From an uncultured Mollicutes bacterium (lineage in GTDB: Bacteria; Bacillota_I; Bacilli_A; RF39; UBA660), in contig CANTCS010000002.1 in assembly GCA_947652375.1 (NCBI GenBank), forward strand, positions 15,080 to 79,079: 64,000 nucleotides of DNA, read 5' to 3'. Below the pieces are notes generated by a model. It had not been told where the DNA came from, made no database searches, and was given only the letters and a program-made list of their open reading frames with translations. Shown in pieces: positions 1 through 64,000 of the stretch. The stretch's first letter is position 1. Each line of letters starts with the position of its first letter. The translations under genes were made by a program, and so were the position numbers.

Positions 1-2570
1 CCATACCAATCTGCAGCTTTAGTATAAACTAAGTCTGTAACTACTACAGGACAATCTAAATATTCTTTTCCATCATCACTTTTTACACGAGGAGAAAATG
101 GTATACCACCAGTATCAGGAATTACTTCAACTATTTCACACATATTAGCAATTTTATTAGTATTCTCGACTACTATTTTGTATGCTAAGTCTTTTGAAAG
201 AAAATTAAAGTCTTCAAGCATTTCATCTGTAGTTCTAAAATGGTTTGATGGTATTTCTTTAATATTATTTCTAGCTAATGGATGACGTCCTCCTCCAGGA
301 ACTTTTTGATTAACTATAATTTCTCTAAAAATTTTATCATCTTTTTTCAAATGATGAACATCTCCTGTTGCTACTATAATTTTTCCTGCTTCTTCAGTAA
401 CACGAATTATCTTTTCGATATTGGCGGCAACTTCAACTTTTGTTCCAAAATCTCCACTTTGAACTAAATGGTCATAGCAGTCTATTGGTTGGACTTCTAC
501 ATAATCATAAAATCTGATAATATTAGAAAGTTCATCATCACTTTTTGATTTAGCTTGTCTAAAAACTTCACTTTCGTAACAACCACTACCTACTAGTAGT
601 CCTTCACGATATTTATTTATTACACTTCTTAAAATTCTAGGTGTTTTGTATAAGTAAGTAGTATTAGCTAGAGATACTATAGTGAAAAGATTCTTTAATC
701 CTACTTTATTTTTTACTAACAAATTTATGTGATGTGCACGACCATATTTATGAATTTCATCTTTACTTACTAAGTTAGATAAGTCACACATTTTTTCTAT
801 GTTACGATTTGATAATTTTTTTAGCATTTTATAAAAAACTAAAGCTGTTCCTTCAGCATCATAATCTCCTCTATGATGAGCTGACTCATCCCATGGTACT
901 TCATATCTTTTTACTAAGGCTGATAATGAATGTCTTGCATAATTATTATCTAATGTTCTTGATAATTCTAATGTATCGATTACAGGATTTGTAAATTTGC
1001 CTAAATTATATTTTTTATAAGCCATTTCCAAGAATGATACATCAAACTTTGCATTATGAGCAACCATTGGACAATCCCCAAACCACTCAATGAAACGTTT
1101 AACAGCATTTTCTTCATTATCTTTTCCTTCTAACATTGTATCTGTGATATTTGTTACTTCAACAATTTTTTGAGGAAGTGGTCTGCCTGGATAAATTAGT
1201 TCATCATATTTTTCAATAATCATACCATCTTTTATTTTAACAGCACCTATTTCAATAATAGAATCCGCTCCACCAGCATTAAAACCAGTTGTTTCAAAAT
1301 CGAAAACAACATAAGTTTGATCTAACATAATCTCATCATTAGGTCGTATAACGATATCTACTTCATCATCTATCATTACTAATTCTGAACCATAAATAGC
1401 TTTAAATGGAAGTTCTCCTTCTTTTAAGTTTTTATTATGACCTGTTACCATATTAAAAACATGGGGAAAACCTTGAACACCATTATGATCAGTAATTGCT
1501 ACTGCACTCATTCCAAACTTCATTGCTTGTTTTATAATGTCACACTCATCAGCTACTCCATCCATTTGACTCATTTTTGTATGACAATGAAGTTCTACTC
1601 TTTTTTCTTCTGCTGTATCTGATATACTACTTTCATTTTTCTCAATTTTTATGATATCTCGTGCATTTAACACTAATTCTTTAGCAAATTGATCATTTTT
1701 AGTATATCCTCTTATTTTGTACCAAGTACCTACTGTTAACTCATTACATAGTCTTTTATATTCCTCATTTTCTCTAACAAACACTTTACAATAAATACTA
1801 TCAGAAAAATCAGTAACTTTTAAAGTAATAATTTTAAAATCTGTTTTAGTTGATTCAAAATAGTCTGTACCAAAAACTTTGGCTTCTATTACAACATTAT
1901 TATCTTCTCCTATTAATGTCTTTATTTTAATTGGCTCTTCTTTTATTCCTCTTCCAATAACATTATTAGGATCTTTTGCTTCTTTACGGTATTGTTTTTT
2001 TTCCTTTAATGGTGTTTCTTGTTTTTCTGATTTCTTTGGTAATTGTGGTTCTATTTCAACATTATTTAATTCATTTTGGATTTCTTCTAATATATTTTCT
2101 TTTTTTCTTGCTATCACTTCAATATTAAAACAATATCCTAATCTTTTATAAAAAGTAGTGATTTTTGGAAGACATTTTTCTAATCTTTCTTTCTCTATTT
2201 CGTTATTTGTAACAAGTATTAAAAAATCACTTTCTATTTTCATACAGTCTTCATAAATTTCTAAGACATGTAACTCTTCTTTTAAGTCTTTTAATAATAA
2301 TTGATAATAGCTTAAGTATATTTCATTAACAGGATTATTGATTGTAAAAATAAAATTGATTTCACTAGCAGAAGAATCTAGTAACAGTTTCTTATTTTCT
2401 AATTCTTCTAAAATATCAACAGGGAGTAAATTTTCTTTTTCAATAAATATATTCCAACTATTATTTTGTGAATTAATTTTTATTTTTGTTAGTTTAGCAT
2501 CTAAAAAATATTGATAACTATTTTCATCAATATTAATTTTTTGCAATAATATTTTTATTTTATTCTCCAT
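1..2570 (-). CDS. polC: DNA polymerase III alpha subunit, PolC type (N-terminal ~856 codons; the rest lies beyond the left window edge)
   Basis: This gene is not in the ORF track because it runs off the window. My minus-strand translation from ATG 2570..2568 (GGGGGA RBS upstream) reads MENKIKILLQKINIDENSYQYF... and stays open to position 1. It contains the PHP motif VELHCHTKMSQMDG and the exonuclease motifs VVFDFETTGF and MVAHNAKFDVSFL. Confidence 0.9.
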   Translation of the reverse strand, partial: MENKIKILLQKINIDENSYQYFLDAKLTKIKINSQNNSWNIFIEKENLLPVDILEELENKKLLLDSSASEINFIFTINNPVNEIYLSYYQLLLKDLKEELHVLEIYEDCMKIESDFLILVTNNEIEKERLEKCLPKITTFYKRLGYCFNIEVIARKKENILEEIQNELNNVEIEPQLPKKSEKQETPLKEKKQYRKEAKDPNNVIGRGIKEEPIKIKTLIGEDNNVVIEAKVFGTDYFESTKTDFKIITLKVTDFSDSIYCKVFVRENEEYKRLCNELTVGTWYKIRGYTKNDQFAKELVLNARDIIKIEKNESSISDTAEEKRVELHCHTKMSQMDGVADECDIIKQAMKFGMSAVAITDHNGVQGFPHVFNMVTGHNKNLKEGELPFKAIYGSELVMIDDEVDIVIRPNDEIMLDQTYVVFDFETTGFNAGGADSIIEIGAVKIKDGMIIEKYDELIYPGRPLPQKIVEVTNITDTMLEGKDNEENAVKRFIEWFGDCPMVAHNAKFDVSFLEMAYKKYNLGKFTNPVIDTLELSRTLDNNYARHSLSALVKRYEVPWDESAHHRGDYDAEGTALVFYKMLKKLSNRNIEKMCDLSNLVSKDEIHKYGRAHHINLLVKNKVGLKNLFTIVSLANTTYLYKTPRILRSVINKYREGLLVGSGCYESEVFRQAKSKSDDELSNIIRFYDYVEVQPIDCYDHLVQSGDFGTKVEVAANIEKIIRVTEEAGKIIVATGDVHHLKKDDKIFREIIVNQKVPGGGRHPLARNNIKEIPSNHFRTTDEMLEDFNFLSKDLAYKIVVENTNKIANMCEIVEVIPDTGGIPFSPRVKSDDGKEYLDCPVVVTDLVYTKAADWY

Positions 2571-2591
2571 ATAATCCCCCTAGATTTGTTT

Positions 2592-3416
2592 TTAAATTAC
2601 TTCTTCTTTTGTTTTTTTTATGATAGTACTTTCATTTTTTATGCAAAAATCTATAAACTCTTCAAGATTCATTTCTTGTAATTCTTTATTATAAGTTATT
2701 TTATTGATGTCAAAGTCAATCTTATCGCGCATCATATAGCTATTAAGATTTTCTTTTTTTACTCCTAAATACATTAACCAATATGGGTATAGTTGCCTTT
2801 TTAAGGCTAATAAATCTGGTTTACCAATAAGATAACAACTACGATTGTAAATTCTAGTTGCGTATTCGTTTAAAACAGCTAATTCAATAATTGCATTTTT
2901 GAATTTTTTATTTTCCTCTGGATATTTTTTTAAATTATTGGAAATAATTTTCATGTTTATTTCAAGTAATAAATTTAAGGGTGCTTTCTTATTGATACTT
3001 TTTCCAATTACTAAACTAGATTTTACAGGATGATCAATAACATTTAATTCTTTACAGACGATAAAAAAAGTATAATTAGGTAATTCTTTTCTTATTATCT
3101 CATTTAAAAGATGATCGGTTTCTTTCTGATTTTTATCCCATAATTTCATAATTTCTATTCGATATTTTTCGGCTTGTTTTTTTATTTTATCGTATTCCTT
3201 TTTTTCGATAACAATATTATAAATAGTATCGTTACTAGGTATAAAATTTTTATAATCTTTCAAAATAGATATTTTGTCTTTAAAAGTTAGATTATATTCA
3301 TTACGATAAGTTTCCCATAGATATTGCTTAATTTTATAAATATTTTCTGAAATTGATGCTTGAAATAATAAGTTCCATATCAAAGCATAATCATTTACAA
3401 TAAATTTTGTTTTCAT
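2592..3416 (-). CDS. hypothetical protein
   Basis: Track ORF 2592..3428. I prefer the internal ATG (MKTKFIVNDY...) because it lies behind a GAGTGGTG RBS-like element. I recognise no family. Confidence 0.5.
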   Translation of the reverse strand: MKTKFIVNDYALIWNLLFQASISENIYKIKQYLWETYRNEYNLTFKDKISILKDYKNFIPSNDTIYNIVIEKKEYDKIKKQAEKYRIEIMKLWDKNQKETDHLLNEIIRKELPNYTFFIVCKELNVIDHPVKSSLVIGKSINKKAPLNLLLEINMKIISNNLKKYPEENKKFKNAIIELAVLNEYATRIYNRSCYLIGKPDLLALKRQLYPYWLMYLGVKKENLNSYMMRDKIDFDINKITYNKELQEMNLEEFIDFCIKNESTIIKKTKEEVI

Positions 3417-3485
3417 CACTAACACCACTCTTAAATATATAATACCAAAAAAAAAGTAAAAGTTGAATAGGAACTTTTACTTTTA

Positions 3486-4382
3486 TTAAATTCTTTGATA
3501 AATAAAATATACTGCTACCGCTATTACTGCTAAAATAAGAATAAAAATGAAAAATTTTAAACCTAGAGGTAAACTTTTTTCTTTAAAATCATCACTTAAG
3601 TCAAAGTCTTTATCGGATAAATCCATGCTCCTAGTATAAAAATCCTGATCAGCATCTTTTATACTTTTAGCGGTTTTTTCTAATTCTTTTTCTTTCATTT
3701 GTTCTACTTTTTTAATTTGTTCTTGATCTAATATTTCTTTAGATAATGAAAGTTTTTCATCAATCTCTTCATTTGATATTTCTTTAGATGGTTTTTCTAC
3801 TTTATCTAATAAATTAGTTGCCATTAAATCACTTAATAAATCAATACTTGTTGCTTTATCTATTTCACCAGCTAGCGTTTTTGATGTAATTGTGTCAATA
3901 AGTTCTCTAATTTCTTCTTCATTTGGTTTTTCAATTCTTTTTTTCTTTGCTTCACGATATTTTTCTAATTCTTCAGCATTTAAGCCAGCTAGAATATTGT
4001 AACTTGTATTTTTTAATTTTCTTTTTTCTTCTAAAAGATCTTTTTCTTCTCTATTTTTTCGTGCTTCTTCTAAAACACTATTAATATCATAAACTTTATT
4101 TTCTTTTGTTTTATATATATATTTTACATCTTCTAATTCTTTTTTACTGCGAGGAATATACTCTAAATTTTGATATTTTTTCATTTTTTGATAATTCTCT
4201 CGTGATTTTATTGAATTATTTTTAGGATTTATTTCAAAGGCATTAGCATTTGTTACATCGGAGATATTAGTAAATCTTGTATTAGTGGAAACATTTTGAT
4301 ATAGCTCTTGATTTTTTTCTGATCTTTTTAAATGTTGATTAGTTTCATCATTGTAGCGATCCATACGTCTCATACTATTCAC
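3486..4382 (-). CDS. hypothetical charged coiled-coil protein with a C-terminal transmembrane anchor
   Basis: Track ORF of 298 aa. The body is rich in Lys and Glu. The only hydrophobic segment is at the extreme C-terminus (LGLKFFIFILILAVIAVAVYFIY). Confidence 0.55.
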   Translation of the reverse strand: MNSMRRMDRYNDETNQHLKRSEKNQELYQNVSTNTRFTNISDVTNANAFEINPKNNSIKSRENYQKMKKYQNLEYIPRSKKELEDVKYIYKTKENKVYDINSVLEEARKNREEKDLLEEKRKLKNTSYNILAGLNAEELEKYREAKKKRIEKPNEEEIRELIDTITSKTLAGEIDKATSIDLLSDLMATNLLDKVEKPSKEISNEEIDEKLSLSKEILDQEQIKKVEQMKEKELEKTAKSIKDADQDFYTRSMDLSDKDFDLSDDFKEKSLPLGLKFFIFILILAVIAVAVYFIYQRI

Positions 4383-4475
4383 CTTCTTATATTCTTATAT
4401 TATTTTAACATAAGTACTGTAAAAACTAAAGTAATTAAAGTTTGGGTTTACGTAAATATATTGAGGTAAAATAAT

Positions 4476-4907
4476 TTAGTTTTTTTCTAAAAATTCTAAA
4501 CATTTTTTGTATTTTTCTACTCTTTTTAAATCTTTTTCTGAAACCTTATCTAAGCGAGATAAGTCTAAATTGTGTTTTAAATCGACTATTTTTACATCTT
4601 TTGCTATTTCATTTTTAGAAAGATTTTTTATATATTGAAAATAATCTATGTTTTTATCATGCTTTAGTAATATTAAAGCTTCAATTATTTCATTATCAAA
4701 ATTTTCTTTTTCTAATTCTTTTACAGAAGTATTGGTATCTTCTAAAATATCATGTAGAAGAGCAACAACAATTCTTTTTTCTTCCTCTAATTGTTCTGCT
4801 ATATGCCAAGGATGAAAAATATATGGAATATTACCTTTATCTATTTGATTTTGATGTTTTTTATACATAAACTTAATTGCTTTTTTTGTGTTTTTTGTAT
4901 ATAGCAT
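4476..4907 (-). CDS. HD-domain protein, RelA/SpoT-type (p)ppGpp hydrolase-like (small alarmone hydrolase)
   Basis: Motifs H-PWHIAEQL and ALLHDILEDT are typical of the SpoT/Mesh1 HD hydrolase domain. The 143-aa protein has no synthetase domain. Confidence 0.7.
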   Translation of the reverse strand: MLYTKNTKKAIKFMYKKHQNQIDKGNIPYIFHPWHIAEQLEEEKRIVVALLHDILEDTNTSVKELEKENFDNEIIEALILLKHDKNIDYFQYIKNLSKNEIAKDVKIVDLKHNLDLSRLDKVSEKDLKRVEKYKKCLEFLEKN

Positions 4908-5024
4908 ATTATTACCTCTTTCATATTTTTAGAATATCATAAAAAAGTAGTTTAAAACAGTTTAAAATAAATCTTTACGTAAAACTTTTTTTTAGATATA
5001 ATAATTTTGAAAGGAATGAGATAA

Positions 5025-5228
5025 ATGAAAGTTAAAGTTAAGCAAGAAGCTTGTATTGGTTGTGGTGCTTGTACAGCTGCTGCAGATGAATTATTTAAAA
5101 TCAATGAAGAGGGAGTTTCAGTTGCTACTACATCAGTTGTTCCTGATGAGTTAATTGATAAAGCAAAGGATGCGATTCAAAGTTGTCCTACAGATGCAAT
5201 TGTTGAAGTTAGTGAAGATAATGAGTAA
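5025..5228 (+). CDS. ferredoxin (single 4Fe-4S cluster type)
   Basis: The 67-aa protein carries CIGCGAC...CP cluster ligands. An AGGAA-type RBS lies upstream. Confidence 0.85.
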   Translation: MKVKVKQEACIGCGACTAAADELFKINEEGVSVATTSVVPDELIDKAKDAIQSCPTDAIVEVSEDNE

Positions 5229-5230
5229 TA

Positions 5231-5257
5231 AAAAAGAAGATGACATCTTCTTTTTTC
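5231..5257 (+). terminator. intrinsic terminator after the ferredoxin gene
   Basis: AGAAGA-TGACA-TCTTCT hairpin followed by a T-run. Confidence 0.6.
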
Positions 5258-5379
5258 TTTTTTAAAATCTCAACCGCACCATTTTATTTATATTTTAATT
5301 TTATATCATATGTACATTTAAAGTTAGATTTTTACATATATTATTTTACACTTTTTGTACAATTTTTATATTAATTTTT

Positions 5380-6114
5380 TTATTTTTTGTAACTATAGAT
5401 TATTTGAACTTCTTTTGGGGTCAACTTACGATAATTTCCTGAGTTTAAATTTTTTATCTCAAATATTCCAATTCTTTTTCTAGTTAATTTTATAACAGAA
5501 AAGCCTACAGCTTCAAACATTTTTTTTACTTGATGATTTTTTCCTTCATGAATTGTTATTTCTACTAAACAAGTATTGGCTTCTTTATTAATCTTTTTTA
5601 ATTTAACACGACTAGCATGAACTTCTATATTATCTATTTTAACACCTGTTTTTAGCTTATTAATTTCTTCTCCTTTAATTATTCCTTCCAACTTTGCTAG
5701 ATAAACCTTATCTATTTCACTTGTTGGATGCATTATGATATTTGCAAAATCTCCATCATTTGTTAGTAGAAGTGCTCCTGTGGTATCATAATCTAATCTT
5801 CCTACTGGGTAAATTCTAGCAGTAGTATTAATTAAGTCTATAACAGTTTTTCTATATTTATCATCTTGGGTTGAGGTGATTACACCTCGTGGTTTATTTA
5901 ATAAATAATACTCTTTATTTTCTTTTTCTAAGATTTTATTATCTACTTCTATTCTATCACTTTCAGAAACTTTTAGACCTAATTCTTGAATTGTTTTACC
6001 ATTTACTTTTACTTTTCCTAATTTTATTAATTCCTCTGCTTTTCTTCGAGAAGTTAATCCTGATTTTGCTATTACTTTTTGAAGTCTTTCCACATTCTCA
6101 CCTCTTTTATTCAT
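5380..6114 (-). CDS. rluB: pseudouridine synthase, RsuA/RluB family
   Basis: N-terminal S4 domain (LQKVIAKSGLTSRRKAEELIKLGKVKVNGK) and catalytic motif GRLDYDTTGALLLTNDG. Confidence 0.85.
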   Translation of the reverse strand: MNKRGENVERLQKVIAKSGLTSRRKAEELIKLGKVKVNGKTIQELGLKVSESDRIEVDNKILEKENKEYYLLNKPRGVITSTQDDKYRKTVIDLINTTARIYPVGRLDYDTTGALLLTNDGDFANIIMHPTSEIDKVYLAKLEGIIKGEEINKLKTGVKIDNIEVHASRVKLKKINKEANTCLVEITIHEGKNHQVKKMFEAVGFSVIKLTRKRIGIFEIKNLNSGNYRKLTPKEVQIIYSYKK

Positions 6115-6541
6115 TTTACTATATATTTAATAATAATTCTATCTTTTATTTTTATTTAATATTTAAAAGCATTTCGCATTGTGTGTTATGCGATTTTATT
6201 TGGTAGACATTAAACAAAAAGACATATAAAAATCAAGAGTAAGAGAATCTAGTTCAATTAAACCCTTGAGTTTTTATATAATTTCAAGTGCAGCACTTTA
6301 TTTAAATTATTTTTTATCATATGCATATTTATAATGTAGTTATTATTTATGAAATAGTTCCTAAAGAAATTTATTAAATTAATGAACAAAATATTATGTC
6401 TTATGATGACTTATTATTTTTTATTTTTGAATCTTTTTCTTAATAAAAAATGAAAGATTTAAATTTTATTTTTATTAAAATATTTATTGTTTAATAACTT
6501 ATTATGAAAATTATCATAAATTATAATGAAGGAGGAGTAAT

Positions 6542-6853
6542 ATGTATAATGATTATTCTATGAATTATCCAAAAATGAATTATCAGCCAATGGATTATCG
6601 TAATTTTAATAGTAACTATTCAATGGATTATCGCAATTATAATTCAGAATATCCAATGGATGATGAAAGATTTTTTTGGGCACCTTTTGTTGTAGGAGGA
6701 CTTGCTGGTACTGCTTTAGGCTTTGGTATTGCTAATAACAATCAATTAAATAATGGTTCTATGCAACCTGTATATCCTGTTTATCCTTATCCAATGTACC
6801 AACCATACCCATCATATCCAACAATTTCAAGTAGTAATAACTATTATTATTAA
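6542..6853 (+). CDS. small Tyr/Asn/Pro-rich protein with one central hydrophobic segment
   Basis: Strong RBS GAAGGAGGAG. Repeated M(N/D)Y..N(F/Y)NS.Y motifs, a TM-like segment FFWAPFVVGGLAGTALGFGIA, and a C-terminal YP-rich tail. Confidence 0.6.
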   Translation: MYNDYSMNYPKMNYQPMDYRNFNSNYSMDYRNYNSEYPMDDERFFWAPFVVGGLAGTALGFGIANNNQLNNGSMQPVYPVYPYPMYQPYPSYPTISSSNNYYY

Positions 6854-6870
6854 AAGTCTTAGGACTTTTT

Positions 6871-8109
6871 TTATATGGGCAAAGTTAAAGTAACTTTTGT
6901 TCCTTGATTTTTTTTAGATTTATAAGATATATTTCCATGATGGAGTTCTACAATTTCTTTAATATATGGAATTCCTACTCCCGAGCCATTTTCTTTTGTT
7001 GTGTAAAACATTTCTTCAATATGATCTAATTCTTTTTTTGTCATACCCATTCCATTATCATTTATAATAATTTTATAATTATTTTTATACTTTTTAACTT
7101 TTATATCTACATTAATAGTATTTTTATTTTTTGATTCTAAGGAATTTTTTATTATATTGACAAATACTTGTTTTAGACGATTATAATCTCCAGATATATA
7201 TAATTCATCCGAGTTTGGAATAGCAATAGTACCATTATTTTCCTTATATAATGGGATAAAAATATCTTTTAAATCATCAAATAACATTGCTAAATCCATT
7301 TCTTCTTTGTCTAGCGTCTTTATTTTCCCTAAGGTTGAGAAATCATTAATAACTGTTAAACTTCTGTTTATCTCTTCTTTTATTATTTTTAAATAGGCCT
7401 CTTTTTTATCTTTAGTAGCATCATTAATCATTTCTAGATATCCATTACATACAGCTAAAGGATTTTTTAATTCATGATTAAGTTTAAAAATAGAGGCTTT
7501 TATTTTTGTTTCCTTATCTAACTTTTTTAAGACTTCTTTTATTCCTAATACTTTTTTATTTTTATCAAAAAAGTATCCTATTAAATTTGTTATTATGATA
7601 AAAAGTAATGTTTGACTAATTAAATATATTATTTCACGGTTTGAAATACTAAGATAATTTTTTTGAAAAAATAGAAAGAGAAGATTTTCAAGATAAAAAA
7701 ATATTGAAAAATTTTGAAAAAATTTGGTTGATTTTTTTGAAAAACAATAAACAGTAAATAGAATTATATATTCTAGTAATAGTAAATAGTTATTTAATAC
7801 AAAATTTGTGGAGAAGAATATTAGTAGCATTACGGTTGTAATAATTGAAGTTTTTTCTTTCTTAGTTACATAACAAATTAACAAAGGAATATTTAAAGTT
7901 ATTAATGTAGAATAATCTATTTTTTTATTTAATATTATTTGTATTAATAAAGATAATATTAATGTTAATGATAATATTATATTATTCTTTTTGCTTTTAT
8001 ATGTATCTGTATAAACAATAAATAATAAATATAAAATAATGGGAAAAAATAAGCAGATTAAATCTAATGTTAAAATTTTTAAATAATTAATAAAATACAT
8101 TTTTATCAC
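6871..8109 (-). CDS. membrane sensor histidine kinase (no response regulator adjacent)
   Basis: Polytopic N-terminal half, H-box HELKNPLAV, N-box and G-box (NIIKNSLES, NDNGMGM, GSGVGIPY). Confidence 0.8.
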   Translation of the reverse strand: MIKMYFINYLKILTLDLICLFFPIILYLLFIVYTDTYKSKKNNIILSLTLILSLLIQIILNKKIDYSTLITLNIPLLICYVTKKEKTSIITTVMLLIFFSTNFVLNNYLLLLEYIILFTVYCFSKKSTKFFQNFSIFFYLENLLFLFFQKNYLSISNREIIYLISQTLLFIIITNLIGYFFDKNKKVLGIKEVLKKLDKETKIKASIFKLNHELKNPLAVCNGYLEMINDATKDKKEAYLKIIKEEINRSLTVINDFSTLGKIKTLDKEEMDLAMLFDDLKDIFIPLYKENNGTIAIPNSDELYISGDYNRLKQVFVNIIKNSLESKNKNTINVDIKVKKYKNNYKIIINDNGMGMTKKELDHIEEMFYTTKENGSGVGIPYIKEIVELHHGNISYKSKKNQGTKVTLTLPI

Positions 8110-8186
8110 CTATTAAAATATTAACATTTTTAAATGTAGAATTTTGTCGAATTTTGTCATAAAAAATAAAAAAATGACTTATAGTG

Positions 8187-8492
8187 TCATTTAATTTCGT
8201 CTATATATTTTTTTAATTGCTTAGATTCTGATCCTAAAATTATTTTTAACTGATTATCTATTTCGACAATTCCTTTAGCTCCTAATTTTTGAATTCCTTC
8301 TTTATTAGCTTTGGAAATATCTTTTAGTGTAACTTTAAAACGTGACATATTTGTTTCAGTTCCAATAATATTTTCTTTTCCTCCTAATAATTCAACTAAT
8401 TTATTAAAATCTAAAGAAGCATCTTTTTTTGTTGCTTTGATAATTGCTAATAAAACAATTATTAGTACAATTGCTATTATAATATATTCCAT
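8187..8492 (-). CDS. membrane-anchored PTS EIIB-like domain protein (degenerate active site)
   Basis: I chose the start at MEYIIIAIVL (GGTGA RBS), internal to track ORF 8187..8546. LVELLGGKENIIGTETNMSRFKVTLKD resembles the glucose-type EIIB motif, but the phospho-Cys position is not Cys. Confidence 0.5.
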   Translation of the reverse strand: MEYIIIAIVLIIVLLAIIKATKKDASLDFNKLVELLGGKENIIGTETNMSRFKVTLKDISKANKEGIQKLGAKGIVEIDNQLKIILGSESKQLKKYIDEIK

Positions 8493-8542
8493 ATAATCAC
8501 CATATCTATTATAACTTATTTTGATAAAAAAGCAAAGTTTAT

Positions 8543-9289
8543 TCAATATATATTTGTTATTTTATTTAATTTTTTTAAAAAATCTTTGCTTTTAAGATAA
8601 AGTCCTGTGTATTTTTCATAATAATCATCTAAAAAACGATTTATCTCAAAAGTTATTTTGTCACTGACATCTAGTTTTGAAATGTTTTTAATATCAACAT
8701 AATAATACATTCTAATCATTTTAATTGTTTTATCGCTTACTAATGCTTCATTATTATAACAATTTTTACAAATATAGCCTCCACTATCGCATGATATGGT
8801 CACTATCGCTTTATCACTTCCACAGTAACTACATGAATCTATATTAGGAGCAACTCCAAGATATTCTAACAATTTTAATTCAAATATGTTTGCTAAGACA
8901 ATTGGTGAGTGTCCCTCTTCAATTTTTAATAAGGTATCTTTTATTAAATCAAAAATATCTTCTTCTTTATTTTGTCTTAAAACTTGCAGTGATATATCTA
9001 AAATAAAAGATGAATAGGAAATTTTTTCTAAATCGGTTAGTGTATTAGGAAAAGAATTTAAAACATCAACACTTATAAGTGTTGAAAGATTATTTTCTTT
9101 AAAATAAATATTAAATTTACCATAAATTAATTTTCTACTAACGCCTCGAAGTTTACTTTTCATTTTGCGACAGCCTTTAGATAAAATACCAATTAGACCA
9201 TGTTCTTTTGTTATTACATTTAAAATTTTGCTTGACTCACTATAATTGGTTTCGCTTAAAATTATTCCCTCGAAGCATTCAATTTTCAT
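8543..9289 (-). CDS. recO: DNA repair protein RecO
   Basis: 248 aa with an N-terminal OB-fold-like region and a central Cys-x2-Cys...Cys-x2-Cys zinc motif. It sits in the conserved position after era and yqzL. Confidence 0.85.
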   Translation of the reverse strand: MKIECFEGIILSETNYSESSKILNVITKEHGLIGILSKGCRKMKSKLRGVSRKLIYGKFNIYFKENNLSTLISVDVLNSFPNTLTDLEKISYSSFILDISLQVLRQNKEEDIFDLIKDTLLKIEEGHSPIVLANIFELKLLEYLGVAPNIDSCSYCGSDKAIVTISCDSGGYICKNCYNNEALVSDKTIKMIRMYYYVDIKNISKLDVSDKITFEINRFLDDYYEKYTGLYLKSKDFLKKLNKITNIY

Positions 9290-9294
9290 TTATA

Positions 9295-9381
9295 TCACAC
9301 TTTCTTTATTTGCTTTAATAAATTATAATATTTGATATCTCCAGTTTTTATAAATAATTGCCATAAAATATCATTTTTCAT
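9295..9381 (-). CDS. yqzL: YqzL-family small protein (28 aa)
   Basis: Not in the ORF track. My translation is MKNDILWQLFIKTGDIKYYNLLKQIKKV, behind a GAGGTGA RBS. It lies between era and recO as yqzL does in Bacillus. Confidence 0.55.
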   Translation of the reverse strand: MKNDILWQLFIKTGDIKYYNLLKQIKKV

Positions 9382-9422
9382 AAAATCACCTCTATTAATA
9401 TAGTGGTAAGATTTTAATTTTT

Positions 9423-10313
9423 TTATTCATCATCTTCTTTTAAACCTAATTCTAGAAAATATTTCTCTTGATCACGCCAATTTTTTAATGTTTTAACATA
9501 AGTTTCTAAAAATACTTGTTTTCCTAAAAACGTCTCCATTTCTTTTCTTGCTCTAGTTCCTATTTCTTTTAACATTGAACCATTTTTTCCAATAATTATT
9601 TTTTTAATATTGTCTCTATCTACAACTATTAAAACTTGTATATGAATTAGCTTTTCGTCCTCTTCATAGTTTTCTACATAGCATGTTACTGTATGAGGAA
9701 TTTCTTCTCTTGTTAATTCTAAAACTTTTTCTCTAACAAATTCTGCCATTATAAAACGAGTAGAAACATTAGTTAAATCTTCATCTGAAAAGATCTTATC
9801 ATTTTCATCTAATTTATTTTTTATACATGAAATTAGCAAGTTTATGTTATCATTTTTTTTTGCAGAAATTGGAATTATTTCGGCGAAATCATATAAATCT
9901 TTTAATTGATCAATTTCATCTAGTAATTTGCTTTTGTTTTTTACCAAATCAATCTTATTTAGTAATAGAAATATTGGAATATTTTTATTTTTGATTTTAT
10001 CTAGAATAAAATGATCTCCTTTTCCAAATCCTTTAGAAATATCTATTAAGAAAAGGATTATATCGACACCTTCAGTATTATTATAAGCTTTTTTATTCAA
10101 TAAATTTCCTAGTTTATTAGTTGGTTTATGTATACCAGGAGTATCTACAAAGATTATTTGTGAATCCTCATCATTATAAATTCCTTGAATAATATTTCGT
10201 GTTGTTCCACTAACATTAGATGTTATGGCTAATTTCATTCCTAGGATACTATTTAAAAGCGAACTTTTTCCAACATTTGGTCTTCCTACTAGACTTACAA
10301 AACCACATTTCAT
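9423..10313 (-). CDS. era: GTPase Era
   Basis: G1 motif GRPNVGKSS, DTPG motif, NKID motif, and a C-terminal KH domain. Confidence 0.95.
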   Translation of the reverse strand: MKCGFVSLVGRPNVGKSSLLNSILGMKLAITSNVSGTTRNIIQGIYNDEDSQIIFVDTPGIHKPTNKLGNLLNKKAYNNTEGVDIILFLIDISKGFGKGDHFILDKIKNKNIPIFLLLNKIDLVKNKSKLLDEIDQLKDLYDFAEIIPISAKKNDNINLLISCIKNKLDENDKIFSDEDLTNVSTRFIMAEFVREKVLELTREEIPHTVTCYVENYEEDEKLIHIQVLIVVDRDNIKKIIIGKNGSMLKEIGTRARKEMETFLGKQVFLETYVKTLKNWRDQEKYFLELGLKEDDE

Positions 10314-10696
10314 ACTAAATCATCCTCTCCAAAAGGAAATGGACATAATTCTTCTACTGTGTATATTTCTACCTTCCCAGAAGTATCGTAACAATAAATT
10401 TTACTTTTTTTATCAAAAAATTCAGAAATTAACTGTCGACAAACAAAACATGGTGTACCTACTTTTCCAGAGGAAACCATAACATGTATTTCTTTAAAAT
10501 CATTTTTTTTGATGCCTGCTGTTATAGCATTGAAAATTGCCGAGCGTTCAGCACAAGTTCCAGCTCGAGTACTTGCATCTTCAACATTTACTCCAAAAAA
10601 TTCTTGATCGTCTTTCGTAATAAGACAGGCTGACACTGGAAAGTTTGATATTGGTACATAACTATTTTTATGCAAAGCTAATAATTTATCTTTCAT
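10310..10696 (-). CDS. cdd: cytidine deaminase
   Basis: CAERSAI and PCFVCRQ zinc-binding motifs in a 128-aa protein. Confidence 0.9.
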   Translation of the reverse strand: MKDKLLALHKNSYVPISNFPVSACLITKDDQEFFGVNVEDASTRAGTCAERSAIFNAITAGIKKNDFKEIHVMVSSGKVGTPCFVCRQLISEFFDKKSKIYCYDTSGKVEIYTVEELCPFPFGEDDLV

Positions 10697-11112
10697 ATTA
10701 TACCTCCTAGTTTAGGATAAAAAATTATAATTGCTCCAATAAGTGCAACAATACAAAGAATCAGTGTGGCTGAAGAAGCTGTATCTTTTGCTATCTTTGC
10801 TAAAGGATGAATCTCTGTTGTTATTAAATCTATTGTCGCTTCTATAGAAGAGTTTATTACTTCGCAAGCTGCTATTAAACCACAAATTGTTATGATAAAA
10901 AGCCACTCATAAAGGTTTATAGAGAACATGAATCCTAAAATTACTACAACTATAGTAGCAGTTAAAATTATAATCATATTATGCTCATTTTTTATGCAAT
11001 ATATTATGCCATCTAAAGCATGATTAAAACTTTTTACATATCTTTCAAAAGCTGTTCCAGTATCTTTATTTCGTTGAGGAGTTTTTTTTCTAAATCTATC
11101 TAAAAATTTCAT
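10693..11112 (-). CDS. dgkA: diacylglycerol/undecaprenol kinase (DgkA family)
   Basis: Three-TM small kinase with ALDGI, NSSIE and AKD motifs. Its position after ybeY is conserved. Confidence 0.85.
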   Translation of the reverse strand: MKFLDRFRKKTPQRNKDTGTAFERYVKSFNHALDGIIYCIKNEHNMIIILTATIVVVILGFMFSINLYEWLFIITICGLIAACEVINSSIEATIDLITTEIHPLAKIAKDTASSATLILCIVALIGAIIIFYPKLGGII

Positions 11113-11545
11113 TTTCTTCTAATACCTCCTCTTGTTTAGTAAACATTATAGTTTCCTCTTCTTTTGTTAAATGATCATATCCTAACAGATGATAAAAACC
11201 ATGTACAGCTAAGAATGATAATTCTCTTAATAGCGAATGATTATATTCTTTTGCTTGATTTTTTGCTTTATCTATTGAAATATATATATCTCCTAAAATT
11301 CTTTCTTTTGTTGGAACTATTATACTTTCTTCATCTTCTAAAGCAAATGTTATAACATCTGTTTCTTTATCAATATTACGATAATTTTTATTTAAGTTAT
11401 GAATATATTCATTATCAACGATAATTAAATTAAATGATATATTTTCTAAATGTTCTTTTTCAATAGCGCTATATAAAACTTTTTCTACTATTTTTAATTC
11501 TTCTATTTTTTCTTTTACTTTTACAAAAATTTCTATACTACTCAT
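11096..11545 (-). CDS. ybeY: rRNA maturation endoribonuclease YbeY
   Basis: HGFYHLLGYDH metal-binding motif. Confidence 0.9.
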   Translation of the reverse strand: MSSIEIFVKVKEKIEELKIVEKVLYSAIEKEHLENISFNLIIVDNEYIHNLNKNYRNIDKETDVITFALEDEESIIVPTKERILGDIYISIDKAKNQAKEYNHSLLRELSFLAVHGFYHLLGYDHLTKEEETIMFTKQEEVLEENEIFR

Positions 11546-11553
11546 AATTACTC

Positions 11554-12156
11554 CTATATAATAATTATTAATAAACTAATTAATATAATTATTGATATGA
11601 TATTTAAAAACCATTCTTTTTTAAATACTTTAGGTAAAATATTACCTGTTTTTTTTAAAATTTTATAAATTATATATCCAATAAAACCACCTAGCAAATT
11701 AAGAATTATGTCATCAACATCAAATACTCTGCCAATACACATTTGAACAGTTTCTATGGATGTTGAAGCTATAATGGTTAAAATTATTTGCAAATAAGGT
11801 TTGTCTAACTCTAAATAATAACTGAAAAAAAAGCCAAGTGGTAAAAACATTAGCACATTACCTATAACATTTTTTATAAATAATCTACTAGTTATGTCAT
11901 AACGAAAAATTTCTTTAAAAGGAATGAAGTTATTACTGGACCAGGTTACATCATCTTGAAAAGTAACTACTTGAAAGAGACACAAAATATATATTGCAAA
12001 ACTTAGCATTAATAATTCTTTATAGATAATTGGTATTTCTTGTTTTTTTATTAGGTAACAAATTCTAAAAGAAACCATTATTACTATCGAAATCAATATC
12101 ATTGGCCAAGTAAAATTGACAACTCCCTGAATTGTATTTGTAAGTGGTCCTAACAT
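11554..12156 (-). CDS. VanZ-family membrane protein
   Basis: Polytopic 200-aa protein. The C-terminal IETVQMCIGRVFDVDDIILNLLGG matches the VanZ signature as I recall it. Confidence 0.65.
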   Translation of the reverse strand: MLGPLTNTIQGVVNFTWPMILISIVIMVSFRICYLIKKQEIPIIYKELLMLSFAIYILCLFQVVTFQDDVTWSSNNFIPFKEIFRYDITSRLFIKNVIGNVLMFLPLGFFFSYYLELDKPYLQIILTIIASTSIETVQMCIGRVFDVDDIILNLLGGFIGYIIYKILKKTGNILPKVFKKEWFLNIISIIILISLLIIII

Positions 12157-12160
12157 TTAA

Positions 12161-13327
12161 TCACTCCTCTTTTGCATTCAATTCATCAATGTTTAAATTA
12201 GTTATATCTTGATAATCTGTAATATTTTCTAGAACTTTAAAAAACACTTCTACTTTTATTTTACTATTAATTTCATTCTTTTTCAAAACTTTTTTACTTA
12301 TTATTTTTTCATCACTTTTTAAATTTTTTTCAATTCTTTTAGTAGCAATTTCTAAAGCTTCTTTATCAACGTTTTTATAACTAATATTTTTAATATTTTC
12401 TTCTGTTTTGATAAACTTAGATAAAGATATTTTTAAAGGAATTATTTTACTCTCTATTATATTATACTCTTTTTTTTCAAATGTACGGAATTTATTAAAT
12501 AAATTAAATTCTTTTTTTAAAGTTTTGATAGATAAGCCCAAGCTTTCTTTTGAAGTTACTTTTTTTTCATTTATTTTTTTAGGAAGTGATAAAGTTACAG
12601 TATACCATACTTCTCCATAAACAGTTCCTTTGGAGCATCTTTTTGAAACTATGTTGTCTTTATTATAAATTAGTCCACTTATTATGGTTTCTCCTTTGGA
12701 AATATAATCATTTTTCTTTCTAATAATTTCTCCAGAATCAGCAAAAATTTCTTTTATTATTGCATTTTTCTTAGAAACTATATGTCGATAATTACAGTTA
12801 GCTTCATTTTTGTTTTTCTTTCTTTGTTCAACTTTTATAATATATTTTGTTCCTTTTTCTTCTATTTCAACCCATTCTAATAAATCTTTTTCTTTTTCAA
12901 GTAATTGTTTTTTTATATTTTCTTTTTCTTTATATGATACTTTGAAGCGATATTTCCTTAATCCCAGAGCTTTTAAGTCATTTTTTATTGTTTTTACTAT
13001 AGTCTTGTTAGAATGTGTAATTTCAATATCAAAAATTAGATTAGATAAAATTATATTTAAAAAAATTCCCATTAAGATAAATATTATTAATAATAAATAT
13101 TTTTTTAGTAGAAATTTATATTTACTGATACCGAATCTTTCAATAATTTTAATTTTATAAGTTGTTTTAATTTTTAGGATTTTTTCTAAATCGGCAGAAT
13201 CTATTATTACTTTTAATTCTTTATATTTTTTTTCTACTTTATAAATATTTATATTTCTTTTTATGATTTCTTTTAGGAAATAAGTAGGATTTTTTCCAGT
13301 AATACTAATTTTAAGGCGATTATTCAT
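12161..13327 (-). CDS. yqfD: sporulation protein YqfD
   Basis: 388 aa with a single TM after about 80 residues. It directly follows yqfC as in Bacillus and Clostridium. Confidence 0.8.
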   Translation of the reverse strand: MNNRLKISITGKNPTYFLKEIIKRNINIYKVEKKYKELKVIIDSADLEKILKIKTTYKIKIIERFGISKYKFLLKKYLLLIIFILMGIFLNIILSNLIFDIEITHSNKTIVKTIKNDLKALGLRKYRFKVSYKEKENIKKQLLEKEKDLLEWVEIEEKGTKYIIKVEQRKKNKNEANCNYRHIVSKKNAIIKEIFADSGEIIRKKNDYISKGETIISGLIYNKDNIVSKRCSKGTVYGEVWYTVTLSLPKKINEKKVTSKESLGLSIKTLKKEFNLFNKFRTFEKKEYNIIESKIIPLKISLSKFIKTEENIKNISYKNVDKEALEIATKRIEKNLKSDEKIISKKVLKKNEINSKIKVEVFFKVLENITDYQDITNLNIDELNAKEE

Positions 13328-13559
13328 TTACTACCTCAATTTTAGTTATTGTACCAGTTATTAAAATCTCATCTTTTACTAGTTTATTTAGAGTAAAATT
13401 ATTACCAGTAATTGTTATTTTTTTACTTGGACTTAGAAGTGAAATATAGTTATCTTCTAAGGATAATATTTTTTTAAAATTTAACGCGTTAAATTTATTG
13501 TCATAAACTGTAAAACGAAATTCGTTGTCATTAACATAATCATATAATTTATCTATCAT
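13320..13559 (-). CDS. yqfC: sporulation protein YqfC (YabP family)
   Basis: 79 aa with a YabP-like ITGNNF...ILITGTITKIEV segment. It overlaps the yqfD start. Confidence 0.8.
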   Translation of the reverse strand: MIDKLYDYVNDNEFRFTVYDNKFNALNFKKILSLEDNYISLLSPSKKITITGNNFTLNKLVKDEILITGTITKIEVVNE

Positions 13560-13627
13560 ATTATCACCTATGTAATTATATGAATTAATTTAGCTGTTTA
13601 GAAAAAAAAAGTATTATTTATATACTT

Positions 13628-14068
13628 TTAGTTTGCTAATCTTTCTTTTATTACTGTTGATACAAATTTCATATCTGCTTTTCCTTTTAATTTGTTTTGA
13701 GCTATTTTCATAATTTGTCCCATATCTTTTTGACTTTCTGGTTTAATTTCTAAAAAAATCTCATCAATAATTTGTAAAACTTCATCATCTGATAACTGTT
13801 CTGGTAAATACTTTGTAAGAATAGCTATTTCACTTTCTGTTTTTTCAATAAGATCTTGACGATTACCTTTTTCAAATTCAGTTATTGAATCTTTACGCAT
13901 TTTTATTTGTTTATTTACAACATAAATTAATAATTCTTCATTAATTTCTTTTTTTCTATCTATTTGTTCTTGCTTTAAAGAGGCTTTGATCATTCTTATT
14001 ACTATTAAACGATCTTTTTCTTTATTTTTCATGGCTTCAATATAATCTTTTTCTAATTGTTCTAACAT
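13628..14068 (-). CDS. yqeY: GatB/YqeY domain protein
   Basis: 146 aa. The N-terminal L..D...AMK motif and the position downstream of rpsU fit this family. Confidence 0.85.
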   Translation of the reverse strand: MLEQLEKDYIEAMKNKEKDRLIVIRMIKASLKQEQIDRKKEINEELLIYVVNKQIKMRKDSITEFEKGNRQDLIEKTESEIAILTKYLPEQLSDDEVLQIIDEIFLEIKPESQKDMGQIMKIAQNKLKGKADMKFVSTVIKERLAN

Positions 14069-14126
14069 TATTTTTTCATCTCCTTAATTTATTATATCAT
14101 ATTATGTAGAAATAAAAACAAGGATA

Positions 14127-14330
14127 TTAATTATCCCTGCTTTTATTAGCTCTATCTCTTTTTCTTGAATTTTTGATTCCTTCTTTTTTAGCTGCTCTTC
14201 TTCTTACTCCTGGCTTATCATAAGCTTCTCTTTTTTTCCATTCAGAAGGGACACCGTCTCTTGCCACTTTTTGTTTGAACTTTCTTAGAGCTTGATCAAG
14301 ATTACCTCTAACAGTTACTTTAGTTGCCAT
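14127..14330 (-). CDS. rpsU: 30S ribosomal protein S21
   Basis: MATKVTVRGNLDQALRKFKQKVARDG... is a basic 67-aa protein. RBS GGGAGGGAAA. Confidence 0.95.
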   Translation of the reverse strand: MATKVTVRGNLDQALRKFKQKVARDGVPSEWKKREAYDKPGVRRRAAKKEGIKNSRKRDRANKSRDN

Positions 14331-14362
14331 CTATTTCCCTCCCTTCGCTATAACTAAAATGA

Positions 14363-14391
14363 ATTATATCAAAATATTATAATATTTTCAA
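14363..14391 (-). promoter_or_regulatory. sigma-A type promoter of rpsU
   Basis: On the minus strand: TTGAAA, a 17-nt spacer, then TATAAT, about 30 nt upstream of the rpsU start. Confidence 0.5.
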
Positions 14392-14556
14392 CAGTTTTTC
14401 CTATTTTTTAATAAAAACTAAAGAAAAAGTAAACATTTTTTAAGAAAATTCCAAAATATAATCCTATATTAAAAATAAAATTAATTATGATTGATATTAA
14501 AGGGAGTATTAAAAATAGAAATATTAAATTAAAAAAAATTTTAAATTTAAAATAAA

Positions 14557-14727
14557 TCACTCTAAAGGACATATATTATTTTCACTAATTCTTCTTATAC
14601 CAGAACCTAAACTATAACCTGCATCTTTTAAAACTTTAATAACATTTACTATGGCATTTATTACAGTTGCAGTTAAAGTTGTACCACCTACTATATTTGA
14701 TAAATCATTATTATTGATTTTTTTCAT
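14557..14727 (-). CDS. double-glycine-leader bacteriocin-like prepeptide B (56 aa)
   Basis: Not in the ORF track. My translation is MKKINNNDLSNIVGG/TTLTATVINAIVNVIKVLKDAGYSLGSGIRRISENNICPLE. RBS AAAGAGGTG. Its ATG overlaps the TGA of peptide A (ATGA). Confidence 0.75.
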   Translation of the reverse strand: MKKINNNDLSNIVGGTTLTATVINAIVNVIKVLKDAGYSLGSGIRRISENNICPLE

Positions 14728-14879
14728 CCTTGGCACCTCTTTGGATTAGTTATTCCTTCGATTAAACCTGATAGAAATACTACAACTGTTGCTATAATTA
14801 AACATGTTCCAATTGAAACACTAGCTCCACCTTTTATTTTTTCTAAATCTGTAGTTGTTATATTTTTTATACTAATCAC
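14724..14879 (-). CDS. double-glycine-leader bacteriocin-like prepeptide A (48-51 aa; start codon uncertain)
   Basis: Not in the ORF track. My translation is (MIS)IKNITTTDLEKIKGG/ASVSIGTCLIIATVVVFLSGLIEGITNPKRCQG. There is no in-frame ATG. The candidate starts are GTG 14879 or ATA 14870. Confidence 0.6.
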   Translation of the reverse strand: MISIKNITTTDLEKIKGGASVSIGTCLIIATVVVFLSGLIEGITNPKRCQG

Positions 14880-15282
14880 CTTCCCATATTATTTTAAATA
14901 TTTCTATTAAACGTATTTTTTTCGTTTTTATAGAAATATTTATTAAATCATTTACTTTATATTTTTTATCAAATTTAACATTTATTATTAATTCATAATA
15001 TTTCTTTTTTTCTTTTGTCATTACTACACCCTTATCTTCAACTAATTTAAATTTTACTTTCTTTGAATCAATATAAAAAAATGTATTATTATTTATGTTC
15101 TTTCTTTCTGTATCACTAGCTACTACTATTATTAAATTATCTTTTAAAACAATACCTGATAATTTTTCATAATGATATTCTTTTGAAATAAAAAGATAAG
15201 TTATAAATAATGCTTCTACTATTAGGAAAATAAGACTAAAAAATATTATTAATTCTTTTTTTTCATAATTTTTAATTTTCAA
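14872..15282 (-). CDS. short single-TM accessory protein of the bacteriocin exporter (truncated HlyD-like)
   Basis: 136 aa with an N-terminal TM followed by a beta-rich domain. It overlaps the ABC gene stop and sits between the exporter and the peptides. Confidence 0.5.
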   Translation of the reverse strand: MKIKNYEKKELIIFFSLIFLIVEALFITYLFISKEYHYEKLSGIVLKDNLIIVVASDTERKNINNNTFFYIDSKKVKFKLVEDKGVVMTKEKKKYYELIINVKFDKKYKVNDLINISIKTKKIRLIEIFKIIWEGD

Positions 15283-17359
15283 TTATAACTCCATTTTCGA
15301 GTTTTAAAACTCTATCATATAATTTTTTATTATTAAAACGATGAGAAATTACAATAATAGACTTATCTTTTAAATAATTAAATATATTAGTAAGAATTTT
15401 CTTTTCTCTATTAATGTCAATTTGCCCTAATGCTTCATCAAAAATATATATGTTACTTTTTCGTAATAGACTTCTTGCAAGAATAATCCTTTGTCTTTCA
15501 CCATTACTAAGATTAAAACCATTTTCTTCAACAATTTTTTCATATTTCGTGTCATAATTTTTTATAATATCATCTACTAAACAAATTTCGCATACTTTAT
15601 AAAAATCTTCTTCTTTAATATTATTAGATAGCATTATATTATTCTTTATAGTATCATTAAACAAATATTCATTGCTTGTTGTATAAGTAATATTATTTCT
15701 TAAATTTTCTAAATGATAATGGTTAATATCTATATTTGATATTTTTATGTGTCCATATGCTATATCAATATAACGCATAAGCATTTTCACAAGTGTACTT
15801 TTTCCTGAGCCACTATCTCCAAAAAGTAAAACTTTCTCTCCTTTATTGATTTGTAAATTAAGATTATTGAATAGTTTTTTAGAACTTATCTTATAATTAA
15901 GATTTGATATTATAATATCTCCATTTAAATTATAAGGTAAATAGAAATAGTTGTTTTTAAATATCTCTTCATTAATTAAAAACAATTCTTCAACTCTCTT
16001 AAACGCTATTTTAAAAGAACTAAAATTATCTAATAAATTGATTAAATTAGAAAAGCAATTTAAAAAGTAAGAAAAAAACAATTGATATACAATAAGATTA
16101 CTTAAACTTATTTTAGTTGTAACAACAAAATAACTTCCTAAACCATATATAAAAATATGGATTAAATCAGTTAAATTATTTTTTATAAAAATAGATAACT
16201 CAACTATAAAATTATAATTATAAATTTCTGATAAAAAATTCTTATATTGTAGAGAAAATCTATCAATAAGTTTTTTTTCTAAATGACTACCTTTAATAGT
16301 ATCTACATTACTAATTCCTTCAATTAAAAAAGAATTGATTTTATCTTCATATTTACTTAATTTTATATTACTTTTCTTTCTTTTTATACTAAAGAAAAAA
16401 GTATTAATAAGAAGTAATGCTGAGATTATCCAAATTATTAAAGTTAATTTTTTATTAAAATGAAGCATTATTATACTAAAGATTATTATAGTAATAAGAT
16501 CAGTCGATAATATTGTAAAAAGATTAGCAAGATAAATTCTAACTGTATTGAGATCTTTAAATCTTGCGACTACTTCTCCAGAAGTTCTATTTTTAAAATA
16601 TAAATATGGAAGTAAAAGTACTTGTTTAAATGTTTTACTTGTTGTTTCATAATCAAAAGAAAAAGTCCATTTATTCATTAAAAGATTTTTAATTAAATTA
16701 CTTATATTTTTCAGAATATAAATGATTAAAAGTATTGTGCTTATTATAAAAATGTTATTTGTAATACTATATTTTATTGAGAATTCAAGAAGGTATTTAA
16801 AATGAAAAGAAATTAAAATGTTTAATATAAAATAAGAGAGTGTTAAAATAAAAATTAAAAATATTACTGATTTATTTGTAGCAATTACATTTTTAATATT
16901 TTTATAAATTACATTTTTATTTTGTAATTTAGGCAATTTTTTCACAGGATGTAAGAATAAGTAATTACCACTGGATAATAAATTAAATTCTGAAAAAGAG
17001 ATTATTTTTTTTCCTTTAGCTGGATCCATTAAATGAATAAGATTTTTCTTTACATTAATTTTATAGAGAACTACAAAATGTTTATAGCTTTTATTAACAA
17101 TGAAATGAACTATACATGGTAAGTTATTTACATTTATATCTTCTAATTTTCCTGTTAATCCTTGTGCTTCAAAGCCAATAAGTTTTGCACCTTCTATTAA
17201 ATTATAAAAAGATGTCCCATCTTTAGTAGTATAAGTTATTTCTCTTAAATATTCTTTAGATACTTCTCCCCCATAAAATCTAATTATAGATAAGAGACAA
17301 CATATTCCACAATCTTTGATACCATCTTGTAAAACAACTTTCACTTGTTGTACTTTCAC
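15272..17359 (-). CDS. peptidase C39 domain-containing bacteriocin ABC exporter
   Basis: N-terminal QDGIKDCGICCL (C39 catalytic Cys), a six-TM core, Walker A GDSGSGKST, signature LSNGERQR, and Walker B IYIFDEA. Confidence 0.9.
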   Translation of the reverse strand: MKVQQVKVVLQDGIKDCGICCLLSIIRFYGGEVSKEYLREITYTTKDGTSFYNLIEGAKLIGFEAQGLTGKLEDINVNNLPCIVHFIVNKSYKHFVVLYKINVKKNLIHLMDPAKGKKIISFSEFNLLSSGNYLFLHPVKKLPKLQNKNVIYKNIKNVIATNKSVIFLIFILTLSYFILNILISFHFKYLLEFSIKYSITNNIFIISTILLIIYILKNISNLIKNLLMNKWTFSFDYETTSKTFKQVLLLPYLYFKNRTSGEVVARFKDLNTVRIYLANLFTILSTDLITIIIFSIIMLHFNKKLTLIIWIISALLLINTFFFSIKRKKSNIKLSKYEDKINSFLIEGISNVDTIKGSHLEKKLIDRFSLQYKNFLSEIYNYNFIVELSIFIKNNLTDLIHIFIYGLGSYFVVTTKISLSNLIVYQLFFSYFLNCFSNLINLLDNFSSFKIAFKRVEELFLINEEIFKNNYFYLPYNLNGDIIISNLNYKISSKKLFNNLNLQINKGEKVLLFGDSGSGKSTLVKMLMRYIDIAYGHIKISNIDINHYHLENLRNNITYTTSNEYLFNDTIKNNIMLSNNIKEEDFYKVCEICLVDDIIKNYDTKYEKIVEENGFNLSNGERQRIILARSLLRKSNIYIFDEALGQIDINREKKILTNIFNYLKDKSIIVISHRFNNKKLYDRVLKLENGVIIEN

Positions 17360-17395
17360 CTCCTAACTTATTATTATCATTAATTAATTTAATGT

Positions 17396-17428
17396 ACAAA
17401 AAAAGAAGAGAAAACTCTTCTTTTTTTA
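17396..17428. terminator. bidirectional intrinsic terminator
   Basis: GAAGAG-AAAA-CTCTTC hairpin flanked by an A-run and a T-run. It lies immediately after the Ham1-like gene stop. Confidence 0.6.
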
Positions 17429-18178
17429 GGATAAACATATTAACAAAATATTTAATCGAACGCGTGATAAACGATATATTATTTTAGAAAAAACAAAACT
17501 AATTTTTAAACAACATTTATCCCATATTGATATTAACATATTATGAATTAAATTACAACAATTAAAATTTTTTTTTTTTATTTTACGGCTTATTTGACAT
17601 ATTTTGTTAAATTTATACCATTCTACAAATGCTTCTGTTGATGATTTATTTTCTTTATTATTATATCTTTCTTCTTTAGAAGTTTCTGCTAAAGTTTTAT
17701 TAGAACCTTTCGGAATAAAAACTTGCCAAAGACGACTTTTAGCAGATGTAGATATTTCACCTCTTATTGTTTTTGAAAGTGTTCCTTCTGATTTTTTCAT
17801 AAATTGCTTGATATTTTCTCCATCATAAAATGTTATACAGCTTAAAAAGTAGCAATTTCTGTTTTCAATATTTTTCATTGTTTCTAATAAAGCTTCTATA
17901 TTGTTTGATATTCCTAATCTTTTTACTAAAGTACCTGGGAAATTAGTTTTATTAGGGTATGCTTCAATATAGAAACCACTATCTTCTACAAAACAAGGTT
18001 GTTTTAATACAGAATATGCTCTTTTAGCTTTATCTAATGATACTTCTTTAACATCAGAAACAGTTAATTCTTCAATATCTAAATCTAATTGTTCTACATT
18101 AACACCTATTTTTTGAAAATAATCTTTTGCTTTTTCATATTTTCCTTCATTTCCTGTTACAAAAATTAAATTTCCCAT
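17426..18178 (-). CDS. Ham1/RdgB-family non-canonical NTP pyrophosphatase (ITPase-like) with an odd ~55-aa C-terminal extension
   Basis: LIFVTGNEGKYEKAK, FVEDSGFYIEA and FPGTLVKR match the ITPase fold motifs. Homology seems to end near EWYKFNK. Confidence 0.75.
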   Translation of the reverse strand: MGNLIFVTGNEGKYEKAKDYFQKIGVNVEQLDLDIEELTVSDVKEVSLDKAKRAYSVLKQPCFVEDSGFYIEAYPNKTNFPGTLVKRLGISNNIEALLETMKNIENRNCYFLSCITFYDGENIKQFMKKSEGTLSKTIRGEISTSAKSRLWQVFIPKGSNKTLAETSKEERYNNKENKSSTEAFVEWYKFNKICQISRKIKKKNFNCCNLIHNMLISIWDKCCLKISFVFSKIIYRLSRVRLNILLICLS

Positions 18179-19179
18179 TACATTTCACCTCGATAACTAT
18201 ATATTTTATTAATAACTTTGGGATTATATTCAACCATGCAGAGATCAATATTATTATCACTTGCTATTTTTTTTGATAAATAAATTGAATTTAAATTAAG
18301 TAAAAACTCTTTTCTTAAAATATCTTGATATTTTTCTGTTGAGGATAATTCAATGATATTTTTATATTCTTTTTTTAATAAATCTAAAAGCAAATAATCT
18401 AAATCCTTTTTTTGATGCTCTAAATAAATTAAAGCATTTGTTGGATTATTATTTATTAGATTACTCCTTCCATGACAGAATGAACCTTTATCATGTACAA
18501 CAGCTGGTGTTGTTCCTGTTTCAACTAAATTTGATTCTAATGTTTTTGCAGCACAACTTGTGTCATATCCACTCATTATTTCAATATTTAATCCTTGAAA
18601 ATTTAAAGGATAATTTTCGTAATATTTACTATTTTCAAAACAATAATCTAAGAACTCATGCAATTCTTCACTTTTATATGTTCCATTATTTATTTCATTA
18701 CTTTTTAAAAATAAACTCATAGGTATTAGTGTAGTAGCTAATGAAACAAAACTTTTTTCTTTATCTACCATATTGTATTGTAGTAAAACTGTTTTACTAT
18801 CTTCTACTTTATTAGAGCCTGTTATTAAATATTTTTTTCCTCTAAATTTTTCTAAAGCATTTGATATACCATTAGTTCTTCCACTATAACTAATGCAAAA
18901 TAAATTTTCAAAACTTGCAATATTTTCTTTGTAATCAAATGATCTAGGTTCTATAACTTCACAAATTATATTGTATCTTTCTAAGACTTTTTTCAAAAAT
19001 TCTGCTACTACTACAGACCCTCCTGTTGCTACTATTAGAGTTGCTCCTTTTAAATTACTTATTATATTAGCTAACATCTCTGCTAAATTATCTATTGTTT
19101 TATCAGAATATAAAACACGTTCTTTTATTTTTTTAAAATTAATTAAAGAACTTTCTGTATAAGAATGTTTTAAAGACAT
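18178..19179 (-). CDS. double SIS-domain protein (sugar-phosphate isomerase/binding fold)
   Basis: ATLIVATGGSVVVAEF and LFCISYSGRTNGISNAL resemble SIS motifs. Its ~330-aa length is typical of two-SIS proteins. Its stop overlaps the Ham1 start. Confidence 0.6.
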   Translation of the reverse strand: MSLKHSYTESSLINFKKIKERVLYSDKTIDNLAEMLANIISNLKGATLIVATGGSVVVAEFLKKVLERYNIICEVIEPRSFDYKENIASFENLFCISYSGRTNGISNALEKFRGKKYLITGSNKVEDSKTVLLQYNMVDKEKSFVSLATTLIPMSLFLKSNEINNGTYKSEELHEFLDYCFENSKYYENYPLNFQGLNIEIMSGYDTSCAAKTLESNLVETGTTPAVVHDKGSFCHGRSNLINNNPTNALIYLEHQKKDLDYLLLDLLKKEYKNIIELSSTEKYQDILRKEFLLNLNSIYLSKKIASDNNIDLCMVEYNPKVINKIYSYRGEM

Positions 19180-19232
19180 ATAATTCTCCTTTCAATATAA
19201 TCATATCAAATATAGTGGTAATATATATGTCA

Positions 19233-19706
19233 CTAATAATATTCTTCTAACATTTTTATATTTTCAATTCTATTTAAATAAAAATGTCTTATTTCTTGTC
19301 TTTTTTCACAGTATGCTGCTATACCCCATTCATTATTTAAAAGTTCCATTTCATAAGGATGAATTATTCTTTCTGTTAGTTCTTTTCCTTTAAAATAATA
19401 AGATATATGACATTTCTTTTTTTCTTTTATAGATCTATTTAAAATTTTATATGAATTTTTATTATTTAGTACTATTTCTTTAGTTGGAATAAATCTTTTA
19501 GGAATATTCAATTCTTGATTTAGTATATACCCGCCATAAGGACCTTTAATTGTATGAAGATAAATTCCAGCTTTTTCGAGTTCATCTTTGTATACTCTTA
19601 TCATACGAGATGATACTTCTAGTTCTTCTGATAATTCTTTAATACTATATTTTTTTCCTGTACTTAACAATTCTAGCATACATAAAACGTTTGATACTTT
19701 AGACAT
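19233..19706 (-). CDS. HTH + WYL domain transcriptional regulator (short form)
   Basis: N-terminal wHTH (YSIKELSEELEVSSRMIRVYKDELEKAG) and C-terminal IIHPYEMELLNNEWGIAAYCEKRQEIRHFYLNRI, which matches the WYL-domain pattern. Confidence 0.75.
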   Translation of the reverse strand: MSKVSNVLCMLELLSTGKKYSIKELSEELEVSSRMIRVYKDELEKAGIYLHTIKGPYGGYILNQELNIPKRFIPTKEIVLNNKNSYKILNRSIKEKKKCHISYYFKGKELTERIIHPYEMELLNNEWGIAAYCEKRQEIRHFYLNRIENIKMLEEYY

Positions 19707-19777
19707 AGCTTTCTCCTTACTTTTTTTATATTATAAACAAAAAAAGAACTTTTGCAAGTTACTCTTTTATAAAATTC

Positions 19778-20536
19778 TTATTTAATGTATTTTTTTGCAA
19801 AATACTCATCAATATAATCAATAAATTCTTTATAATTACTAATACGATAATCTGTTAAAGAATTTATCTTTTCTCGATCGATATCAGCATATTGGTCATA
19901 TATATTAACAACTTCTATACCAGCATTGTGACTGGCTAAAACACCAGTGTAGGAATCTTCAAATATTAAGCATTCACTTTTAGACGCATGATAAAAATTT
20001 ATAATATTTTCATATATTTCAGGATGTGTTTTTTTATTTTTTACTTCATCTTTAGTTGTTATTAAATCAAACATTTCATTAATATTCATTTGACTAAGCA
20101 TCTTTTTATTTTTTTTAGTATAAATTTCCATTTGAAATCTAGGTGCCATAGTTGCAAGTATTAATGTAAAACCTAATTTTTTTAATTTTATTAAAAGATT
20201 TACAACATCTTTTTTAAAGTCCATATCCTTTTCTAATATTTCGCTAGATATTGACCATCTAATTTTTAATAAATCTTCTTTATCTTTTATAATTAAATTA
20301 TGTTTTTTTATTATATATTCACAATATGCAAGATAAATATCTGTGTCATGATGATTATTTAGAAAATCATCACGTTCTTGTTGTACTTCATCTTCAGTTA
20401 ATTCTTTATTACCATATTTTTTAATAATAAATTGATCTGTTTTATTCCATATCCCAATAGAGTCAATTAATGTACCATCTAAATCAAAAATAAGATATTT
20501 TTTATTTTTTAAATTTAGTTCACTAATATTTTTCAT
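19778..20536 (-). CDS. HAD-superfamily hydrolase (beta-phosphoglucomutase-like subfamily)
   Basis: Motif I FDLDGTLIDS and motif IV EDSYTGVLASHNAG. Confidence 0.8.
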   Translation of the reverse strand: MKNISELNLKNKKYLIFDLDGTLIDSIGIWNKTDQFIIKKYGNKELTEDEVQQERDDFLNNHHDTDIYLAYCEYIIKKHNLIIKDKEDLLKIRWSISSEILEKDMDFKKDVVNLLIKLKKLGFTLILATMAPRFQMEIYTKKNKKMLSQMNINEMFDLITTKDEVKNKKTHPEIYENIINFYHASKSECLIFEDSYTGVLASHNAGIEVVNIYDQYADIDREKINSLTDYRISNYKEFIDYIDEYFAKKYIK

Positions 20537-21110
20537 TATTTATTCACTTCTTTCGTTAAGAAATTTTTTCAGTTTTAAAATTAATGTTTTTGTATCTTTT
20601 TGATCTTCTTTTCTTATAATATTATTATTTATAGCATCTGTCATACAAATAAGTTCTGTTAAATTCATATTTTTAGAATATAGAATTTCATATAAATCTT
20701 TTATAGGAACCACTCTAGTTTTTTTCCAACTCCTTACAAAATTGTTATCTAAATAAGAAAAACAAGAACAAGTTATATAATAATAATTATCATCTTCTAT
20801 ATGTCCTGAAAATTTAATGATTCTATTTTACCAATCTTCTTTGACTTCGTCAAATAAAATTGAATCTATCTGTTCATATTTCGTACCATCTGAATGATAC
20901 CTATATACACTCCACCATTTACTACTACTAATTCTTATATATATTATTTTTATTAAATCATTTTCTGAGAATACATTGTCTGTTTCTATATCTCATTTAC
21001 TATTTTGTATTTGTTAAATTGTTTTAGATATTCTATTATCGATTGATTTTCTAATAAGGAAAAATCTATTTTTTTATCATCTCTATCATAGTCATATTCC
21101 AACCTTAAAT
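20537..21110 (-). pseudogene. decayed gene of unknown family (several in-frame stops and frameshifts)
   Basis: My minus-strand translation gives long coding-like pieces: ...YDYDRDDKKIDFSLLENQSIIEYLKQFNKYKIVNEI*, ...SSKWWSVYRYHSDGTKYEQIDSILFDEVKEDW*, and NRIIKFSGHIEDDNYYYITCSCFSYLDNNFVRSWKK...LKKFLNERSE*. No intact ORF of 60 aa or more is in the track. Confidence 0.45.
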
Positions 21111-21270
21111 ATAATATTTATAAAATTTATTAAACTAAAAAATACTTTTATTACATATTTACTATTTTAAATGATTGATATTAATTTAACAATGTTATTA
21201 ATTTTTCTTTTCTAATACCTCATCAACTTCTAATTTTTCTTTTAATATTTGCATAATTAACCAAATTTTT

Positions 21271-21302
21271 TTAAACAAAAAAGATTAATCAAAATTAATC
21301 TT
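21271..21302 (-). terminator. intrinsic terminator after tRNA-Ala
   Basis: On the minus strand: AAGATTAAT-TTTG-ATTAATCTT followed by TTTTGTTT. Confidence 0.6.
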
Positions 21303-21341
21303 TATATTTTAAAAGTCAAATTGATTCGACTGATTTCTCTA

Positions 21342-21417
21342 TGGTGGAGCATAGCGGGATCGAACCGCTGACCTCCACGGTGCAAACGTGGCGCTCTCCC
21401 AGCTGAGCTAATGCCCC
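21342..21417 (-). tRNA. tRNA-Ala (anticodon UGC), CCA encoded
   Basis: Minus-strand sequence GGGGCATTAGCTCAGCTGGGAGAGCGCCACGTTTGCACCGTGGAGGTCAGCGGTTCGATCCCGCTATGCTCCACCA. It folds as a cloverleaf, has the G3:U70 Ala identity pair, and has the anticodon loop TTTGCAC. Confidence 0.95.
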
Positions 21418-21444
21418 ATAATCACTTTTCCAAGCGACAAATTG

Positions 21445-21474
21445 ATTATAGCATAGCATTTTTTTAAAAGTCAA
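21445..21474 (-). promoter_or_regulatory. sigma-A type promoter of tRNA-Ala
   Basis: On the minus strand: TTGACT, an 18-nt spacer, then TATAAT with an upstream TGC. It overlaps the stop of the spoIVFB-like gene. Confidence 0.45.
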
Positions 21475-22223
21475 CGTTTTTTAGAAAAATTTTGATATTT
21501 TTTTATTAAATAGTCTTTTTCTAAGTAATAAATATAATTTTCTTTAACTAAATGACGTCTGTTTCGATAAAAATTATTAATATTATTAACTATTTTACTG
21601 TTATTAAAATTGTAATTATTTAAATATCTTTCTAAGATAAATTTATTATGGAGATGATTAACTTTTCTTTTTTCTTTAGTAATTAAAAATAAAGCTAAAA
21701 TTAACATTACAATAATATTTATTGTAAATTCTCTTTTTATAAATAATATAAAGATAATAATTAAATAACTTAAATAAATCGAAAGTTTTAAACTTAGTTT
21801 GTATGGTATGAAAATTGATAAAATTAGATTTATTATTTTTCCTCCATCTAGAGGATAAATTGGTAGAAGATTAAAAAATAAGATTCCATAATGATATAGT
21901 AATATTAAATCTTTATTAGATGGTAAAAGTAAAATTAGAAAAAAACATGCAATTACTTGAAAGAGTGGACCACCAATTAGAATTAAAAATTCTTTAAAAA
22001 TACTAAAATTTAGTGGCATATTAAATTTAGAGATACCACCTAATGGGTAAATATAAATTTTATCTACTTCAATGCCTAATATAAATGCTAAAGAGAAGTG
22101 CCCTAGTTCATGAATTACAATTAAGAAACTAATAATAAAAAAGTTTTTAAAAGAAGCTGTTAATATTGCTAGTAAAGCAAAAATATAAACTAATAAATTA
22201 ACTTTAAATATATTTTTGATAAT
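21471..22223 (-). CDS. spoIVFB: site-2 (M50) intramembrane metalloprotease, SpoIVFB-like
   Basis: Track ORF 21471..22019 starts downstream of the catalytic motif. The same frame is open upstream to a TAG at 22224-22226 and encodes ...FLIVIHELGHFSLAFILGIEVDKIYIYPLGGIS. I extended the 5' end to the first sense codon (ATT), so the start is uncertain. Confidence 0.7.
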   Translation of the reverse strand: MIKNIFKVNLLVYIFALLAILTASFKNFFIISFLIVIHELGHFSLAFILGIEVDKIYIYPLGGISKFNMPLNFSIFKEFLILIGGPLFQVIACFFLILLLPSNKDLILLYHYGILFFNLLPIYPLDGGKIINLILSIFIPYKLSLKLSIYLSYLIIIFILFIKREFTINIIVMLILALFLITKEKRKVNHLHNKFILERYLNNYNFNNSKIVNNINNFYRNRRHLVKENYIYYLEKDYLIKKYQNFSKKR

Positions 22224-22773
22224 CTAAATACTCTCCATTTTTTTGAAAACATAAATATAAATTATTGCCTTTAGTTTCTCCCAGTAATTCACCTTTTTCT
22301 ATATAATCATATAATTTAATATTATTAAAATTTATATTCGAATAAAATGTATCGATACCATCAATTTGTTCAATTATTATGGTAGTTCCATAATTTTCTT
22401 TTTCGCCAATATAGACAACTATGCCGCTTTCAATTGCTGGAACCATATAATTATTTGAAACTTTTAGTTTTACTCCTTTTTCAAAAGATTCTTTTTTTTC
22501 AAAGGCTAAGTTTTCATTAAAAACAGGTTGTTCTTTTTTTATTACTTTATCTAAAGATAAAATATTTCCAAAGTACTTTTCATAAGCTGTTTTTGCCTTA
22601 GTAAACTTGAAATTTTTTTCATAGACATTGTCATTTAAAATTTTCTTTAAGTTGGGATTAGCTTTAACTGTAATCATTCCTACTAGAAAAAATACAATTG
22701 TAAGCATTAATTTATTTAAAGTTTTTTTGACTGATTTTTTTAGTATTAATCTTTCTTCGACTCTTTTTTTCAT
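22204..22773 (-). CDS. spoIVFA: M23/LytM-domain membrane protein, SpoIVFA-like
   Basis: N-terminal TM and a C-terminal degenerate LytM domain (PAIESGIVVYIGEKENYGTTIIIEQ). It sits immediately upstream of the M50 protease as in the Bacillus spoIVF operon. Confidence 0.6.
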   Translation of the reverse strand: MKKRVEERLILKKSVKKTLNKLMLTIVFFLVGMITVKANPNLKKILNDNVYEKNFKFTKAKTAYEKYFGNILSLDKVIKKEQPVFNENLAFEKKESFEKGVKLKVSNNYMVPAIESGIVVYIGEKENYGTTIIIEQIDGIDTFYSNINFNNIKLYDYIEKGELLGETKGNNLYLCFQKNGEYLDYQKYI

Positions 22774-22821
22774 ATTTATCTCCTCATCTACTTAATTATA
22801 TTAAAAAAAAACATAAGTATG

Positions 22822-23328
22822 CTAATTTATACTTATGTTTTTATATTTCTTTGGTATTAATTTTATAATGAGATAAAGTATTTCAATATATACAATATTT
22901 AATAAAACACTATGAGATATTTTGTATATTACTTTTGTTATTGTTATTGGGACTAAGTTAAATATAAGTATGATTAAAGCTGTCAAAATTTCATAAGTTG
23001 TAATTAATATAACAGAGTAAATCATTATTTTCAAAAAATTAATTTCAAAATTTTTATAAATAACTTTTGTAAGAATTCCTGTAACTAAAAATAATATTGC
23101 ATTGAAAAACAGAAGATTGGTATATAGTAAATCATAGATTATCCCTACAATAAATAAAATTAAGTAGAATCTTGATTCTTTCTTTCGAAAAAATGGATAA
23201 ATAATAAAAATGCTCACTAGAGTTAATAATGGAGTAAAAAGTGATAAATCATTAACTAAAAAAGGTAAAAAATTAGTTAAAACGCCATCTAAAATAAGAG
23301 AAATTATAATTATGATTAATGGTATCAT
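22822..23328 (-). CDS. mreD: rod shape-determining protein MreD
   Basis: 168-aa polytopic protein directly after mreC. Confidence 0.8.
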   Translation of the reverse strand: MIPLIIIIISLILDGVLTNFLPFLVNDLSLFTPLLTLVSIFIIYPFFRKKESRFYLILFIVGIIYDLLYTNLLFFNAILFLVTGILTKVIYKNFEINFLKIMIYSVILITTYEILTALIILIFNLVPITITKVIYKISHSVLLNIVYIEILYLIIKLIPKKYKNISIN

Positions 23329-23329
23329 T

Positions 23330-24109
23330 TTACTTCACCTTTAAAACAGTTACATAATGGATGTCGTTAAAATTTTGAGATGTTTTTATAAAAATATCTT
23401 TACTTAGATTATATTTATCACTTTTTATCTTTTCAACCGTTCCTATAAAAATGCCCGCTGGAAACATTTCTCCTAAACCACTAGTTAACACTTTATCACC
23501 TTTATTAATAGTTGTTGTTTTATCTATTCCTGATGCTTTAATAAGACTATTTTTTTTATTGTAGCCATTTAAGACAGCATAATTATCAACATCATTAGTT
23601 TTTATTGCTATACTAACTTTAAAATTTATATCATCTGATGTGATTAATTTTATTTCACTAGAGTATGTATAAACTTTAGATATTTTACCAATTAATCCAT
23701 TTTTTGTTATAACAGCCATATTTTTTTTAATACCTGATTTTTTACCTTTATCTATAGTAATAGTATTAAACCAGTAACTTTTATTTCGAGAAAGAATAGT
23801 TGCATTAATTGGCTCATACTCTGTTAAAGTTTTATTTAATTCTAAAGTATCTTTTAATTCTTTTATTTCTTTTTCTAAAGAGGTATTGACATTTTTTTGA
23901 ATTGTGTAACTCTCACTTTGATTAAAATCATTTTTTGAAGTTAGTGATGTAAAAGGAGACATTATAATATCTTTAGCAAAAGTTTCAATAAATCCTGTTT
24001 TTCGATTTAGAATAATAGAAATTATTAATAGTATAATTATTATAATACTTATAATTATCGCAGCAATTAGTTTTTTCTTTTTTATTTTTTTATTATACAT
24101 TTTTATCAT
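23330..24109 (-). CDS. mreC: rod shape-determining protein MreC
   Basis: N-terminal TM, a coiled coil, and beta domains with GLIGKISKV and GIFIGTVEKI motifs. Confidence 0.85.
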   Translation of the reverse strand: MIKMYNKKIKKKKLIAAIIISIIIIILLIISIILNRKTGFIETFAKDIIMSPFTSLTSKNDFNQSESYTIQKNVNTSLEKEIKELKDTLELNKTLTEYEPINATILSRNKSYWFNTITIDKGKKSGIKKNMAVITKNGLIGKISKVYTYSSEIKLITSDDINFKVSIAIKTNDVDNYAVLNGYNKKNSLIKASGIDKTTTINKGDKVLTSGLGEMFPAGIFIGTVEKIKSDKYNLSKDIFIKTSQNFNDIHYVTVLKVK

Positions 24110-24149
24110 CTCACCTCTTCATTATATTATAAATTAAACATAGTTACAA

Positions 24150-24830
24150 TTAAAGATTTAGAATATTACTATGTTCATAAAAACTATAAAAAGAATTTTC
24201 TCCAACTATTATATGATCAACTATTGGTATCCCTTGGATTGCTCCGGTTTTCATTAATCGTTCAGTAAAAAGTTTATCTGCTTGACTTGGAGTTACATCA
24301 TTAGATGGATGATTATGTAAGCAAACAATACTTGAAGCACTTAGTTTATATGCTTCTTTAAAAATTTCTCTTGTATGAGTTGTTGCTTGATTTAGAGTTC
24401 CCATAAAAATTAGTTTCCTTTCTATTAATTGTTGTTTATTGTTAAAATAATAGCAATAAAAGTATTCTTGTTTAACTCCTGAGAATAAATATTTAGATGA
24501 TTCCCAAATTTCCTTAGGAGTTGATAATTTTTTTAATTTTTTAGGTTCTTTTAAAAATATTCTTTTACCTAATTCTATTGCGGCTAGAAGTTCTATAGCT
24601 TTAACTTCACCTATGCCATTGATTTTTGTTAAATCTTTTAAATTTAGTTCTCTAAAATCTAGTAATTCAAAATTTTTTAAAATTTCTAAGGCAATATCAC
24701 TTACATTCTTATGTTTAATACCTGTTTTTAAAATAATAGATAGCAGTTCTTTATCAGTTAAATTTGAAGCCCCAACCTCTTTTAATCTTTCTCTAGGTCT
24801 TTCTGTTATAGGTATTTCTTTTATTTTCAA
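24150..24830 (-). CDS. radC: RadC-family JAB-domain protein
   Basis: HhH region (INGIGEVKAIEL) and JAMM motif LHNHPSNDVTPSQAD. Confidence 0.9.
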   Translation of the reverse strand: MKIKEIPITERPRERLKEVGASNLTDKELLSIILKTGIKHKNVSDIALEILKNFELLDFRELNLKDLTKINGIGEVKAIELLAAIELGKRIFLKEPKKLKKLSTPKEIWESSKYLFSGVKQEYFYCYYFNNKQQLIERKLIFMGTLNQATTHTREIFKEAYKLSASSIVCLHNHPSNDVTPSQADKLFTERLMKTGAIQGIPIVDHIIVGENSFYSFYEHSNILNL

Positions 24831-24879
24831 GTATTTTTCTCCTCTATTATATTATTTACATAATTTTGAAATTTACTAG

Positions 24880-25338
24880 TTATTTTAATAATTCTTCATA
24901 ATTTGCTAGAACAACTTCTTCTATAGTTAATATTTCTTCTTTATTATTTGTAGCATTTATTAAAAGATCAAATTGAGATACATTATTAGAAAATTCTTCA
25001 TTTTCTAAATATTTTTCTTTTAAAATTAGCTTAATCCCTTTTTTATCATAAATATTTTTTATTTTATCAGCTACTTCTTTACTTTTTGTTATTCCTACAT
25101 AAACATAAAATTGATCATTTTTTTGTTCTACTACTTTATGAGAAATTTTTTCTAAATTACTTTCCATAATTTCTTTATTTGGGTAAATTCCTTCTTGTAA
25201 AAAAAAGTATGGGTCCCCTCGATCATTAAGACTACTTAAAAATAAATTTCTATTATTAAAGATAAAGTCTCCTATTACAAATCCTAATGTAATGAAAATT
25301 AGTCCTGAGATTATTATTTTTTTCAAATGTATCACCAT
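24880..25338 (-). CDS. hypothetical membrane-anchored protein (possibly SPOR-like)
   Basis: N-terminal TM. The C-terminal FYVYVGITKSKEVADKIKNIY pattern is reminiscent of SPOR repeats, but this is weak. Confidence 0.4.
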   Translation of the reverse strand: MVIHLKKIIISGLIFITLGFVIGDFIFNNRNLFLSSLNDRGDPYFFLQEGIYPNKEIMESNLEKISHKVVEQKNDQFYVYVGITKSKEVADKIKNIYDKKGIKLILKEKYLENEEFSNNVSQFDLLINATNNKEEILTIEEVVLANYEELLK

Positions 25339-25386
25339 ATTTAATGTAACATTTTAGAAAATCGAAATTTGTCAAAAAATAGACAC

Positions 25387-27567
25387 TTAATGTAAATAAG
25401 TGTCTTTATTTTTAGTTTGAAGTTCCTTAATAGTTACAAATAATATAATTATAAGTCCTCCGATAAATAAATATATCCAAAAAGGAGTGCTTTCAAATAA
25501 ATATTTTAGTGAAAGTAAGATATTTAGAATTGTTATTGTTATTCCAGTAATAAAAAGTGGTAAGAGATTTTTATTATTGTAAGATATTAAAAGTATACTT
25601 AGACCAATGAAGCCAATGAAAAGATTTATAATATAATTATCTATATATATTATTTCTTGGAAAGATATGATAATTCCTAAAATACCAAATATATTTTTAC
25701 TCTCTTTGCTACTTAAAAAATATTTACATAATATCCATGTAAGATAAAGAATTAAAATACTCTTAATCAGTAATCTTGAGATTTCTGTTATTAAAATTAA
25801 ATTTAAAAATTCATATAAAGGAAAAATTAAAATAAAATAATTTAGTTGCTTTAAGTCTTTATTTTTTATTATAACTAAAAATAAAATTAAAATTAATGTA
25901 AAAACTAAAATAGAATAAAAACTTGTTATATTAAATATATTATATTTAATAATTATTGTATAGATTGTATAGATTAAGACTGAATAAGAAAGATTAAGTT
26001 TTAATTTCTCTTTTTTAAGAGTGCTTGCTAGATAAAATATGTAAATAGAGGGAATTAATTGAAGTATTACCTCAAATTCTTGAAGTCTTTTTATATTTAT
26101 AATTGTTAAGATAAAACTTATAAGTATATATTTAAGATAAAGAGTTTTCTGTTTTTTAGTTTTTAAAAATATATGAATAAATATTAAAATAATTGTTGCT
26201 ACTACAAAAGCTCCACTTTGGGAAAATATTTTTAAATTTTTTAAGTAGTCAAGATTAACTAATGAGACTACTAGAAAAAATATGGTAAGTGGTTTTAAAT
26301 TATTAGCTATTTTAATTAAATTAGAATTTTTTTGTTTAATTGCTACTACAAAATTAGTAAAAGAATAAATAAGAGCAATAACTAAACTAATTAAACTATT
26401 TTGTTCATAAACTAGAAGAAATAATAAAAACAAGGTTAATGAATAAAAGATGTAATTAAAACTTATAGTCTTATTTTTTAGTTTTAGCACATTAAATTTA
26501 GTTAAATAAATATTAACTGAAAGAAAAATTGATATAGCTAAATATTTGATAGAATCGCTAATATTTGTAACAGAAAAAGAAGTAAAAATAAATATATATG
26601 ATATTAGTAAATGTATTTTTTCAAAAAATTGGTCTTCTTCTTTGATGGCTAAATAATTTGAATTTAAAATATTTATTATCCCTGATAAAGTTAATAAAAG
26701 GTTATTGCTTTTAAAAAATTGAATTTGGAAAGATAAAAATAGTAATGATAATAATTTAGAGTAATTTTGAAGGGTAGTATTTTTTTTAGAAAAAATATTA
26801 ATCAAAAATATAGTAATAGAAAAAATTATTAAAATATAAATATTAGGTATAAAATGTCTTAACATATTGTAAATCGTTATTGTTAATGTTAAATAAGTTA
26901 AATAGATTAAATACTGTTTTGAAAATTTTAAATGAGTAGCATATAAAAGCCCTGTTATTACAAAAAAAGTTATTCCATAAGCTATATCTTTACCTAATCC
27001 TTGATAACTTATAAAACTTCCAAAGATACTAAATTGAAATATAGTTGTAAAAATCAAAACAAAGAAAGTCATACTTAATAGCCAATAAATATATGTTGTT
27101 TTAAATATCTTTAATTTATTTTCAATAGTACTTGACAATATTAAGAAAAATATTCCAATTGATAGAAGAATTGTAATTTTAAAATAACTGTTAATATATT
27201 CCCAGGTGTTTGTAGCAAAAAATATTCCTGATATAGCTATCATACCTATACCAATTTTTAATAATAAATCTAATTTTGTAGACTCTTTAAATTTAACTTT
27301 TGACGGTGGACCATTTATAAAATAAATGTTATCTAATTTATCTATAGCTATGAATATTAAAATAGCTACGATAAGATTAAATGGTAAAAGAATTATTGCT
27401 AAAAGATATAATAATTTTTTGTTTAAATATTTTTCATTAGAAATTATATATAGAATGAAACCACTAACTAATAAGATTTCTCTAAATAAAGGAATCTCTA
27501 TTGCAAGAATACCGATAAATAAATTAATGATACCTGCTATTTTTAACAATTTTGTTGATTTATCCAT
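25387..27567 (-). CDS. large polytopic membrane protein of unknown function
   Basis: 726 aa, hydrophobic almost throughout, with more than 15 predicted TM segments by eye. Confidence 0.6.
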   Translation of the reverse strand: MDKSTKLLKIAGIINLFIGILAIEIPLFREILLVSGFILYIISNEKYLNKKLLYLLAIILLPFNLIVAILIFIAIDKLDNIYFINGPPSKVKFKESTKLDLLLKIGIGMIAISGIFFATNTWEYINSYFKITILLSIGIFFLILSSTIENKLKIFKTTYIYWLLSMTFFVLIFTTIFQFSIFGSFISYQGLGKDIAYGITFFVITGLLYATHLKFSKQYLIYLTYLTLTITIYNMLRHFIPNIYILIIFSITIFLINIFSKKNTTLQNYSKLLSLLFLSFQIQFFKSNNLLLTLSGIINILNSNYLAIKEEDQFFEKIHLLISYIFIFTSFSVTNISDSIKYLAISIFLSVNIYLTKFNVLKLKNKTISFNYIFYSLTLFLLFLLVYEQNSLISLVIALIYSFTNFVVAIKQKNSNLIKIANNLKPLTIFFLVVSLVNLDYLKNLKIFSQSGAFVVATIILIFIHIFLKTKKQKTLYLKYILISFILTIINIKRLQEFEVILQLIPSIYIFYLASTLKKEKLKLNLSYSVLIYTIYTIIIKYNIFNITSFYSILVFTLILILFLVIIKNKDLKQLNYFILIFPLYEFLNLILITEISRLLIKSILILYLTWILCKYFLSSKESKNIFGILGIIISFQEIIYIDNYIINLFIGFIGLSILLISYNNKNLLPLFITGITITILNILLSLKYLFESTPFWIYLFIGGLIIILFVTIKELQTKNKDTYLH

Positions 27568-27688
27568 AAAATCACCTCTACTATATTTTATTATAAAGGT
27601 AAGATATTATTTTGTCTATTGCTTATTGTTTGATTTAAGATTTTGTTAATTTTTTGTATTGATTTATAAATTCAAGTGCAAATTTTAA

Positions 27689-27720
27689 TAAAAAAAAACA
27701 AGTTATAAAAATAACCTGTT
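27689..27720 (-). terminator. intrinsic terminator after valS
   Basis: On the minus strand: ACAGGTTAT-TTT-ATAACTTGT followed by T9. Confidence 0.6.
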
Positions 27721-27731
27721 TTACTATTTAT

Positions 27732-30143
27732 TTAATTTTCTTCTAAATCTAATTCAATTTTATTTACATTATATTCTTTTGTAGTTTGACTCATTTCCAA
27801 TTTTTGAATACTCAATGTTGCCTTAAAATCTTTAATAGATTTGTTTATTGCTTCAGCTAATTCTTCATTTACGCTTAATTCTAAACTCTTAATTGGTGTT
27901 TTAAGAGAAACATTATTATTAGTTTTTTCTCCCCTAGCTTGACTAATTATACCAATTATAATATCACCATTTTTAATTTCATTTGTAAAATCAAAATTTA
28001 ACGGTTTTATTTCTGTTAAATGGATAGATTTTTCATTATGATATATCTCTTGATAGATTTCTTCGGTAATAAAAGGGAAAAAAATGCTGAAATCTTGAAG
28101 TAGTTTATATAATAATTTGTAAACTGTCTTTTGTCCTGAATATCTTGGAACTTCTCCGAATTCCTCAGGTCTATATAATCTGTGTTTAACAATTTCAATA
28201 TAATTATCACAGAAATTCCAGAAAAATTTTTCTAAGTGGTTTAATGCTAATCCTACTTCATATTCATCAAGATATTTTATAAAACCTGATTCCATTTCTT
28301 GATATTTACCCAATATCCATTTATCAATATATTCATATTCATTGAATTCTTTATCTTCATAATCTGCTAAGTGCATTTCTATAAACTTAGCAACATTCCA
28401 TAATTTATTTACCAATTTACGTCCTCTAAGAAGAGTCTCCTCACTAAATACTATATCTGTCCCAAGTCTTCCAGATCCAGCCCAATAACGAATTACATCA
28501 GCTGAATATTGATTAATTAAATCAATTGGTTCTATTTTACTATTTCCTTTGCTTTTACTTATCTTTTCACCTTTATTAGCCATAACGAAACCTGAAATCA
28601 TTACATTATCCCATGGACGAGTTCCAAAATGATAAAAACTTTTAACAATAGTATAAAAATCCCAAGTTCTAATTATTTCTGAAGCATTTGTTCTAATACT
28701 CATTGGTTTTAAGAAAGATTCATAATTTTCTTTCTCACCATATCTCATATTAATAAGCGGTGTTACTGATGAAGTTGCCCATGTATCCATTACATCAGTT
28801 TCTGGTATAAATTCAGTGCATCCACATTTACAAGATTCGTGAGGTTTATCTACTAATGGATTAACTGGTAAATCTATAACCCTCGCAAATATAGAATCAC
28901 CACATTCTTTACAATACCAAACTGGAAAAGGTACGCCAAAATATCTTTGTCTTGAAATACACCAATCCCACATGATATTTTCTACCCACTCATTGTATCT
29001 ATTTTTCATGTGTCCTGGATACCATTTAATCTCTGAACCAATTTTTAAGAATTCCTCTTTATGATTCATAATATCTATAAACCATTGTTTCATTACAGAA
29101 TATTCTACTTCTTTGCCACATCTTTCATGTGTTTGAACTTCATGTTCTAATTCTTCGATTTTGACTACGAATCCACCTGCTTGTAAATCTTCTATGATTT
29201 GTTTTCTAGCTTCTTTAATCTTTAATCCACCATAATTTGGGACTTCATTGATAATTCTACCATTGTCAGTAAAAATATGTTTAAGTGGTAAATTATATTT
29301 TTTCCACCATTCTATATCTGTTTGATCTCCAAAAGTACAACACATAACTACTCCTGTCCCTTTATCTATTGCTACCTTTTCATCTGCCATAATTGGAACA
29401 CTCACATCTATAACCGGAATATGTGCTGTTTTGCCAATTAATGACTTGTGTACTTCATCATTAGGATTAACAAAAACACATACAATGGCTGGTAGTAATT
29501 CTGGTCTTGTAGTTGCTATTGTAAATTCTTCGCCATCTTCTTCAGTTTTAAAGTTGATATAGTTAAATGTTGTTTTAATTGTCTTTGTTTCAAGTTCAGC
29601 TTGTGCAATTGAAGTTAAGCATTCATTGCACCAAAGTGCTGGACTTTCTTTATGATAACAATATCCTTTATCAATCAAATCTAAAAATGATGCTTGACTA
29701 ATTTTAATTGTTGAGGGACTAACTGTTTTATAATGAATACCCCAATCTGTACTAACTCCCATTTTACTAAATAATTCTTCAAATTCGGCTTCATATTTAT
29801 CTGTTGTTTCATAGCACAATTTTGAAAATTCTTCTCTACCAATCTCATGTGCTTTTTTACCTTGTTCTTTTTCTACTAATCTTTCACTTGGTAAACCGTT
29901 ATCATCAAATCCAAACGGATAGAAAATATTAAATCCTCTTAATCTTTTATATCTCGCTATCATTTCAGTTTGAGAATATGAAAATATATGTCCAATATGA
30001 ATTTTACCATTAACTGTTGGTGGAGGAGTATCTATTGAAAATACTTCTCTCTCGTCTGGATTAAATTCATAAATTTTATTTTCTTTCCAATATTCTAACC
30101 ATTTTGTTTCTTTTTCTTGTGCGTTATATTTTTTATCTAACAT
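27732..30143 (-). CDS. valS: valine--tRNA ligase, short archaeal-like form
   Basis: Class Ia motifs PPPTVNGKIHIGH, TTRPE, DVMDTWATSS and KISKSKGN. It is 803 aa. A T-box leader with a GUA specifier lies upstream. Confidence 0.85.
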   Translation of the reverse strand: MLDKKYNAQEKETKWLEYWKENKIYEFNPDEREVFSIDTPPPTVNGKIHIGHIFSYSQTEMIARYKRLRGFNIFYPFGFDDNGLPSERLVEKEQGKKAHEIGREEFSKLCYETTDKYEAEFEELFSKMGVSTDWGIHYKTVSPSTIKISQASFLDLIDKGYCYHKESPALWCNECLTSIAQAELETKTIKTTFNYINFKTEEDGEEFTIATTRPELLPAIVCVFVNPNDEVHKSLIGKTAHIPVIDVSVPIMADEKVAIDKGTGVVMCCTFGDQTDIEWWKKYNLPLKHIFTDNGRIINEVPNYGGLKIKEARKQIIEDLQAGGFVVKIEELEHEVQTHERCGKEVEYSVMKQWFIDIMNHKEEFLKIGSEIKWYPGHMKNRYNEWVENIMWDWCISRQRYFGVPFPVWYCKECGDSIFARVIDLPVNPLVDKPHESCKCGCTEFIPETDVMDTWATSSVTPLINMRYGEKENYESFLKPMSIRTNASEIIRTWDFYTIVKSFYHFGTRPWDNVMISGFVMANKGEKISKSKGNSKIEPIDLINQYSADVIRYWAGSGRLGTDIVFSEETLLRGRKLVNKLWNVAKFIEMHLADYEDKEFNEYEYIDKWILGKYQEMESGFIKYLDEYEVGLALNHLEKFFWNFCDNYIEIVKHRLYRPEEFGEVPRYSGQKTVYKLLYKLLQDFSIFFPFITEEIYQEIYHNEKSIHLTEIKPLNFDFTNEIKNGDIIIGIISQARGEKTNNNVSLKTPIKSLELSVNEELAEAINKSIKDFKATLSIQKLEMSQTTKEYNVNKIELDLEEN

Positions 30144-30173
30144 AAATTCACTTCTTTCTATTTAAATTAAAAT

Positions 30174-30398
30174 AAAAAACAAGTCCTCCTAAAGGACGAA
30201 CTTGTCGTGGTACCACCTTAATTTCTATCTTATGATAGCTTGATATTTTTAACGGAATAATCCGGGATAACTTACTAATTTTTCAGAAATCATGCTCCTC
30301 TGCTACATTCAATATATTTTTATATTCATTCGCACCAAACATGAACTCTCTTTTATAATAAATATATTTACTCTTCAGATTCTTTGCATCTGCTTGTA
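30174..30398 (-). promoter_or_regulatory. T-box riboswitch leader (Val, specifier GUA) with terminator/antiterminator
   Basis: On the minus strand: promoter TTGAAA-17-TATAAT (30399-30427), Stem I with AGAGTA, distal AGAGAG and GGTGCGA, a specifier loop GAAT-GTA-G, the T-box sequence AATTAAGGTGGTACCACG (30206-30223), and a terminator hairpin at 30179-30205 followed by a T-run. Confidence 0.85.
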
Positions 30399-30697
30399 AT
30401 TATATCTTAATTTATGAGAGATTTCAAGTGAAAATTAAATGGATTAAAAATAACATATTTTTTTCTTTGAAAATTGTCGTTGAAAATTTAATTTATTAAG
30501 CAAAATTTTTTTAGATAATTTACTCTCTTATTTGTTATTAACCATTTAAAAATACTATGCAATGTCATAGTATCAAACTATAGTCTGTGGGGGATGCTAG
30601 TGGCGTAGTCACTAATGCTTTTGCCATAATAAGGCTAGTATTACCCTTATTATGTAGCACGAAGCATGTAGCATAATTATTTTATAGAAATTCTCTT

Positions 30698-31134
30698 CTA
30701 TTTAGTCAATTTCATACTTTTAGGTTTTACCATTTGATAATGAAAATTAGTTTCGCCAGATTTCTCAAATCGTAATCTTTTATATAAAGTTTCCAACTGG
30801 GTTTTGCTTAAAATATTGTATTTCAATATTAGTATCAGAGTACTTTTCTAGCATATCTTTTAATATTTTAGTACCAATTCCCTTACCTTGATATTCAGGA
30901 ATAATACAAATATTTCCTATTTCGTAATTTCCATTTTCTAAACTTTCTCCATTATAAAATCCTATATCTTTATTATCATATTGTATTATATATTTCCAAA
31001 ATATTTTTGTTGAGTTTCTTCTTCCCATTTACCCCAACATTCTTCTACATATTTTTTATATGCATTCTTTTTTACTTCATAAACAAATTTATAACATTAA
31101 TAGTATATTTTCTTAATGTTACATATTCAATCAT
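30698..31134 (-). pseudogene. GNAT-family N-acetyltransferase, frameshifted
   Basis: Only an 82-aa internal ORF is in the track (30780..31028, with IIPEYQGKGIGTKIL). The N-terminal piece (MIEYVTL...VYEVKKNAYKKYVEECWGKWEEETQQKYF) and the C-terminal piece (YKRLRFEKSGETNFHYQMVKPK) are in other frames. Confidence 0.7.
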
Positions 31135-31303
31135 TATTTTACCTCTTCATTTAAGAATTAACTTTTACAAATATATTATATCATAAATCAATAATATGTA
31201 TATAATTTCAAATTTATTTATCTATTGATAATCATGTTACTATATTTGACTTTCTCTACGATTTAAGGATTTTTTTAGAAAACTTTTTATCTTTTAATAG
31301 AAA

Positions 31304-31326
31304 AGAAGATCGTTTATTGATCTTCT
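31304..31326 (-). terminator. intrinsic terminator ending the T7SS-like operon
   Basis: On the minus strand: AGAAGATC-AATAAAC-GATCTTCT followed by TTTC. It overlaps the stop codon of the DUF4176-like gene. Confidence 0.55.
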
Positions 31327-31664
31327 GGATTAATATTTTCTATTGTTTGAGCATTTATCATTTGTTCAATTCCGCCATTTAACACTTTAGATATTTCAAA
31401 ATATTTATCTGTTACATAACCTTTAAAACAGATCCTCTCTATTTGATCATGATTAAATGCAAATAGTTGATCACTTGTTACCATACCCTCTGGATAGAAG
31501 CAAGCTCCGTAATCAAACATTACTCCTTGAGCATCAACTTTTCCACTTTTGTCATAAACTTCACCATTTGGAATTATACAATAGCTAGTAATCATTAATT
31601 CTCTTTTACCGCCCTTTAATAAAACTACTGTTCCTATAGGTAAAAATCTTTCTTCATTCTCCAT
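31314..31664 (-). CDS. DUF4176-like protein (T7SSb-associated family)
   Basis: FLPIGTVVLLKGGKRELMITSY...FDYGACFYPEGMVTSDQLFAFNHDQIERICFKGY matches the DUF4176 pattern as I remember it. RBS AGGAGGA. Confidence 0.7.
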   Translation of the reverse strand: MENEERFLPIGTVVLLKGGKRELMITSYCIIPNGEVYDKSGKVDAQGVMFDYGACFYPEGMVTSDQLFAFNHDQIERICFKGYVTDKYFEISKVLNGGIEQMINAQTIENINPEDQ

Positions 31665-31678
31665 TTTTATCCTCCTTT

Positions 31679-34375
31679 TTATTGCAAATCAGCTAGTTCT
31701 TCATTATTTCTAGCATCATATTTTTCTGTCTGCTCTTCAGATTGATATCCATAATCATCATCGTCATCTAAATATGCTTCTGTGTCAGATGAATCATCAT
31801 AATCTAGATCAATTGTATCTTCTCCAGTCCACTCTTCTGTTTCGATTTCATCATCTTCGCCATTTTCATTATTATTTTTTCGATCCATATAAACTTTAGC
31901 TCCTATTCCTGCAGCTGCTGCGGCAGATAAACCAGCTATAACAGGAATTACTGTTCCTCCACTTCCAGATGATGTAGTTATAGGTTTAGTAGATGTTGGT
32001 ATTTTTGTGTATTTACTTCCTTTAATAACTTCATCTATCGATGTTGATGAATCGGATAACATATCATCTAAATCTGTAAAGTCTTCTGGATCATCTGTTA
32101 TGAAATCAAAATCATCATCATAATCTTGGTAACCGTTAGAGCCACTATATCCTCCACCTGTATGTTGAGTATTTTGTTCAGAATTGTTTATAGGTGGTTG
32201 TTGAGGTTCTGATGGTTGAGGTGCTGGTTGTGTTGGAGGCGTGTTATTTATATTGTTATCATTATTTGATGGTGGAGTGGTTGTATCTGTTGGTGGTTGT
32301 GGTGTTGGCTCTTTAGGTGGTTCTTCTTCTGGTTTTTTTGGTGGAAATGGGTCAATATCTTTTATTACTCTATTATCAGCAGAATTTTTTTCATCTTTTC
32401 CTTCAAGATCTTTAATTTTAAATTGTTTTTCACTTTTTTCTTCATTTGTATACGTTGAAGTTGGTGATGATGATGTTGTTGTTGGTGGTGATGGTGTACT
32501 TGTCGCTACTTTATTATTAGAAGTTTTAGCAACTGTTGGTGTACTTCTCTTACTACTTCCTACCCCATTTGAAACATTTTGTGGGGAAGTTGATGGTTGA
32601 GTTTGATTAATTTCTGTATTAACTGTTGGAGATTTTGGAACAGTGTATGTAATATTACTTTTTATAGATGTTGAATCTCCTATATCTTGATTAATTTGAG
32701 GTTTACTAGTAAATTGTGTTACTGCTTTTTCAATTGCACTTGATTTTTCACTTTGAATACTATTATATATTCTATTTCCTGACACGGCTGCAACTCCAGG
32801 TACTACAGAGGAACTTATTGCTCCTTTAGCAACTGTTTTAACTCCAGTTACAGCTTTTTCTGCTATTTGAACTGGAATTGTAACTGGTGCTTTAGCAACT
32901 TTACCAATGGTATTTCCTGCTCCTTTAACAATTTTAGAAATTTTATGATCTCCAGAAACAGTATTAGCGATATTAGTTTTAGTTTTAGAAATTGCATCAG
33001 TTGCTTTATTTTTTATAGTGGTTGTTGCTGTTTTAAAAGCATCTTTGCTACTAGTAGCAGCATTTTTGGCTGCTGTAGCTCCTGATTTATAGGCATTTTT
33101 TACTGTTGTTCCTGGATCTTTTATGGCTTTACCTACTTGTTTTGCGCCACTTACTACTTTATTTCCTGCAGATGCTGCTTTAGAACCCACTAATGAAATA
33201 CCAGCTTTAGCAGTTGATTTTAAACCATCTTGACTAATTTTTTGACTTATTTTTTGTCCAGCTTTATAGCTTGTTTTTGATATTACATCATTATAACCTT
33301 GAATATTAGATAAACTCTTTTGTCCATCGCTAATCATTTTATTAGCTCTAATTATATCATCTTGAGCTTTAGAAAAGGTATTTTTGGCCTTATCTATCAT
33401 TCCTTGAGTAAATTCAGGATTAACCATATCTTTTCCAGCTTGTTCTAAAGTTGCTTCTGCTTGTTCTTTTAATTGTGTTCCTTGTTTTATTTGCTCTTTA
33501 TATGGCTTTGCCGCATTTTTTTCTCCTAATTTACCAAAACCATAAGCAATTGCTCCTTGAACAGCTCCTTGTTTAGCTCCACTTAATGCTGCATCATCAA
33601 AGGACATTCCTTGTCTTAAACCAGATTCAGTTCCACTACCCATTCCCATCAATACAGCGGCTGTTGTATTAGCTCTTGTTGTATTTCCAATTAAAATGTT
33701 AGCAGCTTTAGCGGCTTTTCCTCCTTTTGAAGCTAGACCTACTCCACTTGCTGCTCCAGCTGTTGCAGCTGTAATAGCTAATGTTCCAGTAATTGCTCCA
33801 CTGATTTTAATAGCTCCAGCTAATTTACTATCTTCTGTAAATGCTGATTTTTTGGCAATATCACTTTCATAATAAAAGTTAAAAGCATCATGTGACCATT
33901 CTTTTTTAACAAAATTAGAACAAGCATTTTCTAATCCACTATCTTTTGGAGCAATCCACCCCACAATTGATACAGCTCCATCACCGATGTCTTCAAAAAC
34001 AGATAAAATTCCTTCTCCAAGCTTAGATCCTCCCATTAAAAATGAGCTTCCTGCTTTTTCCCACCATGCTGCTGATTCATATTCTTTAATATCGTTTGCT
34101 TTATTTTGTATTTGTTTACTTATATCTTCTATTGCTGTTGAGATATTATCAAAAAGAGCATCAAAGGCTGCAAAATCAATACTGCCTACATATTGAGATA
34201 AACCGTTAACGTTATTTAATTTTTTTATGGCTTCATTTACTACTGCTCTTGCTTCTTCAATTTCACCAGTACGAATTTTTTGTATTTCAGATACTACAAG
34301 ATCGACTTTTTCAAAATTAGCATAAACGTCAGCTTCCTTTTCATCTCGACCTGTTAACCAACTAACAAATCCCAT
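31679..34375 (-). CDS. 898-aa putative T7SS substrate/effector. It has an N-terminal helical domain, a PT-TG-like motif, Gly/Ala zipper segments, Lys/Ala/Thr repeats, a Pro/Thr-rich spacer, a C-terminal TM and an acidic tail.
   Basis: Track ORF with RBS GGAGAG. There is no Sec signal peptide. Motifs are described in the findings. Confidence 0.6.
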   Translation of the reverse strand: MGFVSWLTGRDEKEADVYANFEKVDLVVSEIQKIRTGEIEEARAVVNEAIKKLNNVNGLSQYVGSIDFAAFDALFDNISTAIEDISKQIQNKANDIKEYESAAWWEKAGSSFLMGGSKLGEGILSVFEDIGDGAVSIVGWIAPKDSGLENACSNFVKKEWSHDAFNFYYESDIAKKSAFTEDSKLAGAIKISGAITGTLAITAATAGAASGVGLASKGGKAAKAANILIGNTTRANTTAAVLMGMGSGTESGLRQGMSFDDAALSGAKQGAVQGAIAYGFGKLGEKNAAKPYKEQIKQGTQLKEQAEATLEQAGKDMVNPEFTQGMIDKAKNTFSKAQDDIIRANKMISDGQKSLSNIQGYNDVISKTSYKAGQKISQKISQDGLKSTAKAGISLVGSKAASAGNKVVSGAKQVGKAIKDPGTTVKNAYKSGATAAKNAATSSKDAFKTATTTIKNKATDAISKTKTNIANTVSGDHKISKIVKGAGNTIGKVAKAPVTIPVQIAEKAVTGVKTVAKGAISSSVVPGVAAVSGNRIYNSIQSEKSSAIEKAVTQFTSKPQINQDIGDSTSIKSNITYTVPKSPTVNTEINQTQPSTSPQNVSNGVGSSKRSTPTVAKTSNNKVATSTPSPPTTTSSSPTSTYTNEEKSEKQFKIKDLEGKDEKNSADNRVIKDIDPFPPKKPEEEPPKEPTPQPPTDTTTPPSNNDNNINNTPPTQPAPQPSEPQQPPINNSEQNTQHTGGGYSGSNGYQDYDDDFDFITDDPEDFTDLDDMLSDSSTSIDEVIKGSKYTKIPTSTKPITTSSGSGGTVIPVIAGLSAAAAAGIGAKVYMDRKNNNENGEDDEIETEEWTGEDTIDLDYDDSSDTEAYLDDDDDYGYQSEEQTEKYDARNNEELADLQ

Positions 34376-34390
34376 AATTAACTCTCCTTT

Positions 34391-34801
34391 CTATCCCTCT
34401 ATTACTTGTCCACCAGCGCCTGATGCTGTTGCATTGGCAGTACTATAAGCTTCTTCATTAGCTTTTATTTGTAATTCATCATGAGCTTTTACTGATTCGC
34501 CATAAATACTACTAATGCTTTCTAAAATAGTATTTGGAACTTGTTTTAATTCTTTACATATATCATCAATTGTTTGAGTCATTTTAGTTCCTTCGACAAT
34601 GATGGCATCTTCTGCATCTAATTTTATATAAGTAATAGCATTTATAATATTTTTAATTTCTTCTTCCGCTTTATTTTTTACATTATCAATAGCTTCTTGG
34701 ACTTTGGAAGGATTAATTAAACTATTTGCATCTTGTGCTGTAACTGCACAAATATTTTGACCTTCACTATCAGTAGCTATATATACTTTTGGTACCTCCA
34801 T
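34391..34801 (-). CDS. 136-aa helical accessory protein of the T7SS-like operon
   Basis: I chose the start at MEVPKVYIATD (RBS AAGGGAGAG), internal to track ORF 34391..34828. The protein is predicted mostly helical and has an Ala/Gly-rich C-terminus. Confidence 0.55.
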   Translation of the reverse strand: MEVPKVYIATDSEGQNICAVTAQDANSLINPSKVQEAIDNVKNKAEEEIKNIINAITYIKLDAEDAIIVEGTKMTQTIDDICKELKQVPNTILESISSIYGESVKAHDELQIKANEEAYSTANATASGAGGQVIEG

Positions 34802-34824
34802 ACTCTCACTCTCCCTTTTAATAT

Positions 34825-34876
34825 GCAATGCATAGGAAAGAGAGAAACTATTATTTCTCTACTTCCGATACATTGC
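34825..34876 (-). other. long imperfect intercistronic RNA hairpin
   Basis: On the minus strand: GCAATGTATCGGAAGTAGAGAAA-TAATAG-TTTCTCTCTTTCCTATGCATTGC. No U-run follows it. Confidence 0.4.
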
Positions 34877-34894
34877 ATGTTGCAATGTATAATT

Positions 34895-35173
34895 TTATCC
34901 TTGTTCTCTATCATATTGTAAAGCTTTTTCAACAGCTAATCTTAAATTTGTTGCAGATAATTTCATATCTTCCATAGCAGCTGGAACATCAGCGCTATAA
35001 TATGATTCCCAATTTTCTCTAACTGTTTCAGACCATGTAGTTTGAATTCCAGCTGGAATTGTTTGTTTAATTGCTGTATTTAAAGTTTCCATTGATTCTT
35101 GCATACTTTGTACTAAGCTATCAATTTGTGCAGCATCATCTGTTGCAGCACCTGGATTTATTGTAACATTCAT
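34895..35173 (-). CDS. WXG100/Lap-like small helical protein (92 aa)
   Basis: A helix-turn-helix layout is predicted by eye. There is a central turn at IQTTWSE and a YYSAD (YxxxD) motif. RBS AAAGGAG. Confidence 0.6.
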   Translation of the reverse strand: MNVTINPGAATDDAAQIDSLVQSMQESMETLNTAIKQTIPAGIQTTWSETVRENWESYYSADVPAAMEDMKLSATNLRLAVEKALQYDREQG

Positions 35174-35206
35174 AATTTAGACTCCTTTCTTAAAATAAAT
35201 AGGAAA

Positions 35207-35497
35207 TTAATGCATTCCTGATTTTAAATCTCCAATCATATTACCAAACTTAGTTGTTTGTAATCCCATATATCCTTCAGCTTCTTCAATAGTTTGAGTA
35301 ATTTTATTTAAAGTATCTTGTTTTGCTTGATATTTTGCTAATAAATCATTAGCAGGATCACCTTGAATATCACCACTTGTAATTTCTTGTATTAAATTTG
35401 TTAATCTTGCTAGACTTGATTTATACTCTTGTCCTGCAGTTTCTAATGCTTGCTTTAAGCTGTTTAATGCTGCTTCATCTACGTGAATTGTTGACAT
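35207..35497 (-). CDS. T7SS effector-partner-like small helical protein (96 aa; SACOL2603/DUF3130-like)
   Basis: I chose the start at MSTIHVDEAALNSLKQ (RBS AGGAGGTGA), internal to track ORF 35207..35593. Size and N-terminal pattern resemble the TIGR04197-type family, from memory. Confidence 0.55.
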   Translation of the reverse strand: MSTIHVDEAALNSLKQALETAGQEYKSSLARLTNLIQEITSGDIQGDPANDLLAKYQAKQDTLNKITQTIEEAEGYMGLQTTKFGNMIGDLKSGMH

Positions 35498-35669
35498 ATT
35501 CTTTTCACCTCCTATTTTGTTATAAGAATATAGTTTCAAGAAACCGAACCCATATCCTAATTTCATTTTATAGATATTTTGTAAATTAATCAAGTAAAAT
35601 TATAAAAATAAATACAATTTTTTACATATGCTAATATTAGTAATCATATATTTATTTAGATAGGTGTTT

Positions 35670-35702
35670 GTCAACACACAATTAATTGTAAAACATATTC
35701 TA
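35670..35702 (+). promoter_or_regulatory. possible sigma-K type (late mother-cell) promoter of the cotZ-like genes
   Basis: CATATTCTA (35694-35702) fits the CATA---TA -10 consensus. An AC lies about 17 nt upstream. Confidence 0.3.
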
Positions 35703-35728
35703 TATTAGAAACAGAAGAGGTGGATATT

Positions 35729-36118
35729 ATGAGTTCTAAAAATTGTATTTCTAATTTATTAAAGCTAATTTGTCTTTTACAAGATAATTCTACAAGTTCA
35801 TGTAATTTGGAGAATGGTTGTTCTAAACCTTATCTAGGCCCTAGCTCTAATAATGCTTGCTACAACACTAGAATTATTCAATTATATAGATGTAATGGTA
35901 CGTTAATGGAGACTACTTTTACATCTAATGAGGGTAATGTTCTTTCTACAAATTTCTATAGGGTAATGTCAGTTGATAATAATTGTTGTAAACTTTTATT
36001 AATTAATTATGATAATATAAGTGATACTTATAATTCTACTCGTCAATATATAACAGTTAATTTAGAATGTATTGGAGCAGTTAGATGTATCAGGGATGTT
36101 ACTGTTAATTGTTTATAG
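35729..36118 (+). CDS. CotZ/CotY-family Cys-rich spore coat/exosporium protein, paralog 1
   Basis: I chose the ATG behind AGAGGTGG; the track ORF starts at GTG 35720. The pattern C..N.L..I..LQ, YNTR.IQLY, FYRV.SVD..CC.L and VNLECIGAVRC matches B. subtilis CotZ/CotY as I recall them. Confidence 0.75.
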   Translation: MSSKNCISNLLKLICLLQDNSTSSCNLENGCSKPYLGPSSNNACYNTRIIQLYRCNGTLMETTFTSNEGNVLSTNFYRVMSVDNNCCKLLLINYDNISDTYNSTRQYITVNLECIGAVRCIRDVTVNCL

Positions 36119-36133
36119 AAAGGAGGTTTTAGT

Positions 36134-36544
36134 ATGAATTGTTCAGATAGTAAAAAAGATAAATGTTCTTCTTGCATATTTGATGTATTAAAGAAAATTT
36201 TAATACTTCAAAAACAAGACTTTGATAATGAAAACTATATTGGATGTGACAAGCCTTACTTAGGACCAGTTTGTAATAGTGTTTGCTATAATACAAGACC
36301 TATTCAACTATATAACTGTTGCAGTGGAACACCATGGAGTTTTACTTATACAGCTAATGGTGTAACTGGTACTAGTGATGTATTTAGAGTAGAATCTTTA
36401 GATGATTGTTGTTGTACATGTCGTATTCTTTATTTAGATGAAGCAACTAATAGTTATGTTGGAACTAATGAATTTGTAACAATTGATTTAAATTGTTGTG
36501 GTGCTGTAAGATGTTTAAATGATACATATATAGATTTATGCTAA
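36134..36544 (+). CDS. CotZ/CotY-family Cys-rich spore coat/exosporium protein, paralog 2
   Basis: It shares KPYLGP..N..CYNTR.IQLY, FRVESLDDCCCTCRIL and IDLNCCGAVRCL with the upstream paralog. RBS AAAGGAGG. Confidence 0.75.
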   Translation: MNCSDSKKDKCSSCIFDVLKKILILQKQDFDNENYIGCDKPYLGPVCNSVCYNTRPIQLYNCCSGTPWSFTYTANGVTGTSDVFRVESLDDCCCTCRILYLDEATNSYVGTNEFVTIDLNCCGAVRCLNDTYIDLC

Positions 36545-36546
36545 AT

Positions 36547-36575
36547 AAAAAAGCCTAATTATGGCTTTTTTATTT
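36547..36575. terminator. bidirectional intrinsic terminator
   Basis: AAAAGCC-TAATTAT-GGCTTTT with flanking A and T runs, between convergent genes. Confidence 0.65.
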
Positions 36576-36863
36576 TAATATTTCTAATGATAGTATATCT
36601 TCTATTTTAATAACTTCATTATCTAGTGTGACTAAGTTATTTTTAGTTTTACTAACTAAACTTGTTCTATATTCTTTATTATAAGTTCTTATTAATACAG
36701 GAATATTATAAGATGCACCAAGTCCATTAAAGATTTTTGTTATTTTCTCTTCTATAGAAAATTGATTGTTTCTTGGTAACTCATCATTTAAATAACAATA
36801 ATTTTTATTGTTTGTAATATTTTTATTTATTTCATTTTTATATAATTTAGGTAGTTTTTTCAT
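36570..36863 (-). CDS. hypothetical small protein
   Basis: 97-aa track ORF with an RBS. I recognise no family. Confidence 0.5.
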   Translation of the reverse strand: MKKLPKLYKNEINKNITNNKNYCYLNDELPRNNQFSIEEKITKIFNGLGASYNIPVLIRTYNKEYRTSLVSKTKNNLVTLDNEVIKIEDILSLEILK

Positions 36864-36945
36864 AATATTTCTCCTTTCTATATTTTATGATTTTTATTCA
36901 TAAAAATACTTACTTTTTGGTATAATATAAATAAAGGAGGTCCTT

Positions 36946-38073
36946 ATGAAAAAGCAAAAAATTAATTTTAAAATTTTAATACCAATTATACTTTTGTCAG
37001 TAATAAGTATTATAACAATTTACAGTGCTTTAACTTACACTTCTAGTAGTTTAGGTAATTTAGCTTTAAAACAAGCTGTTTGGTATTTAATTGGTTGGGG
37101 ACTCGTTCTTATACTGATGAAGCTAAAAAATGAATATTTATATCAACATACTTGGTTTTTATATATATTTGGTAATATATTATTAGTCGGACTATTAATT
37201 TTTGGTACACCTATAAATAATAGTAAATGTTGGTTTACAATTCCTGGCATCGGAAGTATTCAACCTAGTGAATTTATGAAAATATTTATTATGCTTACTT
37301 TAGCGACAATGATTCATAATTTTAGAAATGATTATAAAAATCCAAATACAAAAGAAGAATTTCTTTTTATACTTAAAACTTTCGTAATTGTTTTAATTCC
37401 ATCAATTTTAACTTTTTTACAACCTGATACAGGTTCAATATTTATCTATCTTATTATATATTTTTCTATGATGTTTGCATCTGGAATTAGAATGAGATGG
37501 TTTATTATTGGTTTTTTTATAATAATTTTATTACTGGGAAGTTTTTTATGCATTTACTTTTTCAAGGAAAATTTATTTATTAAAATATTTGGTTCTTCAA
37601 TTTATTATCGATTAGAAAGAATATTTAATTGGCATAGTGGTTCTGGATTACAACTTGAAAATGCAATGGCAGCAATTGGATCTTCGGGAATAGTAGGACA
37701 TGGTTATAATAAAACTCCAATTTATTTTCCAGAGTCTTCTACAGATTTTATTTTCGCAGTTTTTGCTAGTAATTTTGGATTTTTAGGGATTATAATTTTA
37801 CTTGGAATTATTATTTATTTAGATATGAGTATTTTAAAACTTTCTAGAAAAAAAATTGATGATACTGACAAATTTATAATAGCTGGAATTTTTGGAATGT
37901 TATTCTTTCAACAAATCCAAAATATCGGAATGACTGTTGGGTTACTTCCAATTACAGGTATTACTTTACCTTTTATTTCATATGGAGGAAGTAGTTTACT
38001 GTCTTATATGTTAATAGTTGGTGTTTTACTTAATATTTCTATGAAAAAAGATAGAACTTACAAATATCGGTAA
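36946..38073 (+). CDS. rodA: SEDS-family peptidoglycan glycosyltransferase (FtsW/RodA/SpoVE)
   Basis: Ten-TM protein with PSEFMK, PDTGS, PESSTDFIFAVF and LPFISYGGSS motifs. Confidence 0.85.
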   Translation: MKKQKINFKILIPIILLSVISIITIYSALTYTSSSLGNLALKQAVWYLIGWGLVLILMKLKNEYLYQHTWFLYIFGNILLVGLLIFGTPINNSKCWFTIPGIGSIQPSEFMKIFIMLTLATMIHNFRNDYKNPNTKEEFLFILKTFVIVLIPSILTFLQPDTGSIFIYLIIYFSMMFASGIRMRWFIIGFFIIILLLGSFLCIYFFKENLFIKIFGSSIYYRLERIFNWHSGSGLQLENAMAAIGSSGIVGHGYNKTPIYFPESSTDFIFAVFASNFGFLGIIILLGIIIYLDMSILKLSRKKIDDTDKFIIAGIFGMLFFQQIQNIGMTVGLLPITGITLPFISYGGSSLLSYMLIVGVLLNISMKKDRTYKYR

Positions 38074-38081
38074 GTTCTATT

Positions 38082-38870
38082 TTATAATTGTTTTAAGCCA
38101 CAGTTTGGGCAAAATTCACTCTCTACTATTCTGCCACAATTTTTGCAAAATTTATTTTTAAATTTAATTTTATTATTATTTGCAGATACTTCTTGTATTT
38201 TTTCTAGAGATTTTGTATATAAAAATGTTATAAAAATAAAGAAAACGAAGAAAAGTATATTTTGTCCTGACAATAAGCAAAAATCATATATTCCATGAAG
38301 AATTGTTGGAACTATAATACTTAATTTAATATTTTTTCTTTCTAAATCTCTTCTGTTTTTATTTGAATTCTTTTTTGCTATGTTTAAATAATAACCCATA
38401 AATACGGCATCGCAAGCATGACCAGGTATGGCTGATAAAGCACGGACAATAACTGTTTTTAATTCTTGATAATTTAATACATAAAGAATATTTTCAAAGA
38501 AAGCAAATCCAAGTGAAACGAATACTGAATAAACTATTATGTCAAATAACTCATCAAATTCATCATTTTTATAGCCTTTAAAATAGAGCATTATCCACTT
38601 GCAAAATTCTTCTACTAATGCTACTCCAAAGAATGAGTATAAGATAATTTGAAATAATGTTTTATTTTCTATATTTCCTTGCATAAAAGGAAAAATCTGT
38701 TCTAATAAATAAGAAATAAAAAATACTAAAAAACAAGATAATATTCCCATAACAAATAATACTAATAATAAACCTAACGGTTCTTTTGATTTATCCTTAT
38801 TATATACATATAATAAAATTATTATGACTGGTAAAGCAGCTAAAAATAACAATAAACCTAAACTATTCAT
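38082..38870 (-). CDS. prsW: PrsW-family intramembrane protease with a C-terminal zinc ribbon
   Basis: VEEFCKW (EExxK) and HGIYDF motifs, plus CKNCG...CPNCG at the C-terminus. Confidence 0.7.
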   Translation of the reverse strand: MNSLGLLLFLAALPVIIILLYVYNKDKSKEPLGLLLVLFVMGILSCFLVFFISYLLEQIFPFMQGNIENKTLFQIILYSFFGVALVEEFCKWIMLYFKGYKNDEFDELFDIIVYSVFVSLGFAFFENILYVLNYQELKTVIVRALSAIPGHACDAVFMGYYLNIAKKNSNKNRRDLERKNIKLSIIVPTILHGIYDFCLLSGQNILFFVFFIFITFLYTKSLEKIQEVSANNNKIKFKNKFCKNCGRIVESEFCPNCGLKQL

Positions 38871-39130
38871 ACTAAGTCACATCCATTATATAGTATAGCA
38901 TGAAAAATATTAATTGAATTTATAAAATTAATTTTAAGTGTAAACTAATTTTTCATGTATTAAAAAAATAATGATTAATACTAAATTCTTATAACAATTT
39001 TTAATAATCAATTTATAAATAGGAATTAATATTTGAAAATGAGATTTTTTTTATAAAAAAATTTAGAGATAAGCTTTTAAAAATTTTTTAATTTTTGTAT
39101 AATGTTTATACATAAGGAGGAAGCATTACA

Positions 39131-39526
39131 ATGAAGTTTTATATCGGATCAGGAATGAAAAATTGTGAATTAGTAAATTATTATGCAAAGTTATTAAAAG
39201 AAAATGGTTGGGAACAAACTCACGACTGGGTAAAAAATATCAGTGATGATGTATCAAAAGATGATATGATAAAATATGCAAGCTTAGAATCACAAGGTGT
39301 TGCTACTGCTGATGTTGTCATTATGTTATTACCTGGAGGAAGAGGTGCACATATTGAATTAGGAATGGCAATGGCATTAAATAAAAAAATATTTTTATGT
39401 TCTGCTACTGAAGAAGAATTTAGTATTGAAAATACTGTTGCTTTTTATGAATTACCAAAAATTACTCAATTAGTCGGAATTGCAGAAGATAATGTAAGGA
39501 AGATAATTGAATTACAGGATGTTTAG
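39131..39526 (+). CDS. nucleoside 2-deoxyribosyltransferase-like protein
   Basis: ADVVIMLLPGGRGAHIELGMAMALNKKIFL matches this fold's signature. RBS AAGGAGGAAG. Confidence 0.6.
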   Translation: MKFYIGSGMKNCELVNYYAKLLKENGWEQTHDWVKNISDDVSKDDMIKYASLESQGVATADVVIMLLPGGRGAHIELGMAMALNKKIFLCSATEEEFSIENTVAFYELPKITQLVGIAEDNVRKIIELQDV

Positions 39527-40019
39527 TTGGAAAAAATATAAACTAAATTCTTTTATCTTGCTTCTATCATGGAATATTATCATTTGCACATAATTTTTTA
39601 GACATTCTTTTACATTTTCAAAAAAATTAACTCTTGCTAGTTAAGTTTTCTCTTTTTTATTCTAATATTTCTTTTTAATTAGCTTCGACCTACACGAAAT
39701 TCCCATGCCAGTGTTTCTGCTATTGTTTTAACTGCTTTACTTACTTTCGATTTGAATCTATTTAAGTGCCAATAACGGTCTTTTTTATTATTTCACCTTA
39801 AGCTTCTTTTAATTATTTCTTATAATTTCTCTCATCTTATATAATTACTTAGGGCATACTGATTTCAATATATAAATGTTTAAAGAAAAATATGATATAA
39901 GTTTTTTGTAATTAATATATGATTCGGATACATGTAAATTTATTTCTATTGTGATTAAGCAGTTTTATTAATTATCGATTAAAAGCTTGATAATAATTAA
40001 AAATTTAATAAAAAAGTAC

Positions 40020-40048
40020 TTGTAATTTGGATACTTTTATTATATAAT
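40020..40048 (+). promoter_or_regulatory. sigma-A type promoter of tRNA-Arg
   Basis: TTGTAA, a 17-nt spacer, then TATAAT, about 20 nt upstream of the tRNA 5' end. Confidence 0.45.
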
Positions 40049-40068
40049 CTTAGTTGTCAGTTAGTTAT

Positions 40069-40145
40069 GTCTGCGTAGCTCAGCTGGATAGAGCAATCGC
40101 CTTCTAAGCGATCGGTCAGGCGTTCGAGTCGCCTCGCGGACACCA
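40069..40145 (+). tRNA. tRNA-Arg (anticodon UCU), CCA encoded
   Basis: GTCTGCGTAGCTCAGCTGGATAGAGCAATCGCCTTCTAAGCGATCGGTCAGGCGTTCGAGTCGCCTCGCGGACACCA. It folds as a cloverleaf and has the anticodon loop CTTCTAA. Confidence 0.93.
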
Positions 40146-40154
40146 TATGAAATT

Positions 40155-40181
40155 AAACCGTTGTTATTCAACGGTTTTTTT
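40155..40181. terminator. bidirectional intrinsic terminator
   Basis: AAACCGTTG-TTATT-CAACGGTTT followed by a T-run, between tRNA-Arg and the convergent gerM-like gene. Confidence 0.7.
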
Positions 40182-40182
40182 A

Positions 40183-41103
40183 TTACATATCTTTTCTAGA
40201 AACAAATTTTATTTCTTCATTATTAACTTCAAACATTACCATATTGACATCATAATTTGATAAAGCTGAAAAGGCTATTGTATTTAAAATATTTTTATTG
40301 ACATTTTCATTCTTATCTAATAGGTAATCGTTAAAATTTAAAAATAATACATCTGATTCTTCACGATAATCTATTAAATTTAAATTATTATTTAAATAAC
40401 TTATTAAATTAGGCTGATTAGGACCATTTTTTAATTCATCTACTATTATTTCTATTTTTTCTCTTTTGTCATTTAAGTATTTAGTAACAGGTACATAATA
40501 TGTATTTTCATTTATGTCATTGATGTAATAAACAACAACTTTATTTAAATCTTTTCTAGAATTGATCAAATATTGATTATTTATGCCTATAGTTTTATCA
40601 AGGGGCTTTTTATAATTTTCTAAATATTTACCTTCTACTAAAATAGTAATTTTTTCAATATTATTTAATTCTAATAAAGAATATACAATTCCTGTTATAA
40701 TTTGGTTTTCAAAGGATTTGTTATAACTTAAAAACTCTTTCGAAAAGTCTAAAATATAATTGGTATTTTCCTTTGATATTTTTAATAATTTAGTATTTTT
40801 AGGTATATATCCATTTAATCCTGTTGGTAATTTATCATTACTAATAATTAAATACTCTATTATTTTAGTTATTTTTTCTTCTATTGTTTTTCCTTCAATA
40901 AATATTTCTGTTCTTACTAATAAATTTTCTTTATTAAGAAGATAAATTTTATCTGTTGATAGATTAGTAACATCTTCTATTTCTAGATTTGTACGTAAAA
41001 CGTTTTGATTTTTATTAGTAAGGGGAAAAGTAAATACTGTTAAAATTATAAACATAGATAACGTTGTTGTAAAAATTTTTCTTATAGCTTTAGCTTTCAA
41101 CAT
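40183..41103 (-). CDS. gerM: GerM-like germination/sporulation lipoprotein-like protein (two GerMN domains)
   Basis: N-terminal signal/anchor and two repeated modules of about 130 aa with GerMN-like patterns (LNGYIPKNTKLL..., ...VDELKNGPNQPNLISYL). Confidence 0.6.
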   Translation of the reverse strand: MLKAKAIRKIFTTTLSMFIILTVFTFPLTNKNQNVLRTNLEIEDVTNLSTDKIYLLNKENLLVRTEIFIEGKTIEEKITKIIEYLIISNDKLPTGLNGYIPKNTKLLKISKENTNYILDFSKEFLSYNKSFENQIITGIVYSLLELNNIEKITILVEGKYLENYKKPLDKTIGINNQYLINSRKDLNKVVVYYINDINENTYYVPVTKYLNDKREKIEIIVDELKNGPNQPNLISYLNNNLNLIDYREESDVLFLNFNDYLLDKNENVNKNILNTIAFSALSNYDVNMVMFEVNNEEIKFVSRKDM

Positions 41104-41153
41104 ATAATCACCTAATGAATAATATGAAAAAACGTACTTTTTTAGTACGTTTT

Positions 41154-41357
41154 TTAAATAGATAATTCATTTAATTTTAATAACTCTACCACTGCACTTG
41201 CTCTACCACTAACACCAAGTTTTTGCATGACATTAGATATATGATTTCTTACTGTTTTTTCACTTATTCCTAATGTTTGAGCTATATCTTTTGTATTATA
41301 ATTATCTATTAATAGTGTAAATATTTCTTTTTCTCTAGGAGTTAAAATATTATTCAT
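41154..41357 (-). CDS. gerE: LuxR/GerE-family HTH transcription regulator
   Basis: 67-aa stand-alone HTH: LTPREKEIFTLL...IAQTLGISEKTVRNHISNVMQKLGV. Confidence 0.85.
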   Translation of the reverse strand: MNNILTPREKEIFTLLIDNYNTKDIAQTLGISEKTVRNHISNVMQKLGVSGRASAVVELLKLNELSI

Positions 41358-41414
41358 TATATCACCTAGAGTATTTTATGATAAAGTAATATATTGTTGT
41401 GTGTAAAATACCTA

Positions 41415-41918
41415 TTATTTTTTTTGAAATTTAACGGTTATATTCATTTTGTCCTTATAATCTTTTTGAATTGTACGCATAATGTTATTTGCTAAAGTTG
41501 CATCATGTTTGGAAGAAATACAAATAACTGAGACATCTTTATTATCTATCTTTGTAAAACAATCTAATTTGTAATCTTTTTTTAATTTTTTTTCGATTGT
41601 TTCTTCTTTTCCTTGTAATTCATTAAGATATTTTAATTGCTCATAGGTATTATTTTTTTCTTCTGTAGTCAATTTTTCATTTGTTAATTTTTCTTGTAAG
41701 ACATCGATTGATTCTTTTCTTTCTTCTTCTAAGCTTACTCGCATTGCAATTAAAGCATTTTCTTCTTTTACTTCTTCAACTACTGCTTTATCTTTTGTCT
41801 CTTCTGCCTTAATATTAACTTTTGTTAATAAATCATTAGGCATTGTTACATAGTATACTCCTAATACTAATATTAAACTAAATAGTGTTAAAAACCATAA
41901 ATTTTGTTTATTTAACAT
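41415..41918 (-). CDS. SpoIIIAH-like membrane-anchored protein
   Basis: I chose the start at MLNKQNLWFLTLFSLILVLGVYYV (RBS GGAGG). This N-terminus closely resembles B. subtilis SpoIIIAH. The track ORF 41415..42203 is an artefactual 5' extension. Confidence 0.65.
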   Translation of the reverse strand: MLNKQNLWFLTLFSLILVLGVYYVTMPNDLLTKVNIKAEETKDKAVVEEVKEENALIAMRVSLEEERKESIDVLQEKLTNEKLTTEEKNNTYEQLKYLNELQGKEETIEKKLKKDYKLDCFTKIDNKDVSVICISSKHDATLANNIMRTIQKDYKDKMNITVKFQKK

Positions 41919-41973
41919 ACGAGGCCTCCATTCACTAAATAATATGAAAAAAAAATTAGAATATTCATTTATT

Positions 41974-42618
41974 CTAATTCTTTTTTGAACCACAACTTGT
42001 ACAGAAGTTATCATCTTTAGTAAGTTGAGCTCCACAATTTGTACAAAATGTCTTTTTATCTTGATCATCTGTTTCTGTAGTTGATGTATTTTCAACTGTT
42101 TGTGTATTATTTGTTGTACTTTTTGTGTTTGTAGAATTATTATTTTTATTTTTAAAAATAATATCTTCCATTGGATCAGCTCCAACAAATTCTGACTTAC
42201 CAAAACCTAAAATTGGATAGAAAATATATGGTACTAAGATTAAGCCAATTGCAAAGCCTGTATCTTTACCAAAAGCTTTTGCCAAACTAACATGTAGTAA
42301 AACAGTAAAGTAAATTGATGCTACCATTACTACTAAGTTTAATAAAGGAATTGCTGAAAAAAGGCATCCTGCAAATACAATTAATACCCAGTATGGATTT
42401 ACTCCTACTAATTTACACATTGTATAAACATTATAAACTGGAATTAATGCTTTCCAACCTTCTTCTCCACCTTTCTTAAAAATTTTCCATTGTCCAATTA
42501 CTATTAATACTCCTACGATTAAAGCTATAATCATAATGAATATGAAAAAGCCTAAAAATACTCCTAAAAAAGTTCCCATAGTTGTATCAAAATTTGAATA
42601 GTATGTTGAATCGTACAT
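41974..42618 (-). CDS. membrane protein (DUF5684-like) with a C-terminal double zinc ribbon
   Basis: Four TM segments, a QWKIFKKGGEEGWKALIPVYN motif, and FCTNCG...FCTSCG at the C-terminus. Confidence 0.6.
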   Translation of the reverse strand: MYDSTYYSNFDTTMGTFLGVFLGFFIFIMIIALIVGVLIVIGQWKIFKKGGEEGWKALIPVYNVYTMCKLVGVNPYWVLIVFAGCLFSAIPLLNLVVMVASIYFTVLLHVSLAKAFGKDTGFAIGLILVPYIFYPILGFGKSEFVGADPMEDIIFKNKNNNSTNTKSTTNNTQTVENTSTTETDDQDKKTFCTNCGAQLTKDDNFCTSCGSKKN

Positions 42619-42619
42619 T

Positions 42620-43885
42620 TTACACTCCTCCTTTTATATTATGAAGCAATCTTTCAACTGCTTTCATCAAACCTAATTTGCCATATGGATATGTTAGAGA
42701 TCCTTGCATAAATGCAATGTATGGCTCTCTTATTGGACCATCACACGATAATTCAATTGATGAACCTTGTGTAAAAGAGCCACTTGCCATCACTATTTTG
42801 TCAGCATATCCAGGCATATCCCAAGCTTCTACTAATGCGTTGGAATCAATTGCTGATCCTTGTTGAATTCCTCTTGTGAATTCTATTAATTTGTTGGGAT
42901 CATTGAATATAATATTTTGCACTATATCTACTCTATCATCATTATATTTTGGCTCTACAGAATAACCTAGCTCATCTAAAACTTTACTTGTTAAAATTGC
43001 AGTTTTTAAAGAAGCAGCTACTACACTTGGAGCCATATATATTCCTTGAAGTATTTGTTTATTTATACCCAAAGTTGGACCTACTTCTCTTCCCTCTCCA
43101 GGAAGGGTTAGTCTTTCTGCACATAATTCAACTAAATCATGTCGGCCAGCAATATAGGCACCATTAGGGGCAATCCCACCACCTAAATTTTTGATAAGAG
43201 AGCCTATAATGACATCTGCTCCAACAGCAGTTGGCTCTTTAAGATTTACAAATTCACAATAGCAATTATCAACCATTACTATTATATTTCTATCAATATT
43301 TTTTATTAGTTTAATCACTTTTTCGACTTTTTCTATACTTAAACTTTTTCTTGTCGAATAACCTTTACTTCTTTGAATTTCAATTACTTTTACTTGGTGT
43401 TTTTTTAAATATTCTTCTATTTTTTCATAATCAAAATCATCATTTTTTAATTCAATTTGATCATAGTTTATTCCAAAACTTTTTAATGAACTAGGATTTT
43501 CTTTAATTCCAATTACTTCATCAAGGGTATCATATGGTTTTCCGCTTATACTTAGTAGTAAATCTCCAGGTCTAAGTAGAGCAAAAAAGCAAATATTTAA
43601 TGCGTGAGATCCTGAAATAAATTGACTTCTTACTAAAGCATCTTCTGCATCTAATACATCTTTAAAAACAGATTCTATTTTATCTCTTCCCAAATCGTTA
43701 TAGCCATATCCAGTTGTTTCATTAAAACATGATTCTGAAATTTCATTTTTTCTAAAACTCGAAAGTACTTTTAAACTATTATATGTACATATTTCATCAA
43801 TTTTACGAAATTCTTCTAAACAATGTTTTTCACATCTATTTATTAAATCTACAATATCTTGATTTATTCCTAATTCTTGATACAT
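42620..43885 (-). CDS. ynbB: PLP-dependent methionine gamma-lyase family protein (YnbB / aluminium-resistance-like)
   Basis: 421 aa. The N-terminal NSLKVLSSFRKNEISESCFNETTGYGYNDLGRDK pattern is typical of this family. Confidence 0.75.
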   Translation of the reverse strand: MYQELGINQDIVDLINRCEKHCLEEFRKIDEICTYNSLKVLSSFRKNEISESCFNETTGYGYNDLGRDKIESVFKDVLDAEDALVRSQFISGSHALNICFFALLRPGDLLLSISGKPYDTLDEVIGIKENPSSLKSFGINYDQIELKNDDFDYEKIEEYLKKHQVKVIEIQRSKGYSTRKSLSIEKVEKVIKLIKNIDRNIIVMVDNCYCEFVNLKEPTAVGADVIIGSLIKNLGGGIAPNGAYIAGRHDLVELCAERLTLPGEGREVGPTLGINKQILQGIYMAPSVVAASLKTAILTSKVLDELGYSVEPKYNDDRVDIVQNIIFNDPNKLIEFTRGIQQGSAIDSNALVEAWDMPGYADKIVMASGSFTQGSSIELSCDGPIREPYIAFMQGSLTYPYGKLGLMKAVERLLHNIKGGV

Positions 43886-44124
43886 GTTGTCACCTTCTTT
43901 TATATTGTTTTATGATTATTTTCAATTATTTCTTTATCTTCCATTATAAATTTATCTTCTATTATTTCCTTTAATTTATTAAAGCCTTTTATACCATCAA
44001 GCTTTAGATCAGTTTCTTCAAAATATTCTATTTTTCCATTATTAAAATTGGCTATACTTGTCTTATATTTTTTGAGAAATTTTTTATTAGATAAAAACCA
44101 TTTATTTTGAGATTTAGTTAAAAT

Positions 44125-44352
44125 TTATCCAATATAATATAAATATCTATTATTTTCAATATTTATAACAAGATAATTAATACTAGCTAAAAATAATGAT
44201 ATAAAATGAGCTGTTTGATTTTGATACCCCTCATAAACGAGAGCATTATTTTCTAAAAATTCAATTAAAGGAATTTTATGATTTCCACCTCTACTTATTT
44301 CATTTTTTATTTCTGTTCCATCTGGTGAAATAATTATTATTCCATTATTCAT
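44125..44352 (-). CDS. hypothetical protein (possibly the 5' half of a gene interrupted by an in-frame stop)
   Basis: I chose the start at MNNGIIIISPDG, overlapping the SDR stop. The same frame continues for 74 more sense codons after TAA 44125-44127. Confidence 0.4.
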   Translation of the reverse strand: MNNGIIIISPDGTEIKNEISRGGNHKIPLIEFLENNALVYEGYQNQTAHFISLFLASINYLVINIENNRYLYYIG

Positions 44353-45088
44353 TAAGTCTTCCCCCATCAACTCTTATAATTGAATCATTGATATAACTTG
44401 CTTTACTAGAAGATAGAAATAAAACTAATTTACTTATTTCTTCAACTTCAGCAAATCTATTTAATAATATTTTTCTTTTTTCTTTATTAATTTGTTCATA
44501 ATTTAAGTCCTTGTTCATATCTGTTTTAACCCATCCAGGACAAATACAATTTACATTTATAAATGGTGCAAACTCCCGTGCAAAATTATGCGTTAAGGAA
44601 ATAACTCCTGCTTTTGACGCATCGTAATCACAACTTTCTGGATAATAAGTATCTAATGCATTGGTAGATGAAATGTTTATAATTTTTCCTTTTTTTTGCT
44701 CTAACATTATTTTACCAACATATTTACTAACTAGATAAGTTCCTATTAAATTAACATCTAGTATTCTTTTAAATTCTTTAATATTTTTATCTAAAAGTAA
44801 AGTATCTCGGCATACACTAGCATTGTTTACAAGTATATCGATTCCTCCAAAAGTATCAATAATTTGATTAACCATATTTTCTACTTCATCTTCATTGGAT
44901 ATATCACATTTTATTGCTAGAGCTTCTACAGGGTAAGTTTCTTTAATATATTTTTCTAGTTCTTCGGCTTCTTCTTGATGATGACAATAGTTTATAATAA
45001 CATTTACACCAGATTTAGCAAATTCTTCAATACAACTTTTGCCAATACCACGATTACTGCCAGTTACTAAAGCAACTATCCTTTTCAT
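44345..45088 (-). CDS. SDR-family oxidoreductase (FabG-like 3-oxoacyl reductase)
   Basis: TGSNRGIGKS, NNAS and Y..SKAG motifs. I chose the ATG behind GGAGTGGG; the track ORF starts at GTG 45097. Confidence 0.8.
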   Translation of the reverse strand: MKRIVALVTGSNRGIGKSCIEEFAKSGVNVIINYCHHQEEAEELEKYIKETYPVEALAIKCDISNEDEVENMVNQIIDTFGGIDILVNNASVCRDTLLLDKNIKEFKRILDVNLIGTYLVSKYVGKIMLEQKKGKIINISSTNALDTYYPESCDYDASKAGVISLTHNFAREFAPFINVNCICPGWVKTDMNKDLNYEQINKEKRKILLNRFAEVEEISKLVLFLSSSKASYINDSIIRVDGGRLNE

Positions 45089-45151
45089 ACTACCCACTCC
45101 ATACTAAAAAAATTATATCTCATTTTTTGTCGATAATCAACTTAAATTAAT

Positions 45152-45565
45152 TTAAAAAAATTTATTTGTTTTAAGATAATTTAGCATTTGTTGCTTAGTT
45201 GGAGTAACATAAAAAGAATAAAGACTTCCATTTTTAATATAAATTATAGTTGGATATTTAATTTCATTTTTTGTCAAATCAATTTCTTTTAATATTTCTT
45301 CATAACGAGGTTCTTTATCTTTATTAAGAGTAGTATAAGAGATATTTTTATCATTTAATATTTTTTCAATATTTTCACATTGAGTACATTTATTTTCAAC
45401 TATTAAAAGTAAAAAATCTTCTTTTTTATTTATATTATTTAATATTAAAGATGGTTTATTACCAAATTTATTTATGACAAAAAAAAGTAGAGGGACTGTA
45501 AAAATTAAAGTTATTACGAAAGCTTTAAAAACTCTATTTCGTAATTTAATAAAATCTTCATCCAT
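45152..45565 (-). CDS. membrane-anchored thioredoxin/glutaredoxin-fold protein
   Basis: N-terminal TM and a CTQC redox motif. Confidence 0.5.
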   Translation of the reverse strand: MDEDFIKLRNRVFKAFVITLIFTVPLLFFVINKFGNKPSLILNNINKKEDFLLLIVENKCTQCENIEKILNDKNISYTTLNKDKEPRYEEILKEIDLTKNEIKYPTIIYIKNGSLYSFYVTPTKQQMLNYLKTNKFF

Positions 45566-45677
45566 ATTTTAACTCCTTTTAATTTTGTTAATTAATATTT
45601 TATTATTTTTTTAAATTATAACATATTTTAAATGATAAATTCAAATAATGGTTTTTAAATAAATAGAAAAAGAGTTA

Positions 45678-48600
45678 TTAAACTCTCTCTACTTTAATAC
45701 AAGCTTCTTCCTCATTTAATTGATATTTTTCAGATAACGAGATATCTTTAATTAATTCGTCTCCTAATACCTCTCCCATTATATAATCTTTATACAAAAT
45801 TAACATTTTATCAATAGCTTCTGTTCCATTGTAATAAACTTTTATATGATCAGTGATTATGAAGTCAGCATCTTTTCTTAGAGATTGAATTTTACGAACA
45901 AATTCGCGAGCTAATCCCTCTAAAATTAATTCTTCTGTTAAATCAGTTTCTAATACAACGATAGTTCTATTATTACTAGTTGATGCATAACCATCTTTTT
46001 GTTTTATTGATATTAAAGTATTTTCTTGGTTAAGCTCAAAATCTTCTTGGGAAAGTTTAATAGTAAGTCCTGTGTCATTTATTTGAGAAATTTCATTATT
46101 TGTTAATTTTTGCAAAATTTCTTGTAGTTCTTTAATTTTTGGTCCTAAAGTTTTTCCTAATACTTTAAAATTAGGTTTTACTTGATATTCTAAATATTCA
46201 GTCATATCGCTCATAAATTTGATTTCTTTGACATTTAATTCTTCTTCAATGACTGGTAGTAAATCTCCTATAATTATTTGATCACTTTTTGGTAAAATCA
46301 AACTCGCAATTGGTTGACGAACTTTAATATTTGCTTCTTCACGGGCAAATCTTCCAAGTGAACAAATATCTCTTACTAAATCCATTCTTTCTTCAACAGT
46401 TTCATCTATTAAATCAGTATTTTCAACTGGGAAATCAGCAAGATGAACTGATTCTTCACCAGTTAATTTTTGATAAATTTCTTCTGTCATAAATGGTGTC
46501 ATTGGTGCACATATTTTAGCTAATGTTACTAAAGCTTCATACATAGTAAGATAAACTGCTCTTTTAGATTCTGTTAATTCACTATCCCAAAATCTTCTTC
46601 GATTACTTCTGATATACCAATTAGATAAATCATCATTCAAGAAAGGTATAATTAATTTAGCGGCTTTATTTAAGTCATATTCAGAATATGCTTCATTAAC
46701 ATTTTTTATAAGTTTATTAAGTTTAGAAATTAACCATTTATCAATTAATTCTCTATTTTTTAAAGGAATATCATATTCTCTTGGATCAATATTATCAGCA
46801 TTGGCATACATTTCAAAGAATGAATATGCATTTTTTAATGTAGAAATATATTTTGAATATACTTCTTTTAAACCTTCTACATCAAATTTTAAAGGAGTCC
46901 AAACAGGAGATGCATGAAGCATATAAAATCTAACTGTATCAGCACCATATTCTTCCATAATTTCAAATGGAGAAATAGCATTTCCACGAGATTTATGCAT
47001 TTTTTGACCGTTTTTATCTAGTAATAAATCATTTACTAAAACATTTTTAAAAGATGATTTTCCCATTACAAAAGTAGATATTACAAGAAGGGCATAAAAC
47101 CAACCTCTAGTTTGATCTATTCCTTCACTTATAAAGTCAGCTGGGAATTGTTCTTCAAATAATTCTTTATTTTCAAAAGGATAATGCATTTGAGCAAATG
47201 GCATCGAACCTGAATCAAACCAGCAGTCGATAACATCTTTTACTCGTGTCATCTCTTTTTGACATTTTGAACATTTTATATGAACATCATCTACATATGG
47301 ACGGTGTAGTTCAATTGTTTCATCAATTTCTTCTATTGCTCTTTCTACTAATTCTTGACGAGAGCCAATCATTTCGTCATGACCGCAACTACATCTCCAT
47401 AATGGAATAGGAGTTCCCCAGTAACGATTTCTTGAGATTGACCAATCATTCATATTCTCTAGCCAATTACCAAAACGTTTTTCTCCAACATAATCTGGAT
47501 ACCAATTAATCTTGTTATTTTCTTTAATAATTTCATCTTTTTTGGCTGTTGTTTTAATATATAGAGAAGGTTTTGAATAGTAAACTAGTGGCGTTTTACA
47601 TCTCCAACAATGTGGATAATCATGATTCATTTTTTGTTTTTTAAATAGTTTATCCTCACTAGCTAAATATTTAATAATATCTATTTCTAATTCAGAATCT
47701 ACTACTAGGCGACCTTTCCATGGTCCTTCTGTATAGCAACCATCTTCACCTACTGGATTTAGCATTGCTAAATCATATTTTAATCCTACTTCATAATCAT
47801 CTTGTCCAAAGGCTGGAGCAATATGAACAATACCAGTACCGTCTTCCATAGTAACATAGTCAGCACATGTTACTATGAATGCTTTTTTATTTTCTTTTAT
47901 ACTTAATTCAGGTATAAGTTGTTCATACTCTCTATTTTCTAAATCAGAACCAAGTAGTTCTTCAATAATTTCATAATCTTCACCTAAAACTTTATCTGCT
48001 AAAAGTTTGGCAATGATAAAATTATAACCACGTGATGATACTTTTACATATTTTTCATTTGGATTTACACATAAAGCTACATTTGAAAGTAAAGTCCAAG
48101 GTGTAGTTGTCCAAACTAAATAATAAGTGTTTTCTTCATCTTTGGCTTTAAATGGAACATATACTGTATTAACTGAAATTTCTTTATATCCTTGAGCAAC
48201 TTCATGAGAAGCTAGACCTGTTCCACATCTTGGACACCAAGGTACTATTTTTAAGCCATCATAAATATATCCTTCATCAAATATTTTCTTTAATATCCAC
48301 CATTCTGTTTCAATATAATCATTATTATAAGTAACATATGGATTTTTTAAATCGATAAATTGCCCCATTTCTTTAGTAAATCTTGTGAAGTATTCTTCAT
48401 TTTTCCAAACACTTTCGCGACATTTTTGATTAAATTCTTTAATACCATATTTTTCGATATCACCTTTACCAGTAAAACCTAATTCCTTTTCAACTTGAAC
48501 TTCTACTGGAAGACCGTGAGTATCCCAACCTACTTTTCTTAATACACGATAACCTTGCATTGTTTTATATTTTGTAATTGTATCTTTTAAAAGTTTTGCC

Positions 48601-48779
48601 ATCATATGATGAATTCCTGGCATTCCATTAGCTGTTGCTGGTCCATCATAAAATACAAAATTATCATGATTTTCTCTATTTTTTATTGTTTTATTAAAAA
48701 TATCTTGTTCATCCCAAAATTTACTATATTCATTTTCGACTTTATTAATTTTTTCTTGTGCTAATTTTTCAAACTTCAT
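45678..48779 (-). CDS. ileS: isoleucine--tRNA ligase, type 2 (eukaryote-like long form)
   Basis: 1033 aa with GPATANGMPGIHH (the type-2 HIGH region), GWDTHGLPVE and KMHKSRGN. It lies downstream of an Ile T-box. Confidence 0.9.
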   Translation of the reverse strand: MKFEKLAQEKINKVENEYSKFWDEQDIFNKTIKNRENHDNFVFYDGPATANGMPGIHHMMAKLLKDTITKYKTMQGYRVLRKVGWDTHGLPVEVQVEKELGFTGKGDIEKYGIKEFNQKCRESVWKNEEYFTRFTKEMGQFIDLKNPYVTYNNDYIETEWWILKKIFDEGYIYDGLKIVPWCPRCGTGLASHEVAQGYKEISVNTVYVPFKAKDEENTYYLVWTTTPWTLLSNVALCVNPNEKYVKVSSRGYNFIIAKLLADKVLGEDYEIIEELLGSDLENREYEQLIPELSIKENKKAFIVTCADYVTMEDGTGIVHIAPAFGQDDYEVGLKYDLAMLNPVGEDGCYTEGPWKGRLVVDSELEIDIIKYLASEDKLFKKQKMNHDYPHCWRCKTPLVYYSKPSLYIKTTAKKDEIIKENNKINWYPDYVGEKRFGNWLENMNDWSISRNRYWGTPIPLWRCSCGHDEMIGSRQELVERAIEEIDETIELHRPYVDDVHIKCSKCQKEMTRVKDVIDCWFDSGSMPFAQMHYPFENKELFEEQFPADFISEGIDQTRGWFYALLVISTFVMGKSSFKNVLVNDLLLDKNGQKMHKSRGNAISPFEIMEEYGADTVRFYMLHASPVWTPLKFDVEGLKEVYSKYISTLKNAYSFFEMYANADNIDPREYDIPLKNRELIDKWLISKLNKLIKNVNEAYSEYDLNKAAKLIIPFLNDDLSNWYIRSNRRRFWDSELTESKRAVYLTMYEALVTLAKICAPMTPFMTEEIYQKLTGEESVHLADFPVENTDLIDETVEERMDLVRDICSLGRFAREEANIKVRQPIASLILPKSDQIIIGDLLPVIEEELNVKEIKFMSDMTEYLEYQVKPNFKVLGKTLGPKIKELQEILQKLTNNEISQINDTGLTIKLSQEDFELNQENTLISIKQKDGYASTSNNRTIVVLETDLTEELILEGLAREFVRKIQSLRKDADFIITDHIKVYYNGTEAIDKMLILYKDYIMGEVLGDELIKDISLSEKYQLNEEEACIKVERV

Positions 48780-48790
48780 ATTGTATTCCT

Positions 48791-48973
48791 CTACTTTCTA
48801 TGTTTGTTATCTTTTTTACTAGTTTTATCATAATAATAAGTTGAATTTTTATCTATATCGTGATAAAAAATTACTCTACCTTTTATAAAATCTTGATTTC
48901 TATTTATAATTCCTTTATAGCCTATATTGATTATATTTATAAGATTATTTATTGCAAACATTAATTTATTCAT
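48791..48973 (-). CDS. 60-codon ORF filling the gap between the CaCA gene and ileS
   Basis: Track ORF starting 10 nt after the antiporter stop and ending 12 nt before the ileS start. I recognise no family. Confidence 0.35.
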   Translation of the reverse strand: MNKLMFAINNLINIINIGYKGIINRNQDFIKGRVIFYHDIDKNSTYYYDKTSKKDNKHRK

Positions 48974-48982
48974 AAATCTCTC

Positions 48983-49933
48983 CTAACTCATTAGTACATA
49001 ACTATAGTACGTAATAAAAACTATTAAGAATAATATTCCTTCTTTTTTAGTAATTTTATAATCATTAAAAGAGAACATAAAGAGAAGAATAGCAGCTGCT
49101 ATCATTACTAATAAATCAATATAACTAAATGAAATTACTCCTATACCTCCTAATAGTGCAACAGGAAGTCCAATTACTACTCCAATATTAAAGATATTAC
49201 TTCCTACAACATTTCCAATAGCAATATCATATTCACCTTTTTTAGTTGCTGTTACACTTGTAACTAATTCTGGTAAACTAGTTCCAAAAGCTATTATTGT
49301 TAAGGAAATTATTCTTTGACTTACTCCCATTGTTTCTGCTAAAAATGTGGCTGAGTCTACAACAAAGTTACTTCCTAAAATTATTCCAATTAATCCAGTA
49401 ATAGTAAAGATAAAAGCTTTAAACAATGGTAGAACTTCACTGTCTTCCTCTTTATCTACTTTTTTACGTGCAATTGTTATTAAATAGTATATAAATATCA
49501 TGAAAAATAATAATAAAGCAACGCCATCTCCTCTTGTAAAGGAATTAGTTATTCCTTTATCAAAGATACTATCAGATAATAAAACTGCAAATAAAGTAGA
49601 AATTAACATAGTAATTGGTAATTCTTTTTTTACGGTATTATTTTTAACATTTAAAGTATGAACTAGGCCACAACATCCTAAAATTAATAAAATATTTAAA
49701 ATATTACTACCAATAACATTTCCTAAAACGATATCTCCACTTCCTGATAAAAGTGATTTAATACTAACAGCAAACTCTGGAGCACTTGTTCCAAAGGATA
49801 CTATTGTTAAACCTATTAGCATTTTAGAAACTTTAAAGTTTGCAGCAACACTACTTGCCCCATCAACAAATATGTCTGCACCTTTAATTAAAATTACAAA
49901 TCCTAATACTAATAAAATTATATTTAAAAACAT
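48983..49933 (-). CDS. CaCA-family cation/Ca2+ exchanger (YrbG-like Na+/Ca2+ antiporter)
   Basis: Two alpha-repeats, GTSAPEFAVS and GTSLPELVTS, in a 10-TM, 316-aa protein. RBS AAAGGAGGAA. Confidence 0.85.
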   Translation of the reverse strand: MFLNIILLVLGFVILIKGADIFVDGASSVAANFKVSKMLIGLTIVSFGTSAPEFAVSIKSLLSGSGDIVLGNVIGSNILNILLILGCCGLVHTLNVKNNTVKKELPITMLISTLFAVLLSDSIFDKGITNSFTRGDGVALLLFFMIFIYYLITIARKKVDKEEDSEVLPLFKAFIFTITGLIGIILGSNFVVDSATFLAETMGVSQRIISLTIIAFGTSLPELVTSVTATKKGEYDIAIGNVVGSNIFNIGVVIGLPVALLGGIGVISFSYIDLLVMIAAAILLFMFSFNDYKITKKEGILFLIVFITYYSYVLMS

Positions 49934-49964
49934 AAATTCCTCCTTTTTTTAATCTTATGAGATA

Positions 49965-50192
49965 ATAAAAATAAAAGAACTATTCATCCATAAGGACGAA
50001 TAGTTCGTGGTACCACCTTAATTTATAAGTTAATAACTTATCTTAAAAACTATAACGCGTTACCGTATTTATCTTATCCATAAATCGCAACTTGAAAGTG
50101 ATTTGAATATTTTTTTATAACCTATTTTCACCAACCATAGGCTCTCTACATACTATAAAATACTCCGTCTTTCGCACATGCTTTCGAGATAT
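49965..50192 (-). promoter_or_regulatory. T-box riboswitch leader (Ile, specifier AUC) with terminator/antiterminator
   Basis: On the minus strand: promoter TTGTCA-17-TATATT (50193-50221), Stem I with GGAGTA, distal AGAGAG and GGTGAAA, a specifier loop ...CAA-ATC-A next to the closing helix CTTTC/GAAAG, the T-box sequence AATTAAGGTGGTACCACG (50006-50023), and a terminator hairpin at 49977-50006 followed by a T-run. Confidence 0.85.
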
Positions 50193-50231
50193 AATATATC
50201 ATATTTTACTTTGATTGACAATATTTAATTA

Positions 50232-50649
50232 TTATTTATTAATTAGGCTTTTATAATCTTTATAATTAATTTTTATACTTTTAGTAACATAATTAAAAAG
50301 TTCTATAATATTGTTGCTAGAGATATTTTTTATAGCTTTATCAAATAAGCTAATAAATTCGAAATCATAATCTTCTAAAAAGTTACTAATATCACAATTT
50401 ATATAATTAATCTTACAATAAAGAATTCTTATCTTTTCAATTGTTAAATAATAAGTATTTAAAGCATTACTGTAGTCAAATAATTTAGACTTTTAATAAT
50501 TCCTGATGAAATAAAAAGTCTGGTATAATTTCTTCGATAAAAATTCAGAGTAATAGAACAAATTTCTTCTGCGATAAAAGTTGCTCTTTTTATATTATTG
50601 GTTCTTCTATTTTATTTCTATTAACTATAGCTAGCACTTCTGATTCCAT
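50232..50649 (-). pseudogene. decayed gene of unknown family (at least 2 frame disruptions)
   Basis: The minus strand reads MESEVLAIVNRNKIEEPII*, then NIKRATFIAEEICSITLNFYRRNYTRLFISSGIIKSLNYLTTVML* in another frame, then ALNTYYLTIEKIRILYCKINYINCDISNFLEDYDFEFISLFDKAIKNISSNNIIELFNYVTKSIKINYKDYKSLINK* in a third. Confidence 0.45.
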
Positions 50650-50711
50650 ATTAGAACTCCAATCTGCAATGTAACTTACTGTTACTTTGATTATTTATTA
50701 ATATTAAATAA

Positions 50712-50735
50712 ATATAAAAAGCAAAGTAACTTTGC
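50712..50735 (-). terminator. intrinsic terminator
   Basis: On the minus strand: GCAAAG-TTA-CTTTGC followed by TTTTTAT, downstream of 50860..51666. Confidence 0.5.
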
Positions 50736-50859
50736 TATTCTGGTCGTATATTGAATTTATATAATCAATTCAAAAAAAAGAAGTTTTTCAAAATTTCAAT
50801 ACAAAATTTAACCTATTAAAAATTGATTTCTTCTTACTATTGATATACTACGTTTCACC

Positions 50860-51666
50860 TTATTTAACAAATGAGATATTAGTTAAAATGTACTTATCAT
50901 CTTCTAAAGTAAAAGTATATTCATACTTAGTACTTTCATCGATACATTTTTTTGATGCTCTTGTATTTTTTCTATTTGAGTTTAATGTACATGCTTCAGA
51001 ATAATTTGTGTAATTCGAGTCTGTATAATAAGTATTATAACTATTATTTTCTAACTTTCCGAAAACAACAGCTTCATATAATTGTATGGTGTCTCCTGTT
51101 GCGGTTGCTTTGTATAGAGTAAATTCTGGTCCCTCTGGTCCAGAAGTGCATCCACAACCGCCATTAGGATCTGTTACAAATGTTTTTGTTGCAGAGTCGT
51201 ATTTAAAATTACATATCCACGTATTTTCATTTACTTCCATATTAAATTTTTTTCCAAATATTTCTTTTGCGTTATTATTTAATTCATCATATGTAAAAGA
51301 CTTTACCTCATTAATTTTTTTATTATTTTTTTCTAAGTATTTATTTAAGCCTAGGTATACTGAATATTTTTGTAATTCTTCTAATGATACATTGTTTTCT
51401 TTATACATTTTTATTGTACTTGCATCACAACTATCATAACTTAACTGATTATATAAATCTTGGACTTGATCTGAGTAAATATCTAAATTTTTAGTATCCT
51501 CTTTTTTAGAAGTTTCTTTTTTGACATTTTCTACTTGGTTACTAATTTTTTGATTTTTCTGATTTTTTAGTCTAATATAGTAATCTTCTCCTACTCCAAT
51601 TAATAATCCTATAATTAAAGTAATAAATATTATCAAACCTATGTTACTTTTCTTTTTTTCCTCCAT
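50860..51666 (-). CDS. hypothetical membrane-anchored or secreted protein
   Basis: 268 aa with an N-terminal TM (IGLIIFITLIIGLLIGV). The rest is polar and contains conserved-looking Cys residues (GGCGCTSGPEGPE). Confidence 0.55.
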   Translation of the reverse strand: MEEKKKSNIGLIIFITLIIGLLIGVGEDYYIRLKNQKNQKISNQVENVKKETSKKEDTKNLDIYSDQVQDLYNQLSYDSCDASTIKMYKENNVSLEELQKYSVYLGLNKYLEKNNKKINEVKSFTYDELNNNAKEIFGKKFNMEVNENTWICNFKYDSATKTFVTDPNGGCGCTSGPEGPEFTLYKATATGDTIQLYEAVVFGKLENNSYNTYYTDSNYTNYSEACTLNSNRKNTRASKKCIDESTKYEYTFTLEDDKYILTNISFVK

Positions 51667-51840
51667 ATAATTATTCTCCTTTACTTTTAATTTTCCTATA
51701 TTTATATTTCAATTATATATAGGTTTATTTTTTAATTCAAGAAAAAAATTTCTAAAAATTATTACTTGACATTTTAAATGTAAAAATAGGAAAAATAAAT
51801 TTTTAATGCAAGGTCTTTCTTTATTCAAATATTGGATTTA

Positions 51841-51990
51841 AAAGAGAATTTTACTATTTTAGCTGATAGTGCAAAATACGATGCTTTTTGCTCTTCAAGT
51901 GGCAGTAATAGAAAAAGTGGTCAAGTAGGTAATACTGCTATTGCAGGAATCTGTCATTGATTTGCTGCTGATAGAAGATGCATTCCCTAT
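51841..51990 (+). pseudogene. remnant of the N-terminus of a putative DNA modification/repair radical SAM protein
   Basis: ILADSAKYDAFCSSSGSNRKSGQVGNTAIAGICH*FAADRRCI matches the very conserved N-terminus of that family (AKYD.SC.SSG...GICHS..ADGRCI), from memory. There is an in-frame TGA at 51958-51960 and the similarity is lost after about 50 codons. Confidence 0.55.
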
Positions 51991-52245
51991 TATAATATAA
52001 CTTACACCTTTGTAATTTTTAGACCCTTTGTTTAAATAGAAGAACCAATACTAGTAATTATTAATAAATCTATATCCGAAGTTAGTATTTATCAGTACTC
52101 ACACTACTACCATATAGTATGATTTCAATATCATCTTCTTGTTGGTAATTTTCATTTATTATAAATTGTTCAATTATATCATTTTTTGTTAAATTATTGA
52201 TATTAACACCTTCTTTTATTAAAAATATTTTTCAATTCTTTTTAT

Positions 52246-53013
52246 TTATCTTTTTTTTCTTAGGGATAAAAAGTATTCTTTTGGATGCTCATATTTAGAA
52301 AACAAATCTTCTAAAATTTCCGAGGATTTAGAATACATAGGGGATTTAAAAAGTTCAAATATTTGAAAAACAGCAAATTTTATTTCATCTTTAGTTAGTT
52401 CTTTTAATTTTTCAACTTCTTTTATAAAATATTGTTTTAAAAACCATTCAATTTCAATTTTATTTGAATTTAAAATATCACTTTCAGTTTGAAATGATTT
52501 TTTATACATATCAATATCTGAAAAATATAATTCATAAAGATTGTTTATAATGCTATTTTCTATGCTTCTATCCATCATTAAAATTGCATTTTCAGCTAAG
52601 ACTCTGCTATCCTCTTCCATTAGTTCTATATTTTTTAAAAGTGTTTGTGTTGGTATATCTAACAGAGAAACATTAATTTCTTCATGATAATCCATTACAT
52701 ATGCATCTAATTTATGAGATGACTCATCAAAAATTTCAGAATATAGTTCCCTAGCTTGCAAAGTTCTATTTAATGGTAAATTTTTCATTTCAGAATAAGT
52801 TTCATAAGTAAGAGCAAATGGTCTGCACTCTGCAAAAAAGATTTTAAAGGCAGCTTCTTTATATTTCCAAACACTAGAGTTTTCTCCTGCTCCTAAAAAC
52901 GTAAGTTCTTTAGGGCTAATAATTTTTCCTTTATCGTTAATAAATGAATTATCAGAATATTGTGATAATAAATCTCCTTTTTTGATTTGCTTTTTATTAA
53001 TTTTTCTTAACAT
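52246..53013 (-). CDS. hypothetical protein, possibly with a protein-kinase-like fold
   Basis: A Gly-rich loop-like LGAGENSSVWKY followed by AFKIF, and later MMDRSIENSIIN and FSDIDMY, could be a kinase core. This is a weak call. Confidence 0.4.
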   Translation of the reverse strand: MLRKINKKQIKKGDLLSQYSDNSFINDKGKIISPKELTFLGAGENSSVWKYKEAAFKIFFAECRPFALTYETYSEMKNLPLNRTLQARELYSEIFDESSHKLDAYVMDYHEEINVSLLDIPTQTLLKNIELMEEDSRVLAENAILMMDRSIENSIINNLYELYFSDIDMYKKSFQTESDILNSNKIEIEWFLKQYFIKEVEKLKELTKDEIKFAVFQIFELFKSPMYSKSSEILEDLFSKYEHPKEYFLSLRKKR

Positions 53014-53058
53014 ATTTCCCCCTATTGATTTTATATTATATCATAAAAAAACTAAATT

Positions 53059-53490
53059 CTATGAATTTAGTTCTAAAACTTCAACTTCTTCAATAACTGC
53101 TTTTTGTTGCTCTAAAATGAGTTTAAGCTTTCTTTTAAAAATTTGAAGATTTTTTTCTAATATATCAGCTTTATTTTCAATTTTTTCTGCTTTTAATAAG
53201 GCTTCATTTACAATACGATCAGCATTTAATTTTGCTTCAGTGATTATAGCTTCTCTTTCTTTTGCAGTATTTTTTAAATAAGATACAGTTTCTTTTGCTT
53301 TTGTAATCGCTTGTTTTAAAGTATTTTCAAGATTTTTATAATGTTCAATTTCTTTTTTTAAAATAGAAATTTCTTTGTTTTGATTTTTAACTCTAACTAA
53401 AATTTCTTCTATTTCTTTTATAACATCATTTATAAACTGATTCACTTCATTACGATTATATCCATTAGTTTCACTACTAAATTTTCTCAT
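53059..53490 (-). CDS. divIVA: DivIVA-domain protein
   Basis: N-terminal F....NGYNRNEVNQFINDV motif followed by a coiled coil. Confidence 0.85.
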   Translation of the reverse strand: MRKFSSETNGYNRNEVNQFINDVIKEIEEILVRVKNQNKEISILKKEIEHYKNLENTLKQAITKAKETVSYLKNTAKEREAIITEAKLNADRIVNEALLKAEKIENKADILEKNLQIFKRKLKLILEQQKAVIEEVEVLELNS

Positions 53491-53511
53491 ATAATCACCT
53501 CAGAAATATTT

Positions 53512-53949
53512 TTAAAAGAAATCTTCTTCTTCATTTGTGTCAATATTTTTGTCTGATTTTTTTCCTCTTCCATTTTTTTGATTATGATTTTCATCACTTA
53601 TTTTACCTTCAACATTAACATTATTTGGTGTACATAAGAAAATTCCACCACCTAATTTTTGAAGATCTCCACCAATAGCATAGATAGTACCATATAGAAA
53701 ATCAACTATTCTTTTTGCTTGATCTGGTGTTACTCTTTTTAAATTTACAACTACTGCACTTCTATTTTTTAAATAGTCGGCAATTTGTTGACTTTCGGAA
53801 TAAGCACGTGGTTCTAGAAGCATCATTTTTGAACCAGCAAGACCATTTTGCTCATGAAATTCTTCACGTGAGGTTTTGTAATAAGCTTCTTCTCCTGATA
53901 TATCATTAGAATCATCGCCACCAAAAAAACCTTTTAATTTATCTTTCAT
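53512..53949 (-). CDS. sepF: cell division protein SepF
   Basis: The C-terminal domain [43 protein letters not shown] is typical of SepF. Confidence 0.9.
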
Positions 53950-54057
53950 AATTTATTCCTCCATTTTATTATTCTTGTTTATTTTACTATTATTTAGTTT
54001 AACATATATTTAGAAAAAGAGAAAGTCTTAAATTAACGATTTATATAAAATTTATTA

Positions 54058-56094
54058 TTAATTTAATAATTCTGGCACTAATTGATTATTATTTTGTATT
54101 ATTTGAGGTTGGTTTGTAGGTTGTTGTCCTAGTGGTTGTTGAAATTGATTAATTGGTTGCTGTTGTAATTGTGTAGATGTTTGAATTGGTTGAATTAACG
54201 AACTAGGAGTTGTAGTAGAATTTAAGTTTTTAGCTGCTAATTGGACTTGTTGATTCATGATAGTATTAACATTATTTTGAGAATTTATAGTTGGTTGTTT
54301 AGTATTAACTGCAATAAGTCCACTAGCATCATACCAGACATTTTCTAAATTGACATTATTAGATAGTGGTCGAGGGTTAGGAATATCAATATACATTGAA
54401 GTTGGAACTTTAAAAGCTGTTCCAAAAGCAATACAATTACCAGGTTTAAGATTTTTTAATTGTAAAACTATTTCCGATGAAACATTTGGTACCATTTCTT
54501 TAATATATTTTAAATCTACTGGGTGTAATGTTCTTAAAATTATAAAATTAGCACATTGAGATATACAAGTATCAGAAAGTTCACTTGGTCGTTGAGTAAT
54601 TAATGCTAAAAACATACCATATTTACGTCCCTCTTTAGTAATTCGCTCAAAAATATTATAACCTAATAAGTTAACATCACTATCACGTTGAACATAACGA
54701 TGGGCTTCTTCAATAATTATATGAAAAGCTCTACTACCTCGTGGTTTTGTTTCACTTGCTTTAAGAAAAAGCATTCTCGATAAAATTTTAGTTATTACTT
54801 TAGCTAAGCGATCATCAATGTAATTTATATTAAAATTCACTATTTGAGCTTTACTATTAGTTTTTGAATCTAACAATAAAGTTTCAATGTATTGATCTCT
54901 TGTAACATATTTAGGATAGTTAAAATAGTGTCTATTTTCTCCTGTTGCTAAAGTATGTAGACGAACACTAATGACATTGGCATTGTCAAATACTTTATCA
55001 CTTTTTAAGATTCCTTCACTTATTAGAGCAAAATCCATCGCTTGTTCTAAATCTGATAAAGTATAATATGGGTTTAATTCATTTTTATCAATTTCTAATT
55101 GATCTTCGATAATATAACCTCTAGTAAACTCAACAACTAATTCCATTTCTTGCATCTTACCTGTTTTGTCCACATATAAGCACTGTTTAAGAGTTCTTAT
55201 ATAACCAGGTTGTACAATTTGGCTTTCTAAATTAAGTGATGGAGTATTAAATTTAGTTAAAACTCCAATAACTTGATCTCTTATTTTTGTAGAATCATTT
55301 CCACTTAAAAGAATATCTTGTAAGGCTTTAGCAATAATATCATTTTTTCTTTTGATAACTGCTTCGCTATTACCTGTTAAAATAGAAACTAATTTAAGAG
55401 TTTTTTCGATTATTGGTAGTTGAGAGGGAGAATTTGCATCTAAAAGAAGTGCTAAGTCATCAACATCTAATAACCAGATTGGAATACGTAAAATCTCACA
55501 TTCAGGATCGATAATATTAGTAGTATATGCTTTATAATTAAGTTTTGAATTCTTTTCATGAAGACTACCAAAGGCATGCGTATATTCGCCATAGGCATCA
55601 AAAAAGAAAAGTGATGCATTTACAGGAGGAACGGGACTACTAGTAAATAATTTTTGCAAAACAGAAGCAACTGTACAACTTTTTCCAGCTCCAGAATTTC
55701 CTAAAATTGCATAGTGGTTACTAAAAAAATCATTAATATTTACATTTATTTTGTAACCATCATAAATATTGCTTGTACCAAAATTTGTTTGGCCAAACGC
55801 TGTTTTTTGTTTACCAAAGAGTAATTCTAATTCTTCTATCTCAATAATTCTTATTTTAGATTTAAAAGATGGTTTAGAACTTGCACCAGGGATAAAAATA
55901 TTATCTTTAATTTCACCTACAACATTAGCAATCATTTTAGTCTGATTAACATTTGCTATTTCTGCAACTACTTTTTTATTGGACCCATCTTCAAAGATTA
56001 GATGAAGATTTACTAAATTTGGTTGTTCATTGATATTAATATTTAGTTTTATAATTACACTATTATCAATTATTTCTTCTATTTTACCTAGCAT
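54058..56094 (-). CDS. HerA/FtsK-superfamily ATPase (DUF87-like) with an N-terminal HAS-barrel-like domain and a Gln/Asn/Pro-rich tail
   Basis: Walker A GNSGAGKSCT, Walker B FHIIIEEAHRYV and ALITQRPSEL. The last ~90 residues are low complexity (QQPINQFQQPLGQQPTNQPQ). Confidence 0.75.
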   Translation of the reverse strand: MLGKIEEIIDNSVIIKLNININEQPNLVNLHLIFEDGSNKKVVAEIANVNQTKMIANVVGEIKDNIFIPGASSKPSFKSKIRIIEIEELELLFGKQKTAFGQTNFGTSNIYDGYKINVNINDFFSNHYAILGNSGAGKSCTVASVLQKLFTSSPVPPVNASLFFFDAYGEYTHAFGSLHEKNSKLNYKAYTTNIIDPECEILRIPIWLLDVDDLALLLDANSPSQLPIIEKTLKLVSILTGNSEAVIKRKNDIIAKALQDILLSGNDSTKIRDQVIGVLTKFNTPSLNLESQIVQPGYIRTLKQCLYVDKTGKMQEMELVVEFTRGYIIEDQLEIDKNELNPYYTLSDLEQAMDFALISEGILKSDKVFDNANVISVRLHTLATGENRHYFNYPKYVTRDQYIETLLLDSKTNSKAQIVNFNINYIDDRLAKVITKILSRMLFLKASETKPRGSRAFHIIIEEAHRYVQRDSDVNLLGYNIFERITKEGRKYGMFLALITQRPSELSDTCISQCANFIILRTLHPVDLKYIKEMVPNVSSEIVLQLKNLKPGNCIAFGTAFKVPTSMYIDIPNPRPLSNNVNLENVWYDASGLIAVNTKQPTINSQNNVNTIMNQQVQLAAKNLNSTTTPSSLIQPIQTSTQLQQQPINQFQQPLGQQPTNQPQIIQNNNQLVPELLN

Positions 56095-56412
56095 TTAATC
56101 ACCCTTTTATTATTATTAAGTATATCAAAAAAATGATAAAAATAAAAGGAGCTAATTAACTTTTTTATTTTACTGTATAAGAAAATTAGTGAAAATATAT
56201 AGAATTTTCTTTTTACCAGAAAAAAATTAGTTTCCACTACTAGGCTTTTATTTTAAACAATATATATGATTTAATATCTATTTTACTACTAATTTACTAC
56301 TTTATATAAAATTTTCATATGCTTATATAAAAAAGGACATAAATTTTTTAATATGAATTTTTGATAATAATTATAGATATGTAATTATGAATATGTCAAG
56401 GAAACTTTTATA

Positions 56413-56451
56413 AAATAAAAAAGGAACATTCAATAATCGCATATTGAGTGT
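56413..56451 (-). terminator. intrinsic terminator after the frameshifted gene
   Basis: On the minus strand: ACACTCAATA-TGCGAT-TATTGAATGT, then CC and a T-run. Confidence 0.6.
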
Positions 56452-56525
56452 TGCCTAAATAAATTATGACTCCACCTAAATCTGTGCTAGAATTAGGTGG
56501 ATTTCTTTTATTATAAAAAAACTAA

Positions 56526-57502
56526 TTAGATAGTTCTTTTAACTTTTGTTTTTTCTTTTACAACTTCTTTTCTTATAACATTATTTACAAATTCTTCATA
56601 GTTATTTATTAAAAAGTTAAAGTCTTCAGAAATAATTTTTGAAGATAATTTTAAAACATCAGTGTATGGTAAAAGCGATTCTATTAATTTCTTCCTATTA
56701 AATTTCTTAAAATCTTTAAACGTAAAAATTTCTCTTTTATCAGCGTTGATGCATTCAATGTACTGATCTAGAAGCATAATTTTAATTGTAGCTCTATTAG
56801 AAGAATTTTCTGAATATCTGATTGCACGATAACTATCTAGTACTTTATAGCTTAATGGGAATAAGATATTTTCTGGATTAATAGTTTCATAATTAGCATT
56901 AAAATATTCTCTACATTCATAGGAAGTGTTTGATGCTGAGTATCTATTATATCCTTTCATATTCATAGTATAAGGATATAGTTCTTCATTAGTTAATGCA
57001 ATTTCAATAATATCGTTATCCATCATAATCTCTGAATTTCTATTTTTAGGATAAAAACCGATTGGTTCTGACGATAACCAGGATCAAGAATTAAATAATA
57101 ATCGTCATTATCTCTTATAGTTCTTAGAAGCAGAGACATATGAGCTTCTTTTATCAAATTATCTCCAAACGGAGAAGAAAAACCAATTGATTTATAAGAT
57201 ATATATTGAGTATTAATTCTATAGTCAATTAGTTTTTCTTTTAATACTTTACTGACATAGTAACAATTAAATCTAACTTTAGAATAATCTTTAATTTCTT
57301 CAATTGTGGTATTTAAATTTGAATGATAATTTTCTCTTAATAGTGTTATTAAGTCAATGGTATTGCAGATACATTCAGTAATTGTTTCTTGAATTAAACA
57401 TTTAATAAGATTTAAATCTAAGTCTTCATAATAAATATTTGGTTCCTCTTTAATCTTTATTTTTTTATTGGTGGATAATTATTTCTAATTATTGTTTGCA
57501 TA
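56526..57502 (-). pseudogene. gene of unknown family (~320 codons) disrupted by two frameshifts
   Basis: Only the 3' 166-aa ORF (56526..57026) is in the track. Upstream, a ~150-codon open frame with no start continues the coding signal (KEEPNIYYEDLDLNLIKCLIQ...LILDPGYRQNQ). The only ATG (about 57502, MQTIIRNNYPPIKK*) is in a third frame and stops at an A7 tract. Confidence 0.55.
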
Positions 57503-58852
57503 TTAGAAAATTTTATTGATTTTCATTAATTCTTTACAAGACTCTTCAGAATAAAACATCGGAATTACTCCACCAACATTTTCAATACCTTTTTCTGTAA
57601 CAATCATTTTATTTTCTTTAAATTCTATAAAACCTTTATTTAATAAAAATTCTATTTCTTCTTTAAAATATTCTTTAAAAGCAATATTAAATCTTTTTTG
57701 GAACGCAGATAAATCTACAAAGGCAAAGTAGAATGCAACTGATAACATTTTAGCTATGGCTTCACTTTCTGGTAATTTATAAATATCTTGAATTGGAAAA
57801 TCACCATTATTAATTTTATTAAAATAGTTTTTTAAGGTCTTAGTACTTGCTCCTTCATTATAAGCTAAATACTGTCTACCAAAACTTTGAGCTCCAAGTC
57901 CCATACCAATATAAGGTAGTCCTTCAATTACTCTTTTTGTTAAATAATCACTTGTTCCTTCATCATTTGGTAATTTACTGAAAGTATTTTTACCGAATGG
58001 CGCTAAGTAACCAGCTTCATTTAAAATACGATGAGCTTCTTTATATTGATTATTTACTTTTTCTAAAGTAACTTGTTCGGCTTCTTTAACAATTTTAGTT
58101 CCTTTATAACGATTTCTATATAGAGTAATATATTCAGGATTTAATTTAATTGCATATTCTAAAGTAGCTTTAAAATCATCTAGATCTTGATTTAGAAAAC
58201 CATACATTAAATCAACATTAACTTTTTTAAATCCAGCTTTTCTTATATTTTCGATTGCTGTTTTATAAATATTATTGCTACCTTCACGTCCGAAAGCTTC
58301 TAGTAAAACAGGATTTATAGTTTGAATCCCCATACTGATACGTCGATAACCCATATCATATAAAGCTTTAATTTTTTCATAATTTTTGGCAGCAATTACA
58401 GGAGTTGTTTCAATACTCATTTCTGTTTTTTTATCAAAATTAAAATTTTTATGTAATCTTTCAGTAATTCTTTTTATTTGTTCCGTTTCTAGTTGTGTTG
58501 GTGTTCCTCCTCCTAAATCAAAGCCTAATATTTTTTTATCTTTTATAATTTCTTGATACATATCTATTTCTTTTAATAAAGCAGTAACGTATTCTTCTTT
58601 TTTATCATAATCATCTCCTGACACAACTGCATATTCACAGAAACGACATCTACTTTGACAAAATGGTACATGTACATATAAGGCTAAAGAATCAAGTTTT
58701 TCAATATCTGATATTAATAATTGTTTAATTTCTTCTTTATCCTTTATTTTATAACGCATTAAAGATGTTGGTGTTAGAGGATAAGCCGTATTTGTAATGT
58801 GATGCATCTTAATTCCTTTCTGATATAATTCTTCTAAATTAATTGTTTTCAT
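57503..58852 (-). CDS. radical SAM protein, HemN/HemW (oxygen-independent coproporphyrinogen oxidase-like) family
   Basis: CQSRCRFCEY (CxxxCxxC), GGGTPT, and a ~450-aa length. Confidence 0.8.
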   Translation of the reverse strand: MKTINLEELYQKGIKMHHITNTAYPLTPTSLMRYKIKDKEEIKQLLISDIEKLDSLALYVHVPFCQSRCRFCEYAVVSGDDYDKKEEYVTALLKEIDMYQEIIKDKKILGFDLGGGTPTQLETEQIKRITERLHKNFNFDKKTEMSIETTPVIAAKNYEKIKALYDMGYRRISMGIQTINPVLLEAFGREGSNNIYKTAIENIRKAGFKKVNVDLMYGFLNQDLDDFKATLEYAIKLNPEYITLYRNRYKGTKIVKEAEQVTLEKVNNQYKEAHRILNEAGYLAPFGKNTFSKLPNDEGTSDYLTKRVIEGLPYIGMGLGAQSFGRQYLAYNEGASTKTLKNYFNKINNGDFPIQDIYKLPESEAIAKMLSVAFYFAFVDLSAFQKRFNIAFKEYFKEEIEFLLNKGFIEFKENKMIVTEKGIENVGGVIPMFYSEESCKELMKINKIF

Positions 58853-58992
58853 AATAATCTCTCCTTTTTTTATTCAAAATTTCTTTTGTTATTAACATTA
58901 TATTAATAAGATATTAAAACGTCAATATCTTTTTAATATTTTGATAAAAAGAAATTATAAAAAAAATAACAGTATGTTATATCACTGTTATT

Positions 58993-59613
58993 TTAATAGA
59001 GACCATGTATTTTTTTTCTATCTTCATCGGATAAATCATCTATAATCCATTTTCCATCTTTTTTAGTTAGATTAAAAGTAAGGTCGTATTTTGTTTTATC
59101 GGTTACATTTTTCAATTCTTTTATCTTATAATCAATAAAACTTGAAGCTTTTTCGATATTATCTTTTACATCATCTTTTAAGTCTTCTGCTTTTTCTTTT
59201 AAAGAAACATCTTTTTTATCATCATTGTTTTTATTTTCTTCTTGTTTTTCTTCTTTAAATTCGTCTTGATGTTCTTGATAATATTCTTTTGATTTTTTTA
59301 TAGAGGATTGATAATCTAGAACTTCAATTTCAACATCAACTGTAGCACTATCTCCTTCGATATCTTCATTTTTAATTTTATACGAAAGATTTTGATATTG
59401 TTTTTCTAAAATAATTTTGTATTCTTTTCTTTGATCATCATTCATGTTTTCATCTTTGTTGATAACATCATCTAATTCTGTTAAAACCTTTTTATCTAAT
59501 TTCTGATATTTACCTAAAAATTCTTCTACTTTACTTGTTGGAGTATTCATAGTATTATCACAACCTACTAATAAAAAAGCTCCTAAAAAAAGTGCAACTA
59601 ATATTTTTTTCAT
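58993..59613 (-). CDS. lipoprotein of unknown function
   Basis: I chose the start at MKKILVALFLGAFLLVGCDN (lipobox LVGC), internal to track ORF 58993..59661. Confidence 0.65.
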   Translation of the reverse strand: MKKILVALFLGAFLLVGCDNTMNTPTSKVEEFLGKYQKLDKKVLTELDDVINKDENMNDDQRKEYKIILEKQYQNLSYKIKNEDIEGDSATVDVEIEVLDYQSSIKKSKEYYQEHQDEFKEEKQEENKNNDDKKDVSLKEKAEDLKDDVKDNIEKASSFIDYKIKELKNVTDKTKYDLTFNLTKKDGKWIIDDLSDEDRKKIHGLY

Positions 59614-59766
59614 ATTTTTCCTCCCATTTATATAATGGAAAAGTTTTTTTATTTTATACATTTTTTTATAATTGTTTAAAGAAGTAAAATTTTCTTTAAT
59701 AGTATAATTATGTTCTTTACTGTATTTTATTATTTATAATAAAAAATAAAAAGAAGATTACTCTTC

Positions 59767-61149
59767 TTAAAAATCACAATTCCCTGGAGTTCTAGGAAAT
59801 GGAATTACATCTCGGATATTTTCTATTCCTGTAAGATACATTATTAATCTTTCAAATCCCATACCAAATCCACTATGATAACATCCTCCAAATTTTCTTA
59901 AATTAATATACCATTCAACGCTTGTTTGATCAACGTTCATTTGTTTTGCACGAGAGATAATTTTATCTAGGTTTTCTTCTCTTTGAGATCCTCCCATTAG
60001 TTCTCCACTACCTGGAACTTCCAAGTCAACAGCTGCTACTGTTTTACCATCGGCATTTTCTTTCATGTACCAAGCTTTAATATCTTTTGGCCAATCATAT
60101 ATGAATACTGGTCCATTAAAATATTCTGTAATATATTTTTCATGCTCTTTAGCAATATCATCTTCATAACTTGGAGAGAATTCCCATTCTATATTTGCTT
60201 TTAGCAAAATATCTACTACATCATGATGAGTTATTCTTGTAAATTTTGAATTAATTAATTTAGTTAATTTTTCTTTTAGACCTTTTTCAACAAATTGATC
60301 TAAGAATTCAATTTCAGTTGAACATTTATCTAGTACATATTTTACAACAAATTTTAACATATCTTCTTCTATATTCATTAAATTATCTAAATTACAAAAA
60401 GCTATTTCTGGCTCTATCATCCAAAATTCATTGGCATGAGTTTTAGTATTTGAGTTTTCTGTTCTAAATGTTGGTCCAAATGTATAAATTTTTTTATACG
60501 ATAATGCATAAGCTTCTCCGTGTAATTGCCCTGTTCCTGTAATATAGGCTTGACGTCTAAATAAGTCTTTTGTTATATCAACCTTACCATTTTCTTTTGG
60601 TAAATTATTTAAATCAAGAGTTGTAATTTTAAACATTTGATTTTCACCTTCACAGTCAGTTGTAGTTAATAAAGGAGTATGAACATAAACATAATTATTA
60701 AACTGAAAATATTCATGGATTGCCATAGCAGCAACACTTCTTACTCTAAAAACTGCTCCAAATAAATTTGTTCTTGGGCGAAGATAGGCTTGTTCTCTTA
60801 AAAATTCTCTTGTATGACGTTTAGGCTGGATGGGATAATCTTCTGGACAGTCTCCTAATAAAGTAGTACTTTTCATTTGAATTTCGAATTCTTGTTTCTT
60901 CGCAGGAGACTCTACTATAGTACCAACTACTTCGATAGCTGATCCTATGTGAAGACTTTGAATTTCTTCAAAATTTTGCAATTTATTATCATATACTATT
61001 TGAATTGTTTTAAAAAAAGTTCCATCATTAAAATCAATAAAACCAAATTCTTTTTGCTTACGATGGTTTCTTATCCAACCTTGAAGTGTTACTTCTTTGT
61101 TTAAAAATTCTTTTAAATTTTCATAAATTTCTTTTACATCTATTATCAT
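59767..61149 (-). CDS. asnS: asparagine--tRNA ligase
   Basis: Class IIb layout with an N-terminal OB domain and class II motifs (FRTENSNT, GGSQRE, GFGMGFERL). It ends in FPRTPG. Confidence 0.9.
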   Translation of the reverse strand: MIIDVKEIYENLKEFLNKEVTLQGWIRNHRKQKEFGFIDFNDGTFFKTIQIVYDNKLQNFEEIQSLHIGSAIEVVGTIVESPAKKQEFEIQMKSTTLLGDCPEDYPIQPKRHTREFLREQAYLRPRTNLFGAVFRVRSVAAMAIHEYFQFNNYVYVHTPLLTTTDCEGENQMFKITTLDLNNLPKENGKVDITKDLFRRQAYITGTGQLHGEAYALSYKKIYTFGPTFRTENSNTKTHANEFWMIEPEIAFCNLDNLMNIEEDMLKFVVKYVLDKCSTEIEFLDQFVEKGLKEKLTKLINSKFTRITHHDVVDILLKANIEWEFSPSYEDDIAKEHEKYITEYFNGPVFIYDWPKDIKAWYMKENADGKTVAAVDLEVPGSGELMGGSQREENLDKIISRAKQMNVDQTSVEWYINLRKFGGCYHSGFGMGFERLIMYLTGIENIRDVIPFPRTPGNCDF

Positions 61150-61164
61150 ATTATTCCTTCTTTC

Positions 61165-61557
61165 CTAATCTATATAGTAATAATTAGAGTCCATTGTGGC
61201 AACTAATTCTTTTTTATCATTGTAAATATTGGCTTTTAGTACACAAGTGGTTCTACCATTTTTTATAAATTCTGCTTGAGCCTTTAAATATTTTCCTTGT
61301 CCTGGTTTTAAATAATTGATATTAGCACTTAAAGTAACTGCTTTTTTACCAGTTGCTCTTGCAAGCATTCCCATTGTTACATCTCCTAAACCGAATATTA
61401 AACCACCATGAGCTATTTGATATGGATTCATAGAGTTTTCTGTTAAATCTGCTCTAATGATACATTCTTCTTTTTTTGCTTTTTCAACGTGAAAATTATT
61501 ATTTTTAAAAAATCCTGGACCATTTTCCATTTCGTCTAATAATTGTTCAAAATTCAT
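61165..61557 (-). CDS. PaaI-family hotdog-fold thioesterase
   Basis: 130 aa with IAHGGLIFGLGD. Confidence 0.75.
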   Translation of the reverse strand: MNFEQLLDEMENGPGFFKNNNFHVEKAKKEECIIRADLTENSMNPYQIAHGGLIFGLGDVTMGMLARATGKKAVTLSANINYLKPGQGKYLKAQAEFIKNGRTTCVLKANIYNDKKELVATMDSNYYYID

Positions 61558-61577
61558 TGCTTTCTCCTTTCAAACTT

Positions 61578-62753
61578 TTAAACTATTAATTTACTGTTAT
61601 ATTTCCATGCTAAAATTCTTAAAACAGCTTTATCTAATTTTTTTTGAGTTATTTTTTTATTTTTAACAGAGTTTAATATTTCTTTATACATTGTTAAAAA
61701 ATCACTAGTTATTATCATATCATTACCAGCATTTATGGCAAGGGTTGCAGCTTGATTATTTTCGACATATTTATTTACGGCATCCATTGCTAAATCATCA
61801 GTTATAACAATACCAGTAAACCCTAAGGTGTTTCTTAATTCATCAATTACGTTTTTGCTTAGTGATGCTGGAGTTTCACTATCAATAGCATTAATTATAT
61901 TATGTGAGACTAGAACACAGGGTACTTTTGCTATAATTCCTGCTTGAAATGGTAAGAAATCGTTATTTTTCAATTCTTTATAACTACGTTTATCTTTCGC
62001 AATTTCTTTGTGTGTATCTCGATTGTTGCCGTAACCTGGAAAATGTTTCAAGCAAGAATTTATTTGATTATTGTTTGCATAAGTTACCATTTTTGCAATA
62101 AGTTTACTTGTTTTTTTAGCATCATAACCAAATGTTCTATTATAAATATAGTCTTCCTTATTAACGGAAATATCGGCTACAGGAGCTAAATTAAGATTAA
62201 TTCCTAAATCTTTCAAGAGAGCATATTTCTCATTTTCTATTTTCTCTAATAATTCAAGTCCTCCAGTTTCATAATATTCTTTTGGAGATAAAAATTTCTC
62301 ATTTCTAAAAGATTTGAAGCGACTGACTCTAGTAACATATCCTCCCTCTTCATCAACACCTATGATAAGAGGAATGGAGTTTACTGCTTGAGTTTTTAAT
62401 AATTCTTCTTTTAATGATTTCTTAGTATGATTCTCAAAATCTTTAGCGAATAAAATATATCCGCCAGGATAATAATTAACAAATTTCTCTACTTCATGAT
62501 TATTATATCTTACTAAAAATAATTGTCCTATTTTTTCTTCTAAACTCATTTTATTTAAAGTAAGTTGAGCTTTTTTATAATAATTAGTAAATAATGGTTT
62601 GTTAATTTTAATTGTAGGAAATTTTATTTCGACTTGCTTTTCTTCATAAGTATTTTTTATTTGTCTAAATTTAAATTCTCTATATATAAAAATTATTAAT
62701 AAAGCTAAGATTGGTAATAAAGAGATAATTATATTTTTCAATTTATATTGCAT
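61578..62753 (-). CDS. nagZ: membrane-anchored glycoside hydrolase family 3 (NagZ-like beta-N-acetylhexosaminidase)
   Basis: N-terminal TM, IGVDEEGG, KHFPGYG and ITDDLAM motifs. Confidence 0.8.
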   Translation of the reverse strand: MQYKLKNIIISLLPILALLIIFIYREFKFRQIKNTYEEKQVEIKFPTIKINKPLFTNYYKKAQLTLNKMSLEEKIGQLFLVRYNNHEVEKFVNYYPGGYILFAKDFENHTKKSLKEELLKTQAVNSIPLIIGVDEEGGYVTRVSRFKSFRNEKFLSPKEYYETGGLELLEKIENEKYALLKDLGINLNLAPVADISVNKEDYIYNRTFGYDAKKTSKLIAKMVTYANNNQINSCLKHFPGYGNNRDTHKEIAKDKRSYKELKNNDFLPFQAGIIAKVPCVLVSHNIINAIDSETPASLSKNVIDELRNTLGFTGIVITDDLAMDAVNKYVENNQAATLAINAGNDMIITSDFLTMYKEILNSVKNKKITQKKLDKAVLRILAWKYNSKLIV

Positions 62754-62762
62754 TTTAAAATC

Positions 62763-63611
62763 CTAATTCATAATTTTTTTAAATTCATTGGGAGTTGTTG
62801 TTTCAAAAAGAATTTCTTTTTTTAATTCTGGATAAAACATCTTAAGTCTATTGGCATGTAAAAATAGTCTTGATTCATGATCTTTGATATCATTATATTT
62901 TTTATCTCCTACAATTGGATGACGAAGAGTGTTAAAAGCTACTCTAATTTGATTTTTTCTACCTGTTTCAATATTTATACTTACCATTGTGTAATTTTCG
63001 CTTTCTTTTATAACTTTATAATTAGTAATTGCTTCTTTTCCCTCAGCGTCGTGCGAAACATAAACTAAATTTGTTTTTGTTTCTTTTAACTTTTGAACTA
63101 TTCTATCACTTTCCTTATTTAACTTTCCATGAACAACTGCAACATACTCACGAAGTGTAACATATTCATTCCAATTTTCTTGAAGTTTATTTTTAGTTTT
63201 TTCATCTTTAGCTAGTACAACAATCCCACTAGTATCTTTATCTAAGCGATGGACAATGAAAACTCGAGCATTACGATTCTTACTTACAAGATAATCTCTT
63301 ACTATATGATAAAGTGTTTTATCTTTTTCTTTTGGAGTGGCAATGGTAAGGAGTCCACTTGGTTTATTTACTACGATAATATGGTCATCTTCAAAAAGAA
63401 TTTCAAAGGGTAATGTTTTCTTATTTTTATTATCTGTATCAACAATTATTGTCATTCCTGGTAAAAGTTTATAATTGTATTTCGTTGTTCTATTATTATT
63501 AACAAAAATAGCTCCGTGAGTTAAATATTGTTTTATACGTTTTTTAGGCATATCTAAATTATTGTATAAATAGTCCAAAAGTTCTCCATTTTTTTTAACT
63601 ACAAGTTTCAT
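62763..63611 (-). CDS. RluA-family pseudouridine synthase
   Basis: HRLDKDTSGIVVLAK catalytic motif and GRKNQIRV. Confidence 0.85.
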   Translation of the reverse strand: MKLVVKKNGELLDYLYNNLDMPKKRIKQYLTHGAIFVNNNRTTKYNYKLLPGMTIIVDTDNKNKKTLPFEILFEDDHIIVVNKPSGLLTIATPKEKDKTLYHIVRDYLVSKNRNARVFIVHRLDKDTSGIVVLAKDEKTKNKLQENWNEYVTLREYVAVVHGKLNKESDRIVQKLKETKTNLVYVSHDAEGKEAITNYKVIKESENYTMVSINIETGRKNQIRVAFNTLRHPIVGDKKYNDIKDHESRLFLHANRLKMFYPELKKEILFETTTPNEFKKIMN

Positions 63612-63678
63612 AATACCACTTCTTTCTTCATCTAATTATATCATATATTAAATTTTAGTTAAACTCTTAAGTTTTAGG

Positions 63679-64000
63679 TTAGATTTTTTTTAAAACATTT
63701 TCAATAGATAAAGTACTATGTTTAGCAAAATCTTTTAAAATTTTTGCTGATGTTTTGATTATAAAACTAGTGGAAATATTTTTTACTAAATCAATCTCTG
63801 ATTCATTTGCCGCTATTACAATTACGTCTTTCATATCTATATTTTTTGTAGTTGTAATTTTTTTTGTTGCTTTAAAATTATCGCAAAGTCCAGATGTGAT
63901 TTCTAGAATAAATTTATTGGCTTTTTTTATAAGTAATTTATTTATTTTTAAATTATTTAAAATAGTTAAATCAGTTTTTTTATTTGGTAAAGTTATCTCT
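63679..64000 (-). CDS. 3' end of an unidentified gene (the 5' part lies beyond the right window edge)
   Basis: The minus-strand frame is open from the window edge to TAA 63681..63679 (...KDVIVIAANESEIDLVKNISTSFIIKTSAKILKDFAKHSTLSIENVLKKI*). Confidence 0.5.
   Translation of the reverse strand, partial: EITLPNKKTDLTILNNLKINKLLIKKANKFILEITSGLCDNFKATKKITTTKNIDMKDVIVIAANESEIDLVKNISTSFIIKTSAKILKDFAKHSTLSIENVLKKI

Follow-up and report, generated by a model that had tools for sequence, protein, structure and literature searches.

Results

The locus and its five-gene operon

The window, i.e., the whole 64-kb stretch of DNA that was analysed, carries a large gene (31679..34375) with an ATG start and an 898-aa product, to which all residue coordinates given below refer. 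The gene lies in a five-gene operon encoding three small helical proteins, the large protein and a DUF4176 protein, and every feature described here is on the (-) strand. This five-gene order is kept in about 30 loci and corresponds to that of a T7SSb effector locus.

The first operon gene (35207..35497; 34 loci) encodes a WXG100-like helical hairpin of about 96 aa. Its longest ORF reaches 35593; the start was read from the sequence and set at MSTIHVDE, because all homologues begin there, after a GGAGGTG Shine-Dalgarno sequence. When the first small protein was aligned with neighbouring true WXG100 proteins, hhalign gave a probability of 81% (E 1.2e-5) and placed the I-x-G on the W-x-G turn, the turn itself reading I-Q-G and not W-x-G. 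The match to TIGR03930 (E 0.0032, 17.6 bits) stayed below the cut-off of 44.85, and the PDB profile matches to EsxA (0.04) and LapA4 (0.077) were sub-significant. True WXG100 (PF06013) genes are present in the lineage.

The second small gene (34895..35173; 33 loci), always placed between the first and the third, encodes a helical protein of 92 aa with a conserved Trp at the turn (TTWSE), W47 being nearly invariant. It gave no detectable WXG100 profile match and is a candidate Lap-like partner. The third small gene (34391..34801, longest ORF to 34828; 31 loci), for a protein of about 136 aa, lies directly upstream of the large gene. No family was matched by its product in the Pfam, NCBIfam or PDB profile searches. 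Neither the second nor the third protein has a detectable family; the third is likewise a candidate partner.

The fifth gene (31314..31664) begins 14 nt past the stop of the large gene and encodes a 116-aa DUF4176 protein of the small Ltc type (PF13780, E 2.2e-22, 79.3 bits against a curated cut-off of 25). Members of the DUF4176 family occur in 38 loci, and in almost all of these the large gene immediately precedes them. Proteins of this kind (Ltc) are chaperones of T7SSb LXG toxins; 116 aa falls in the small class as defined there, and small DUF4176 genes are typical of loci for the membrane-depolarising toxins TspA and TelD (PMC12478183). Small WXG100-related genes beside a protein with a helical N-terminus are the accepted mark of T7SS substrates (PMC11217815). 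The operon ends in an intrinsic-terminator-like hairpin with a T-run at the DUF4176 stop codon (31304..31326), followed in the window by a GNAT pseudogene, a T-box and LeuRS; in locus L004 LeuRS comes directly after the DUF4176 gene. In the window, in L002, in L004 and in most other loci the anchored forms have no immunity-type or polytopic membrane gene downstream.

A large family with two conserved ends

The 898-aa protein matched no family in Pfam (query at E<=1), NCBIfam or the PDB profile searches, and among 44 relatives Pfam (E<=0.01) returned nothing except an ART domain in one. Its own family comprises at least 482 clusters at 50% identity (N-module profile, 482 cluster representatives), with members known only from MAGs of uncultured animal-gut Bacilli. 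Both ends of the protein are conserved across 89 homologues, hence the layout is not a chance feature of a single ORF. The ORF and all eight layout features that the earlier note had read from the DNA proved to be real.

The same note had proposed HHpred and Foldseek searches by region; profile and Foldseek searches were run and gave no known family. PDB profile searches with alignments of the full-length protein, the N-module and the small proteins yielded low-complexity and coiled-coil noise along with the sub-threshold EsxA and LapA4 matches. Foldseek searches of the PDB with AF2 models of residues 1-300 and of the full-length protein gave nothing at E<=0.001. Matches to an EsxA hairpin, F-BAR and AhlB/SmhB had TM-scores of 0.1-0.25 over whole-domain alignments and were kept as leads only.

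The N-terminal module is shared with toxins

The N-terminal trafficking module (residues 1-286, 33518..34375) is made of a helical hairpin with a YVG turn, an invariant K..EG..S..E...D core and a Gly/Ala-rich amphipathic segment with the motif GxGSGTExGL. In the full-length AF2 model helices span residues 21-54, 69-101 and 104-141 (pLDDT 78-89), and the module as a whole reaches pLDDT 78-91 except for a low-confidence loop (54-68) at about residues 201-230. No hydrophobic segment occurs in the first 120 residues (Kyte-Doolittle), i.e., there is no signal peptide; this and the long AF2 helices agree with the earlier description of residues ~1-110 as helical and signal-peptide-less.

The AAWWEK...VGW motif at residues 101-140 is the most conserved part of the family, and M114, K118, E121, G122, E128, D132 and G139 are invariant in 44 sequences. 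The motif had been likened to PT-TG; it is present, but the likeness did not hold, PF14449 being unmatched in the query and in the 44 relatives. Residues 185-290 (A 24%, G 19%) are of borderline hydrophobicity only (Kyte-Doolittle maximum 1.4 at 183-217), and their glycines are conserved, inside GxGSGTExGL. Here too the Gly/Ala-rich stretches exist as claimed, but their resemblance to the permeabilising regions of TspA and TelE found no sequence or fold support in Pfam, PDB or Foldseek searches.

The same module is used on toxins in relatives. The ART toxin P0086, in which it is joined to an ADPrib_exo_Tox domain (PF03496), is 42% identical to the 898-aa protein over residues 1-286 (E 1e-66), and an ADP-ribosylglycohydrolase gene comes next downstream. 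The EndoU toxin P0162 (module plus bacterial EndoU, PF14436) is 44% identical over residues 1-277 (E 2e-61) and is followed by a 143-aa gene and an RtcB gene; its cassette is inserted at this chromosomal locus too, with the small genes and a 947-aa anchored homologue lying immediately downstream. Since the module is fused to both ART and EndoU domains, each followed by immunity-type genes, it behaves like a trafficking domain of polymorphic toxins. This identity of 42-44%, together with the small WXG100-like and DUF4176/Ltc genes adjoining in ~30 loci, bears out the earlier proposal of a T7SS-type targeting end.

Membership of the LXG family (PF04740) was rejected, as the query gave no match at E<=1, none of 44 family members did at E<=0.01, and NCBIfam returned none. 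N-module profiles did not match the PDB LXG chain 8gmh_B at E<=10, and no PDB LXG or Lap structure was matched by the N-module sequence. An hhalign alignment of the module to WXG100 placed YVG on the WxG turn with a probability of 9.8%, too weak for use.

Head helices, amphipathic region and linker

Two long helices (residues 287-356, 33308..33517) complete the confidently predicted head, residues 291-356 having pLDDT 92-97 in the full-length AF2 model. They are followed by a Lys/Ala/Thr/Ser-rich amphipathic helical region (residues 357-560, 32696..33307) of low pLDDT, which differs in length and sequence among homologues and gives way to other helical repeats in homologues such as P0050 and P0065. 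Residues 291-560 contain 15% K and 13% A, carry a net charge of +23 and show an alpha-helical amphipathic periodicity that only 0.4% of shuffles reach. Of the ~270 residues of amphipathic repeats previously described, the composition and the helical periodicity stood, but not the repeats proper, for which TRF gave only tiny arrays.

A Pro/Thr/Ser/Asn-rich linker (residues 561-740, 32156..32695; P 16%, T 15%, S 12%, N 11%) comes next and is predicted to be disordered; the ~180-residue spacer of the earlier note is present. Across 173 homologues the 250 residues preceding the TM helix have a median P/T/S/G/N/Q fraction of 0.64.

The C-terminal anchor cassette

Residues 741-807 (31955..32155) contain an HTGGGYSG..GY motif, an acidic patch and the conserved juxtamembrane motif SIDEVIKGSKYTKIPTSTKPI, with a net charge of -11; these motifs are conserved in the family and on proteins with unrelated N-termini. 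The single TM helix VIPVIAGLSAAAAAGIGAKVY (residues 808-829, 31889..31954) is the sole strong TM segment of the protein (Kyte-Doolittle 1.79). P811 and G815 are invariant in it, A819, A821, A822, G823, K827 and K833 are at least 90% conserved, and G815, A819 and G823 form a small-residue face. The sequence K-x-Y-M-D-R-K follows; with one to three Lys/Arg on each side of the helix, the positive-inside rule is ambiguous. The acidic tail (residues 830-898, 31682..31888) comprises 69 residues with 23% D, 19% E and a net charge of -25, and its conserved motifs are EEW.G.D, YLDDDDDY.YQ and the terminal KY.AR..EELADLQ. The acidic patch, the position of the single TM helix and the poly-acidic tail were thus all as the earlier reading had them.

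In 173 homologues the tail has a median length of 74 aa and a net charge of -21, and a hydrophobic helix with an acidic tail ends 173 of the 196 family members of at least 450 aa (88%). The same C-module occurs on other, unrelated helical N-termini, each preceded by WXG100-type genes, and is carried by several different protein families (f11, f57 and the L035 type). What had been called a cell-surface-anchor-like C-terminus is therefore a conserved module. A protein-database search with the C-module profile returned short contig-edge fragments only and was uninformative on other N-termini.

Genomic position and secretion machinery

The large gene lies next to spore-coat and SpoVE genes at a syntenic position of the core genome, with conserved synteny to CotZ, SpoVE/FtsW, PrsW and GerM, and is present in 1-3 copies at this fixed core locus in essentially every genome found. 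In locus L053 the EndoU toxin cassette (P0162) sits between CotZ and the operon, which argues that the CotZ adjacency is not functional coupling, and a sporulation function derived from the CotZ/SpoVE synteny was down-weighted accordingly.

Neither the 64-kb window nor any of 51 related loci yielded an EssC/TsxC, EssB or YukD gene. The EssC-type search detected no FtsK/SpoIIIE-type multi-domain ATPase there either; all large ORFs were checked and proved to be LeuRS, IleRS, DnaE, BipA, a vWA surface protein, FtsK and HerA-type ATPases. A HerA_C ATPase beside WXG100 pairs in four loci was considered as an alternative motor and set aside, as it lacks a TM segment and the synteny is common to all four loci.

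Discussion

Relation to LXG systems

The signal-peptide-less helical N-module resembles the module of 200-300 residues in the LXG toxins TelA and TelB of Streptococcus intermedius (PMC12478183). As in LXG effectors, the helical N-terminal domain is on the ~200-aa scale and lacks a signal peptide (AF2, hydropathy), and at least two small WXG100-related (Lap) genes adjoin it, here three small helical genes upstream in about 30 loci, the first of them WXG100-like, against the two or three of LXG/Lap/Ltc systems. A DUF4176 gene in the operon and an amphipathic middle segment are further common features, as is the pairing of a single N-module with different toxin domains (ART, EndoU) and their immunity genes, here in relatives. 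The variable toxin domain and immunity gene of an LXG effector are absent in the 898-aa protein and present in P0086 and P0162. Unlike LXG proteins, the 898-aa protein has neither a PF04740 match nor an L-x-G motif and carries the invariant core K..EG..S..E...D; unlike in LXG loci, the DUF4176 gene is a small-type one and lies downstream of the large gene; and unlike LXG toxins, the protein and 88% of its family end in a conserved TM anchor with an acidic tail, with no toxin domain and no immunity gene.

Staphylococcus aureus TspA is an LXG substrate located, in an EssC-dependent manner, at the extracellular face of the producer's membrane (PMC7456083). Like the 898-aa protein, it joins a T7SS-type N-terminal end to predicted TM segment(s) near the C-terminus, and its loci contain small DUF4176 genes. 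TspA differs in being 469 aa long, peripheral (urea-extracted), shed and toxic, with polytopic DUF443 immunity genes (PMC7456083), whereas the 898-aa protein combines a Pro/Thr linker and the 69-residue acidic tail with a single TM helix that is strongly conserved, and has no immunity gene; Pfam and PDB profile searches detected no sequence similarity between them. The earlier note knew of no described protein with this combination. Neither a Pfam, NCBIfam or PDB family nor any paper that we found describes a helical T7SS-like end, a linker and a C-terminal anchor together, but TspA is a partial precedent.

A proposed surface-tethered T7SS substrate

The reading that we favour, and to which we give about an even chance, is that the 898-aa protein represents a new family of T7SS(b)-type substrates, LXG-like yet distinct in sequence, and is exported N-terminus-out and kept by its C-terminal anchor. 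As a delivery N-module is joined here to a conserved membrane anchor and acidic tail of its own, the protein most likely stays tethered to the surface of the producing cell.

The helical part of the N-terminus, residues of about 20-141, would pair in the cytoplasm with the three small proteins encoded upstream, and the DUF4176/Ltc chaperone would shield an amphipathic or hydrophobic segment, the likeliest candidate being the Gly/Ala-rich residues 185-290. Both steps are suggested by the conserved gene order and by the roles of Lap and Ltc proteins for LXG toxins. The complex might be exported by a hypothetical EssC-type machine encoded elsewhere in the genome. The C-terminal TM helix would then halt transfer and anchor the protein, leaving the acidic tail of ~70 residues in the cytoplasm. 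Ordinary tail-anchor insertion moves short tails, and the 69-residue, -25 tail fits it poorly, which favours the C-in orientation. The 180-residue Pro/Thr linker would span the wall, placing the variable amphipathic stalk and the conserved head outside. Speculatively, this head, in relatives a carrier of cytoplasm-acting toxins, could touch neighbouring cells. The family, its two conserved ends, the operon and the occurrence of the N-module on toxin domains are observations, whereas the export route, the topology and the role at the surface are proposals.

The absent signal peptide, the toxin-bearing N-module, the WXG100-like and DUF4176 partners, the anchor without an immunity gene and the TspA precedent all support surface tethering. 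Against it count the lack of EssC/TsxC, EssB and YukD genes in the window and the 51 loci, the lack of an LXG PF04740 or PDB match and of a significant Foldseek match, and the ambiguous positive-inside charges at the TM helix. Nor do we know of any T7SS described as releasing a TM helix laterally, which weighs in the same direction, and the core-genome position beside spore-coat and SpoVE genes leaves room for a housekeeping role.

A wider and more tentative idea, possible but in our judgement doubtful, is that, across an order-level lineage of uncultured gut Bacilli, a type VII-type pathway serves for surface display in general and not for toxin release alone. WXG/LXG-like helical N-termini would be exported N-out and held by the shared C-terminal cassette (juxtamembrane motif, Gly/Ala TM helix and acidic tail ending in ELADLQ), which would stop transfer, anchor the protein and perhaps also give the ATPase a second docking signal on the cytoplasmic side. 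The 898-aa protein would be the main core-genome cargo and possibly a stalk presenting N-module toxins. Such a sorting signal and topology class would be undescribed for any T7SS and would raise the mechanistic question of how the system could let a TM helix out sideways. In the current view, T7SSb substrates are small WXG100 proteins and LXG toxins that are released; a family that comprises at least 482 clusters and mostly joins a toxin-trafficking module to a membrane anchor would widen the supposed scope of T7SSb. Two un-annotated modules, the LXG-like N-module and the C-terminal anchor cassette, are defined here and could be made into family models, with which hundreds of 'hypothetical proteins' could be annotated in MAGs from the rumen and from the mouse and human gut. 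They also offer a handle on surface biology and interbacterial antagonism (ART/EndoU toxins, immunity and repair genes) in a lineage without a cultured model.

Alternative explanations

The protein might instead be a released, membrane-active antibacterial toxin of the TspA/TelE type, its TM helix or residues 185-290 oligomerising in and depolarising a target membrane; we consider this unlikely. The use of the N-module on toxins in relatives and the small DUF4176 genes of TspA and TelD loci fit such a toxin, as do weak, non-significant matches to ClyA/AhlB-type alpha-pore-forming toxins in sequence and fold searches. TelE, an LXG effector of Streptococcus gallolyticus, reportedly has a C-terminal glycine-zipper region on which its toxicity depends (PMC10434224) and is co-expressed with partners for its N-terminal, central and C-terminal parts (PMC10434224; bioRxiv 10.64898/2026.03.12.711312); the conserved G815/A819/G823 face recalls this zipper. 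TelE is reported to be a released pore-former with an immunity protein, TipE, and a six-TM partner, whereas none such was found here, nor any sequence match. The polytopic membrane immunity gene (DUF443- or TipE-like) of TspA/TelE-type toxins has no counterpart downstream in the window or in L004; the ART and EndoU relatives do have immunity-type neighbours, and the anchored forms lack them in most loci. Moreover, conservation is equally strong at both ends and the C-terminal part recurs on other proteins, just the reverse of what a polymorphic toxin end would show, the gene keeps its syntenic core locus throughout the lineage, and the -25 tail and the 180-residue linker serve no pore role.

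Less probable again is a non-exported, N-in, membrane-tethered cytoplasmic scaffold, whose Lys-rich amphipathic helices would coat the inner leaflet in envelope or spore morphogenesis. The +23 amphipathic region, the ambiguous charge flanks of the TM helix, the missing secretion ATPase nearby and the synteny with CotZ, SpoVE/FtsW, PrsW and GerM would all suit it. An N-module that carries ART and EndoU domains with immunity-type neighbours is sensible only for exported proteins, however, and the partners are WXG100-like proteins and DUF4176. The EndoU cassette separates CotZ from the operon, and a scaffold of this kind would need its 69-residue, -25 tail moved across the membrane without a signal peptide.

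A part of the secretion apparatus, functionally like EsaA (T7SSb) or TsdI (T7SSd), i.e., a wall-spanning stalk with an acidic tail docked on the ATPase and a head that displays N-module toxins or hands them over, is quite improbable: the 1-3 copies at a fixed core locus, the conserved extreme C-terminal peptide EELADLQ, the toxin genes with the same N-module in the same locus and the existence of large, elongated, membrane-anchored and proposedly wall-spanning accessory proteins in T7SSb and T7SSd (PMC11217815) speak for it, but EsaA is polytopic, TsdI has a Sec signal peptide and Ig-like domains and both are encoded in the core T7SS cluster (PMC11217815), whereas no similarity of the 898-aa protein to either or to any T7SS core protein was detected (Pfam, NCBIfam, PDB profile), no other machine genes adjoin, and an anchor on several families resembles a substrate set, not one machine part.

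Other anchored proteins

For the favoured surface-tethered substrate, Tat-dependent C-tail-anchored proteins (PMC10924467) offer a parallel in concept only, with N-terminal targeting, a specialised translocase and a C-terminal TM anchor; they differ in their twin-arginine peptide, another machine and short tails. Sortase (LPXTG) proteins share a Pro/Thr-rich wall-spanning linker followed by a C-terminal hydrophobic helix. In LPXTG proteins the signal peptide is of the Sec type, LPXTG immediately precedes the helix, and the tail is short and positively charged. Membership of this class was rejected, as the 898-aa protein has no signal peptide, no LPXTG before the helix, a tail of 69 aa at -25 and no NCBIfam sorting-signal match. 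The motif nearest to LPXTG is KIPTSTKP, about 15 residues before the helix.

Architecture and Extent of the Family

The feature is real: the large gene (31679..34375, minus strand) encodes an 898-aa protein with the layout that the earlier note had described region by region, as judged from composition, hydropathy, and AF2 modeling. The N-terminal hydrophobic segment is absent, in agreement with the claimed lack of a signal peptide, and the Gly/Ala stretch is borderline hydrophobic at residues 183–217. Residues 291–560 are Lys/Ala-rich with a net charge of +23 and an α-helical amphipathic periodicity; the repeats reported there hold as a matter of composition but not as true tandem repeats. 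They are followed by a Pro/Thr/Ser/Asn linker (561–740), an acidic patch (741–807), the sole strong TM helix (808–829; nt 31889–31954), and a 69-residue tail of net charge −25 that ends …KYDARNNEELADLQ. AF2 predicted residues 1–356 confidently as an all-helical head (pLDDT about 80–97) and, beyond residue 356, low-confidence helices, the disordered linker, the TM helix, and a tail that is disordered apart from a short helix at its end.

Pfam and NCBIfam searches with the large protein gave no match, and neither profile searches of PDB sequences nor two Foldseek runs returned anything significant; full-length homology to a characterized family was found in none of these resources. Among 44 relatives, the sole Pfam match was an ADP-ribosyltransferase domain in one of them. 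The suggested likeness to the PT-TG motif was not upheld, PF14449 being without a match in the family searches. Membership in the LXG family (PF04740) was rejected, as no sequence match was obtained, and no sorting-signal model, EsaA, or solved LXG/Lap complex matched the large protein either.

Eighty-nine homologues of 700–1000 aa were collected, every one unnamed. All 51 related loci belong to uncultured MAGs, which carry the label Bacilli, Erysipelotrichaceae, Mollicutes, or Bacillales and originate from the rumen or from sheep, goat, rabbit, mouse, and human gut. Mouse-gut metagenomes also contain the sequence of the window itself. A search of 1.84 billion proteins with a profile of the N-terminal 300 residues yielded 482 cluster representatives at E ≤ 1e-3, including 215 at E ≤ 1e-30. 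Conservation in the family is bipolar. In the N-terminal module (N-module, 1 to about 290), M114, K118, E121, G122, E128, D132, G139, S177, S183, G244, G246, and G266 form an invariant core, and the C-terminal module conserves, in order, HTGGGYSG, SIDxxIKGxKYTKIPTSxKPI, VIPIAAGLSAAAAAGIGAKAYMDRKxNN, and the acidic tail ending Y.AR..EELADLQ. Between the two, sequence, length, and type of repeat vary freely. Six loci (L010, L013, L017, L025, L008, L019) carry a second large gene with a DUF4176 gene in tandem, and some of these second copies, shortened to about 580–650 aa, retain both conserved ends but not the middle, so that the two ends can play their role without the stalk.

The N-module Is Shared with Toxins

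Residues 1–286 of the large protein share 42% identity (E 1e-66) with the N-terminus of the homologue P0086, the remainder of which is an ADP-ribosyltransferase (PF03496); a 99-aa gene and an ADP-ribosylglycohydrolase gene lie 3' of it. A second homologue, P0162, is 44% identical to residues 1–277 (E 2e-61) and carries at its end a bacterial EndoU nuclease domain, whose match narrowly misses the cut-off (PF14436, E 5.5e-5). Its gene, followed by a 143-aa gene and rtcB (L053, 1180–4778), is an insertion with CotZ on one side and the small-gene/large-gene operon of that genome on the other. RtcB is an RNA ligase that reseals 2',3'-cyclic-phosphate ends, and a repair-type immunity against the EndoU toxin is possible. 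Further non-anchored members have globular ends without assigned identity, each with a small gene 3' of it, and the end of one more distant relative resembles a transglutaminase-type domain by eye only. The occurrence of one N-module on many toxin ends, each with immunity-type neighbors, marks it as a toxin-trafficking domain for the delivery of polymorphic toxins.

Operon and Partner Genes

In about 30 loci, small genes 1, 2, and 3 (about 96, 92, and 135 aa) precede the large gene, which is followed by a DUF4176 gene (PF13780, E 2e-22); extra large-gene/DUF4176 pairs sometimes occur further 3'. In the window, the true start of small gene 1 is the ATG at 35497, with a Shine-Dalgarno sequence, and a terminator lies at the DUF4176 stop codon. 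When profiles were compared, small gene 1 proved WXG100-like against genuine PF06013 members from the same lineage (probability 81%, E 1.2e-5), its I-x-G aligning on the W-x-G turn; EsxA and LapA4 matched weakly. Small genes 2 and 3 encode helical products to which no family could be assigned. Small WXG100-related genes beside a protein with a helical N-terminus are the accepted mark of T7SS substrates of all subtypes (PMC11217815), and DUF4176 proteins are the Ltc chaperones, which stabilize LXG toxins by binding an amphipathic, otherwise disordered middle segment (PMC12478183). The operon is laid out as a T7SSb effector locus. Next to the anchored forms there are no immunity-type genes. After the DUF4176 gene of the window come the terminator, a GNAT pseudogene, a T-box, and the LeuRS gene; in locus L004, LeuRS follows directly.

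A Modular C-terminal Cassette

A hydrophobic helix and tail end 173 of the 196 N-module proteins of at least 450 aa (88%); the tail has a median length of 74 aa and a median net charge of −21, and the median P/T/S/G/N/Q fraction of the 250 residues before the helix is 0.64. The same cassette ends proteins whose helical N-termini are quite different: proteins of 484–536 aa that adjoin two WXG100 genes, families f57, f76, and f11, and enzyme-like proteins in L049 and L052. Nearly all of these have small helical genes 5', and many have DUF4176 3'. The cassette is thus a separate module.

The enzyme-like proteins (L049, 4690–10513; L052, 8078–10294), of about 700 aa and with small helical genes 5', have an N-terminal domain that is enzyme-like, then a helical WXG-like segment in the interior, and the cassette, which recalls 'reverse' T7SS lipase toxins such as TslA. 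In L035 (5099–10528; also L032, L036, L046), a HerA_C-type ATPase gene (PF05872, E 6e-186) lies directly 5' of two true WXG100 genes, followed by genes for a 518-aa protein of no assigned family, a 484-aa cassette protein, and DUF4176. The ATPase may be either functionally linked or merely syntenic.

Proposed Topology and Alternatives

The large protein represents an effector family that is new, is LXG-like, and carries a C-terminal anchor cassette that is likewise new; neither sequence nor structure comparisons tied its N-module to LXG. It resembles LXG effectors in its way of working, with small targeting partners (Lap) and an Ltc chaperone, but fails their defining sequence test and carries an anchor where they carry a toxin. 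LXG effectors with Lap and Ltc are known; the LXG-like family and its cassette are new.

We give even chances to the large protein being a T7SS-type substrate, held back by its C-terminal helix after N-terminus-out export. The acidic tail would then lie in the cytoplasm, with the Pro/Thr linker crossing the wall and both the conserved head and the variable amphipathic stalk at the surface. This orientation is suggested by the exported character of the N-module, by the linker composition, and by the implausibility of ordinary tail-anchor insertion moving a 69-residue tail of net charge −25 across the membrane. It is also suggested by TspA, the nearest functional precedent for surface retention, which depends on EssC for its location on the external side of the producing cell's membrane (PMC7456083). 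In concept, the topology is most closely paralleled by Tat-dependent tail-anchored proteins (PMC10924467). The substrate reading is weakened by the lack of an EssC-type ATPase in the window and the related loci. Further weak points are the ambiguous charge flanks of the TM helix and the lateral release of such a helix by a T7SS, which is not known to be documented.

A released membrane toxin of the TspA/TelE kind seems rather unlikely: the small-residue face of the TM helix is conserved and small DUF4176 genes are linked to depolarizing toxins, but an immunity gene is missing, the C-terminus is conserved and reused, and the large gene has a core-genome position. Synteny with CotZ/SpoVE/PrsW would fit an N-in cytoplasmic scaffold tied to spore or envelope morphogenesis, a quite improbable reading that is contradicted by the toxin relatives and by the toxin cassette that separates CotZ from the operon. 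That the large protein is a structural stalk of a secretion machine is highly improbable.

Literature searches found no account of a dedicated C-terminal anchor cassette on T7SS substrates, none of a T7SS in this lineage, and, like the earlier note, no described protein with such a combination of features. As a general sorting route, T7SS-driven tail-anchored surface display would be categorically new, a proposal that we regard as tentative and somewhat doubtful.

Other Features of the Window

The window has about 24% G+C and bears sporulation and housekeeping genes. The T-box leader (RF00230, 128 bits; 30189–30393, minus strand) 5' of the LeuRS gene (27732–30143) represents ordinary tRNA-sensing regulation. 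An Rfam 'ssNA-helicase RNA' motif (RF03070; 30625–30673, plus strand; 45 bits vs. a gathering score of 41.5) sits between the operon and LeuRS, in a gap where genes are few. The GNAT acetyltransferase gene (30780–31135, minus strand) is apparently broken by in-frame stops, leaving an 82-aa C-terminal ORF; most related genomes have two other conserved genes at this site: f10, which is helical (about 168 aa), and f11 (about 280 aa), which combines a helical N-terminus, a TM helix, and an acidic tail.

A 678-aa HerA/DUF87-type ATPase (54058–56094, minus strand; PF01935, E 5e-20), with neither a TM segment nor T7SS neighbors, is encoded 5' of IleRS and of ORFs resembling, by eye, a SepF/DivIVA division cluster. 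At 15272–17359 (minus strand) lies an ABC transporter that bears a C39 peptidase domain at its N-terminus, a type that exports bacteriocins or double-glycine peptides. Two tandem CotZ-family spore-coat genes (35720–36544, plus strand; 36570–36863, minus strand) are divergent from the operon, and a conserved 97-aa gene of no assigned family lies between CotZ and SpoVE/FtsW, an order kept in at least 27 related loci.
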